A DNA stretch of 54,715 nucleotides, counting the filler, from Basidiobolus ranarum (Eukaryota): assembly GCA_040143965.1 (NCBI GenBank). It is 4 parts of 4 records of this genome, joined end to end, with 100 filler letters (N's around TTAATTAATTAA, not from the genome) between each part and the next. Parts side by side here need not be neighbours in the genome. Positions count along the whole stretch, not along the records: positions 27,431 to 41,036 come from JASJQH010007350.1; 3 more parts are not named here. One strand, given 5' to 3'. The translations under genes were made by a program, and so were the position numbers. Position 1 is the first letter of the stretch; the number at the start of each line of letters is the position of its first letter. Below, one piece after another: positions 1 to 54,715 of the stretch. The notes below the pieces were generated by a model. The model was given only the letters and a program-made list of their open reading frames with translations. It had not been told where the DNA came from and searched no databases.

Positions 1-1
1 A

Positions 2-922
2 CAGGGCGGTGCAGTTCGTGGCAATGCTGGTTATAACGGTGACAAGATAAAATCATACGACAGCACTAATTACGGAGGTAATGGAAGCGGCAATGGCGGT
101 GATCATGGTTATGGTGGTAGTGGTGGTGGTGGTGATGGATAGGGCAAGGAGTATGGAAGTGGGAATGGTGGCGACCACGGATATGGTGGTGGCGGTGGTG
201 GAAATAAGGATTACGGACATGGTGGCGGTCATGGCTATGGCGGTGGTGGCGGCGGGGTTAAATCGTACGACAATACGGACTATGGTAGCAAGTACGGTGG
301 TGGAAATGGTGGAGACTATAACAAAGGCTATGATGGCGAAGGCAAAAGTAGATATGCTGACGAGAACGACTACAATGGTAATGGCCATGGTCGGAAGGGA
401 AGGAAACACCACGGTGGCGATGGTGATGGCGAAGACTATGATAGCTACAAAGGCCATAGGAAGCATAAGAGCAAAGGATACAGGGGTGATGGCGATGGTG
501 ATGATGACTATAATGGAAAATACGATGGTGAAGGTGACGGTGGCAGATATGACGGAGATTACTCCGGTGATGGCAATGGTGACGATTACAAAGACTCTCA
601 TAACCATCATCCAAATTCAGAAAGCGAACCATCCTTGGACGCGACTGTGGAGCAACCGGTTGTTGACACTAATAATGCTAATCTTAGCGGTGCATCCGAC
701 TCTATCAATGCTCAAACCTCTGCTCCGGCCCCTATCCCAGTACCTGAGACCAAAGGGGCACCTGTCCCAGATGTTAGAGCGTCACCAGTTGTTGATCCTT
801 GCAATGATATCAATATTAAAGCCAATGCGGCTGGAATTCCTGTGAATGGTGTAGTGTGTCTGGGTAAGCAGATCAAAGATACAGTCAATAGTGTATTGGG
901 AGTAAACAATATTCTAGGATGA
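2..922 (+). CDS. Gly/Asp/Tyr-rich low-complexity protein, 5'-partial, with one in-frame TAG at 140-142 and a C-terminal two-Cys segment
   Basis: Frame 2 reads QGGAVRGNAGYNGDKIKSYDSTNYGG...GDG*GKEYGSG...KSYDNTDYGSKYGG...GDGDGDDDY and continues without a break into ORF 635..922 (DATVEQ...PCNDINIKANAAGIPVNGVVCLGKQ). The GGN codon periodicity favours this frame over the Met/Val-rich shadow ORFs. Confidence 0.7.
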
Positions 923-1722
923 GCCACTCTATCATTGCAATATATAGTGATGAAAATTTCCTACCTTTTCCTAGACTATTTCATAGGTCGAATACTTTCA
1001 GGGATTATTTAGAGAATAGTATCGAAATATTTTATCCCTCGCTATCTTACAGTTCCTCTATATACCTGGTAATATGTATACCATATTTCAATAAATGAAT
1101 TTTGTATTGCCGAAGATAGCAAAATTATCAAAAATAAGTCAATTACTAACACCTTTAGTGAAAAGCTAATCATGAATTCTAAATATATTATTGTGTTTGG
1201 TATTTTGATATCTTGCATAAAATATCTACATAATTCCCACATGCAACTTGTTTATTTGTTCATGTTAAATGAGGCCACATTTACTCATTTTTCTGCAGGT
1301 ATGGTGCTATGAGACTATTATGTAATAATGACTCTTTTACACAAAATGGATTATTCTTGGTGGTCTTATATGTGGTATAGGCTAATGTATTTCACAAATG
1401 ATGGGTACTTGGCATTTTTTCAAATGGCTTACCTTCTATCTTAGGGAGTGAGTAGTAATAGCTCGGAGTTGATTTCTGAAGGTACGTTTAGGTTAACTCT
1501 GCATTTACATATATATCTTATAGATTGTGACATCATTATAAACCTCATCTTCATTACGATGAATTACCATATTAATAAACTATTTAGAAAAGGAAAATAA
1601 CGTCTGGGACTTTGAATTGCTAAATATTACGTATTCACATCCAGCAACGCTCTTTGTAATTGCTTATGAGACGTTTATATCGATATATTTTTCATTAGGG
1701 TTAGTATCTTGAAGTTATAACA

Positions 1723-3199
1723 ATGGCATTCGAAGATTTATTTGGCTTGCACAAACAACTAGTTTCCATCAACTCAACTGTCGGTTCTGAAGCTTCAATT
1801 GTCGACTTTTTATACAAGCATTTGGAAAATCTTGGTTGGACTGTTGAACGTCAGCATGTGGAGAATGGCGACGAAGGTACACGAGAAAATCTATTTGCAT
1901 ACTTGGGAAATAGAAACCCCAAGTTGATATTGAACAGTCACCTGGATACAGGTAAGAATCCATTTTACCCCCGACCTTTTTGTTGTTTTGGAAAACTAAA
2001 ATATCAATTCCTTTTTAACAGTTCCACCCTTTATTGGGTATAGCAGGAATGGAAATAAAATTGAAGGAAGAGGGACTTGTGACGCTAAAGGTTCAGTCGC
2101 TGTTCAAATTATCGCTGCTGAAGAATTGCGAAAGGAATTAAGTGACTTTGACGTTGGGTAGGCTACTGATATGGAAAGAAATGCCGAAACAGTCACAGTT
2201 AAACTTCTTATTTACTTAGGCTTCTCTATGTAGTTGGAGAAGAGCGTGGAGGTATAGGAATGTTGAAAGCTAATGAGGTAATATATTTGAACGCCAGATC
2301 TACATATTTGATGCTAATTTTAATTGTGTAGTTGGGGCTTGAGCCTAAAGCTATTATTATTGGAGAGCCTACCGAGAATAAATTGGCATTGGGGCACAAA
2401 GGAATAGTTGGATTTAAAATCAACAGTCAAGGTTGATGTTAATTATTCACGACATTTTTCTGATTCACGATTTGCTGATTCTACAGTCATTAGGTAAAGC
2501 TGCCCATTCGGGTTATCCTGAACTTGGTCAATCGGCGACAGAGCAATTAGTTGAAGCATTATGGAGATTAAAGAATATTGTCAGTGTAATTTCTATCGAT
2601 CACTTAGCAGCATTGAATTTACAGTTTTGTTAGAACTTCCAAGAAGATTCACGTTTAGGCCAAAGCACCATAAATATAGGAATTCTGGAAGGAGGAGTGG
2701 CTCAAAATGTAATTCCTGAACATGCAAGTGCTACTATATACATACGAGTGGCGACTGATGCTTCCTATGTTTGGAACACCGTCAAAAATACAATTGGGGA
2801 TATTGAAGGGATTAGCTTAGAGTTGACGACAAAGACTGAGCCTGTCACCCTGGATGTAGTGGATGGGTTTGACGTGATGGTAGCTAAGTATAATACTGGT
2901 AAGTAATAATAACTACTCTAAGATCTACACTTGAACTGAAGCTATAACTATTGTGGCTTGCTGTCGACTTTTCATTGCACCAGATTTCTCGCGTTGGAAA
3001 GGGCCGGGAAAGAAATATCTACTGGGGCCGGGTAAATATTATATGTTTGATCTACATTTTGACATTGTTTGTAACGAGATCTATCTTAGGAACCATTCAT
3101 GTTGCTCATACCTCCGATGAATATGTTGATGCAATGGATTTGAAGCAATCTGTCAAGCTGTACAAACAGCTTGTAAGACATATAATTAGTCATTGTTAG
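1723..3199 (+). CDS. M20 family metallopeptidase / ArgE-DapE-like acetylornithine deacetylase, multi-exon
   Basis: Spliced motifs: LNSHLDT|VPP, GRGTCDAKG, VGEE, IIGEPT, HKG, GKAAHSGYPELG, TINIGILEGGVAQNVIP, GP|G..HVAHTSDE. The exons are separated by short GT-AG introns (first 1952-2021). Confidence 0.9.
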
Positions 3200-3364
3200 T
3201 AAGATTTTTGCCCACCTGTATTATATAGCTCTATGACGTTTGTACAACCCCGCAAGCACAAACACTGATTTTATTCATATTTATTTCTAAACCAAGAGCA
3301 AACAATGGTATGGTGATTCTTCAATAGTATCGAATGTTGAGGCTTGCCATTAGCGACAGATTGG

Positions 3365-3739
3365 TTATTCAAAAATGATATGATCATAGCTTTCCAACTG
3401 TATTATGTCTCTAGAGTCTATAAACGTTAGTCTTAGAAACGAATTATCAAACAGTTTCCTTTCAGAGCTTTCCGTGAGTGAATCGATATCCGAGTCCTCC
3501 AAATGGGGAAAGGATATATAATCAGAGTTTTGTGTTGTTTTGGAAAATATTGCCGGTCGTCTTTCGTGCGACTTCCTCTTGAGACTTGCGTCATTTATAG
3601 ATGCTATATCTCTTTGATTACTCAAACGTGAGCCTCGTCTACTTTGTGGGATGGTGGCATATTTGCCACTAAAAAGTTTCTTCAATCCAGTCAAAAGAAA
3701 CTTGTCCTTCTTGTTTCTTTGTGAAGTTGTAATGTTCAT
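3365..3739 (-). CDS. Hypothetical ~124-aa basic/Ser-rich protein
   Basis: Intronless ORF from ATG 3739 with protein-like composition (RRGS, RRP phospho-motifs; YISFPHLE). No recognisable domain. Confidence 0.5.
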   Translation of the reverse strand: MNITTSQRNKKDKFLLTGLKKLFSGKYATIPQSRRGSRLSNQRDIASINDASLKRKSHERRPAIFSKTTQNSDYISFPHLEDSDIDSLTESSERKLFDNSFLRLTFIDSRDIIQLESYDHIIFE

Positions 3740-5122
3740 CAATTGGCTTTGGCTATCTATTCACAGTGGATGCAACCTCGATATGCACAATTTGTACTAC
3801 GCGTAGACCAGAGGACAAGTTGAAAATCGCAGTCTTGTGATTATCGGAAGTGCGTATCGGCGCGATCTATCACAGCTTTAACTAGAAGACCTGGATCTTA
3901 GCATGCGGAAAAGGATGATGGACGAATTTCCCAACTCTCAGCAATCTGAATACTCTTGAGCAGAGTTTTATAGAATGTCGCAACGCAGATGAAACAGTCC
4001 TAATCATTTTAGACCAACTTACTATCCTACTTTGGCTAGTGACGCAGGTGATCGAACCAATGAATCGTGTTAGAAAATGAAATAAAGGATCTCCAATCAA
4101 TCCCGCAGAAAGACACACACAATCTAAGAAATAGGCGTGGATATTCATATACTTCATGTATTGTTTCAGTATCTCACGCTTCGCTACAATAACATAAAGC
4201 ACCATATGTTTCATATGGTATTGTATATTTACTTAGGAAACATCATTCTAGAGAAGCACAACTTGTGATCTAGCTCGGGGTTGATGTCCCGTTGATCAAG
4301 TCTTAGCACGACAAAGAGATATTTAGTAAACCATACCAAAAATGATATTGTTCCGTTGTGGTCCAATGTGCCTTATCATCTCAGGCTGTAAATAATCAAC
4401 TCGATCCAGCATTTTCTGTCGGAACCTTGATAGCCTCAGATTCCATTCTACTTGAGCACCGATATTAATGACTTTATTGCAGCGCTTAAATCTTTATCAG
4501 CTGTTCATCCCAACATGCATGAATCATATCTTTCATTCACTACACAGAGATGGAAGCGAAGTGACTCGACCTCAATTGAATAACAAGATAAGCAACCCAT
4601 GATCTTGAGTTTGGAACCCATTTTTACCCTTTCATGAATCGTAGTTGATCAGGTTTGAGACCGTAAAGAAACCTCCTAGTCTAATAGAACTGATATTTAA
4701 GCTGATTCATTTTAGCATCGTATAACTAAACGTTAGTCAATGCCATCTGGGAATACCTTGAATATTCATATTCTAAAGCCGGATGAACACCGCAAATGCA
4801 TACTTTCCGTGCCCCTTTTCGAATGATTTATCCATGGTAATTTATTTACATATGAAAATCAGGGGCTTCGGCTAAAGTTTCAATTACAGATTTATACTAA
4901 ATCCTCATATTTGATTTTAGATACAATACAATAATGTTTAGCTTGGTTTTTACACTGCGGACATAGTGAAAGACTGCAATATGTGGAGTTATAATTAAAT
5001 TGAATATTATACATATACTATAGGTGTGATACAGGTACTAGTGGCTCTGCAATTTAGGATAGAAATAGAATTGGTGACGGCCCATTTGTTTTGTGCGGAA
5101 TCTATGATGGAAGTGGATGAGT

Positions 5123-5932
5123 TCAGTACCAAAATGGTGTTGATGTATCATCTGAGACACAGGAATCTGTGATAGGGTAATCATAAGAGGTTGCTGTTGA
5201 AATGACTTGATTTCCTGGAGGGTAATAGATGGCGTTAATTTGGGGCCATTCATACGGCTGATAAGCTTGAGTAAGTAATAATGAATTGCCACTAGAAGCA
5301 CGTGAGAGGTTGGATCTTCTGAGCCACTGCTGTTGGTTTAGGCAATACGTTTGTATAGTTTGAAACCAAAGTAGAAAGTCACTATTTGATACATAGAGCT
5401 CATATTGAAGTCCGGCTAAGAACTCCCGCTCCATAATAGCAATCTCACGTGTTGGCATTCCTGTGATAGTAGACCAAGATTGGCTTGTATATGTGATGTC
5501 TTCAAGGAACTTAGAGGCCAATATCATGGCCACAATAAATATTCGATATTCCGATCCGGACTCGCCTCTCATAGTTTGGCTCATTTTTTTCAGCTTTTGT
5601 ACATACTTTAACGCCAAGATCACTGTTGCGGGAGACATACGGATATTGTTTAACACATGAATGCAAAATACTCGGAAAGTAGGATAAGTGGGAAGTGAAA
5701 AGGGATTAGGATTAGAGTACCATATGAAATAGATGATATTGGCGGCAACATCTCCAAGATAGTTGCTGTTGTCAGGGATTAAAGGCTTAGGAATGCATGA
5801 AGGGTTCGTTGAATAACCAGTATACTCATTAGGAGGAATCACAGGGTTAGAATATCTAGGATATTGTGCTTGGATCTGGTCAATGTATCTTGAGGGTTGT
5901 GAGAGTGAATGAATAAGATGTGCTAGGCTCAT
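5123..5932 (-). CDS. Pho80/Pcl/Clg1-type cyclin (cyclin N-terminal box)
   Basis: ILALKYVQKL...SEYRIFIVAMILASKFLEDITYTSQSWSTITGMPTREIAIMEREFLAGLQYELYV is the Pcl-family cyclin box. Intronless, 269 aa. Confidence 0.88.
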   Translation of the reverse strand: MSLAHLIHSLSQPSRYIDQIQAQYPRYSNPVIPPNEYTGYSTNPSCIPKPLIPDNSNYLGDVAANIIYFIWYSNPNPFSLPTYPTFRVFCIHVLNNIRMSPATVILALKYVQKLKKMSQTMRGESGSEYRIFIVAMILASKFLEDITYTSQSWSTITGMPTREIAIMEREFLAGLQYELYVSNSDFLLWFQTIQTYCLNQQQWLRRSNLSRASSGNSLLLTQAYQPYEWPQINAIYYPPGNQVISTATSYDYPITDSCVSDDTSTPFWY

Positions 5933-8900
5933 GTTGGCCTAAGTAGTTGAAAGATTTTGGATAATTTACTTGAATGTTGCAAACGATCGTAGTCACAAAA
6001 AGGCCACTCGAAAAGTTCGAGAATCTATAGCTAAGAAGAAATTCGGTATAACTTTTCTAACAATACATCCAGTCGGCCCTTATATACAAAGCAGTGTACG
6101 AAATCCATTGGCCGAAAATATACACAACTGTACAAAGAATATATGACTTAACAATCGAGTCTCAGCCAAGACAAACGGATGAGTATCTTGTATTGCAGAC
6201 AGTATCACGGACCAAAATAAAAGGTGTATAAAGATTTATTTCCAAATTTGTACACCGCAGAACACTTCTAAATTGATTGGAATTTAGAAAAATAAATATG
6301 TGGACCAATGAAAAATGAATATGGGCGAATCTTCATGGCCGCAGGTTGAGGTTTTTGGTCAAATCAAAGACCTATATATATCTAAACCGGATTCAAGGAC
6401 AAACATTCCAGAGGTCAATAAACATATGTGTAGAGTTATATTAACTGTTTGTTTCATTAGAATTTGTTCTCTAAAAATCTCAACACAAGTTTAGTATTCA
6501 AATTACATGAGAATACATGCTAGCAACGGCTGCTCACAACACATACGTCACAAAAACATATACTCAACTGTGCCACCAAGTTGGCTCGTTTATTAGGATA
6601 CGTAAAAGGCAAATAACTATCATAGATAACGTGGCAAAATTAAGTTGCTAAATAGCTAGGTTTTCATCGCAGTAGCAAGTAATATGATATTCTCACATAA
6701 AACCAATGGGCACAACATCCGGATTTTCTGAAGTTATTCCGAAGCTTCCAGTCCGCAACTCTTTCTAAGTACAAATTGGCTGCAGATATCTATTACTCAG
6801 ATCATATTACAGGCAATCAGGACTGTGTCTCGCCTCATATTAAGGTAGCTCTATCACTGCAACAGCTTGAGGTCAGCTCCCCTATCTACATCATCATGAG
6901 ATGTAAAGTTGATGCGTCATTATAATATCCCTTAATTATTATCTCGATCAGCACCCTGACTTCTCATTCGGCGCAGTACATGGCTCTCGTCAGAACGTCC
7001 ATTCAACAAATGAATACTCTTCGGTAGTTGACACTGCCTTGCGTCCAACATCTGCCGCATGACCCTCGCCATTCCGAAGTTCCTCAAATCTATCAGAGTG
7101 GAAATAGACAGGCACTAATTGATTAAAATTTAAAGGAACATGATAATCAATGGCGGCAGAGTTGGACTGTTTAATGAAATTGTAAATATAGAACAAAAAC
7201 TGAATAGGCTAATCGCTGGGATTTCTGCCGGATTGGATCGCCCGATGTTGCCTTAGTAATTCGGGGAAAACAAAACTGATTATCCTTGAAATTTCAAGAT
7301 GGCTTAATGGATTCGAATCACGGGATTTCATCATCATCTGATTCTTTGTGTTCATATATACTTGGCAAGGCTGGAGGCACGAATTGATTCAGCGTGGTTG
7401 AGGCAGGTATTTAAGGTGGGTTGAGTGATTCGAATCAAAATGGATAGGCCCCCTACTTTAGGGGTTGCCATTGAATTAATTGGATGAACTTTTAATGTGA
7501 TGGGATTTAGGTTTTACAACATTCACGGTTAATAGTGGTGTTTGGATTACCAAGAATGACAGTATTTCGCCTTGGGTTTCATTTATGTGGATTGACTAAT
7601 TGCTGTGTAATACATGTCCTTCCTATTTCTAAAGTGAAGTTGAATCTAGAAGTGACAGATGTTTCCTGACGTATTCTGCGATCACCATTATTCGACATCA
7701 ACATAGTAAACAGAATGTACAGTACTCATTGATAAATACAACCGGATTTGTCAAGCTAGCACTGTTTTCTAACAGAAAACCTGTCATTCCTGATAGTGAT
7801 TGTTTACGGTTATCATATACCCGGAAGAAGTGGCCCGTATACAATCACGTTGTTGATCAGTCTAGCCAAGTATCACTAACAGCTGTTATCACCATTCCTA
7901 AAACTGCACCAATCTATCCTAAATCTTACTGGATTGGTCAGCTCTTCTTCCTTGGGGTTTTTCGAATTTCATCAAACAGCCTGGATCCTCTGCAGCAGCG
8001 CTCATTTGGTATCTCTACCAAGTTCCAAGCCTACTTCCATATATCTCTTCTGTTGTCGTACATGTAGTAATCAAATACCAGTATATTATATCCCTTGTCC
8101 CATAATAAAGTTGGCTTCTATTATGTTCTTTCGAGAGAATGGGGCTTCACAAATGGCTCGAGTCAATTTGCAGACATTATATTTAGAAATATGAACTGTT
8201 TCAACAAGACGTTATAGTCTCAATGGGTCAGCATTCGCATGATCTATAAAAACCGAGATTATATTATTAAGCGTAATAGCCCGTGTCCAATAAACTCAGC
8301 CATGAGAACATATATTGTGGCTTATACTACCGATCAGCAATTTTTTGCTGATTATACATCAGCGATGATATATACTCGAAGTTCATATCTAATTCTACTC
8401 TGTTATATATTCAATTTTTGAATCGACCTTTCAAGTTTTCTATATGAGAGAATTTGATATCTGTGTCTTGGAGAGCATCTCTTCTTGTATATATAATATT
8501 AAAAGCGATATATTATATTGTGACTAAGTTATGACCAACTACAGCTCTCATCTCGTGGTTGATCAACAAGAGTTGGGAGCACACCATACTTGAAAAGGAA
8601 TAATAGTATTGTCCTCCTGTCTGCTGCAAGTAGACCATAGTGCTTTGAATTACCGTGCGTTCTATGTCATATATATAAATTATCATCAGTTATCTCATAA
8701 AGGATCCAATTTGCATACTGAAGTAGACTAAACATGAAGTTCAATACACTTAAACTCACTTTGCAAGTTTAGCTTGGCATTGGATATCAAGGTATTTTTA
8801 AATACAAGCGGTATTTGTGAGATTTAATCTGAATCTCCGTACTTCACATGACTTTCAGAATGTAAAACCCCAGTGAAGATGTCTCCTTGTATCGGTTTAA

Positions 8901-10120
8901 AAGTAGACAACCATAGAATAAACTTTATTGCCTTGAATGATAGTGAGTACCTTTGAGAACGGAGCAAGATTTTACATATTGTCCTTTTGGTTGCCTGCAG
9001 TACTATCATGTACTTTGCCACTTATTGAAAGAGCTGTTATATGCAGTTTCTATGGAATTTTAGAAATGATTTCTGCAATATCAATATCAAATTTCCATAA
9101 ATGTCAAATACATACAAATATTTACTGTAAAGCTGACAATTATTCAGATTCTGGATTGTGACATTATTAACTAATCAATATGCATGGAGTAAGCGTTGTG
9201 AGTATTTGGGATTAATTAGAAGAAATGTAGGATTTGAGCTTGGTGTTTTATTGAATCGTAAATGTTGATACTCAAGCTATGGATAAAGAAAAAAAGGAAT
9301 GTATTTATAGAATACTAAGAATATTGAGGAAAAGGTTTGGTGAGTTTTGGGCTAGTTTGAGATCCTGTCTTTCCAATATTTCTGAGATATAAAAATATAT
9401 CCAAATTTCGACTTGACCTCACGCTCAGATTATTTAGATATCTTCTTTTTGCAACTAGAGTGATAAAATACCTAGATATACCAAATTGTTCCCCTAATAA
9501 TCTTCGACATTGGCTTGTTAACTATGCCTAAGACCAGCTCGTATTGGAGTTTATAGCTGCAATCAGATGTTTCTAAAATTCTCTTTAAACTTTTATTATC
9601 CTGCTGCTTTACAATCTCTTATAGGCACCATGAAACATCATATTTTTGTTATATTACTGCTAAAATCGGACAAAGTTGAACTGAGTTGCTAAGTATCTAA
9701 TAGTTAACGCTTTAACGTTCCTGTTTTTTAAAGTTCAAAAAGTTTTGGATCGGTGTGAGAATCACCTCTACTCTCAATATTTTCAAAATATGTCATTTTT
9801 TTTCCTATGAAGTGTTTGTTGAAAATGACATAGCTTAAGCATCTATATAATCATATAGTTAGCTCCCTAAATTTCACCATGTTAATATTCAATATCTTCA
9901 TAAGGAATTTACTGTTGAAATTAGCATTGCATAAACACCTATATAGTCATATATAGCTTAGTATTTAGTTATCCTATATTGAACTGAGATATCACTCACT
10001 ATCCTCAATCGGAATTTACTTCGAAGTTTCCAGATATATGGATTATTATGCTAAAAGCCCCAAACTTTGCACACATGCTCCTGGGACCTTCTTTAACACA
10101 TTCTATAAGTTAGTTTGTAC

Positions 10121-10430
10121 CTTGACAAAACTATAAATGCCAACTTTCTACTCAATAAATCAATAAGAGAAAACCACCAATTTCTCTAGTTCTCCAAACC
10201 ACTTCCACCAGGCTCCCAAAATACTTCAACATTTACGATCAACATTGAGACCAACTTGGCAGTTCTCAAACTTGTCCAAGAGACCCCAAGCTTTGTACTC
10301 TACACATTGGTTTGCCTACTTCTTGACAAAAGTGTAAATGGCGACTTACACTCAGATAAATCATTAAGTGAAATGCACCAATTCTTGTAGTTCTCCAAAT
10401 CACTTCCAATAACTCCCAAAATGCATCAGC
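10121..10430. repeat. Degenerate direct repeat, period ~201 bp, two visible copies
   Basis: cttgacaaaa at 10121 and 10322; tagttctccaaa at 10187 and 10388; the blocks cacttcca and ctcccaaaat are also shared at the same spacing. Confidence 0.7.
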
Positions 10431-11020
10431 AGTGTTCAGTAAACATGCAGTAAATATGATAAATTTGATGAATATCTAGATGATGAACTCTAATCATCTA
10501 GACTTGGCATCATATTGTCAGATTAAAGCTTTCTAGGTCTTCTGACTATTGCTTCCCTTGACTTTCGGTTGAGGGTATGTGTATATATCCTTTTTGTAAT
10601 AAACTTGTGTTTGCTCGGTGTATGAAATCTACACTGCTAAGTAGTAATCAATCATTTTTTCGGCATTCGATCATACCGCGTCTCCGATTTACCCCGATCT
10701 ATACAAACAAACTATGCATATAATGATTTCTACCGGACTCAAATTATGTCATTTCAATTTTGGTAGCTATCATGACGTAATAGAAAAGCAAAGCAACTAA
10801 TGATCTAGGAACTTTTATTAACTACTACATCTGAATATGACCAACTACGATGAAAATTGGTAGGAATGTTGAACACACTATGTAATAACGATGATATAGA
10901 GAATGAAGTGGGTCCATGTAATTCAAGAAGATGGTGAAAATTAACTTTTGCTTTAAATGTTATGAAAGGATGGAGGTACACATTAAAATATCTTAGAGTA
11001 AAAAGGTTAAAACCTTAGGC

Positions 11021-13620
11021 TTACATCGTTGATTGTTTCTCGGAAACGCTGCTTTGGAGTAGACTAATGGCATAAATAGCACGCATGGCAGTGCGAACCT
11101 TCTCGGTATTAGTAACAACACGTGCTTTAACAGCTTTCTGAACTTTACGCTTAGCAAGTTCTCTACGACGAGCAGGTGTTGGCCACAACTTAGCAGTAAG
11201 CTCGAATGACCAGACACGGAACAAGAACACTTTTACAAAATCGAGAACGATGAAATATCCAAGAGAAATGGCGATAATACCACAACCCCAGCCCCATCCA
11301 ATAGCAGTAGTTAAGCCTGGAACACCAAATACAGAGATCAACATTGCGAATACTTGAGTTCCAAGAATGGCTACAGTGAATGTCCATGATGGAATGTTCT
11401 CCCAGAAGAAACCGCTTAAACGTGTAGAGAAAATCACGAAATGGGGGCATGAGGAGATATGAAGATACATGATGGTTTCCAACTCCTCTTTCGAAACATG
11501 GAAAACATCACGAGCAATGAAGAAATGAGCAAACGAGGCAGCAGTAAGGAAGACAGCTAGAACCACCGACATAGTAATCAGTTGACCGATTCTCCACTTG
11601 TCAGGTTTGGGTGAAATTTGAGCGTTGTCAACGGAAATGACCAGAGTAGCGGCGTCGTTGAGAACAGCAATGAAAATCAAAAGAATTGCACGAAGTTGCC
11701 ATTGGAAAATAATAGTAACAAAGAAGAAGAAAATCAAAAAGTGAATGGTCGAAGTAATACGATACAAAGCGTATGAACGCATACGCTGGAAAATGGCACG
11801 AGAAGTAGTAATGCCATCAACAATGGTCGAAAGTCCTGGAGCAAGCAAAACAATATCGGAAGCTGAACGAGCGGCATCAGTACATCCATGAACAGCAATA
11901 CCGACATTGGCTTTCTTCAAGGCTGGAGCATCGTTAACACCATCACCGGTCATACCAACAAGTAATCCTTGCTCTTGCAACAACTCTACAACACGATACT
12001 TGTGCTCAGGGATAACCTGCGCAAACCCATCAGCCTTGACACAGCGACGAACGATCTCTTCCTCAGGAGCATCAGCTTCAACCAGTTTTTGAGCATCGAG
12101 AATAGCACGTTGCATACCCAAACGTTGAGCAACCTCCTTGGCAATGATGAGCTGATCACCAGTGATCATCTTGACGGAAACTCCCATCTCGTGACAACGA
12201 GCAATGGTTTCGCCCGAATCAGGACGAGGAGGATCTAACAAAGAAATCATACCAATCAATTCCCATTCCTCGAGGTCTCCACCAATTGTACGAGCAACAC
12301 CGAGAGCACGAAGACCACGACGAGCAAGGCTGTTGACAGCATGGACGGCATCATCACTACCACCGGTGAGCTTGATGATCACTTGTGGGGCACCCTTGGC
12401 TACCTTGAAAGTCTCCCCAGTCGCTTGATTGAGAATGGTGGCTTGGGTGAGTTTGGTGACAGGATTGAAAGGCAAGAATGAAGTAGTTTTGTAACCGGGG
12501 ATTTTGGTCTCACGTTCTCCCAGGCTCTTGAGAACATCAAGCTGGGCCCGAGCTGCAGTTCTGACAGCAAGTTCAATAGGATCGTTGGCACCTTGTTCAG
12601 CAGCCATGTAGGAATACAACAGGATGTCGTCACTGGTGTAGCCTTTACACAACCATGGCTGATCAAAAGTCAGTTCATTAAGAGTGAGGGTACCAGTCTT
12701 GTCTGAGCAGAGTACTGAAACGGAAGCCATTTCTTCAACGGCAGTCAATCTCTTAACGATTACCTCCTTCTTAGCGAGTTGTTTAGCACCAACTGCCATA
12801 GTTACCGACATAACAGTGGGTAGACCGACGGGGATGGCTGCGACAGTAAGGACGAGAACATCGCCTAGGACTTTGAGCACATCATGGCCTCCACTTTTGA
12901 CCATAAGAACAGTGAAGATGATTGCAACCAAGACAACTGTGACGACAACTAAGAAATTACCAATTCTGTTAATGACCTTCTGGAAGTGACCTTGTTCGTT
13001 AGTGTTTGACATCAAAGTAGCTGCGCGACCAATGAAAGTACGTTCTCCAGTCTTGGTGACAACACCCATCTGCTGACCTTGCTTGACGATGGAAGAAGAA
13101 TAGGCTGTGGATCCCTTACCCTTACTGACAGGAAGAGATTCACCAGTCAAGGCAGATTGATCGATTTGAAGGTTTCCCTCAACTGGCTCACCGTGAACTC
13201 CAATTCCGAGGAGACGACAATCCGCAGGAACAATATCACCAAGACGAAGGACAACCACATCACCGGGCACTAAGTCAGAGACATCAATTTCAATCAATTC
13301 ACTGTTTCGCCATACACGAGATTTCAAAGCAAGAGTATTCTTCAAAGCATCCAAAGCATTTTCAGCTTTCGACTCTTCAATGAATCCAATAGCAGCATTG
13401 ATAAATAACAGTGCACCAATAATACCAAAGTCAACCCAATCTTGAACCACACCTGAAAGGATCCAAGCAATCTCAATCAGGTAGGCAATGGCCCCTGTGA
13501 AGTAGCTGAGAAATTTAAGTAAGGGATTTCTTTTCTTCTCAAGTAATTCATTACGTCCGAAATCCTGCAAGCGCTGAGTGACCTCAGCAGAAGTCAACCC
13601 CTTAGATGGATCAGTTTGCA
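11021..13620 (-). CDS. PMA1: Plasma-membrane H+-ATPase (P3A-type), 5' end lost in the contig gap
   Basis: Motifs LTGES, CSDKTGTLT, KGAPQ, DPPR, MITGD, MTGDGVNDAPALKKA and IAVLND, plus multiple TM helices. The ORF is open up to the gap at 13620. Confidence 0.97.
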
Positions 13621-13720
13621 NNNNNNNNNNNNNNNNNNNNNNNNNNNNNNNNNNNNNNNNNNNNTTAATTAATTAANNNNNNNNNNNNNNNNNNNNNNNN
13701 NNNNNNNNNNNNNNNNNNNN
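13621..13720. other. Artificial contig-join spacer (N44-TTAATTAATTAA-N44)
   Basis: 100-nt N run with a six-frame stop linker; PMA1 is cut at this point. Confidence 0.97.
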
Positions 13721-13954
13721 GTAACCTGATACGGTGTCAATATGATATGGAGAACAGGTTTGTCCTGATTCTGTTCATGTTGGTGCCAACATTAACGGAG
13801 TTTCGATGATTTTCACCAAAGTAGAAAATGATAGCTGTATACTGAGCAACAAGTTCACACTCGCTTACATTTCTGCCATTTAGTGGAGCTATATAAGACT
13901 AGGAAGGCCTCTGATCAAGTATCAACTCATTCATCCAAGCCAACAAGCTTCACC

Positions 13955-15381
13955 ATGAGACTACTCTTAGCTACACTCGCTGCTACTTGCCTCACCAGTG
14001 GCATCTCCAGTAAGCCCATCCTGGATAGCAATCCCCATCTTGTTGGCTTTAGTGGCACTAATGGAGTCTGGAACCATACTGTTCCTTCGAATCTGCCTGT
14101 AGTTGTAAAGCCTACACCTCGCGTCGCAACTCCCATAGCTGCTCCGAAGGTTGTGCCCATCAAGGGAGCCAAGGTTGTAACCTACATCGATTACCAGCGT
14201 ACTTGGGGCCAGTCAGGTGCTGACTATGGCGTTCCAGGAACAGTCCCCAAGAACTCCTACAATGTGGTGAATCTTGCCTTCTGGCTATCCTATGGTGCCT
14301 ATGATGCTGCTTACACCTGGACACAACTGGATGCCGCAACTCGTCAAAGCTATATTGACTCATTCCATGCTGCCGGAGTGAATGTCCTGGTCAGTGTATT
14401 TGGCTCGGCTGAATGGCCCGTTACAGGCTATAAAGATCCTGTCGCCACGGCCAACAACTTGGCTGCCTTCATCAAAACATACGGACTTGATGGAGCGGAT
14501 GTTGACTGGGAGGATAACAATGCCATGTTAGTAAAAATCATGATCAAACATATGCATACACACATATATTCACATTTACATTTACATACACACAATGGTC
14601 AAGCATTCACTAACCAAATATTGATATGATTCTTTGATAAATAGGGAGGCCGGTACTGGTGAGAAATGGTTGATCTCTTTCCACAATACCCTTCGTGCCG
14701 CTCTTCCAAGCCCATACATCATCACTCACGCTCCACAAGCCCCCTACTTCTTTGTCAATCCCAAACAATATCCTAATGGGGCATATAATGCAGTTCATAA
14801 AGCTGTGGGTAGTACCATTGATTGGTACAACGTCCAATTCTATAACCAAGGCACCACCAAATGTAAGTGCGAGATCAGATACAATCTATCTTTATGACAT
14901 TAGACTAATCCGAGTCACTCTCTTCTCACCTCTCTCCAGATGATACCTGTGATACTCTCTTGAACAAGTCAGACGGATTCTTCAACGGGACTTCACTTTA
15001 CGAGATTGCCAACAATGGATTCGGGATTCCAGCCAACAAGCTCATCATTGGGAAACCCGTGACTCCAGCCGGTAATGTTCTTCTTACACTTGAATTCACC
15101 CTCTTCTATTCCGAACTCGACATAGATTGACATAAATTCCAAATTTCAGGCGCCTCCAATACCGGATACATGGATGTCTCTCTTCTAGCCAATTGTCTCA
15201 AACAAGCAAAATCGAAGGGATGGAATGGTGGAGCCATGGTAAGTGTCCATCTATCACCTCAGTTTATAACTGACCATAAAGAATTTCTCTGATGCTTCAA
15301 TAAACTTGATATTAGGGCTGGCAATACTCTCTAGATACTAGCGGTACTTGGAGTAACCAATTGGCTTCCGCTTTGCAGTAA
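13955..15381 (+). CDS. Secreted GH18 chitinase-like glycoside hydrolase, 5 exons
   Basis: Signal peptide MRLLLATLAATCLTSGISS; catalytic LDGADVDWE (DxxDxDxE); ITHAPQAPYF, IDWYNVQFYNQG, IIGKP, WNGGAM|GWQY. Introns at 14527-14644, 14863-14939 and two more downstream; stop TAA 15379-15381. Confidence 0.93.
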
Positions 15382-16345
15382 CCATGAAGCGCCTCTAAGT
15401 GACTTCCTCTAATCGACTTGATCAGTGATTTGATTTCGAATAAATTTAGCAATCACTAGTAATTTCTCAATATATATCCCATCTCAATCTTTATCGGATT
15501 GAAAAAATATTTATGGCTAGCCTTGGAAATGACGAAGTTAATGATCGTTCAGCCCAACTGAATAGTGGTGAGTAGTGGTGAATGGTAAGGTAGGTAACTA
15601 TGATTAAGTGCAGAATACATGTTCACCAATGAGTCTGGGGTGATAGCCATCATTGTTTCAACACTATCCCATTTTCACCAAATGTTTATGGTTTTTATGC
15701 AAGACAAGAAAAGTCTCAGTCACCAACTGCAATCTGTCCATTCACAGCATTTCAAGAATTTTATAATTATTCGGACATTCCAGATCATTCTAAATATATT
15801 CGAATGGTGGTATTTCTTTCAAAAGTAGTTGAAACATATCGCTTCCGATCAGGACTGTCTTTATTTGCCTTTATTTTAAACTGAACAATGTTGATTACTA
15901 AAACTTTGAAACACTGTTGGACTTTACGTGGAATCTTCGTTTTCTTCTCCTACGTGAGAGACAACCAATTAGGTCATATGAATACAGAGTTAATGCGACA
16001 ATCATATCATTTTCACCCTGCCCCTTGTACCCTTGTACCACTCTCACAGAGATCTTGTGTTTCCTGACCAAAGCTGAAGCAGAAAAGGGATTACTGGTGG
16101 CTTCTATCCAATCAAACTTGTCTAGTCCTATCTATTAGCTGACTGTCCACCTAGTGATACTTCTCTTTCCTCTCTTCTACTAACTAGTGAAACGATTCTT
16201 TAAATTCAAATTAGAAAGGGGATTTTGAAATAGTCAGATACAAGCTAAACTCACCGCGGCCTTATTTTATGTCTCTATAGTTGGTTGTGTTGTATCCCTA
16301 ATCCCTTCAAGTCTAAGTTGACTTGTTTCTGTCACTACTTTGATT

Positions 16346-17277
16346 ATGCAACCTGCTTTTATCGCTTTGTTTAATATTTCTCCACAGGCTACATTCTCTT
16401 ATGCATCAGAATCTGTATATGATGTACTTGGATATGAGCCTATGGAAATACTAAATAAGAATTGGGTCGAATTTTATCACCCAGACGAAGTTGGCTCTAT
16501 TATGGGTTTATTTCTTGCTAATATTCGTGACGACGTCTTCGGTGCGGTTCTTACTTGTCGGATGCGCCATAAAAGGGGTCACTACATTCCAGTGGAGATT
16601 GCGGGGGTTATATGTTACGACGTTGTGGTTTGTGTATTTCACTTACAAGAATCTACAGAAGTAGCAAGAATGAGTGAGTTGGTTGTATATAACACCATTA
16701 ACTTTTTAACGATACTTATATGAACTTTAGTTCACTTTTACAGCCCTGTCCAACGAACACTAATCAAGTATCAAGTCTCATATGTAAGTTCAACAATATT
16801 TGATCAAAATTCACCTAGAGCTCCAACTCAATAACTCTAACGCTCACGTAGGATCAATACCATCGTGTAATGTCACTACCTGATGCACGAATGGAAGAAT
16901 GTGGAGAAATCACCCTAGAACCTCGAATATGCTTAATTATAGATCGTTTCACAAAACAGCACATCATTCAATACGCTTCCCAAGCAACCAATTTTCTTTT
17001 GGGATATGAAGCTAGTGCGATGATCGGAACACCGCTTTTGAAGTATGTAGCTGAACAAGACATTTCACTAGTTCGTGATATGCTGCTTGCAAGTAAATCC
17101 AAACTGAAGCTTTACCGATTCATGTTTACCTTTAAAACATTGCTTTTTGGTGAGATTCCGATGGAGGCTATTAGTTGTAGTGGTAGCGAGAGTTTAGTAT
17201 TAACACTAAGGATAGACCCACGGATGTTGTTTCTACATGACGAAGATTCAGAAGCAGGCTCCATATGTGGTGTATAG
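16346..17277 (+). CDS. Tandem PAS-domain protein without an evident output domain, 3 exons
   Basis: PAS1: FSYASESVYDVLGYEPMEILNKNWVEFYHPDE...CRMRHKRGHYIPVE. PAS2: EPRICLIIDRFT...IQYASQATNFLLGYEASAMIGTPLLKYVAEQD. Confidence 0.82.
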
Positions 17278-17819
17278 TTCACATTTCAGGTTGAATGGGC
17301 TTTCATTGATTTTAAATATCGATAACTTACAAATGAGCACCATCCATATCCACAAATCCACATTTTATTCACCATTTTTGTAATATATTGGCTTTATTTT
17401 CTGAGGTTACTTGAATTCTCCTATATTTATTGTATCCCAGTGTAAAAATTTCGTGCTCAACTTATTGCCTTCAAAGAGGCCAAATATATACAAATGTTTT
17501 TCTACGGAAAACCCCTCCATCTGAAACATACCTAAATGCTACTATCAGTTGGAATGCCTGTCCAACATAACTAAAAAGAAATTACAATATCACCAAACCA
17601 GGTACTAAATGGAGCAGTATGAAGCAAATCAATGTGTACAATATTATGAAAATCATTGATCGGTGTCTGATTTTGTGTGGTTAGTAGTCTAATATCCATA
17701 TATACTCGAGCTAGCTTACCCATCTGTTGTCAAGTTAACCTCAGAATTATTTAGGATATTTACTCTTTTGAATATTCCCTACTTCTCCTTGCATAGACTT
17801 AGCTTTGGGCTTTTCACCT

Positions 17820-19072
17820 ATGACCCGTTCTTTCTCTTTGGTTTCCGCCCATTCAACTGATATTGGAAATGTTGCCGTTCAGGTACTAAATGTGTATTTG
17901 ATTTATCAACCTTTACACGATTAGTGCTACCACTTTCTCTTATTCATTTACCCACTGACTTATTTTTCTTTGTTAATAGCAAGATGACGCACTAATTATC
18001 GACTCACTGTTCGATTCTGAAACTAGCAACTTGTACGCTGTATTTGATGGTCATGGTTCATATGTAACTCATATCTTACCTGTCATTATCACTTAGCAGT
18101 AAATAATCTTATTCAAATACAGGGACATTGTTGCTCACGTTTCATAAAAAATACGCTTACTCAGCTTATTACCGCACATAAGGAAGCCCTCGCTCAGAAT
18201 ATAGAAAACACCTTGACTCAGTTATTCGAAATAGCCAATAATCTGTTAGATGAAGAAACCGCTATTGACACTTATATTAGTGGTTCTACTGCAGTAGTAG
18301 TACTGGTTTTGAATAACAAGTTAGTGGTAGTTAATCTTGGTGATAGTCGGGCTGTATTAGCGAAGGAAACCAGTCAAGGACTTCAAGCAGTCCCTCTATC
18401 CGAGTATGTTGACTATACTACGGTGTTCATTAAATGTAGATATTTAACTGATTTGAATAGGGATCATACATGTGAAAGTCCGACTGAACTGGAAAGGGTA
18501 AAAAGCCGTGGGGCACGCGTAGAACAACTTCAAATTGGCAAGGATTTTTGTGGTATGCATAGATTTTTATTACAATGGGGAATATTCCAAGTCAAAAATT
18601 CATCAAGATTACATTATTATATAGGGCCCCTTCGAATCTTCAAAGGTTCCTTACCGTTTCCTGGGTATGTTAATCCAAATATCGATAAAAACAACAAATT
18701 GTTAATTTCTTCTTTGCGATATAGATTAGCAATGACTAGAGCTTTCGGTGATTCTTCAGGTATGATTATCATACTCCTACAATGTTTATTCTCTTTTTAA
18801 TTGGTCAAACAGCTCGAAGACTCGGTGTATTGTGTCAACCGGAAATCAAAATTTACGATATACAGCCAGAAGACAAATTCTTGATAATAGCAACCGATGG
18901 GGTATGGCAAGGTGTTTCAAATCAAGATGCAGTTAATATAGTTGGAAAATATGGGCCAAGTCAAGTCCAAGAGGCCACTACTCACTTAACCCAATTCAGT
19001 CTAGAAGCTCAGAAAAAAGCGGATTTTGATGATAACACCACCAATATTTGCATTTTCTTCAAACGTAGTTGA
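17820..19072 (+). CDS. Protein phosphatase 2C (PPM family), multi-exon
   Basis: Spliced motifs: STDIGN..Q|QDD, YAVFDGHG, SGSTA, NLGDSRAV, DH, LAMTRAFGD, FLIIATDGVW, DDNTT. The start ATG at 17820 is inferred. Confidence 0.92.
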
Positions 19073-19589
19073 TTCTAGTGGATGCTTAATGAAAAATAGC
19101 ATCAATTTGTTGAAGGCAACTATCTGTTTACAAATCTCACGGTTTTCATGATATAACCATTTATTAGAATGTAAAATATTTCTTTTCATTACTTGATTGA
19201 CTCTTGTTCTTGTTTATGGATATAAAGATTCCTAACAAAATACTATCCATTTGATGCGCTACTCTAGCTCTCCACCATCAAAGGGGTTAGGGTTAGAGAT
19301 GCTGGTTGGGATTATTCAGGCTACATAAACTTAGCCAGGTATCTTTGAGGATTTAATCGTTTGACATGAGGGATAACCGAATCTATGCAATATTTGTATA
19401 GTGATTGGATTAATGGCATGGTAAATGATGCTTGATGTGCGAGTGATAGGCGAGTGAGGATAATATTGTATGGAAAACTAGTAAGATTACATTTTTGATA
19501 GTGGAGATGAGTAAATTAATGGATATAGATATGTGGATGATAAACTAGAGATTGTGAGGGTGGATTAGGTGGGAAGAATCGTAGGAACT

Positions 19590-22284
19590 TTACAGTTTTA
19601 ATTTATGTAGCATCTGTTGACAGACGTTTTTGTACTCCCATGGATGGCCAGATAGTCGTCGAAATTGCAGACCATGAAGTCCTAATAGCCACGGCATTTT
19701 GACTACTGAAATTTGAAATTTAACAGGACTGGATGTACCATTGGCGCCTTGACATTCAGAAGTAGCAGCGGATGCGCCACTTTGCAAAGTATTATCATCA
19801 GGAGTACCTTTGTGGCTTTCAGTTGCGTAAGATGTGATATTAGCTCCATCTTGTCCATGAGATTCGGCGGACTCAGCAGACAAAGAAGAACAAGCGTGAT
19901 CTGAAATTGTAGATGGTTTTGATCCCTCCAATGGCCAGTCTTTTTGAGTGCACTCAAAGTACCCAGAATCTTCACGCCATGAATAACCTAAATCACCCAG
20001 TACCCGAATAATGTCGGCCCGGATAACACTTGACTTTTTGGTACTCGTAGTTGCCACCGAGAATAGCCCTTTCAAGAAAACCGGCTTCACATGAAATTCA
20101 GTAGAATTATGAGTGATGGATTTAGGTTTAGCTTCCCCCGACTTTCGAGAATGCGTAGGTAGCCACATCAACATTGATCTTCTTTTTGACGATGTGGCTG
20201 ATTTTAGAGATTGATCATTATCTGCTCTATTTTGTACATGCGTGTCTAGATTTTTGGAGACAGGTGAATTATCAGTGCTATCCCGGTTAGGATTATTTTC
20301 AACAGTAGAGACTTCCGGAATAGTGTTCAAATGTTGCTCTGTATCGATATGTTGACTATTTGTACTATGACGATGTCCTCGACCAGATTTCATAACTTGA
20401 CTAAGCCTCCTTAATACGCCTCCAGTAAAGCTCTGGCTTCTTTTGGGTCTTAATGATTGTCTAGTTGGGGTAGATGCTGTTGATTGACTACGTATATATT
20501 CAGGGGCATCATTTGGAGATACAGGAGGGAAATAACCTGCAGCAGCTTTTCGAATTTCTGCCAGGCCAGTCTCGTAACTTACTGGCACACATTGATTATC
20601 AGGTGTTGTTTGTTTGGCATTAATAGGTAGAGGATTCGAAGTGATATGGGATGCAATATAGCTGTTGCCGGACTTCTCTTGCTGAATTCTCTCAAGATTT
20701 AGCTTCTCTTGGGCAAGATAATAAATAGATACCAATGGATGATTTATGGCTTTTGCTTCAGTAGTTATACTCTTCTTAAAGTAACCACCAAATGATCTAG
20801 GGAGTTTGAATGTTGAGCTCTGAACTATCTGATTCTGATAAGATTCACTGCCAACGATCTTTTCTAACTCTTCCCTGATGTGATTCTCATCTCCAAATTC
20901 AAAGCCTGACATTCCTCTTATAATATCCATGTTGAGTGGGAGCTGCAGCGGCGGTCTATGAGGCAAGTAACTGTTTGGTGGACCATCGTAGCCTTTGCTA
21001 ATCCAAGGATGTTGTAATATCTCAGTCATGGTGGCACGTTGAGAAGGATTGGTGACAAGCATCCTTGAAATAAGATTCTTACAATCTTGAATCAAACATT
21101 GGTTAACAATACAAATCAAATGGAGCAAATTCAAAATCGAATAAATACCTGAACTTAACCATGTTGGATATTCAATATGACCACGTTTGATTTTAGCATG
21201 TAAAGCTGGTTGATTCTGATCATCAAATGGGACTCTGCCACATACTAGTACGTAGAGAACAATTCCAATACTCCAAATATCCACTTCAGGCCCAGTGTAC
21301 GCCTTTGCGCTTAACAACTCGGGAGCAGCAAAATATAAAGATCCACAAAAGGTAGATAGATGGGAACGCGTAGAGTACAGATTGGAGAGTCCAAAGTCGA
21401 TTATCTTAATAGTTCCATCATCAGCAATTAGGATATTCTCAATCTTTAAATCTGTGTGGTATGTGAATTAGATAGGCGCAATAAGTATCTCTGTCTCAAT
21501 AATAAATACCTCTATGGACAATCGAATTCAGATGGCAATAGTCTAAATCATACAAACATCATGAGTTTCCATGTAAATCCGTGAACTTGCTTCAATACTT
21601 ACCAATTGCAGAGCATATTTGTCTCGCAAACTTTCTTGCATGCTTCTCTTTGAGTCTTCCATGACTGATTATATAATCAAGCATTTGCCCACCACTGACA
21701 TACTCCATAATCAAATAGTAATGACGTGGTCGGATAACAACTTCCTTCATTTTGACGATATTAGGGTGACTGAGTAAGGACATAATAGCAGCTTCTCGAA
21801 CGATCCTGACTTCCTTGTTTTCGTCTTTATTGTGGGACTTATGCTTCCCTCCGTCTGAAGGAATGCGTGGGATGATTTTTATCGCTGCCTATGATAAAAC
21901 AGTTAAGCTATTAGCTTGATCAAATCAACCATGTACCACGAAAGAAGATATTCAAATGTAAAGAGCTAGAGAACTCACCTTCTCTCCTGTTATATCGTGT
22001 ATACCCAACTTCACTTTACCCATACTTCCAGCTCCCAAGGTTTTAATGAATTGATATTTACTAATGGCCCTTTTGGAACTGTTGGAAGATTGACCAGTTG
22101 TTGAATCATTATGAGAACTGGCTTGACTAACATCGCTTGGTTCGGTTTGTTCTTGTTTTTTGAGTATTTCAACCGAAGGCGCGTATTGCGGAGAGTTTTC
22201 ACGTTCCTCTTGTGGCGAAATTAGATGGCCACTATCTTGTTTGGGCAAATTCGGATTGGAGTCAAATACTCGACGGTGAGGCAT
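19590..22284 (-). CDS. KIN1: KIN1/PAR-1/MARK Ser/Thr protein kinase with C-terminal KA1 domain, multi-exon
   Basis: LGAGSMGKVK, HRD|LKIEN, IDFGLSN, TFCGSLYFAAPELL, YTGPEVDIWS, VKPVFLKGLFSVATTSTK; KA1 segment FQISVVKMPWLLGLHGLQFRRLSGHPWEYKNVCQQMLHKLKL. Confidence 0.95.
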
Positions 22285-23277
22285 TTATTCAATAATTCAC
22301 AATAAAATAAATAATAATACAGTGGTAGGGGGCTTTCAAAAGGTGGCTTGATAGAAAGAAAAAAATAAGTTCAAGTAAGCTTCAGTGAGAGAAATAGAAA
22401 GACTTGATGATATTGGAAATTTTATGTACTAAAGTGTATGTTCATCTATTTGTTCGAGATTTCCATGACTTTTTAAGCCACGAAGTGAATCAATTTGTGG
22501 CCTTAATTTTTTGGAAAAATCTCCCTGGCACTCGTATATTCAACCCATCGCTTAAAAAGTCTAAATCTATATTGATCTTCAACATCGCACCACATGTTGA
22601 GTTAATTCGAGCACATAATGACTATGTTATTCCTTTCCATAGAAGAGTTAATCAAGCCATTAGAATCTGGTTACTAATTCTGATGACTGTATTTATTTTT
22701 AAATTGTTACCATCAATAACCGTTGTGTAAATAATCTCGTTCGTATGGATCTTGATAGACCAATAATAAACGAACGCTTTAGTGGCCTCATAATTGTGCC
22801 TTTTCTTTAACGCAATTAGTTGTGGTTGAAAGCAGGGCCTAATGTTCTCAGAAGCAATGTAGAAGGAAATAAAAGCTCTAATCAAATGTGTCATTGAAGT
22901 TTGATCTTAGAAGTCTCCTGCTTTACATATACTATGCAAAGAGTAGATAAACCCAGGTTGGGAAAACTATATTCCAACGGCAACGTGAAACAGAAGAAAC
23001 TGACATATTCTGAGATTTTCGAAATTTTCACGTGTAGAAAGTTTTCATGAAGAGCTAATTTTCGTAAGAGATATATGGTATTAAGGGGATTCTCAGAGGA
23101 CTAAGAATGTATGCTTCAGTTGGTGGAATCTTTCTAAGCCAAAAATTCAATAAATATTTTATTTGGTTGTAATAAAAGTAGCCTTTTAATAACTGTACAA
23201 ATTCCTCTCTATATTGCTGCTCATTAACTTTGGAATTTCTTAACCGAGGCGCAAATGTAGCTCAACCAATAACTACA

Positions 23278-23726
23278 TTATGTACCCATGACTGCAAAAT
23301 GTTCTAAAGCAGAATCAAAGTCTTTTTCTAAAGATTCGTATTCTTTGACTTCCTTCTCACGTTTTAACGCTATTTCTTCTTTGGTCGCCTATAAAGTGAA
23401 ATAAAATTGTTTGTTTAATTCATAAGTACTAAGTATATCTATCAGGTGATAATTACCTTCTTATTCTCGGTGCCAAAACTGTAAACTTCTCCTATGAGAC
23501 CATTTAATTCTTCACGTAAGCTGGAGTCCCGCTCCTTATTTTTAGTCTTTTTTCCTGACTTTGTTTTGCTTGGTGTATTAGATACACTCAGAGAAGAAGC
23601 TCCGCGGGTAGGTGTTTGAAGACCTTTAGAAGAACCAGTTAATTTAGCTGGAGATGCATAAGGATGGTGCTTAACCTTGGAAGGTGTTTTGATTTGAGAT
23701 TTTTTTTTGGTATTCGCAGGTGGCAT
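23278..23726 (-). CDS. Small Lys/Ser-rich hypothetical protein, 2 exons (~125 aa)
   Basis: Exon 1 MPPANTKKK...KHHPY...GTENKK ends at a gtaatt donor. After acceptor ttatag, exon 2 reads ATKEEIALKREKEVKEYESLEKDFDSALEHFAVMGT* in frame. Confidence 0.7.
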
Positions 23727-25751
23727 AGTGGTGGGTAGAGAAGCGATGCCTCGTTAAACCAACAATTTTTGGTTTTACCAAATTTTTGTTCAAATGGACG
23801 CAGTAAAGAATTTCACAATAAAATCAAGTCAGACGGAATTTTTTTTTGATCACCAATGTTGCAATTGCAGCACAATAAGCAATACAACATATTCTGGAAT
23901 GAAGGTTACCATTGGTTTGATCTCAGTAACCTTACATACACTCACGTTATTTACGTTAGAGATGTATGGTAAAATAGAGATTAAGAGGCGCCAGCTCAGT
24001 GTCACCATACTGGGCATTCGTTGCCCTAATTCGCTGCATAGTAGCCCACTTTGAAGCACAAAAATTGGTCAAAGGGATGCGTAAGTTGACTGTAACATTG
24101 GTGTAATATGATTAAAGGCTGGAGTTTTAAAAATGGGACTGAACACCATTATGGGCTAATTGGAGTGTGTTCTTTACAATATGCTTCGTCAGCTGTTGGA
24201 TAGGATAAAAAGTAGGAATCTTCGACGCTTCCGCACAGAAAACATCGGCCATTTCTTACATACACACTCTTGACATCGTCATAGTGGTGACTAAATGAAC
24301 ACTCTCCAAGTGTGACATGACCAAGTGACGTAAAGTTGCTTGACTGCCTTCGCCAAGGCTTATCATTCCTTCTTTATGCCCCTATCCTGATAGGTTGATC
24401 TGTCAAGTGACATGAGCTTACCAGTGTTGATTCCAGACATCAATCGAGTACATGTACCATTTAGTTGTTGTACGGAGCAAGTCCTGACAAGAGAACAAAC
24501 AGGTTCAGAATCATTGGATACATTGAGTGGATTTGGGTGTCTTTGGGTGATCTTCGACAGAGTCTGATTCCTTGTGTTGTCCGACCGATCAATGATCAAT
24601 ATTGAGGGATATTACTGGATACGGGTGAATTGGATCTGGATTTCCATTCATAGTTTAGCATTCAATTTAGGTTATCAATGAAAAATGATTAAGTAGAGCA
24701 AGAATCAGATACGATTTTCAGGTCTGTACTCCAGCTCCAGCCCCAGCTCTTGTTCAGATTGTCAGACTGCTAGTTCGAGGAGTTCCTGTTTTACTTGGCA
24801 GCAAGAATTTGATTTACATGAACTGGGACTGGTTCTACATAACAATGCAAAATATCCCTCAGAGCAGTGTTTTGGATAGCGGAAGCTATAAATACAATGG
24901 CTAAAGTAGAAACGGTGCCGAACGACTCACAGAGTAGAACAAGCCCAATAACGATACACCAGTTTTAGAGATAATAGCATATATACGAACATCGATAGTG
25001 ATACAGTAATTTTAAGGAAAGTGTGATAAGACGGTTTCAAGATGTGGCCCAATAGTAATAAAATCCAGTCAAACATCATATACTGAGTTCAATCAGTGTC
25101 CATTCTAGCCACACCCTAACTGGTATTAGCTTTGTTCAAGAGTTGAGTCAGTAGCGGTTGCTTCCTAGGAGCTTGCTAAGAGCTTGCACCACCAGTGTAA
25201 TCAGGGGGCAGAGGGAGTATTGTTTGCCTGAAGAAGAGAATTTACCCTAGTCGAAAGTCGGTTCCCTTTCCTGAATAAGCATTATTGTTTTCTCCAATGT
25301 AATCAGAGAAATGCCGGATTGTGTGAAACTGTAACCAAAGATCTAGCGATGTGAAGTGGCGGAAATTACGGAAATCTAGTTCTAAATGGGATTCTTACAC
25401 ACTGCTGATTTTGTAACTTTTGATTCAAATAAAACCATTCTAATAAAACTAATATTGCCAATGCGGATTGGTTGTTATTCGATCATTTCTACTAATCAAG
25501 ACTGGCGAGCACACCCATATCTCATTTTGGTGATTCGGTTGATGACACCCGAGATGGTTCCAATTTATGTATAAAAGAAGATATCTCTGGTCATCTCTGA
25601 TCAAACCGTTATTATTGTGTCTGCTTTTTTACGTGCATCCTCTCTTGTTTTTGTATTTCTTGACCACATTTGCTTTCTTTCAAGCCGTTTCTTGTTGATA
25701 ATTCTCCACATATTCGGATATATATATATATTTAATCAGTTACTACTGTAA

Positions 25752-26675
25752 ATGATGGAAATTCTTCATACACGCAAGGCTAGTCTGCCTAATTTCAAGT
25801 CTTTTCGTAATCACAATGTAGATTTTTTCTATCAACGGAGGAGTAGCCATTGTCCTACCTCTTCCGCACCTGTGCCGATTCCCATACAACAGCGTAAAAC
25901 GAGCGCACCAACAATACTAGAGGATGTTTTCCAATCGGATTCACGAGCTATGAGCGTCTGCTCAGACGCCCAATCCCTAGTTGCTTCACCAAGTCGACGC
26001 GGTAGCATGAGTACGCGTAGTGGGTTGGATGACAATGCCATACTGGTGGAGTTTGTTAATCCTAGTGACCTTCGTTGTTGCCCTTATCTGGTCTTCTCAC
26101 ATCATTCACATAATTTTGGAGATGAACAGGTGCATACTGCTACTGAAGATACAAGTGAAATGAAGTACTTCCCATTGTCAATCCCAATCAATCCTCGCAC
26201 TCACCATATCATTGAGGTATATCAGCTGAATGATAAGCGCATTCTGATTGTCATTGAGAACTACTGGACAAAGTGTACCGAGATATACCTGGATTCTATC
26301 AAGAACATCATCCGTTTGATCAACCTGAAGCTTCCCTTTATCACTCTTAACACCCAGTGCCATCTTACAACATTGAACCAAGTCAAGGGGATGTTGGCTC
26401 TATATGACATAATCGGGAATGAGGTAAGATTGATTGCTCTACTCTCATGCAAGACATAGTTATTCACATTTCTTCATTGACAGTTGTTTATAGTATCTTA
26501 CACCAACGGAGCCAAGCTCCCATTGACCTCAATCTCTCTCAAGCAGTACACAGCAAATAATCAAATGAAAGTGCGAAATATCTTGTTTATATTGGGCACG
26601 AATGAGTTGTGCTTTGCAGAGTCAACAGGATCGTTGAAAATGTTTGACTTGGATCAGCACCTATTTCGTACTTGA
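25752..26675 (+). CDS. Hypothetical protein, 2 exons; C-terminal half resembles a beta-rich segment of giant fungal VLIG/GBP-like GTPase proteins
   Basis: Exon 1 25752-26423 (GAG|gtaaga) and exon 2 26484-26675 join in frame. Motifs VYQLNDKRILIV...TEIYLD...PFITLN...KGMLALYD and ILFILGTNELCFAESTGSLKMFDLDQHLFR. Confidence 0.7.
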
Positions 26676-27330
26676 AGCCCCATCGTAGTCCTTTGTATAT
26701 TCTCCAACCATTTTCATCTATTCACGCCACTTACATACGGAACTCTTTACCATATCCATTCTTGACTAAGCACTAATTGTATTGTCTCATATCGTTTGTA
26801 TTTCTCTCCAACTCTATTTCTTCTTTGGCATACCCAATTCCTTCCTATTCGCTCCTTTTTTTAGCACCATTCACGGGATGGAATTTGTACATAAAATTAT
26901 TCATTGATTCCTCTGTTTAGTAAGATTCATGTGATGAGTTGGATAATCTGGATGTGGAATATGGCTTGATGTGCCCATTTTGGAAATGCTGGATTATATT
27001 TCATCCTCCCATATTTCATCCTCTCGTAGGCTTATGAGGTTCCCTAAATAATGAAACGATGTTATCTATTAGGGATGCCTGCATCATATATAGGAAATGA
27101 GATTTGTGACCATGTTGCTATAACCACTTGACAGAGACAAGAGCAAATGAGTTTGAATTGTGGTCATTATATTATATACTGGATTCATCATTCCCTGTGG
27201 TTGTATACGTATAACGATCTCTTTACTGAGCCAGGGATGAAGTGTGAATGATATCATTAAAAACCTTGTTCATTCATGTTCGAGTCATTTAATAGATTAA
27301 ACACTTGAAAGTTGTCAACAAAATCATAAT

Positions 27331-27430
27331 NNNNNNNNNNNNNNNNNNNNNNNNNNNNNNNNNNNNNNNNNNNNTTAATTAATTAANNNNNNNNNNNNNN
27401 NNNNNNNNNNNNNNNNNNNNNNNNNNNNNN
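27331..27430. other. Artificial contig-join spacer
   Basis: N run with TTAATTAATTAA at 27375-27386; IML1 is cut at this point. Confidence 0.97.
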
Positions 27431-30085
27431 CACATTCTTGGCAGGGTTGCAGGGCTTGATCAGGCTTTGACGAATGACCGGTCGTGAATTGAATCCGTTG
27501 CGGGGAGATGGCTGCTTATTAGGGTACCTGTTCCCCCCCCTTGCCAGTGAACTCACCATCGAGTCAACTTTGCTTTGATACGATGAAGGGTCAATGAGAG
27601 ATCTTTTAAAATCTTTGCGGGGTTGGCCATTGCTGATCATGATTGGTTTAACAGTACTGGAACTGATTGGGGTGGATGGTTCCTCATCATTAAGAGATTT
27701 TGTATCAGCAACCACAGTTGGATTACCATTGCTCTCAATATCTCGAGGGTGAGCTTGTCCTCCCCGGGTGGATGAAGCTTCTGATTGGTCGTTATCTCTT
27801 GGCTCAGGGCGGCTCAAGGCATGAGGGCTCTTACTGTTGGCAGCTGTGTCAGGTTTTTGTGATTTTTCTTCGGAATGAAATATGGGGCGCTGTTGGTGTC
27901 GGCGCGCGACGTACATACCAGATGTGACAAAACTGCTTGATATCATAGTTTTGGGAAGACTTCCGAAAGGCTCCGTGGAGTTCGACTCGTAGACTTTCCC
28001 ATATGTGTAGTCTTCGAAGCTCCTTCGGGGGAAGATCGAGTCAGAAACTGGGTTAGCATTAAGAGGGTTTTGTTGGGAAACCGCTTCGCCGTAATTGTCG
28101 GAAATAGTTTCGCGAAGACTTCGTGTTTTAAGGGCTTGCTTCAGCTTGAGAGTTCGACGCGAATCACTTTGGAAAACATCCTCATCATACTTGTCAAACA
28201 CACACGATGTTTTGTCCGCGCTCTCATCCAATCCAGCTCCATTCTTGATGGGAGTTATGTACTTGTCATCCAGATATTCTATGGAAATGGGGGCCATCTC
28301 ATGCTCCATGACACCCATCATCTGTAGGTTATACATTTTACATCTTGGAATGAATTTCTCTGATTTGTGACTGCCTTCATCATTGACGCTATAGAAGCTA
28401 CAGTCAATCCAATGAGGCATAGCGTAATACACATCCATCTGACTGTTGGGATCGGGGTCGTCATAGTATAGGGGCTCCCACATGTCTAGTTTCTCAGTAT
28501 TGTCTGAGGCAGGCTTGTCGGAAAATTTGGATTTGCCATAGCCACCCTGATCAGCAGAGAGATATTTCTTGTCTAGCTTTTGCTCAGAAGCCTTGTTGGG
28601 GTCCAATAATTTAGAGATACTGCTCGAAAGAAACTTAAACAGAGGGACGGTATAAAGGGGATATTTTGATAAACATACAAGGTCTAAACCTATACCGTTA
28701 TCTATCATCCGCTCAGTAGTAACTCGAAGGAGTTTCTTGTCGACTTCAAAAATCCCAGTTCCAGGAGTAATAATCACTATTGAAAGCCCGGTGCGAAGCA
28801 GATCACGGTCAACATAGTGTTTATCAAAAGCATTCAGGGCAAGATTGATGGCTTCCAAGATATTGCCTTCGTGTGCCATGGTGTTTTCTCCACTCAAATA
28901 GGTTGATTTATCTACACGAAGCTCTAGAATATCCTTTCTAAAGGAGATAAATTCTTTTTTGAGATGGACAATTGCTGTACCCCAGTCGCTTCGTGTTTCC
29001 CAATCTGCCACTACCTTGTAATAGTCTTTGTACCATCGATGATCGCTGGCCTGGCGCAACAGACCATCTTTCGCTAGCTCCTTGCTGTACTCATAAAATA
29101 CTCGAGTAAACATAACAATAGACGCTACATGGTTAGTTCCGAGCTCTCTCCAGCGTCCAAAGAGGTCTGGTAGAAAGTTGTGGGTGGCTTTCTCAAAAAA
29201 AAGCATTCCATCTTCATCAAAATCCCACATCTCACGACTCATTTGTATAAATATGTAATATTTGGCGGATTCAGATCGAAAGATGGTCCGAGTATTCTCA
29301 GTAATATAACCACACATGGCCTATAGAACACATAATTTTCTTTAGATGTAAGGCCTCAAAGTAATAAAGTCGTATAGCTGAAACTTACTGTTCCTCCCTT
29401 AACATATATCTCTTTGACCTGTACTCTAACACATCCAGCAAACGAAACTTTCTTTCCGACATGAACACAAGTGCCGTTCAGGCTCAATTTTAACCGCCAC
29501 ATGTCACTACGACCAATGTATTGATCTTTAAAAGTGAACTCAATATACTCAGTAGCAATGGAATCAGCATCCACCTGAGAAATTATTATGAATACGACAA
29601 TTAGACTCACGAGAATGCAAAACCAAAATGGCATTTACCTTTCGAACCATGATATCTTTACGCGCTTGAAGACCAAAGGTTGTGGCTATGTGATTAGCAA
29701 TAGAGATCTAAGAATATTCAGTTAACCGTTAACCACAAATTTAAGTACGTGCTGCTCAAAAGAATGTGAGTAGGCTGAGATATAGTACTTGCAATTGAGG
29801 CTGCTTAGCCAAAATGTCACTATCAGAAGGCTCAACTTGTAGAATTAAAGGCTTTTCATTGGAATCATTCAGTTTCGCTTTGTATTCTATATATCCAGGC
29901 TTTGTTTCTGCTGTAGGAGTAGTTTGGGATGGTGGATGGAATATTTCCAGAAGATCTCCAGGCTTGATACCGGGGAAACATTCTGGATTTATAACCACGT
30001 CTTGTTTTGAAAAGCCATAATCGTGGACCCATAAATTATAAGTTTTGACCGCGCCAGACGGTATGTCATTACTATGTGGAGACAT
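27431..30085 (-). CDS. IML1: GATOR1/SEACIT subunit Iml1/Sea1/DEPDC5, 3'-partial, multi-exon
   Basis: NLWVHD, KPGDLLEI, FKDQYIGRSDMWR, IFRSESAKYYIFIQMSREMWDFDEDG, GNILEAINLALN, DRDLLRTG, PHWIDCSFY. Truncated by the gap. Confidence 0.95.
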
Positions 30086-30507
30086 TTTGAGTTTATAGGA
30101 GCACTCGTAGTAAAATTATTTAATGTTTACGTCGTACGGTTGTTTCTTTTATCTTATTTTGTTCGTAAACAGGTTATTCTACTATCTTTTTTGGTACTTG
30201 GCAAGTATTCAAACTACCATGGATTGATTTCGACTTTGAGCAATATTGAAATGGTTTAAATTTAAGTATTGCGATAGCCTCCTTGCACACTGAAATACTT
30301 AACTTTGACCCGGGTAGCATTTTCCTTAAAAAGGCCAATAGGAGGTGAACATCGACGTATCTGTAGGATAAGGGATTATTTTTTTTCTTCATTTTTTTTG
30401 TGGTATACTTGATTACTATACCCCCGGCAAAGTGGTATAAAGTTTCGTTTCTGATATCGCTGAATATCCTTTCTCTCCGCGACCTCAGTTGTATACTATA
30501 GTTAAAC

Positions 30508-30914
30508 ATGGTGGTAAGTCTTAAGTGAACATTCTCTGTCTAACCTTAGTCCTGTGTTTCGGTTTCTATCCCACAATTATCTAAACAACATCTCTTTACC
30601 TAGCTTGCTATCGATCTCCTCAACCCTACTATTGAACATGAGAGAAACACTCATAAACTTAAGAGATTAGTTCAATCACCTAACTCTTACTTTATGGACG
30701 TTAAATGCCCCGGCTGTTTTAACATCACCACAGTTTTCAGCCACGCTCAAACTGTTGTACTCTGCGGATCTTGTGCCACTGTTCTTTGCCAGCCTACTGG
30801 TGGTCGCGCTCGTTTGACTGAAGGTAATATAGATCAGAGTATATTTTACTTCCATACAACTCAGCTAATCATACCTGCATCTTAGGTTGTTCCTTCCGTA
30901 AGAAGGCTAACTAA
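30508..30914 (+). CDS. RPS27: 40S ribosomal protein S27 (eS27), 3 exons
   Basis: [84 protein letters not shown]. First intron 30514-30603; the second ends at 30885. Confidence 0.98.
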
Positions 30915-31340
30915 ATTACGAACTTTACATTTGCTATAAGGTTAAGGGATAGAATTGGTAGTAGAACAAAATGATTTTCATACAAAGCGTTCTATAGTGC
31001 TCCATTACCTTCAACTTTGCATTTATTAAGATCTATATTTATTTTAAAATTTCCAAATACCACCTTGGTTTTTTATACGTGTGATTGATGTCGTTGCGCA
31101 GGCTTTACAATTATCCACTTGACTCTGTTGCGTTTACTCTTGAAAATTTAGGCAACTTTTGAATGTTCCTAACTTTTTTGAACGTTTGCAGACATTTGGG
31201 ATAATACTTTTGGAGACTATTTTCTATGATGAAATAAAGTTTCCCTTTAGTCCATATGATATACATCTTATTTTATTTATGGTATCTAATTGCTTGTCTA
31301 CATAGTGGATTTCTTTAACTTGGTCACATCACAATCTACA

Positions 31341-32306
31341 TTATTCAATCAAGGTTCTGCCATCCGACCAGTATTGGTCACCATAGCTGACAAAGATCTC
31401 TTCATTTGGCTGGATATCTCTCTGGGCCACGTAAAACACATGCCAGAGGTTGTCGTGAACACTGTACATGGTTTCTGCATTCTGTAGCTCTAGGGATTTA
31501 AGCAGAACTCAGTTAGATCTATTAAATAACAGGTCATTCTTCATAAACTTACTGGTATTGTGATTAGCAAAGCGAAGGTAGTTTCCTATTTCTAGCGAGT
31601 CAATGGTTAGATCGACTTGGTAGAAGTCTTTGTCCACAACAACGCTGTCTAGATAGCTATATTGCCAAGCATAAGCGCCATCAAGTGTCTTGTTGGTAAG
31701 TAAGCCTGTTTGAAGTGTGAGTAGAGGACTACTTATCAATGTATCTTGCGTATATGTTACCTGTGTATAGTCCCACTATGGTTCCCTCAGGAATCAACTC
31801 GCTGGTGAACAATCCCCATTTAATGATGTCGTTGATCCATCGAATGTAGAGTCGCTCATCATCTCTATCTTCTCTGATGATTTCTACGTATTCGCTGAAC
31901 ACTTCAATATTTTCAACGACCTCTTCGATCTCGTCGTCATTTTCCATGAAATCGAACGGAGTTGCACCATCTACCCACTGTTCAATTTCTTGGTCAACAA
32001 TCATATGGTTCACAGGAGTGATATTGAAAGCTTCCTGAAAGTCTGGCATGTAATAACGGCGATATACGAAAGTTCCATTTTGATAAAGTCCCGGATTAAA
32101 AAGAGAGAGCTCAGAGTCGACATTCAATGCTACATCTTATTGGTATTGTCAGGTCTTTGGTGTATTGTACTAACAGCTGGATTGACTTACCTCCCTGTAC
32201 CAAAAGGAGATGGCTTACTATCGAGAATATGGTGAGTAGCTAGATGGTCACTTAAAGGTTATTCAATGTACAGTAAGGATCAGTCTAGTCAAATCCAATT
32301 TACCAT
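31341..32306 (-). CDS. SET-domain protein (240 aa) with predicted N-terminal signal peptide, 5 exons
   Basis: Exons 32306-32304, 32239-32191, 32129-31761, 31705-31553 and 31489-31341 total 723 nt in frame. Product MLLTIFSIVSHLLLVQGALNVD...LYIRWINDIIKWGLFT...GLYTG...IDSLEIGNYLRFANH...RDIQPNEEIFVSYGDQYW. Confidence 0.85.
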
Positions 32307-32795
32307 GTAATGTTGATGCTTATGGTAGAGCTGGTGGAGTGACTGAAGAGAACAGAGATATTGATGACAACGAGCTATATCAGAACTGCTTATATAGGTT
32401 GCAGAGTACCTATGCCGTCCTCCCTTGTTAATCCTACATATGTCTCTGTGTTGAAGAGTGTGCCTTTTGCATGTGTTTGATGAGTTTCAGAAACCTTTGA
32501 TATCGAATGTCTAAATGGAGTGCAGAGAACGCTGGTTAATATAAAAATAGTACGGTCTTCCAGTGAAGCAATGTTGATTTGTTGATTACACTTGAATTTT
32601 TATGTCGAGTTATGCACTCCAGTCGCATTTCTAGTGACATATTATTAGAAGCAGCCATACAGTACAATATAAATAGGCAGCTGTTGAACCTGAGGGCAAT
32701 AAATACTAACAAAAAATCTATAACACTTGCCCATATCTATTGCCGTGGTTCCATTTTCTTTTCACACTTGAGGCGCTTTGATACCTCAAATATCT

Positions 32796-33275
32796 ATGGT
32801 CTATTTGAAATATTTGACGTGTTTCTTCGCCTTTGCTCTGCTATGCAATGCTGAGACTACCTTCATAAAGGTGCTTTTTCTATCTTACGATAGATCAAAT
32901 GTTACCATCGCTGTAGGAGACACCGTTCAATGGTCATGGCTTAGCTCTGCTCACTCCGTGACCCAAACGGCTCAACAAGCAGGATGCGATCCAATGGCTG
33001 GTGGTTTTGATTCCTCAGTACTGGATGTTGGCTCCAACTTTAGTGTTGTTTTTAGTAAGCCAGGAATATATCATTATCACAGCAGTCAGGGACTAAACTG
33101 TCGTTCAGGCATGGCTGGAGAGATAAATGTCGGTACACTGAACAACGGAGTATTGAGCCTTCCACCCCGACCTAAAGCCATTCTAGATAGTGTCTCCATT
33201 GCTACATCAGCTTCGACTTGGTCGTCTTGTCTTCTAGGGATCATTGGAGTTTCCCTCTTACAGACGATATTCTAA
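32796..33275 (+). CDS. Secreted/GPI-type cupredoxin-fold protein (extracellular serine-rich protein family)
   Basis: Signal peptide; VTIAVGDTVQWSW..AHSVTQ....C....GGFDS...PGIYHYHS....CRSGMAGEIN; hydrophobic C-terminus. Confidence 0.82.
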   Translation: MVYLKYLTCFFAFALLCNAETTFIKVLFLSYDRSNVTIAVGDTVQWSWLSSAHSVTQTAQQAGCDPMAGGFDSSVLDVGSNFSVVFSKPGIYHYHSSQGLNCRSGMAGEINVGTLNNGVLSLPPRPKAILDSVSIATSASTWSSCLLGIIGVSLLQTIF

Positions 33276-34155
33276 TGTAGAAATGCGTACTAAAGAAAAC
33301 ATTCTTACGGTCTACCACTGTAGAGATTCTTGACTAAATCAGGCTTTGGATAAAATATTTTAACGATTTATTTGTATATCCCCTTTGAAACGTATCTTTT
33401 ACTTGCGTCAAGTATGGTGAATTGCATTAGAATGGCTCGTTTCATTTCTGGATGGGTTTCTTGCTCTATTACAAGTGATACCATAGTATAACCATAACAC
33501 GTGAGCAGTCGGAGTGTATTTTCTTACAGCTACCTACGTCTATCGGATTAATGTGTGTGTATATAACAGTATATCAGTGTTGAAGATTAAATAATTAGTA
33601 AACCTTGACTAAACACTCAGATATGTATGCGATGACTTCACTGATGGAACATGTCTAGTAATCACTCATATTCTGCTATTTCTGAGGTTTAAAGAACACA
33701 GGTCACTGCTAAAGTGTATGATAACCATCCAAGGTTATAGTGCAAATATCAAAGGTTGTTTTAGATAATAGAAGTCAAATTCGATATTCGGGCCATTCAT
33801 GCAGTTATTGGTAATGTTACTCGCTGTTATTTGTTAAAACTTTACCGATAAGCCCACTCAATATATTAAGCTTTGTTATAGTAGACGAAAAAGCGTAAAA
33901 GCGTAAAAGCAAACAATGAATTGGAAATTTTAGTGGCTTTTGATCAGATACATCTACATTAACAAACATTCATGATTGGATATTATGCAGCAGCACTTTA
34001 ATAATGTTTCCCTTTACAGATAGAAGATCTCTACATTTTTCAACTGGATGTACAAGCAACCCTTAAGCTTGTACGAATGTTGTGCTACACATCTGACCAA
34101 TATAAAACCCCGGATCTCATTTTAAATACCAAGATCGTCTATTCGTAATATTAAT

Positions 34156-36210
34156 ATGAAATTGTGCTCTCTTCTCATATTAGTTGTACCTTTAACTGGT
34201 GCTCTTCGACCACTTACTCCCCAGGATCTAGCGGTCATCACTAAGCCTAGTGCTGCTGTGCCTTCTCCTGATGGAAATTGGGCGGTTTTTTCTGGTTCAA
34301 ACTATGATATAACCAACAATACTAGCACAAAGAATCTATGGTTGCTCAACTTGAAAAACAATCAGGTAACTCCTTTGACTACTCCTGGGAAAACTGGAGA
34401 CTCTGTGCCGATTTGGTTGGATAACACCACTGTTGGCTTCCTCTCCTCTCGATCAAAATCCTCCCAACTTTGGGCCATTGATATTGTGAAGCCTAAAGCT
34501 CAACCATTGCAAGTTACGAACTTTACTCTTGGTATTAGTAACATAAAGTATAATCGGAGAGCCAAGCTTTTGGCTTTCACTACCCCCGTATACGAAGATG
34601 GGTCTATGGAGAAAGCCGTTGAAATTAATCTTGCTGAGAGTAAGCGCACTGACTCCGCTTTAGTATATGATCAATTGATGGTCAGGCATTGGGACACCTT
34701 TACATCCAAGAAAAAGAAAAATATCTTTACTGTTCAACTTGACAAGAAAAGAAATGATTATTCTGTTTCATCTTTTCCGGTTAACGTTATGAAACAAACC
34801 GGCTTAGAATCTCCAGTTCCACCACTTGGAGGTTCTAAAGATTTTGACATTTCTCCGGATGGTAAAGAGATTGCTTTCAGCGCCAAAAAACCAGGAAGAG
34901 ATTATGCCTGGGAAACAAAAATTGACATTTATATCGTTCCATCAAACGGAAGTAAACCACCTAAATCTCTCACTAATGCAAATCCCGCTGCTGCTTCATC
35001 TCCAGCTTATTCTCCAGATGGAAAAACTCTAGGTTGGCTTCAAATGGAAAGACGTGGCTATGAATCGGATCGTAAGCGAATTATCTTATACGACCGTAAA
35101 ACCAACAAATCACGTTATCTAAACAAGGATTGGGATCGTTCTCCAGACGGAATTGTTTGGTCTTTTGATTCCGCTGCTCTTTTTCTACCTACCAAGGAAT
35201 ATGGACGTATCAAGATCTTTGCAGCTGATGTCAAAAGTGGCCATATCAAGACCATTGTCAATGAGCATAGTACTTCCTCAGTACACATCTTGAACTCGGA
35301 TACTTTACTTCTAACACAGAGTGCTATGAATCACCCAAGTGAATTTTTCACTGTTAAAACTGACGGTTCGAACCTCAAGCAAAAGACACACCTTCACAAG
35401 CCCAGAATAAGTGATGTATATCTTCCTGCTCCGGAGGAATTTTGGTTCAAAGGTGCAGAAGGCGACAAGGTCCATGGTTGGTTACTAAAGCCCTTTGGAT
35501 TTAAGTCTGATAAGAAATACCCAGTGGCTTTCCTTGTCCATGGCGGACCTCAAGGCGCCTGGTCGGACAGCTGGAGTAGTAGTTGGAATCCAGGAATTTT
35601 CGCCTCAGCGGGGTTTGTAACTGTTTTAATTAATCCACGGGGTTCTACAGGATATGGACAGAAGTTTACGGACCAAGTTCAGCAGAGTTGGGGTGGTCGT
35701 CCTTACGTCGACTTAATGAATGGTTTAGACTACATTCTTCAAACTTATCAGTATACTGATTCGAAACGAGTGTGCGGTCTTGGAGGTAGTTATGGTGGAT
35801 ACATGATGAATTGGATCAATGGGCAGACTGACCGATTTAGCTGTCTCGTTAATCACGATGGTAAATTCTCCATCCTTTCTGGGTACTACTCCACGGATGA
35901 ATTGTGGTTTCCAGAAAGCGAAATGGGTGGACTTCCTTGGGAGCCTGAAGCCCTCAAGAATTATGAAAAGTGGTCGCCATCTAATTATGTTCAAAATTGG
36001 AAAACTCCGACATTAATTATCCACGGTGCCCATGACTATCGAATTGTTGATGGAGAAGCTTTCTCTACCTTTACTGCTTTGCAAAGACGAAACATCCCCT
36101 CTCGTCTACTTTACTTCCCTAATGAAAACCACTGGGTAACGAAACCCGCAAATACTCTTCGCTGGCATGCGGAAATCCTCAAGTGGATAAATAAGTGGAC
36201 CGGGAACTAA
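34156..36210 (+). CDS. DPP5: Secreted dipeptidyl-peptidase V (S9 family)
   Basis: Signal peptide; propeller SPDG repeats; VRHWD; HGGPQGAW; nucleophile GGSYGG; Asp in DYRI; His in ENHWV. Intronless, 684 aa. Confidence 0.93.
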   Translation: MKLCSLLILVVPLTGALRPLTPQDLAVITKPSAAVPSPDGNWAVFSGSNYDITNNTSTKNLWLLNLKNNQVTPLTTPGKTGDSVPIWLDNTTVGFLSSRSKSSQLWAIDIVKPKAQPLQVTNFTLGISNIKYNRRAKLLAFTTPVYEDGSMEKAVEINLAESKRTDSALVYDQLMVRHWDTFTSKKKKNIFTVQLDKKRNDYSVSSFPVNVMKQTGLESPVPPLGGSKDFDISPDGKEIAFSAKKPGRDYAWETKIDIYIVPSNGSKPPKSLTNANPAAASSPAYSPDGKTLGWLQMERRGYESDRKRIILYDRKTNKSRYLNKDWDRSPDGIVWSFDSAALFLPTKEYGRIKIFAADVKSGHIKTIVNEHSTSSVHILNSDTLLLTQSAMNHPSEFFTVKTDGSNLKQKTHLHKPRISDVYLPAPEEFWFKGAEGDKVHGWLLKPFGFKSDKKYPVAFLVHGGPQGAWSDSWSSSWNPGIFASAGFVTVLINPRGSTGYGQKFTDQVQQSWGGRPYVDLMNGLDYILQTYQYTDSKRVCGLGGSYGGYMMNWINGQTDRFSCLVNHDGKFSILSGYYSTDELWFPESEMGGLPWEPEALKNYEKWSPSNYVQNWKTPTLIIHGAHDYRIVDGEAFSTFTALQRRNIPSRLLYFPNENHWVTKPANTLRWHAEILKWINKWTGN

Positions 36211-37059
36211 GCAAGAATTCAAGAATACCCCCACCCGTATGGGTTTGTTCATACCATATGAAGAAACGGTAAAAACCACTTTGCTTCTTGAAACCAGTCA
36301 TTCGCATTTAGAATAACCACGCCCTATGTATGCTCACAATCCCCATTTACCTTCAGAATAAACTCATACTACATATGCTCCTAATTTCCAGTTAGAAATT
36401 TACACGGTGTTTACTGAGCAACCAACTTAGTATCTGCACATGACACTTCAATCCGTAATATTACCAGAAAGATTCCTGAATCGAGACTCGATGTACTTCT
36501 TCGAATATAGCTAAAGCAGGTTCTGTGACACCGGAAGATGTATATCATTTAGAATTTACAACGTTTGAATAAGTTCGAATTCTAATCCAAAATGTATAAA
36601 TAACTACAATATCTCAATTTGTTGTTGTTTGGACAGCCTGAAACCTAAGCCTGATCATTGAATGCTAACTTATTTCATATACATGCACTATCTAGTAATT
36701 GATGCCCTATTTAGGATATGTTTTTAGTAAGGGAGACAATATATAGAGGAGGATTTACTCCGCCCTCGTACCATTCATCGTATTCTGTAGATTCTACAGT
36801 CATATTTTAACGTCGCCCAACTCTTGACTCTGTAGATACTTTTATCTCTCTCGGTGAGTTCTTATCTTTGATTTAAATCCGATAACTCTTTTTGCGTCAG
36901 TTTATAATCAAATACATATACGGAAGGTACTTTATCATTACTTGTAGTTAATATGGCGCCGTTTCTGTTAAACGAACATTTTGTTTCCATGTAGTTATCT
37001 TATCGTCAGAAATAAACCAAATCAATCTTGACGGTTCCCTTTTATACGACTTGCCGCCA

Positions 37060-37854
<795 letters not shown>

Positions 37855-39261
37855 TATCTACAACGCTTTATTCGATTATCCCTACGTGTTTAGGGGCTAT
37901 GTCACTATTTTTCTCTTTTCCTAAAGAGTAACATCAAGATCGTGCATGTGACTGATTTAATGACATCCGCAGCGTTCATTAATAGCGCCCAGCACTTAGT
38001 AGGGAAGTCAAACAGATGGCTGTTACACCCATACCCCTAGGTGAAAGAAAAGTTGATTGTTACACCCCTTGGTGAAAAGCAGGTTTCCAATCTAAGATGG
38101 TGCTTAAGCAATCAAAAATTTGGACCATTTAGTATTTGGAATGCCGAAACAAAACCCTTGGAACTCACCAGGGCCAGCAGATAGATAGCCAGCAAGCGAG
38201 TCAAAGATATACTATGGCATCTCAAGATTGGTTCTGACATGGTCTGATCACACGTGCTTTTAACCATCTAACGAGGTGAGCAATAATTATCACGTGACTT
38301 GAGCATCAACGATCCAATGTGATAGAGTGCATTCCACACACTGAACACACTCGACACAGTCCAGAACTTACGGATATAGATATCTAGATCGCGGTTGAAT
38401 ATTGTAACATCAACAGCGCCAAAACAGCTGAATGGTAGACTAAATTATTCAGTGGATTTGGAGCTTACATCATCGTAGAGATTGGAGCTGACATCGAAAC
38501 ATAAACTTGTGGAGATTGGTGGTTGCATCGAAGATTGACCTTGCAGACTCACACATAACAGTTACAATGTACCAGATCTAAGTAACATCATGGTGTTCCC
38601 GATTCGCCCGTAATCTAATGAGCACACCATAAAAGAAAGCCAAGTCCAAATTTTTACGGCTCATCAGATCTGATCAGTAGCTAATTTGGGGAGATTCAAT
38701 AATAAATATGATGTCTATGGGTTGGCTTTCTAGACTGCCCACAGTGGGTTTTTGGCATTGTATATCCATAGATATGCCTAATACGCCAATTTCCATGACT
38801 TTGATTGGTGCTCGTAATTTTAAATTATCTCAGGCCATTGGTGTGATGTTCCCCATTTTCTTATATCACTACACGCCTGCTGAGAAGTATAAATCACGTC
38901 AATTAGCAGAAGGTGAATGGAAGTTGAGGGACGAATGGAAAGCCGATGAATGGACGTAGTGATAATTAGTGCAAGTTGATTCAAAAATTCCTACATCTGG
39001 ATATATCGGCTCCAAATTAGTAAAACATGAACCCAGTCAGATTGAATGCAAAACTTGGCTTATTCTTCGGAAAGAGATGTTTTCCATGTGGTGAGAATGG
39101 ATCCGTGAATGTATTGCTATTGAATAATATTGAAAGCATTTCCTATATTATGTGTGTAACCCCCTGATTTTGTTATATAATGTGTGATGAACTCAACTAC
39201 ACTAAGCATAAACACTCACCTCCTTATTCACATCAATCTAATATACCATCACATCAACCTT

Positions 39262-40121
39262 ATGGCCAGGTATAAACCCTCTCTAAACGTTGAACGATGT
39301 CTATTTTTCTAACTTTCATAAAGATACACCCTCGAGGTAGTGCAGCACCCAATTCACGCGCGTATGTGCGGATTCGGGGAAAAAGACAAGAGATCTTTAG
39401 ATCCACCACCAATAGTTAAGTTAAATATCTTAGATGACGAAGGAGTTCATATCACAGAGTGAGTCGGCAATTTCCGAACGTTCTGCTATCAGAGCTGAGC
39501 TAAGACAAACTCCTCAATTTTCAGGTTCCCACCCTCTCAATTCTATGTAGTTCATGCTGATCTTTGGTCAGAAAACCAACAAACCAATTGCACCACCGTT
39601 GTCGATCCTTCCACTTTACCTTCTTTCTCTTCTCAAACACCGAGAACTTCGGTGTTGGCATTATCCGACCCAATATATGTAAGAAACCTGGTAGGAACAA
39701 CCACATCGTCTTCTCACATTCTCCATGATACTGAAGAGCGCGGCGGCATCTACTTCATATTTCCTGAACTCTCAGTTAGAACTACTGGAACTTTTTGCTT
39801 GCGGTTCTCTTTCCTAGATCTTTCCAAGTATAACTTATGTTCATTCCATAATAAGTCAACCTTACACTAAACAATTCTCTTTCACCTAGGATAATGGGCA
39901 GCGGGGAAGACATAGTTGTCAAACCAGTGTTTAGTCGAGGATTTAAAGTTTATTCAGCCAGAACCTTCCCGGGGATGAGTGGTAATGTTTTTCGCAGATA
40001 AAGTTTTGGAAATAGATTCATTAATTTCCAGAATTATTTAGAAACCACCGAATTATCAATGAAATTTTTTAAGCAAGGTGTCCGCATTCCTACGAGGAAA
40101 ATTCGAAACCAAGAAGGTTAA
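39262..40121 (+). CDS. Velvet-domain protein (205 aa, essentially domain-only), 5 exons
   Basis: Exons 39262-39269, 39324-39458, 39525-39827, 39890-39981 and 40042-40121 total 618 nt. Product MARYTLEVVQHPIHARMCGFGEKDKRSLDPPPIVKL...RNLVG...GIYFIFPELSVRTTGTFCLRF...FKVYSARTFPGMSETTELSMKFFKQGVRIPTRK. Confidence 0.93.
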
Positions 40122-40469
40122 ACAATGAAACTTTGGACTAACAATAAAGAAACTGTATTTTTATTTATCCTGTAACTAGTTGTCTGACCTGTCTGTCTGT
40201 ATTAGTGAGGACAATAACGGCTAAACTCAATACTGTAAATATTTATTTAGTCTAATTGTAACTGTTGGATCAGAAGTGATACAGGGATCCGCTTATTACT
40301 ACTTCCGAGGTACTGTGCAAACTGGATGACTATAATGAATACTCATTGGACAGTACTTCCAATAGTAATTGTCGATACATCATCAGCCACACCCACGTAA
40401 TATGTTTCCTTCAAGTACTTACAAGAAACCTTAGTCTACTATCCTTCGAGTACTCATACCTATCAGACT

Positions 40470-41036
40470 ATGAACAATAATCAAAAGAAATATCGTGTGT
40501 TGGTGACCCGCATGTTTCCTGAAGAAGCTCAGAGAAAGCTAGAGCAACAAGAAATGTAAGGTACACATTCTGGTTATGTTATAGTAGGAAGGGGAAACTA
40601 ACGATAGAGTTAGGCTGGATATTACTCAGTGGGAGGCACCTAAAGCTCGTGAAGATCTCCTCAAACAGGTTAAAGGTACCAACTTTTGACATGTCTGATG
40701 TAATAAGAATATCAATCCTAAAGTTTTGCTCAGACATGGACGGTATTATTTGCATGGGTACTGAAAAAATTGATAAAGAGGTTCTTGAGGCAGCTGGTAA
40801 GTACATTTTGTGTCATGTTTTTTACAGAAAGTGTTTTTAATGGGCGTTTGCTATTTAGGTTCTCACCTAAAAGTAGAATTTCACGAGCACTTTTTTCAAC
40901 GATTTGCCTGCTAACTTTGTTCATTGGATTAGGTGGTTTCAACTTTTAGTGTTGGTTACGATCATATCGATGTTCCTATCTGTAACGAATATAAGGTTAA
41001 AGTCGGCAACACCCCTGGTGTGCTGACTGATTCCAC
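40470..41036 (+). CDS. Glyoxylate/hydroxypyruvate reductase-type D-2-hydroxyacid dehydrogenase, 3'-partial
   Basis: YRVLVTRMFP...REDLLKQVK|DMDGIICMGTEKIDKEVLEAAG|SHLK (14-nt micro-exon 40859-40872)|VVSTFSVGYDHIDV...VGNTPGVLTDST. Cut by the gap. Confidence 0.9.
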
Positions 41037-41136
41037 NNNNNNNNNNNNNNNNNNNNNNNNNNNNNNNNNNNNNNNNNNNNTTAATTAATTAANNNNNNNN
41101 NNNNNNNNNNNNNNNNNNNNNNNNNNNNNNNNNNNN
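41037..41136. other. Artificial contig-join spacer
   Basis: N run with TTAATTAATTAA at 41081-41092. Confidence 0.97.
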
Positions 41137-42403
41137 CAGTCCTAACCTCCATCATCAATCAAGACACCAAAACCATTCTCATAGCTTAAGAATGGCGTTT
41201 TGCGAGGCAGCATACACCATGATGAAAATACTTCCATTACCTCAACTCGGTCATCTCTACGACCAACTGATTAGATTACCTCAATATGCTTCGAAATCAT
41301 TCTTATCCGTCCAATATGTTAAAGATGACTCGCTCTCAAGTATAGCTACCGAATCGATAAAAAATGGAGTGCTCAAATGGCGCTCAATCGAGTCATTAGA
41401 TCAGACTGTCTATGCCCCATGTTACTCTATTCTTTCACAGGTATGGACGTTATATGCATCGAGGACTGTCAAGCCTTCGCCAGGCCTTTACGTTGGGTTG
41501 TACTACTTGCAAACCGTGCCAACTGGTATTAACATACTGCTTCCACGCGATCGTAAGCATATGATTCCTATGGTGAAGATTAGAGAGGATTCTGACCTTG
41601 ACGAGGATGAGTGGAAGTTACTCCTTGAAGCAAAAAAAGGCTCGGAAGAAACCAATTTAAACGATGATATGTACTTCGATCTGCAAGCTCGTAAAGGCGA
41701 ATCTCCGTTGAATTATTTTAAATATAAATTTGCAACTGACTTCTTGAAACTACAACATCTTGTCCGACTCAGCTTGAGTGCTCAAGATATCTACGACGTC
41801 GAAACGACAGAATTCAAAGTTCCAAAAGATTTTGGAAGCCCCAATAATGTAATGGAAACAGTTCGGATAATATTAATTGTGAAGCCATTGCGACTTTTAC
41901 AAGATTCAAGCGAGCTACAAAGCTATGCGCATCATCCACGACTTGCTATGTACCCATTCAGACACTTTGAAACACTTCACAATCATATGTACAACCCAAA
42001 ATATGTTGTTTATCGCCGTGCGATGCTTTCATACCAGAACTACCTTCACGAAGCTAAAAGAGGAATACTATCGTGTATTCAGCATCTGAACCTGACAGGC
42101 GACAACTCTGGACCGTTGACAAAAGAGTCCATCATTTCACTGATACACGAGAAGATTGACAAACTAAAAAGTACTTGGCCAACGATATCTTGGAGTGTTC
42201 GTGTTTTAGATTGGGATCGAGATAGACAATGGAAACACAATGCTAACTCGCAAGTTATGCACTCGGGCGGAGATCTGACCATCAAACGGGCCAAGTCAGG
42301 TACCAAAGGCTCGTTAAAGAATAGTAATAACAATGAAAAGATATGTTACGCTGCTCCTGTGCTTGAGGAATTAGTAGGATATCCTACAAACTTGATGCTG
42401 TGA
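41137..42403 (+). CDS. ANKFN1/WIDE AWAKE C-terminal-domain-like protein, paralogue A (5'-partial)
   Basis: The ORF is open from the contig edge and is clearly paralogous to 45788-47362. Motifs LGHLY, KWRSIESL, SPGLYVGLYYL, MVKIRE...EEW-like DEW, IYDVE, FETLH..Y, TWPTISWSVRVLDWDR. Confidence 0.8.
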
Positions 42404-42789
42404 CCCTGCTGACAACATGAGTAAAAATCCGAGATTTTGGTCAGTTTTGATGACTTTTTTGTGAAATATAAGAATAGCCATTATCTTTGCTAAATACACC
42501 AGTTTTAAACCGTCTATCCTCTACTATATAATCAAGCATTCTTTGTTCTTGCATCTTTAATTTTGCTACTCACCGAATATCGAAATATCACCGAATAAAC
42601 CATGTTTTCAATTTAACAGCTGCAGCAAGAATCTTTTTTGAAGTGAGTTCGTAAAAAGGCATTCATGTACGAGATTGTTATCCCTCCGGGATAGATGAAG
42701 TTGATAGGTGCAATAATGGATTTATTAAGGCATACACAAGTGTGTTGATACGATCTGAAGATCTAGTAGAAACCCGATCAAATGCTTCA

Positions 42790-43553
42790 TTAATCATCTT
42801 TAAGTTCTAGTGACCACGTAAACTCGATATTCGCAACTGGCTCTGACTTATCGTTCACTATTTTCACCATTGAAATAGCCTCTCCTTTTCCACTAAAGCG
42901 CTCCACCTGAAATTCCCCTTCAGCGGTTAATTTGCCTCGAGCTTTCTTGAAATACTATATCATTGTTATCAAGATATTGAAAGGAGATAAAAGGTTTCAA
43001 GATAAGTAGAATCAATGGTTAGTTGAAGAGAAATGGTGGAGAATTCAAAAAAAAGTAGGCTCATAATTACCTCCACTTTGAATCCTTTCAAGATGCCTCG
43101 ATCTTTTTTACCGAGTTTCGTGAATAATGCTAAACCACCTACTGTTTCACCAAATAAACATAAAGCAGCGGCATGTACACTATTGAACGGATTTCGAAGT
43201 GAATTCTTTTCCTGCAATGTATGTAAACAGTTAAATAATTGAGAACTTTGACTGGTTTGGTTTGAAGTAATACATATTGACACAATTTCACTCACTTCGA
43301 TGGTAGCCACCACTCGGCCGGTTTCTAACTCGAGAATTTTCAAAGGAATAGTTCTACTGTATGGATTAATAAAGCCAAGTATTTTCACGAATATCCAACT
43401 CCTACAAATACGAAGTGGAGAATCTCCAAGTGCTTTCCATAAAGGAAGTGGCTCACGCAGTTTGAACAGATTCAAATATATGAAAATAGCACCAGGTAAT
43501 ACTGCTAATATCAGAGTACCTAACGAAGCCAAGACAATAATATTGAAACTCAT
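42790..43553 (-). CDS. Hotdog-fold thioesterase-like protein (PaaI/DUF4442-type) with N-terminal TM segment, 3 exons
   Basis: NPYSRTI...GRVVATIE|EKNSLRNPFNSVHAAALCLFGETVGGLAL...GILKGFKVE|YFKKARGKLTAEG...VANIEFTWSLELKDD*. The first ~30 aa are hydrophobic. Confidence 0.82.
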
Positions 43554-43906
43554 TTTCACAAAGAGTAGAAAGATACTTGTCCACTATATAACTTGGCAAA
43601 AAAAGCGGATTACTCAATTTTCAATTGAAACCATACCGAATGATCAGCTAGTGAGCACGTGAAACCTCATGGTTCCCTTCTGAAATTATGCTACAAAATG
43701 AGACTACGTGTACATTTTAGCTAGCTTGCCTAAAACACCGATGGTAATAGAATAATTTCAACTGTGGTAAAGAAATTTAAACTCTCCATGTCAATTCTAA
43801 AGAAACGTAAGTTGAGGAATGACTTTCTGCGGTACCTGCTGAGGGAAGTGATCCGCAATATTTCTCTAGGAATTACTCCAGTTTCGGTTTATTAATTTAC
43901 TGATCA

Positions 43907-46900
43907 ATGTTGGTAGCAACACGGGCTATGAGATATAAATACCATAACCTACCAACGTGCTTATTAATTTGAAAATCAAATATTACGGATACTAATGGCT
44001 TTAATGGTTACTCTGTGGCTTGAGGGTAATCTGTGCTCCTCAGTATATAACTATTTTATAACCCCAGCTTATAATAAATGCAGATGATTTACTACATCAA
44101 TTTACTATGTATGCATCCTACAACCTTATTTAAATACGCTGCTGAGAACAAGATGGAACAAATCTCTCCGAAAGACCCTGGTTTTATCCTTGACTAGCGA
44201 ATGTTCTGCTACTACAATCAATTCCTTCCCTTCTTTCATAACGTCCTGCTAAATCCTACAGGTCGTACATACTTGACTACTAACTGAAGACATCGCTATA
44301 ATCAGTGATGATTCACACCTGTCTGTCGACAATGCCCTAGAACATATCAAGTTCGTTATATTAGATTTTTACAATGAGGTACAGATAGGGAGTCGGTGTT
44401 TTCGAAGTAATATTGAATCCTTGGAAGTAAATAATCCCCGAATGATATGTAGATATCAGTTTTATACTTTAATGTATTCAATCATATCGAATGAGATAAA
44501 TGCTAGTATTATTACCTTGCATGTCACCAATTATCCTTATAGCATGGGGGGAATTACGCATCTCCGTATCGATCAACCTTTAGCCGGTAGGAGCAAGCGA
44601 AACTGATTGGAGCTAGCACTTCATTTATTATCTAACACGACATAGCTGAAAGAGACTCGAGCTACATCAATATATAGACTCAGCTATATATTTCGGTATA
44701 TCCCCCATTCAATCAATCTGCTTACTGAAACATATAACTTCACTCTATCTATAAGTGGAACTGGCGAAAGTCATGATTTGTTTTTGGAAGTCTCAGCGAA
44801 AGCAGGGCGGCAAGTGCATAAATTTCATTTCCTTTCATCAATTTCACTACCTGCAATGATCGTAACTCAGGTACTGTGAACTCATATCTACTCATTAAGA
44901 TATATAGTATTGATCAAGAAGCACTTATAAATAGACAGAGTTGGGTATTGCTCATTCTTACACTCCAAGGAACTCTGGAATCACAAACTAACCATAGTCT
45001 GATAGTTTCATTCAATCCTCAATCCTTGAATAATCTGTGGAGTAGTTAATATTCATATGAGCATCACTGAAAAAAGAAGGTCTCTCACAAACCAACCTGA
45101 TTTTCTTTCGGCTGGGTAACGTACTAATAATTGAGTACACCTTGAGCAACTACTAACTGAGCAGTTTTATACCTTAGTTCAAGTATTACCATCGTGGTCA
45201 AAGATGTATCACGCATAAAGACAATAACTCTATGCATTCCTCAAGGAACAACAGTTCGAAAAGTGGCTGAGCTGGTATGACTTGTTTGTAATGACTTATT
45301 TGATCTAGTTCCCCCCCCCACTAACTAAGCAACCCAATGCAATCCAACAGTGTTGCGAGAAATTCGAATATTGGGAGGATTGGAATTATGCAATGTGAGT
45401 ATTTGGTCTCCTCAGAAAATTCGGTATATTAGTATTGACAAGATCAGTGAGAGGATAGAGTTGTTGATACGCAAGTACTATTGCCACTGTAAACACCATG
45501 CAACGAGACTAATTCATTTATTTTGCCATTTAGCTACTGCGAGTTACTAGATAGCTGGCTAAATGATGATATCCCAGTTGATGCATACCCACCAGAAGCC
45601 AGAGTACGTTATCACACATACAAAAGTCATTCAAATGTAGTCTGACTTCATTTTGCTTATAGGGATCACTTCTTGTTCTGAGTAAGAAACCAGATTACTT
45701 CGAACTCGTTTCCACAAAATCGGTAAGGTTTGAAAACTATCCTCTACCAGAGTTAGATCTTTAACGATTAGAACTTTTGATATAAAGTCCATTCTATCCC
45801 GCAACTCAGAAGAGGTCATCAGATATCTACCGCCCAAAGCAAACTCTTTCACCAACTTTTTCGGTCGCTCGTATACCTCCTTAAAGACTAAACTGCGCGA
45901 TGACTGTCTATACCTCTCTGTATTGATATTTCGTAGCGACCATAAGGTATTACAGACCGGAGGTGGTCTACTTCCTACTCTAACTGTTGCCGAGAACTTC
46001 GCTTCACTCAATGGAGGAAAGGAGTTTACCGAAAGCTGCGAGGAATTCTCATGGATCCTGAAGAGCTCGATGGAGTGGGAAACGACGAATGTATCCGAGT
46101 GCTACAATCCTAACCTCCATCATCAATCAAGACACCAAAACCATTCTCATAGCTTAAGAATGGCGTTTTGTGAGGCAGCAGATACCATGATGAAAATACT
46201 TCCATTACCTCGACTTGGCCATCTTTACGAACAGATGATTGAACTCCCAAAATACAAGTCAAAAGTACTTTTAGCTGTTCAATATGTTTCCGACAAATAC
46301 CTACCCACAGTTGCCACTGACCTGCTGAAGAATGGTACTTTAAAATGGCGCTCGATCGAGTCTTTGAATTCCAAAATGTACACTCCATGCTATTCCGTCC
46401 TCTCACAAGCATGGGCCATATATGCCTCTCGAACTGTCAAGCCTTCGCCTGGACTCTATGTTGGGCTGTATCATTTGGAGACTACAGCAACTGGCATCAA
46501 CATTTTACTTCCTCGAAATCGTAAACATATGCTTCCCATGGTAAAAGTTCGGGAAAATTCTGAATTAACCGCGGAAGAGTGGAAACTCATTTCGGAAGCC
46601 AAACAGGAATTCTCCGAAGAACTAAATAATGAAATGTTTTTCGACTTACAAACACGAAAAAAGATCTCGAAATTAGATTATTTCAAATATCAACTTGTAA
46701 AAGCGTTCCTAAAGTTACAAAATCTTTCACGACTAAAGTTAAGTATGGCCAATATTTACGATGTAGAAACGGTTGAATTGAAAGTACTTCGAAGAGAAAA
46801 TAACAGGGATGTTATGGATACGGTTCGGATCATATTATTGGTAAAACCTTTACGTCTAATACAGGAATCTAACGTTCTAAAAAGTTATGCCCATCACCCA

Positions 46901-47362
46901 CGTCTCGCCATGTATTCATTTAAGCACTTTGAAACCCTTCATAACCATGTTTACAACCCCGCATATGTATCATATAGAAGGAAAATGCTCTCTTATCAGA
47001 CCTATCTTAACGAAGCCAAACGAGGGATTCTCTCGTGCATTCATCATCTTAAGCTGGAAAATGAGGATGCAGCTCGGTGGACGAAAGAGAAGGTTACCGC
47101 GCTGCTCTATCGGAAAATTGACGAATTGAAAAGTACATGGCCATCCATTTCTTGGAGTGTACGAGTACTGGAATGGGACCGAGCGAGACGCTGGGAACAA
47201 TTAGGGGGCTCTCATAAGGTACATTCTGCTAGCGAATCGTGTGTCTTGAGGGCCAACTCCATTCACAAAATAATATTGAATAACGCGAAAAATACACCAT
47301 TCATTACGCCACCTTTTGAAGATGAACTACCTCTCTATGCTAGTAATCTGATGCATGTTTGA
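43907..47362 (+). CDS. ANKFN1/WIDE AWAKE C-terminal-domain-like protein, paralogue B; many small 5' exons (start uncertain) and a 1575-nt last exon
   Basis: The last exon 45788-47362 is open. Upstream exons 45178-45274, 45351-45394, 45459-45470, 45534-45603 and 45663-45722 splice in frame. Further exon-like segments extend back to ~43.9 kb but are not firmly resolved. Confidence 0.75.
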
Positions 47363-50300
47363 TCACTCCATTTGGTTGATGTGATTTCTTTAAAAGAGTT
47401 GTTCAATCAGATTTCAATTTTGTGACTTTCCCAACGTTTTACTTGCGTTCTCTTTGTTTATTTGATTTTTAGAATGATAAATAAATTTGTTCATCTCCAT
47501 AATCACGCAACAGCGAATATATACCAGTAATAGCTGATCAGTAAGAATGTTAAGCAACTGCTTTACTATTGATAGGGAGACAGTTTCTGGGGATTGCACT
47601 AGTCAATATATATTCACGGTAACAACACAAAGTATTTATGCATTTCATAGAAATACAAAAAATAAACAATCGGGTTATGTTCAGTACATACAGTCTGCTC
47701 ATATCCATTCTGGATAGCATAATACTCTATGTATCATTCAGGTATTTGAGATAAATAATTAGTTCAATAAGCCTATGATATAAGGAGCAGAGATATTACT
47801 AATCTGCTCACATAGAATATAATATACTAAACCATGTATGTGGAAATTCTGATCATTTCTTAAGCACACTACAGACTTTATATATTTCTTCCATGCATGC
47901 TAGAGCTCTCTTTATAGATTTCGTTCATCTCAGATGTCGGTAATGAGAGTTAGTTACGATAACTTCTGCGTACAATTTTAGTGATATTGCTTCATCTTGT
48001 CACTTTGTGTTCAATCTCTCAGGCCATTGAAGATTTGTCAGTACTTGAGAGACATATCAGGTTGCATATCCCTTTTATATCTGATTACAATATTCTTTCA
48101 ACTTGCATGCAAATCATAAAAAGGTAAGTTGAGGAGACTGCTTGATGAGTTGTTTTGAAAACAAGTATGGTAAATAGCAATAAACGTAATCATCTTAATT
48201 TCCGAGACATTTACTTGAGCTCTGATTGAGTTGTGCGTTGTATGTACAGTCGATTCATGCAGTTAATACAAAGATATTGTTATTTGAGAAATAGTTACTA
48301 AAATGTGAATAAGTTACGAGCTATAGTGTGTTGTAAACTACTGGTATATTTTTAGATGATCATCCTTATCTTTTAATCAGTGTAAAGAATTACATATGAT
48401 ATATAATTCCAACCTACTTTTGTTAAAGTATTTTGGGACTTTGGAAGTTTCAGTCAAGTTCCCTAACTTTAAACTTTTCTCATTTATAAAACGTTCATTG
48501 ATTTTGTATATTATTTGATTGCTTTTGAATCTCCATATAAGCATTTTTCTAACTATTATTAGTTGAGCGGATATATATATACATGGTGATCAAGCACCGG
48601 TTTTGACATCTAGAAAATTCAATGGAAAGAAATGAATCTTTATGAACACCAGTGTACATTCCAAAAGATACAACATTTTAAATTTATCTCATTGTTTTCG
48701 TAAATAAACACCAGATCAAATTGCTAATCTTAAACCATGAGCTGGTTAACTCTATAGGTTCTAGTTACATTTGGCCACACGTATACACTCTGTAGTCAAC
48801 ACCATGGCATGGAAAACAATGGCAAATGGCTTAGATATTTGTTTAGTGTCTAGATATTCAGCTATCCATATAATGCATGTTCAGGGCTAACCGTATTGCT
48901 ATTTCAAGAAAAAAATTGAAGGTATAGTGAGCGAAATAGCCTTATAGATTAGCGATACTTTGACCGATTTAGTGCTATAAACCAATGGATGAACAAGAAC
49001 TTCCAATGTGATCGAAATCTAGGAATTAATTCCAATCAAACGATCAATGCTCATTAATGACAGTTGATTTCAAGTGGAATCATGGTTGAACGTGTGTGGA
49101 AGTTTGGCTAATCCATTGGCAATACCTTACAATTTCACCTCTGCGTAAGACCCAGTTAACGAGTGGAGTAATAGTTTACTCGTTGAGGTTAGGGTTTTGT
49201 GGTCGGCTTTCCATATAATTATTCCATACCTCCGGTAAACTAAAATTCACATCGTCGATTCGTTGAGTGATTTCGGGATAGAATCTCACTCTCTGATGCT
49301 TTAATCATTTACCGAGATCACCCTCTCACTGCAGAGGAACCGGCGCATGTTCGAGTCGCAATTGGATCTAGTGTTGACCTCAAGTATCATGACAATGTTC
49401 GGGAAATGGATTCAATCGCTGATACGTTGGCTGTGTCTCTTGTTGCCCTAGTCAGTCCAATCCATCTGTTCACGGGGATTAGAGTATTCAGAGTTCCAAG
49501 AGATTTGATAGTTCAGAAGAGTCATTTAGGAAATAAGCTATATTAAAGTGACATAAGCAACCTACCATGATTGTGTACGAAAAGTAAAATTAATTTAGGT
49601 AGCTAACGGTATTCTATTTCATATCTGAGGTAAAGCCATCGATAAGTTGCGTGGTTAGCTTGGCTTGGTTCAGAGGTGTCGTGAGAATTAAATGAATTTC
49701 TTGGGATACGGGCTAAATGATCACTGTCTCGATCAGTAATAGAATTCACCTCGACCCACAACACCATCAGCATGTGTGATTTGCAGTGACTAGCACAAGT
49801 CGACAGAATATGACTGAATAGCGTCCAGTGGATACGAGTCTTGATTCGGCGAAACTTGTACCTTTTAATCAAAATCCCGTTGTCTCACTTTCGGGACAAC
49901 GCGTCACCTCTATTGGTGGTGGGCGCTAGAGAGACGTAAGTGGCATTCCCGCTGAACAAACAGTCTACGTGTTACAACTACAATAAGGATTCGGTAGAGC
50001 AGGCACAGTGTAGTTGCGCATGGATACGTCAACACAGAGTGTGCAGCAGTAGATAATCCAATTCTAGTGTAGTGAAACTTGGACAGTGGCAAAATTACAA
50101 GAATTGTGAACTGGAGTGCAAGCTTAAAGATTCATGCATGTCTGGTGTTTCCGACAGACCGATAGGGTTACTAAGGATAGCCTTACCACACCTGACAATA
50201 TCTATGTCTTAAACCCCACCACAAATTCGAAGCTATCAATTTAATATATCTTCTCTCCCTTTTCTCGAAAGAAGTCAGATGAAGCAAAATAATTGGCAGG

Positions 50301-50553
50301 AAGAACCCCGCGATCAAGTCGATTTCAATCACAGCCACAAACAGCACCATCATACACGATCAGTTTCCACTTTCGGAATAGCTTGTGGACACCGGGGATT
50401 CTCAGTGCATTCCTTCCTTGGATGGAGCTCGTAAATCCCAAACAGACATCAACTATAAATGGCCTATTTGGCCCAGATATGTCTGGCAGAAAACTGAACT
50501 TTCGTCATTTTTAATCTTTCGACACTTTCCTCAAATCATTCTAGCTTCGTGCC

Positions 50554-51530
50554 ATGCTCCGTCAAATAACTCAGATCTTGGTTATAGTTACTTTACTAAG
50601 CTACGCTGTTGTTGATGCTACCCTTGCCTTTACTGCCCCTTTGGGGGTAGATTGGAAAGCTGGCACTAAAAATATCATTACCTGGTAAGTGTTGCAGGAT
50701 TGTCTACTTTGTTCACTATTAAATTTATGTCTGACATTTCGATCATCTCTTCTCAGGGTCGATAATGGTGACGGTAAAGGAATGCCTGCGACTGTTGACC
50801 TGTCTCTACTAAATGGACCAGCTAGTGCCCTTCAACTCATCGCGAATGTTGCATCTAATGTAAGTACTGCACCAGGTTCGTACGAATGGACTATACCCAC
50901 CGATATCCAACCAGGACAATATGTACTTAGAGCTGGTGGCGGTGACGGTTCCTATAGTCCATTTTTTACCATCAGTGCTCCTGATGCCAACGCCACCACT
51001 ACCTCCTCTGCCAGCGTTCAGCCAACTGTAATACCCGTAAATGTTACCACATCTACTGCACCAGTTAGTACTTCCGAGTCTTATGCTGCTACTATAACTG
51101 TCACTACCACCACTACCTCCTACTCAACTGAACTTGAGCCAACTGCAGTACCCACAAATGGCATCACACCCACTTCACCCGTTAGTAGTTCGGAATCTTA
51201 TGTTGCTACTGTAACCATCAGTACCACCGTCACTTCATCCAAGTCTATAACTGATGCTGCATCTTCCCAACCTACCTCTGATCTTAGTACCCTTAGTCCT
51301 TCACCTATATCCTCTGTAAGTTCCATTGTTTCCGTAAGTTCCGTTGCACCCGTAACTTCTTCAGATTCAGCCATCTTTTCATTAGCCACCGAGACAGCTA
51401 CAACATTGAGCCTAGTGTCACTGCAGTTAGAGAAAATGTTAATTCATCCAATGCAGCAGAACATATGGTATCATCAATGAAGATTGTATCAATGATCGCG
51501 ATTTTCAGTTACATCGTCACCTTTGCATAA
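50554..51530 (+). CDS. Ser/Thr-rich secreted GPI-type cell-surface protein (Kre9/Knh1-like N-terminal domain); apparent frameshift near 51400
   Basis: Signal MLRQITQILVIVTLLSYAVVDA; FTAP..WKAG...ITW|VDNG...DLSLLNG...LQLIANVASNV...GSYEWTIP...YVLRAG...YSPFFTI; S/T stalk; the hydrophobic tail lies in a shifted frame ending at TAA 51530. Confidence 0.85.
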
Positions 51531-52195
51531 ATCTATCCCAAGATAGTGAAAGGTTACTACAATACATCTATTTATTCCCTTCTCCCCTCCCCTTCATCTT
51601 CCCATTTCTTTTCTCTTTTTCTTCTCTCTATGGATGACCATGATGATTTTTCGTTATCTCCATTTACTCAACTCATTCATTTACACGAACAATTCACACC
51701 ATGGAAATATCATTGAAAATAAATATGAATGTTCAATCATACATAATTCTATGTCAAGATCGAAATCCAATTCATCGAATGAAATTCCATCTCATCATTC
51801 AATTTATTAATATTAATTTCATTCCCAATGAATATTCCTTGATTTTATTATTTATCAAAAAACCAATAAAAAATTTTAAGATGTATTTCATTTCATAATC
51901 TATATGAAAATCTTTCTAAATTTTGGAATGAAATATTTCGAAATTTAAGAAGAAATTGATTCTATTAAAAAGATCATGTTTATGAAAAATTTATTGTATT
52001 GTTCCTATTAGTAATCAAATGGGAATTAAATACTGGAAAATAATCCGGCAATTCCATTACTTCTTGATCCAATTTTATTGAAATTTCGTGGGTGATTTAT
52101 GGATTTCTTTGAATAGAGTGAATGGACTGAACTTGCATTATATGAAACTACTTTATCTAGGTATGAAATGGGTTCAAGTTTGGTTACTGCTTTCC

Positions 52196-53074
52196 TCAGA
52201 ATACACCCCCATAGGATCCCATAAATGTACCCATACCCATAACCGTAACCATAATCATTACAATGTTGGGGATATTCTTTACGTTACCACTGGATGTAGC
52301 GAGTGGAGTGGGAGTCTGGTAGGGATTGGAGGTAGTCAATGAAGGTATATGGCTAGATGTGATTGGGGTGACAACGGTAGTAGAACTAACATTACTAGAT
52401 ACAGTCTCGGTACTGGAAGAAGGTTCTACTGTAGAGGATACTAGGACACTGGAGGAGATTATGGATGTGGGAGTTTCAGACGTCCCAACAATAGCACCAA
52501 CCGAGGATGTAGCGGGGGAAGATTTAGAATCACTAGTGGGGATACTCTGGGAGGTACTGGTATTGGTACTCTTTTGTGAAGTAACAGGTGATATAGACGT
52601 AGTAGCATTGTTGGATGCAGTTGGTGCAACGGGAGGAATAATAGGATCAGCTCCGATAATGTCAAAATATGGACTGTATGTACCATCTCCACCACCTGCT
52701 CTAAGAACATATTTCCCAGGATTAATATCATTAGGAATGGTCCACTGATAAACACCAGAGGCTGAGTTTACATTGGATGCAACATTAGCAATGAGTTGAA
52801 GAGCACTGGATTGACCACTCAAGAGAGACAAATCAAAGGTTGCAGGCATTGGTTTACCATCCCCATTATCCATCCTTCAAATCAAGGTAAAAATGTTATA
52901 AATGCGTATGGAATAGAAAAGACAATTGGGAAGGGATATTTACCAAGTGATGAGATTTTGGGATCCAACTTTCCATTCAACACCCAGAGGAGATGTGAAA
53001 GCAAGAGTAGCGTCAACAACAGCATGTCCGAGAAGAGCGACAATGATCAGCAAGTGAGTCGTAAGTCGAAGCAT
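52196..53074 (-). CDS. Ser/Thr-rich secreted GPI-type cell-surface protein, paralogue of 50554..51530, 2 exons
   Basis: MLRLTTHLLIIVALLGHAVVDATLAFTSPLGVEWKVGSQNLITW|MDNGDGK...; intron 52875-52943 sits in the same Trp codon as in the paralogue; hydrophobic C-terminus. Confidence 0.88.
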
Positions 53075-54715
53075 GATTTAAAGATGTGAGGTATAAGTAA
53101 ATTCAAACTTGAAGATTTGCGCTGATGGAGAAAAAGTGACAGGATTTTATACTACCACTGCTGCAAGCTGTCTCAGTTGGTATATTTATTCATTCTAGAA
53201 ATATAGTCAAGTCCTTTGAATGTCTTGATGTCATAAGGCACACTTTTGCCGGAGCTGAAAATGTAGTGCGACAATGTAATTTGTTGGAGGAATCTGAACA
53301 TCCTCTCACTTGTCCAATCAATCGTTGCAAAATGATATTTATTGGAAGTAGATTCACTCCAAAAATAAGCATATCCGATTCTTGGGTTATTTCAAGAAGC
53401 AAAGATTAAATATATCCCTCTGCACGTGATTCCAAATCCAATAGAAAGTGAGCAGTTTGTCTGGCGTGAAACTCCTGGAGAATTAGGTTCTCGATGTTTG
53501 TATCCGTCTCGTTGCTAGGTGAGGTATGTTCATGCCAGATGGATGGAATCCTTTTGTTTGAAATGTTGAGTGCTTTATTTAGGACCCAGCAATATTTTTA
53601 GATCGCTTTGGTATTCACCCACGCTGAGGCATACCGTCACAAGACACTATTATTCTCAATTGGGTAGAAACCACAGGCTATTAGAGATTGCTGATCCGCA
53701 AGAGGTAATATAACGTGGAATTAACAACATACTAGCAACAGAGTATGCCTCTCTAGACACACGTTCAGTAGAATGACTGCTGTAGAATTGAATAATTTGA
53801 ATCACGAGTTCGTCGCTTCATGCTAAAGCTGCAAAGGTTTCAACATGGTCATCAGGCTGCCCTACCACACAAGTAGGGTAATTGTAGGAAAATAAAGATT
53901 CAACGGTATCAACATCCCAGCCCAGCCCAGATAATAGATCAAATTGATGGCACTCTCCAAGATGCTCAAAACTCCGATCTTTATAATGAGGTTCAACCAG
54001 AATCAGTAAATTTCTAAACTGAGTAATCCTTCTTTACCCCAAGTCTGACGCTCTGGAACTGACGATGATTATCACATTGTCACCCATGGCTTTGAGTATC
54101 AAAAAAACTGACTATGCCCACTGGTATGCCTAAGGGTTGAGTACTTTTATTGATCTATTCTTACCAATCTGGTATGTCATTTTACTCGTCATTTGTAAGT
54201 GAACAGTCATCTCATTGAGGAATCTTAGATGGAATACGAACATCAATCTCATTGTAAACAAGTGATATGGAATTTACCATATTTTCAATACAGGCGCAAA
54301 CGAGAAGCTCATCTATTTTGTAGATTTCACCAAGTCGCACAACCGTTTCAAGTTCTGATTAGATACCGTTTGAAATATCAGCCAGTATAATTGATCCCAC
54401 TCAACTTCTCTTGTTGAACACAAGCTCCTACACGGTATATTAGGTGAGTATCACTTAGTATCACACATCATGCGTAATATAATCATAAACTTCAATCAAG
54501 TGTTATGGAGATTAAGTCCAGTAGTAAAAGTGTATATATACTAAGAGTAATTTTGGTGATGGGCCTACCATCAGATTAATCAGGAATACATGATGAGAAT
54601 GATATTAAGAATGGCATTAAAAACGAGGAATAAATACATTATATGAAATGGGGGGGGGCAAGTGAAAGAATACTATAAAAGATCCGATCATTCCTTCATC
54701 TCAACAGGTGACTCA

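What the first reader, a model, noticed from the sequence alone, without database searches (positions are those of the whole stretch)
31341..32306. Signal-peptide-bearing SET-domain protein resembling bacterial (chlamydial/Legionella-type) SET effectors
Seen: a 3-nt first exon (ATG) and a 49-nt second exon, both invisible in the ORF track, give MLLTIFSIVSHLLLVQG-A, a plausible cleavable signal peptide. A TATA-like tatataag lies ~85 nt upstream. The mature part has N-glycosylation sequons (NGT, NIT, NKT) and a complete SET core (WGLF, GLYTG, GNYLRFANH, EEIFVSYG..YW), with no pre- or post-SET cysteines. Known: eukaryotic SET methyltransferases are normally nuclear or cytosolic, whereas intracellular bacteria secrete SET nucleomodulins (Chlamydia NUE, Legionella RomA/LegAS4). 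The segments DFQEAFNI and LYIRWINDIIKWGLF recall chlamydial SET proteins from memory. Inference: a possibly horizontally acquired, intron-domesticated secreted lysine methyltransferase, acting either as a host-directed effector or in the secretory lumen.
Basis: partly seen in the sequence, partly recalled or inferred. Interest (0 to 1): 0.75.

Follow-up and report, generated by a model that had tools for sequence, protein, structure and literature searches.

The report
Fungal SET methyltransferase with export signal
A Basidiobolus gene encodes a small SET-domain lysine methyltransferase that starts with a secretion signal, and it belongs to an old, intron-bearing eukaryotic family of membrane-anchored SET proteins whose nearest bacterial cousins are chlamydial, rather than being a recent bacterial import.

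Summary
The five-exon, 240-aa model on the minus strand (31341-32306) holds. All four introns are GT-AG and 55-64 nt long. The public model of this locus (B. ranarum K7432_008501, 196 aa) is an exact substring starting at Met45. A paralogue and the B. meristosporus orthologue carry the same hydrophobic N-terminus. No RNA data or SignalP could be run.

The SET core is intact (Pfam SET 59-62 bits; AlphaFold pLDDT 86; best fold match ATXR5, Z 16.3). The N-terminal hydrophobic segment is a family trait: 46 of 70 members of the window's clade have one, and flank charges mostly put the SET domain outside the cytosol.

The family profile hits 176 of 200 Chlamydiota genomes, and a chlamydial-rich clade is sister to the window's clade (SH-aLRT 84-91). 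The closest relatives are intron-bearing eukaryotic genes, and two of them share the window gene's introns 3 and 4 at the same codon and phase. Grouping Basidiobolus with prokaryotes is rejected (p-AU 0.014). Recent bacterial transfer with later intron gain is therefore not supported.

Most likely this is a secretory-pathway lysine methyltransferase, comparable to the proposed diatom BacSETs. Localisation, substrates and activity are untested.

The parts
32389..32396 (-). TATA-like box (tatataag)
   Evidence: Read. It lies 83-90 nt upstream of the ATG, with no ATG in between. Function is inferred.
32304..32306 (-). Start codon at the 3' end of exon 1. The 5' UTR part of this exon is not mapped.
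   Evidence: Followed by donor GTAAAT. It is the first ATG downstream of the TATA-like box.
32240..32303 (-). Intron 1 (64 nt, GT..AG, phase 0)
   Evidence: Its length matches the gene's other introns (55-63 nt). There is no RNA evidence.
32191..32239 (-). Exon 2 (49 nt). It encodes LLTIFSIVSHLLLVQG plus the first base of codon 18, i.e. the h- and c-regions of the signal peptide.
   Evidence: It matches the N-termini of P0001 and P0002; SHLLLV is identical in P0002.
32130..32190 (-). Intron 2 (61 nt, GTAAGT..TAG, phase 1)
31761..32129 (-). Exon 3. It encodes the linker, the conserved N-module (about residues 36-110, 31852-32076) and the start of the SET domain (from about residue 122, 31818).
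   Evidence: The public model K7432_008501 starts inside this exon at Met45.
31706..31760 (-). Intron 3 (55 nt, phase 1, inside the Gly codon of G-x-Y-x-G)
   Evidence: L083 and L085 have an intron at the same codon and phase.
31553..31705 (-). Exon 4. It encodes the middle of the SET domain, including GNYLRFANH.
31490..31552 (-). Intron 4 (63 nt, GTAAGT..TAG, phase 1, in the codon two residues after N-H)
   Evidence: L083 and L085 have an intron at the same codon and phase.
31341..31489 (-). Exon 5. It encodes the SET C-terminal part (EEIFVSYGDQYW, with the catalytic-type Tyr) and the TAA stop at 31341-31343.
   Evidence: Pfam SET matches this exon alone at E 3e-6.
31272..31277 (-). AATAAA, a possible polyadenylation signal about 65 nt after the stop
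   Evidence: Read. Inference only.

Best explanation
This is an intact, spliced Basidiobolus gene: four short introns, with the start codon separated from the rest of the coding sequence by intron 1.

The 240-aa product has four parts:
- A 17-residue ER signal, MLLTIFSIVSHLLLVQG|A. It is either cleavable or acts as a short signal anchor.
- A disordered linker.
- A helical N-module.
- A catalytically complete SET domain with no pre- or post-SET cysteines.

The mature protein is about 26 kDa, pI 4.1 and free of cysteine.

Proposed mechanism. The signal takes the enzyme into the ER. The SET domain therefore sits on the lumenal or extracellular side. There it transfers methyl groups from SAM to lysines of basic secretory or cell-surface proteins.

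The gene belongs to an old eukaryotic family of N-terminally anchored SET proteins. That family's sister group is a set of bacterial SET proteins, mostly chlamydial.

Shown here: gene structure, conservation, fold, motif integrity, family-wide hydrophobic N-termini, shared introns and tree position.

Inferred: ER entry, cleavage site, lumenal topology, enzymatic activity and substrates.
For: Gene model:
- Splice sites are canonical and introns are uniform at 55-64 nt.
- Exons 2 and 3 have no in-frame ATG, so an upstream ATG exon is needed.
- P0003 is an exact substring of the model from Met45.
- The region upstream of Met45 is conserved in P0001 and P0002 (80% and 78% identity over the full length).

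Signal:
- There is an uncharged hydrophobic run at the extreme N-terminus, with V at -3 and G at -1, in all three Basidiobolus proteins.
- AlphaFold gives a helix at residues 2-16, disorder at 17-36, and a fold at 37-236.
- 46 of 70 members of the window's clade and 25 of 36 members of the bacterial clade have an N-terminal hydrophobic segment. The domain parts, used as a control, show 2 of 70 and 0 of 36.
- The N-flank is the more positive one in 37 of 51 members of the window's clade (9 opposite, 5 ties) and in 16 of 20 of the bacterial clade.
- Close relatives P0018, P0025 and L085 have a 30-aa basic tail followed by a TM segment, which is type II topology.

Enzyme:
- Pfam SET scores 59-62 bits against a cut-off of 22.4.
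- The alignment to G9a keeps RFxNH and the DYG tyrosine.
- Family invariants are G125, G183, N184 and N190; Y229 is near-invariant.
- Fold matches: ATXR5 Z 16.3, NSD2 15.7, SETD2 14.6; Foldseek ATXR5 E 1.8e-10.

Ancestry:
- A 38-row clade (SH-aLRT 99) holds no prokaryote.
- Within it, a 10-row clade (97) holds the window gene together with intron-bearing L085 and P0018.
- Two intron positions are shared.
- The AU test gives p 0.014.
- The neighbouring genes are ordinary fungal ones (IML1, RPS27) and GC content is uniform.

Precedents from papers:
- Diatom SET methyltransferases (BacSETs) are co-expressed with silica-wall genes (passages read).
- SAM is imported into the plant Golgi (abstract seen in the listing).
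Against: - There is no RNA evidence for introns 1 and 2. The public annotation of this very locus starts at Met45 and has no signal.
- No signal-peptide predictor could be run. My hydrophobicity and charge tests are crude heuristics: 9 of 51 family members point the other way, and one scored segment (P0094) lies inside the domain.
- Intron 1 has a weaker branch-point-like motif than the other introns (read).
- A cysteine-free protein is atypical for a secreted fungal protein.
- SAM supply in the fungal ER or Golgi lumen, or outside the cell, is not established.
- Three sequons in 240 aa are not by themselves unusual, and only two are kept in all three Basidiobolus proteins.
- All solved relatives are nuclear histone methyltransferases.
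Confidence: 0.5

Rival explanations
1. Secreted host- or prey-directed effector. The mature SET enzyme leaves the hypha, enters an animal, amoebal or microbial cell, and methylates histones there, like a bacterial nucleomodulin.
For: - The protein has a signal-peptide-like N-terminus and no membrane tail, unlike its type-II relatives.
- The mature protein is acidic (pI 4.1) and would suit basic substrates such as histones.
- The sister bacterial clade is chlamydial-rich. Chlamydial NUE is a secreted histone methyltransferase (passages of PMC3980110).
- The nearest solved folds are histone methyltransferases.
- Basidiobolus lives in animal guts (abstracts listed).
Against: - No uptake motif or nuclear localisation signal was seen. 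I did not test for either formally.
- The closest relatives are membrane-anchored like resident Golgi enzymes, which argues for action inside the producer's own secretory pathway.
- The gene is conserved at about 80% identity among paralogue and orthologue. It sits among housekeeping genes, with no sign of an effector-type family expansion: only 3 Basidiobolus proteins were found.
Confidence: 0.15
2. The hydrophobic N-terminus is a membrane anchor that leaves the SET domain in the cytosol (P450-like orientation), or it is simply a longer N-terminus produced from another first exon. The enzyme then methylates cytosolic or nuclear-envelope substrates.
For: - 9 of 51 family members have the more positive flank on the C-side, and 5 are ties.
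- SAM is plentiful in the cytosol.
- 12 alternative upstream ATG..GT exons exist mechanically. One (32658-32590) would add a 23-aa tail.
Against: - In all three Basidiobolus proteins the C-flank is acidic and there is no positive cluster after the hydrophobic run.
- The h-region has about 14-15 hydrophobic residues, which is short for a TM helix.
- The alternative first exons lie upstream of the TATA-like box and would need introns of 310-620 nt in a gene whose introns are 55-64 nt.
- Relatives with long basic N-tails fit type II topology.
Confidence: 0.18
3. The public model is right. Translation starts at Met45, giving a 196-aa cytosolic or nuclear SET protein, and the upstream mini-exons are not used.
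For: - K7432_008501 is annotated this way.
- No RNA data are available here.
Against: - The 27 residues upstream of Met45 in the same open frame are conserved in P0001 and P0002. The F/Y-V-Y-R-R/H-x-Y motif is also conserved in homologues at 30-37% identity.
- In the AlphaFold model the fold begins at residue 37 of P0002, upstream of that Met.
- Two independent annotations of relatives include the hydrophobic N-terminus.
Confidence: 0.07
4. Recent horizontal transfer from a bacterium (chlamydial or Legionella type) into Basidiobolus, followed by intron gain.
For: - The family is abundant in bacteria: 495 confirmed stretches in genome contigs and 176 of 200 Chlamydiota genomes.
- The Atlas lists a Chlamydiota-labelled cluster among the three nearest.
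- Basidiobolus is reported to be rich in HGT (title and abstract of PMC7466969).
Against: - Two of the gene's introns sit at the same codon and phase as in two other eukaryotic homologues with about 32% protein identity.
- The best named bacterial match is 34% over 123 aa (90 bits), against 37% over 243 aa (155 bits) for a member of the window's clade.
- 0 of 32 prokaryote rows fall inside the window's clade, and the AU test gives p 0.014.
- GC content is the same as in the neighbouring genes.
- The gene is not among the 8 strongly supported B. meristosporus xenologues of Ciach et al. 2024 (supplement read).
Confidence: 0.04

Closest known systems
[quoted passage not shown] 2020, Mar Biotechnol 22:551)
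   Same: - They are small eukaryotic SET-domain methyltransferases linked to the secretory pathway and cell-wall formation rather than to chromatin. 24 of them peak together with silica-deposition genes in Seminavis (passage read).
- They are thought to methylate wall proteins and long-chain polyamines (passage read).
- The Atlas's nearest cluster to P0018, a close relative of the window protein, is labelled Bacillariophyta (score 0.93).
   Different: - They are described as diatom-specific, whereas this gene is fungal.
- Kinship could not be tested because no labelled BacSET sequence was available and the paper is not held.
- That BacSETs carry ER signal peptides is my recollection and comes from no call.
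- Basidiobolus makes no silica wall, so the substrates must differ.
Chlamydial SET proteins NUE (CT737) and cpnSET
   Same: - They share the wider family profile: 176 of 200 Chlamydiota genomes match A1 at E<=1e-10.
- A chlamydial-rich clade is sister to the window's clade (SH-aLRT 84 and 91).
- They share the N-module plus SET layout and lack pre- and post-SET cysteines.
- They are exported enzymes (PMC3980110 passages).
   Different: - They are bacterial and intron-less, and are exported by type III secretion rather than by an ER signal peptide.
- Many chlamydial members carry N-terminal ankyrin-like repeats instead (N-termini listed; the ankyrin reading is by eye).
- The best named chlamydial matches to the window protein score below the 12 best bacterial hits, i.e. 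under 74.7 bits.
- That NUE itself falls in the sampled clade is inferred, not tested.
Legionella RomA / LegAS4
   Same: They are secreted SET-domain methyltransferases with a SET fold (8swi: Z 12.2, 130 residues aligned, rmsd 2.7).
   Different: - Sequence similarity is weak (5czy, E 7e-3) and lower than to human G9a (1.7e-6).
- They rank 16th by fold.
- They carry ankyrin repeats and are type IV secretion substrates (abstract of PMC10653858).
- No ankyrin domain was found by Pfam in P0001-P0003.
ATXR5 (plant H3K27 monomethyltransferase; closest solved fold) and G9a/EHMT2 (closest solved sequence)
   Same: - The SET fold includes an N-flanking helical region: 4o30_A, Z 16.3, 181 residues aligned, rmsd 3.2.
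- The RFxNH and DYG motifs align with G9a.
   Different: - They are nuclear chromatin enzymes with PHD, pre-SET or post-SET zinc modules.
- Sequence identity is 16-25%.
- They have no signal sequence.

Membership tests
SET-domain protein lysine methyltransferases (Pfam PF00856) | Profile match above the curated cut-off | tested here: met
   PF00856 scores 59.4, 60.5 and 62.1 bits on P0002, P0001 and P0003 against a cut-off of 22.4. P0003 equals window residues 45-240. Exon 5 alone gives E 3e-6.
SET-domain protein lysine methyltransferases (Pfam PF00856) | SAM-binding and catalytic motifs: G-x-G-like, Y-x-G, R-F-x-N-H, and the Tyr of E-x-x-x-x-Y | tested here: met
   KWGLF, GLYTG, YLRFANH and EEIFVSYG are present. 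They align to G9a's GWGV, EYVG, RFINH and FDYG. N190 is invariant and Y229 is kept in at least 90% of the 36 family rows.
SET-domain protein lysine methyltransferases (Pfam PF00856) | SET fold | tested here: met
   The AlphaFold model of P0002 has pLDDT 86. Foldseek gives ATXR5 at E 1.8e-10. VIA gives Z 16.3 to ATXR5, and 42 chains score Z>=8, nearly all of them SET or PR domains.
SET-domain protein lysine methyltransferases (Pfam PF00856) | SAM-dependent methyl transfer to lysine | not testable with these tools
   This needs an enzyme assay.
Proteins with a cleavable ER signal peptide | n/h/c regions at the extreme N-terminus, with small or neutral residues at -3 and -1 | tested here: inconclusive
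   By eye and by Kyte-Doolittle windows, M + LLTIFSIVSHLLLV + QG|A has V at -3 and G at -1, and all three Basidiobolus proteins share this. No trained predictor was available. An uncleaved signal anchor is not excluded.
Proteins with a cleavable ER signal peptide | Evidence that the encoding exons are expressed | not testable with these tools
Support is comparative only.
Bacterial secreted SET nucleomodulins (NUE, RomA/LegAS4) | Encoded by a bacterial genome and exported by type III or IV secretion | tested here: not met
   This is a eukaryotic gene with four spliceosomal introns, flanked by IML1 and RPS27. It nests among intron-bearing eukaryotic homologues.
Bacterial secreted SET nucleomodulins (NUE, RomA/LegAS4) | Specific sequence kinship | tested here: inconclusive
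   It shares the wider family and is sister to a chlamydial-rich clade (SH-aLRT 84-91). LegAS4 scores only E 7e-3. NUE itself was not compared.
Diatom BacSETs | Sequence kinship with the named BacSET proteins | not tested
   No labelled BacSET sequence was available and the paper is not held. The only lead is a Bacillariophyta-labelled Atlas cluster nearest to P0018.
Diatom BacSETs | Restricted to diatoms and co-expressed with silica-wall genes | tested here: not met
   The host is a fungus: the protein is identical to B. ranarum K7432_008501 over 196 aa. Expression was not testable.

The most novel reading that the evidence does not exclude
The Basidiobolus protein may be the fungal representative of a eukaryote-wide, previously unrecognised family of extracytosolic SET-domain lysine methyltransferases.

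- Layout: signal or type-II anchor, then a helical N-module, then the SET domain.
- Origin: descended from an ancient exchange with chlamydia-like bacteria.
- Function: these enzymes would methylate lysines of secreted and cell-wall proteins inside the secretory pathway.
- Consequence: the 'diatom-specific' BacSETs would be one branch of this family, and lysine methylation of extracellular proteins would be far more widespread than assumed.
Probability: 0.3. Interest if true: 0.75.

Novelty: new variant of a known kind. Interest (0 to 1): 0.5.

Why it matters
SET enzymes are treated as nuclear or cytosolic chromatin writers. The accepted exceptions are bacterial effectors and, tentatively, diatom wall enzymes.

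This gene suggests a third setting: a fungal SET enzyme that enters the ER. It is embedded in a family where an N-terminal anchor predicted to point the catalytic domain away from the cytosol is the rule.

If that holds, three things follow:
- It points to enzymes that could write methyl-lysine on secreted or wall proteins.
- It offers a non-diatom system in which to test that idea.
- It documents an old link between chlamydial and eukaryotic SET proteins.

It also corrects a public gene model: K7432_008501 lacks 44 N-terminal residues, the signal included.

Tried and rejected
- **Whole genome.** None is held, so I could not count paralogues or compare the 5' exons of P0001 and P0002 at DNA level.
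- **Names for the 150 representative hits.** The two further homologous-protein searches returned only 4 of 196 and 7 of 4477 candidates. The eukaryotic label of the window's clade therefore rests on two intron-bearing loci, the three Basidiobolus proteins and Atlas cluster labels.
- **The search for related loci with the 36-row alignment.** I used the 7-row bacterial alignment A2 instead, so the named bacterial loci are biased toward the bacterial clade. The exhaustive representative search partly offsets this. In it the best bacterial-clade representative scores 85 bits (P0057), against 156 bits for the best non-Basidiobolus member of the window's clade (P0005).
- **Viral contigs.** 32 pattern matches, none a relative.
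- **Earlier findings of this scan.** Nothing.
- **HGT lists.** The Ciach et al. supplement has no SET entry for Basidiobolus. The supplement of Tabima et al. 2020, which lists 811 candidates, could not be read, so this gene may be listed there.
- **Nemoto et al. 2020.** Not held.
- **Literature on signal-peptide or lumenal SET enzymes.** Searches found only the BacSET citations. Within those searches, nothing on a fungal signal-peptide SET is in print.
- **N-glycosylation sequons.** Not used as evidence of secretion: there are three in 240 aa and I ran no statistical test.
- **L081 and L082.** These are bacterial contigs, not eukaryotic relatives.
Full report
**1. What is in the sequence**

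On the minus strand of 31341-32306 there is a five-exon gene:
- Exon 1: ATG at 32306-32304.
- Intron 1: 32303-32240.
- Exon 2: 32239-32191.
- Intron 2: 32190-32130.
- Exon 3: 32129-31761.
- Intron 3: 31760-31706.
- Exon 4: 31705-31553.
- Intron 4: 31552-31490.
- Exon 5: 31489-31341, including the TAA stop.

All four introns are GT..AG and 55-64 nt long, with GC 0.32-0.38 against 0.42 for the CDS. The CDS is 723 nt and encodes 240 aa.

The frames of exon 2 and exon 3 each open right after a stop and contain no ATG upstream of Met45. A start codon from an upstream exon is therefore required. The ATG at 32306 is the first one downstream of the tatataag box at 32396-32389.

Twelve other ATG...GT phase-0 exons can be drawn mechanically further upstream. 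They lie beyond the TATA-like box and would need introns of 310-620 nt. None of them would remove the hydrophobic segment. They would only place a tail in front of it.

**2. Whose gene it is, and support for the model**

Exon 3 finds two named proteins at 79-80% identity:
- K7432_007092 of Basidiobolus ranarum (P0001, 244 aa).
- A SET-domain protein of B. meristosporus CBS 931.73 (P0002, 242 aa).

A third record, B. ranarum K7432_008501 (P0003, 196 aa), is an exact substring of my model from Met45 to the end. The window is therefore this locus or an identical allele, and the public model is truncated at an internal Met.

P0001 and P0002 begin MVTLLGVITLLSQLFLVQG-D and MVIGMLAVISHLLLVRG-D. The window gives MLLTIFSIVSHLLLVQG-A.

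The 27 residues between the signal and Met45 are conserved in both relatives. Their F/Y-V-Y-R-R/H-x-Y-M-x-D-F core is also conserved in homologues of 30-37% identity.

RNA evidence could not be obtained, and no genome is held.

The neighbouring genes are ordinary fungal ones: IML1, ribosomal protein S27e, a plastocyanin-like protein, an S9 peptidase and a C2H2 factor. GC content is uniform across the region.

**3. The protein**

- Pfam SET scores 59-62 bits (cut-off 22.4) on P0001-P0003.
- By sequence, the closest solved protein is human G9a/EHMT2 (E 1.7e-6), with RFxNH and the DYG tyrosine aligned. LegAS4 reaches only 7e-3.
- An AlphaFold model of P0002 built with 36 family sequences has pLDDT 86. 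It shows a helix at 2-16, disorder at 17-36, and a compact fold at 37-236.
- Foldseek ranks ATXR5 first (E 1.8e-10, 203 columns).
- The Foldseek-independent search gives ATXR5 Z 16.3, NSD2 15.7, SETD2 14.6, G9a 14.1, and LegAS4 Z 12.2 at rank 16.
- The mature part (residues 18-240) is 26.3 kDa, pI 4.1, and has no cysteine. It has sequons at N35, N53 and N145, and the last two are kept in P0001 and P0002.

The catalytic motifs are complete. Activity itself is inferred.

**4. The family**

An exhaustive HMMER search of 1.84 billion representatives with P0002 gave 1219 hits at E<=1e-3 and 213 at E<=1e-10. 71 of the 156 sequences then held also cover the N-module upstream of the SET domain.

A FastTree of 150 rows splits them into two main groups:
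- A 94-row clade holding the window protein (support 99).
- A 39-row clade.

Seven members of the second clade were used to scan prokaryote genomes. Of 588 pattern matches, 495 encode relatives, and the best 80 were kept. These come from Bacteroidota/Cytophagales, Chlamydiota, Thermodesulfobacteriota, Spirochaetota, Elusimicrobiota, Babeliales and others.

The family profile A1 hits 176 of 200 sampled genomes of the phylum of a Chlamydiae MAG at E<=1e-10.

The bacterial consensus reads ..LF..LGL.Y.. and AP.YIKWI.D.IGYG.FA.

**5. The N-terminal hydrophobic segment is a family trait**

I looked only at M-started members with at least 18 residues ahead of the aligned domain:
- 46 of 70 in the window's clade carry a hydrophobic N-terminal segment.
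- 25 of 36 in the bacterial clade do.
- The domain parts, used as a control, show 2 of 70 and 0 of 36.

Flank charges are as follows:
- In the window's clade the N-flank is more positive in 37 of 51 (9 opposite, 5 ties).
- In the bacterial clade it is more positive in 16 of 20.

This is the orientation that places the SET domain outside the cytosol. Close relatives (P0018, P0025, L085) have a basic tail of about 30 residues followed by a TM segment, which is classic type II topology. The three Basidiobolus proteins have the segment at the very N-terminus, with an acidic C-flank and V/G at -3/-1, like a cleavable signal.

These are heuristics, not predictor output. One scored segment (P0094) lies inside the domain.

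**6. Origin**

*Atlas labels.* The clusters nearest to P0002 are labelled Oomycota, Chlamydiota and Haptophyta (all 0.96). The cluster nearest to P0018 is labelled Bacillariophyta (0.93), and its nearest structural clusters are chlamydial (TM 0.53-0.54).

*Metagenome loci.* A metagenome scan with the nine closest sequences returned 5 loci.
- L083 encodes P0018 itself (98-100% identity per exon), split by five GT-AG introns.
- L085 (GC 0.31) encodes a 294-aa type-II-anchored homologue with five introns at the same five places.
- L081 and L082 are bacterial contigs.

*Shared introns.* Two of those intron places coincide exactly with introns of the window gene:
- Phase 1 inside the Gly codon of G-x-Y-x-G: window ACA G|GC, L083 GCT G|GC, L085 TCT G|GA.
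- Phase 1 in the codon two residues after N-H: window ACC A|AG, L083 GAC G|TT, L085 GAT A|AA.

These proteins share only about 32% identity, so the introns are old.

*Trees.*
- In an IQ-TREE (LG+C20+F+G4, 70 rows) all 38 non-prokaryote rows form one clade (SH-aLRT 99) with none of the 32 named prokaryote rows inside.
- The window protein sits in a 10-row subclade (97) together with P0018 and L085.
- The sister of the 38-row clade is a 12-row clade that is mostly Chlamydiota (84). With L081 and L082 added, this support rises to 91.
- Forcing Basidiobolus together with the prokaryotes costs 15.9 log-likelihood units (p-AU 0.014).
- A 229-row FastTree gives the same picture: a 95-tip clade with 0 named prokaryote rows inside.

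*Raw similarity.* The window protein's best named bacterial match is a Cytophagales protein (34% over 123 aa, 90 bits). Its best match within its own clade is P0006 (37% over 243 aa, 155 bits).

*Caveats.*
- Most rows in the window's clade are unlabelled.
- The bacterial loci were recruited with a bacterial-clade query.
- The outgroup rows are short.
- I cannot say whether other fungi have the gene.

**7. Reading**

The gene model is an improvement on the public one.

There is a real and probably ancient tie to chlamydial-type SET proteins. The Basidiobolus gene itself, however, is a long-standing eukaryotic gene, not a recent import that later acquired introns.

I favour a secretory-pathway or cell-surface lysine methyltransferase (0.5) over the alternatives:
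- A host-directed effector (0.15).
- A cytosol-facing anchored enzyme (0.18).
- The truncated public model (0.07).
- Recent bacterial transfer (0.04).

My reason is that the relatives look like resident type II enzymes. The nearest concept in print is the diatom BacSET group:
- It is cited as methylating wall proteins and polyamines (passage of PMC11554505).
- Its members are co-expressed with silica-deposition genes (passage of bioRxiv 10.1101/2020.11.23.393678).
- The original paper is not held, so kinship is untested.

SAM import into a Golgi lumen has a plant precedent (abstract of bioRxiv 10.1101/2021.07.06.451061 as listed). Facts on NUE, cpnSET, RomA and LegAS4 are taken from passages of PMC3980110.

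**8. Novelty**

My searches of the held library found no description of a fungal signal-peptide SET, or of a cross-kingdom family of N-terminally anchored SET proteins.

The orthologue is in public databases only as 'SET domain-containing protein'.

I rate this a new variant of a known kind, with moderate interest. Localisation, substrates and activity all remain to be shown.

Noticed in passing
window 31341-32306 (-): The public protein record for this locus (B. ranarum K7432_008501, 196 aa) starts at internal Met45. It omits 44 conserved N-terminal residues, the signal included. The paralogue K7432_007092 and the B. meristosporus orthologue are annotated with the full N-terminus.
   Followed up: yes
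window 32772-33275 (+): The divergently transcribed neighbour starts about 490 nt from the SET gene's ATG. It encodes a plastocyanin/azurin-like copper-binding domain (Pfam Copper-bind, E 1.4e-4). It has a signal-like N-terminus (MVYLKYLTCFFAFALLCNA) and a hydrophobic C-terminal tail that looks like a GPI signal. Together with the S9 peptidase at 34126-36210, which also has a signal-like start, this makes three neighbouring genes with export signals.
   Followed up: partly
window 27383-30115 (-): This is an IML1/DEPDC5-type gene (Pfam IML1, E 2e-85, plus IML1_N_fung). A run of N in the window interrupts it, and the frame reads X at the low-coordinate end of the 27383-29320 ORF.
   Followed up: no
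L083 1-1100 and L085 694-2008: Two AT-rich metagenome contigs (GC 0.37 and 0.31) carry homologues with five spliceosomal introns at identical positions and a type II membrane anchor. Their organisms are unknown. They could be other early-diverging fungi or protists.
   Followed up: partly
L001-L063 (named bacterial MAG loci): Bacterial members of the family show three kinds of N-terminus. Bacteroidota/Cytophagales and others have a signal peptide or TM segment. Some, such as L014 (Chromulinivoraceae), have lipoprotein-like boxes. Many Chlamydiota have ankyrin-like repeats. An exported SET domain in free-living-looking Bacteroidota and Desulfobacterales is unexplained, since SAM is not expected outside the cytoplasm.
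   Followed up: partly
alignment A1: A subset of the window's clade (P0009, P0021, P0024, P0027, P0039) has N-D instead of N-H in the RFxNH motif. This hints at altered cofactor contacts in that subgroup.
   Followed up: no
P0005, P0016, P0028: Some representatives look like mis-assembled or fused predictions. P0005 has an internal duplication of the N-module region. P0016 (1179 aa) has 17 matched stretches. P0028 is 4152 aa long.
   Followed up: no

What the first reader, a model, noticed from the sequence alone, without database searches (positions are those of the whole stretch)
41137..47362. Tandem fungal genes carrying the ANKFN1/WIDE AWAKE conserved domain, a family characterised only in animals
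Seen: two co-oriented paralogues share a ~420-500-aa globular region. Recognised from memory: its motifs are colinear with the region C-terminal to the ANK-FN3 module of vertebrate ANKFN1/mWAKE and Drosophila WIDE AWAKE/Banderuola. Pairs (fungal ~ animal): LYLSVLIF..KVLQTGGGLLPTLTV..F.W..K.S..WE ~ YLA..F...VLVT.ED.IP.VEVD..F.W..KLS..WE; RMAFCEAA..M...L....LGHLY ~ R.KML.A..Q.Q..LG...LG.VY; KWRSIESL ~ KW..ISKL; SPGLYVGLYHL....GINILLP....MLPMVKVREN..LT.EEW ~ SPGLYLGYLKL....I.VLV....N.L.HVKIREN..IS.EEW; IYDVETVEL ~ LY..EV.EL; FETLH..YNP ~ FE.VH..Y; TW..ISW...VL.W.R ~ VW..MRW...L.YAR. In animals these proteins act in clock output/sleep, polarity and spindle orientation. Inference: the domain predates animals and has an unstudied signalling or polarity role in early-diverging fungi, here duplicated.
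Basis: partly seen in the sequence, partly recalled or inferred. Interest (0 to 1): 0.8.

Follow-up and report, generated by a model that had tools for sequence, protein, structure and literature searches.

The report
Fungal relatives of animal ANKFN1/WAKE protein
Two neighbouring genes of the fungus Basidiobolus ranarum encode true relatives of the conserved core of the animal sleep and polarity protein ANKFN1/WAKE, without its ankyrin and fibronectin parts, and similar genes occur in many early-diverging fungi.

Summary
Window 41138-42403 is a gene cut by a contig edge. Window 45057-47362 is a complete six-exon gene, Basidiobolus ranarum K7432_008515, 634 aa. They are co-oriented paralogues, 63% identical over 416 aa.

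A profile of nine Basidiobolus paralogues finds named animal ANKFN1 proteins at E 3e-12 and below. Profile-profile comparison gives 99.3% probability, E 1e-20, over 393 columns.

The fungal proteins lack ANK, FN3 and the C-terminal RA domain. Instead they carry an N-terminal ubiquitin-like beta-grasp domain that weakly resembles ANKFN1's own RA domain.

Named relatives occur in 11 further fungal genera and an aphelid. One of them, Saitoella, has only a partial core fused to MHYT.

On a tree, the fungal/aphelid side is split 100/100 from the ANK-FN3 side. Its branching roughly follows fungal taxonomy, which favours old vertical descent over the single gene transfer proposed in 2015.

Novelty is moderate. 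Non-animal homologues and a Mortierella example are already published.

The fold of the core could not be assigned. A role as a small-GTPase-controlled scaffold is inference only.

The parts
41037..41136 (.). Artificial contig join (N44 - TTAATTAATTAA - N44). It marks the start of the 13,579-base contig that holds the finding.
41138..42403 (+). Gene 1: the 3' part of an ANKFN1-core paralogue (421 codons plus stop), cut at its 5' end by the contig edge. It corresponds to aa 217-632 of gene 2. P0010 is the 403-aa reading from the first Met.
   Evidence: It is 74% identical to K7432_003367 and 62% to gene 2. It is sister to P0004/P0005 at 100/99 on the tree.
41483..41497 (+). GLYVG strand of gene 1, the counterpart of the animal GLYLG of GLYLGYLK.
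42790..43583 (-). Intervening gene with a DUF4442 (hotdog-type) domain in two exons. It is not part of the family; shown as context.
   Evidence: PF14539, E 1.1e-10 and 0.002.
45057..47362 (+). Gene 2: complete gene K7432_008515 (P0001, 634 aa), six exons. Exact-match blocks are 45057-45116, 45179-45274, 45351-45392, 45535-45603, 45663-45722 and 45788-47359, plus the stop. Splice sites are placed only to within a codon or two.
   Evidence: (100% identity).
45179..45692 (+). N-terminal ubiquitin-like / RA-like beta-grasp domain (aa 21-100), spread over exons 2-5.
45839..47212 (+). ANKFN1/WAKE conserved core (aa 128-585), one compact alpha/beta unit.
   Evidence: hhalign aligns aa 127-578 with Pinctada ANKFN1 511-920. 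AF2 pLDDT is mostly above 90 and pTM is 0.83.
46451..46465 (+). GLYVG strand of gene 2. G332 is present in 65 of 65 aligned sequences, L333 and Y334 in 63 of 65.

Best explanation
SHOWN. The two genes are paralogues of a Basidiobolus-expanded family. There are at least 7 copies in B. ranarum and 5 in B. meristosporus. Their 450-aa globular core is homologous to the three conserved 'non-motif' blocks of animal ANKFN1/WAKE/Banderuola/Nmf9.

The fungal form has no ANK repeats, no FN3 domain and no C-terminal RA domain. It is built as: N-terminal beta-grasp (ubiquitin/RA-like) domain, a short conserved linker, the core, and a disordered tail.

The same build occurs in Mortierellomycotina, Glomeromycotina and Zoopagomycota. 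The core alone was also found in Mucoromycotina and an aphelid. The fungal/aphelid sequences form their own side of the tree.

INFERRED.
1. The core was present in the common ancestor of fungi and animals and was inherited vertically. ANK-FN3 was added on the holozoan side.
2. The protein is a non-enzymatic scaffold or adaptor. The beta-grasp domain docks on a GTP-bound Ras/Rap/Rho-type GTPase or another partner at the cortex. The core then holds or positions membrane-associated partners, as WAKE/Bnd does for Dlg, Rdl and channels in flies. In a fungus this would most plausibly serve polarity or cortical organisation.
3. The tandem pair arose before the B. ranarum / B. meristosporus split and was duplicated again as a pair.
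For: Homology:
- A profile of 9 Basidiobolus proteins against 1.84 billion representatives gave 164 hits at E<=1e-3.
- Of the 149 listed hits P0011-P0159 scanned with Pfam, 45 carry Ank, fn3 or RA and 9 carry all three. None of the 39 best hits (P0011-P0049) does.
- Of the 7 animal proteins looked up, 5 are named ANKFN1 by NCBI or UniRef.
- hhalign of A1 against 14 animal ANKFN1 gives 99.3%, E 1.1e-20, 393 columns.

Architecture:
- No Pfam family reached its cut-off in 9 of 9 Basidiobolus paralogues at E<=1.
- The AF2 model from 65 sequences has pLDDT 84 and pTM 0.83.
- Residues 21-100 form a beta-grasp whose matches include Ras/Rap-binding RA and RBD domains.
- The N-terminal profile against ANKFN1's RA scores 32.5, P 2.3e-4. 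Five controls score 9-17.

Distribution:
- 30 hits were looked up and 20 carried organism names: 12 fungal, 1 aphelid and 7 animal.

Tree (careful IQ-TREE, 63 rows x 423 columns):
- The ANK-FN3 side is split from the fungal/aphelid side at 100/100, on a branch of about 2.2.
- Mortierellomycotina, Mucoromycotina, Glomeromycotina and Basidiobolus are each 100/100 or 100/99.
- The Mucoromycota grouping is 92/87.
- Gene 1 groups with K7432_003367 and its B. meristosporus orthologue (100/99). Gene 2 groups with B. meristosporus 307129 (100/99).

Scaffold reading:
- Of 36 columns at least 75% conserved in the core, most are aromatic or aliphatic.
- The only conserved polar residues are K202, R234, K363, R365, E374, E492, H495 and R575, with no Cys/Ser/Asp set.
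- Holozoan relatives pair the core with CRIB or RA GTPase-binding modules (PMC4488434, passages).
Against: - The N-terminal domain hits no Pfam RA model. The best match is TUG-UBL1 at E 0.33 in one Basidiobolus member and 3e-4, below the cut-off, in P0032.
- No GTPase binding was tested.
- The core's fold was not compared on its own. The beta-grasp domain filled both result lists, so an enzymatic or GAP/GEF-like fold is not excluded. Several conserved Arg/Lys residues could be functional.
- No named chytrid or unicellular holozoan was in my sample. Among Dikarya the only named hit is the Saitoella MHYT fusion with a partial core. Vertical descent therefore rests on a tree without those lineages and without an outgroup.
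- Deep fungal nodes are weak (68/38, 74/80, 89/53).
- No expression data could be obtained.
Confidence: 0.6

Rival explanations
1. The fungal genes descend from a horizontal transfer out of a unicellular holozoan into an early fungus, as Zhang et al. 2015 suggested for Mortierella. They are not inherited from the opisthokont ancestor.
For: Zhang 2015 (PMC4488434, passage read) called the Mortierella copy 'choanoflagellate-like' and found none in basal or sister lineages. In my sample of 20 named hits there is no chytrid, and no Dikarya other than a partial MHYT fusion. The tree has no outgroup.
Against: The family is present in 11 further named fungal genera spanning all three Mucoromycota subphyla, two Zoopagomycota lineages and Taphrinomycotina, plus an aphelid. 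Branching on the fungal side follows taxonomy. The fungal side is not nested in the ANK-FN3 side (100/100). If there was a transfer, it must predate the split of Mucoromycota, Zoopagomycota and aphelids.
Confidence: 0.2
2. The core is a catalytic or regulatory domain acting on small GTPases (GAP/GEF-like) or on another substrate. It would not be a passive scaffold, and the beta-grasp, CRIB, RA and DEP partners would merely deliver it.
For: The core recurs fused to GTPase-binding or membrane-signalling modules: RA and Ank-fn3 in 45 of 149 hits, DEP in 2 and MHYT in 4. CRIB fusions are reported in PMC4488434. R234, R365, R575, K202, K363 and H495 are conserved in at least 75% of 60-65 sequences.
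Against: No Pfam or PDB sequence match was found. No PDB chain scored above the beta-grasp matches for the whole model (inconclusive for the core). The strictly invariant positions are P173 and G332, and the near-invariant ones are mostly Trp, Leu, Tyr and Phe, as expected for a structural core.
Confidence: 0.15
3. The resemblance to ANKFN1 is chance or compositional, or gene 1 is a dead copy or an assembly duplicate.
For: A single-sequence Pfam scan finds nothing. Gene 1 is incomplete.
Against: E 1.1e-20 over 393 columns with seven colinear motifs. Gene 1 keeps an open frame of 421 codons and the family's near-invariant residues, including GLYVG. It is only 62-63% identical to gene 2, so it is not a haplotig, and it has a closer orthologue pair elsewhere.
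Confidence: 0.02

Closest known systems
ANKFN1 / Nmf9 (mouse, human), WIDE AWAKE / Banderuola / CG45058 (Drosophila)
   Same: The whole conserved region C-terminal of FN3 is shared. Fungal aa 127-578 align with Pinctada ANKFN1 511-920. This includes the G-L-Y-x-G strand, whose first Tyr is the most conserved site in animals (PMC9210315, passage). As in the published animal model, the region is predicted to be one compact unit.
   Different: The fungal proteins have no ANK repeats, no FN3 and no C-terminal RA. They carry an N-terminal beta-grasp domain instead. The signature reads GLY[VLI][GS]L[YLIV][HY] in Basidiobolus, not GLYLGYLK. Basidiobolus has 5-7 copies per genome, whereas the papers report one per genome outside vertebrates.
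The Mortierella verticillata homologue noted by Zhang et al. 2015, and the 'two Mucoromycote fungi' of Ross et al. 2021
   Same: The type is the same: conserved non-motif domains only. Mortierella sp. and Actinomortierella proteins are among my best non-Basidiobolus hits (E 1.5e-69 and 2.6e-45).
   Different: Those were single instances, read as possible gene transfer and excluded from analysis. In the passages I read, no N-terminal domain, wider fungal range or paralogue expansion is described. Figures and supplements were not seen.
RA / RBD beta-grasp domains of Ras/Rap effectors (Grb14, RalGDS, PLC-epsilon, Rasip1, Afadin, SHANK3 SPN, SIN1 RBD)
   Different: No Pfam RA hit. Ubiquitin, SUMO and FERM F1/F0 domains match equally well. 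Ras binding is untested.

Membership tests
ANKFN1 homology group (Zhang 2015; Ross 2021) | Three highly conserved non-motif blocks C-terminal of FN3 | tested here: met
   hhalign gives 99.3%, E 1.1e-20, 393 columns. The profile hits named ANKFN1 proteins at E 3e-12. I did not map the paper's three ovals onto my columns, because the figures are not held.
ANKFN1 homology group (Zhang 2015; Ross 2021) | GLYLGYLK signature peptide | tested here: inconclusive
   G-L-Y is kept in 65/65, 63/65 and 63/65 sequences. Gene 1 and gene 2 read GLYVGLYY and GLYVGLYH. The Y-L-K half is not kept in fungi.
ANKFN1 homology group (Zhang 2015; Ross 2021) | Two ankyrin repeats | tested here: not met
   No Ank family at E<=1 in 9 of 9 Basidiobolus paralogues. 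None at E<=1e-3 in the 39 best hits P0011-P0049.
ANKFN1 homology group (Zhang 2015; Ross 2021) | Fibronectin type III domain before the core | tested here: not met
   No fn3 hit. The AF2 model shows a beta-grasp at that place, not an FN3 sandwich.
ANKFN1 homology group (Zhang 2015; Ross 2021) | C-terminal RA domain (ancestral form) | tested here: not met
   The tail aa 588-634 is predicted to be disordered (pLDDT below 50). No RA hit.
RA / Ras-binding beta-grasp domains | Beta-grasp fold | tested here: met
RA / Ras-binding beta-grasp domains | Sequence membership (Pfam RA / RA_2) | tested here: inconclusive
   No Pfam RA hit. hhalign against the ANKFN1 RA sub-alignment gives P 2.3e-4, 44% probability in local mode and 67% in global mode. 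Controls give P 0.09-0.7.
RA / Ras-binding beta-grasp domains | Binding to a GTP-loaded Ras/Rap GTPase | not testable with these tools

The most novel reading that the evidence does not exclude
The RA-like beta-grasp plus ANKFN1 core is an ancient opisthokont small-GTPase effector cassette, more than a billion years old by recalled dating. Early-diverging fungi keep the minimal form. Holozoa inserted ANK-FN3 and placed the Ras-binding domain at the other end. Dikarya lost the cassette or reduced it to a membrane-anchored MHYT fusion. The protein's original job would then be cortical or polarity organisation under Ras/Rap/Cdc42 control. Its roles in sleep timing, vestibular function and asymmetric division would be later uses of that job. 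Basidiobolus has expanded the family to at least 7 copies.
Probability: 0.3. Interest if true: 0.65.

Novelty: new member of a known kind. Interest (0 to 1): 0.45.

Why it matters
ANKFN1/WAKE gives strong phenotypes in flies, fish and mice: sleep timing, vestibular function and asymmetric cell division. Yet no biochemical activity is assigned to its most conserved part in the papers I read.

Showing that the core is widespread in Mucoromycota, Zoopagomycota and an aphelid matters in three ways.
1. It weakens the published idea that the lone Mortierella copy came by horizontal transfer.
2. It dates the core to before the fungus-animal split.
3. It offers simple organisms without nerves, and a simpler architecture, for asking what the core does.

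The core is repeatedly paired with GTPase-binding modules: CRIB and RA in Holozoa, and an RA-like beta-grasp in fungi. That pairing gives a concrete, testable hypothesis.

Tried and rejected
- Pfam on the two open frames and on all 9 Basidiobolus paralogues gave nothing above cut-off.
- A PDB sequence search with the profile gave nothing at E<0.7.
- AF2 with only the 9 close paralogues gave an unusable model, pLDDT 32.5. It was rescued by a 65-sequence alignment.
- Foldseek against the PDB had no hit at E<=0.001, and every hit listed was to the beta-grasp domain.
- VIA-align against 48,161 chains had all 50 rows shown on residues 9-110, bar one spanning 20-328. The core's fold therefore stays untested.
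- ESM Atlas on the whole protein scored 0.84 for an arthropod cluster carrying RA in 33-40% of members. On the core alone the score was 0.78. Both are below the tool's own trust level. Its structure search used a poor Atlas model.
- The search for homologous proteins with the 65-row alignment returned only 14 proteins, from Basidiobolus and Actinomortierella. It was of no use for a taxon survey.
So there is no paralogue count from DNA and no expression evidence.
- Earlier scan notes held nothing relevant.
- I considered and rejected the idea that the two copies are alleles or haplotigs, because they are only 62-63% identical.
- I did not send a complex prediction, because no candidate GTPase partner sequence was in hand.


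Full report
WHAT THE WINDOW IS

The window is four contigs joined by artificial linkers (N44-TTAATTAATTAA-N44) at 13621, 27331 and 41037. The finding lies on the last contig, 41137-54715, which is 13,579 bases long. The protein of the second gene is letter-for-letter 'hypothetical protein K7432_008515 [Basidiobolus ranarum]' (P0001, 634 aa), recorded on a contig of 13,579 bases. No whole genome is held for the window.

THE OBSERVATION

Gene 1 is an open frame from the first base after the N run to a stop at 42401-42403, 421 codons in all. Gene 2's large last exon is 45788-47362.

Exact-match mapping of P0001 gives six exon blocks: 45057-45116, 45179-45274, 45351-45392, 45535-45603, 45663-45722 and 45788-47359. 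One residue at a splice junction was not placed, so the borders are good only to a codon or two.

tblastn puts P0001 aa 217-632 on 41138-42397 at 63.3% identity, E 6e-176. So the two co-oriented paralogues are real. Gene 1 is incomplete only because the contig ends there.

Between them, on the minus strand, lies a two-exon DUF4442 gene (42790-43583). 'Tandem' therefore means same strand with one gene in between.

HOMOLOGY TO ANKFN1/WAKE

Single-sequence and family-wide Pfam scans, and a PDB sequence search, gave nothing.

I built a profile from nine Basidiobolus paralogues (A1) and ran it against 1.84 billion representatives. It found 164 proteins at E<=1e-3, 46 at <=1e-10 and 22 at <=1e-30.

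I scanned the 149 listed hits P0011-P0159 with Pfam at E<=1e-3:
- 45 carry at least one of Ank, fn3 or RA.
- 9 carry all three, in the order Ank, fn3, matched region, RA.
- None of the 39 best hits (P0011-P0049) carries any of them.

From P0050 (E 3.1e-12) downwards, many hits show the GLYLGYLK peptide. The literature gives this as the signature of ANKFN1 (PMC9210315 and PMC4488434, passages read).

Of ten such proteins looked up, seven are animal. Five of those are named 'ankyrin repeat and fibronectin type-III domain-containing protein 1' by NCBI or UniRef: Eurosta, Hydra, Clytia, Pinctada and Parasteatoda. Mesorhabditis and Bradybaena have uninformative names.

Profile-profile comparison of A1 with 14 animal proteins (A2) gives 99.3% probability, E 1.1e-20, over 393 aligned columns. 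P0001 aa 127-578 align with Pinctada 511-920.

ARCHITECTURE

With only nine close paralogues, AlphaFold2 failed (pLDDT 32.5). With a 65-row alignment of fungal and animal relatives (A3) the model has mean pLDDT 84.0 and pTM 0.83. It divides as follows:
- aa 21-100: a beta-grasp domain.
- aa 101-148: a less confident linker that still holds the near-invariant F135.
- aa 150-585: one compact alpha/beta unit.
- aa 588-634: a disordered tail.

An 18-row profile of the fungal N-terminal domain, compared with the RA domain of the animal ANKFN1 alignment, scores 32.5 (P 2.3e-4, 68 columns, probability 44% local and 67% global). A shared T-T-x-R sits at the start of the helix. Controls score lower: reversed RA 11.9, FN3 11.8, ANK 8.9, and two core pieces 16-17. 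I read this as an RA-like beta-grasp, possibly related to ANKFN1's own RA domain. That relationship is not proven.

The domain is shared by the Mortierella, Actinomortierella, Entrophospora and Piptocephalis proteins and by several unnamed relatives.

The core itself was not matched to any solved fold. Because the beta-grasp filled both result lists, this is inconclusive.

The conserved core columns are mostly Trp, Leu, Tyr, Phe, Gly and Pro. The only conserved polar residues are K202, R234, K363, R365, E374, E492, H495 and R575. That fits a structural or binding domain better than a classical enzyme, but does not exclude the latter.

DISTRIBUTION AND DESCENT

I looked up 30 hits, and 20 carried organism names.

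Twelve are fungal:
- Basidiobolus
- Mortierella sp.
- Actinomortierella ambigua
- Actinomortierella wolfii
- Entrophospora
- Rhizophagus
- Geosiphon
- Umbelopsis
- Radiomyces
- Calcarisporiella
- Piptocephalis
- Saitoella

One is an aphelid (Amoeboaphelidium) and seven are animals. The other ten are unnamed metagenome or run-assembly proteins.

I built a careful IQ-TREE tree of the core with 63 rows and 423 columns. P0032 was left out for low coverage, and the long unnamed rows P0046 and P0112 were dropped. The ANK-FN3 side is separated from the fungal/aphelid side at 100/100, on a branch of about 2.2 substitutions per site.

On the fungal side:
- Mortierellomycotina, Mucoromycotina, Glomeromycotina and Basidiobolus are each supported at 100/100 or 100/99.
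- The three Mucoromycota groups plus Calcarisporiella join at 92/87.
- Piptocephalis and Basidiobolus, with unnamed rows, join weakly at 68/38.
- The aphelid sits outside with unnamed rows at 89/53.

In the quick tree that kept the two long rows, P0112 sat at the base of the ANK-FN3 group (99*). P0046 sat weakly (78) on that side of the midpoint.

This pattern is what vertical descent in Holomycota predicts. It argues against a recent or single transfer into Mortierella, as suggested in 2015 (PMC4488434). It cannot exclude a very old transfer. I had no named chytrid, nucleariid or unicellular holozoan in the set, and no outgroup.

THE BASIDIOBOLUS EXPANSION

B. ranarum has at least seven members: K7432_008515, the unannotated gene 1, 003366, 003367, 009333, 001199 and 014408. 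B. meristosporus has at least five.

Gene 1 is closest to K7432_003367 (74%) and to B. meristosporus 339602 (70%). Gene 2 is closest to B. meristosporus 307129 and to K7432_003366.

K7432_003366 and 003367 lie on one contig with consecutive tags. The type-A/type-B pair therefore appears to be older than the split of the two species, and to have been duplicated again as a pair. The papers report one gene per genome outside vertebrates (PMC9210315, passage), so this expansion is unusual for the family.

WHAT IT MOST LIKELY DOES

Shown: homology of the core, loss or absence of ANK-FN3, and an N-terminal beta-grasp.

Inferred: a scaffold recruited through the beta-grasp to a GTP-bound small GTPase or another cortical partner, with the core binding further partners. 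The grounds are these:
- Holozoan relatives pair the core with CRIB or RA (PMC4488434, passage).
- My hits add DEP fusions (2 of 149) and MHYT membrane-sensor fusions (4 of 149, one of them from Saitoella).
- In flies the protein is needed for the localisation of Dlg and raises membrane levels of the Rdl receptor (PMC5493435 and PMC9076693, passages). I did not see Mauri 2014 or Liu 2014 themselves.

I put about 40% on this mechanism, 15% on a catalytic or GAP/GEF-like core, and leave the rest open.

COMPARISON AND NOVELTY

The genes belong to the ANKFN1 core family, but they fail the ANK, FN3 and C-terminal RA features that define the orthology group as published.

The type 'non-motif domains only' was already noted once in Mortierella in 2015, and as 'potential distant homologs' in two Mucoromycote fungi in 2021. 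Three full-text searches found no paper that treats the fungal proteins further. Eight papers held both 'ankfn1' and 'fungi', and only the two Hamilton-lab papers are relevant.

New here are four things:
- the breadth across early-diverging fungi and an aphelid;
- the taxonomy-congruent tree;
- the N-terminal RA-like domain;
- the Basidiobolus expansion.

I rate the finding as a new member of a known kind, with interest 0.45.

Noticed in passing
window 13621-13720, 27331-27430, 41037-41136: The window is four contigs stitched together with N44-TTAATTAATTAA-N44 linkers. Neighbourhood across these points is meaningless.
   Followed up: yes
window 42790-43583 (-): A two-exon DUF4442 (hotdog-type) gene lies between the two paralogues (PF14539, E 1.1e-10 and 0.002).
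   Followed up: partly
window 50689-51480 (+) and 52196-52876 (-): Two convergently oriented paralogous genes for Ser/Thr-rich proteins with a Kre9/KNH-like N-terminal domain (E 8e-9 and 3e-7). They are probably cell-wall or GPI-type proteins.
   Followed up: partly
P0064, P0116 (Saitoella complicata), P0146, P0156: Proteins with an N-terminal MHYT membrane-sensor domain followed by the first part of the ANKFN1 core (profile positions about 135-269; in P0064 also 331-425). This is the only named Dikarya hit, and a fusion I did not see described.
   Followed up: partly
P0089, P0115 (unnamed metagenome proteins): The first half of the core (profile 144-374) is followed by a DEP domain (E 6e-15 and 8e-14). 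The source organisms are unknown.
   Followed up: no
P0016, P0018, P0020 (Rhizophagus, Geosiphon and one not looked up): The named Glomeromycotina members (P0016, P0018) and the unexamined P0020 are 1,844-2,423 aa long. Beta-grasp plus core sit at the N-terminus, followed by a C-terminal extension of over 1,000 aa with no Pfam family.
   Followed up: no
K7432_003366 / K7432_003367 (P0002, P0004), another B. ranarum contig: A second pair with consecutive locus tags mirrors the window's pair (type of gene 2 plus type of gene 1). This suggests a pair-wise segmental or genome duplication.
   Followed up: partly
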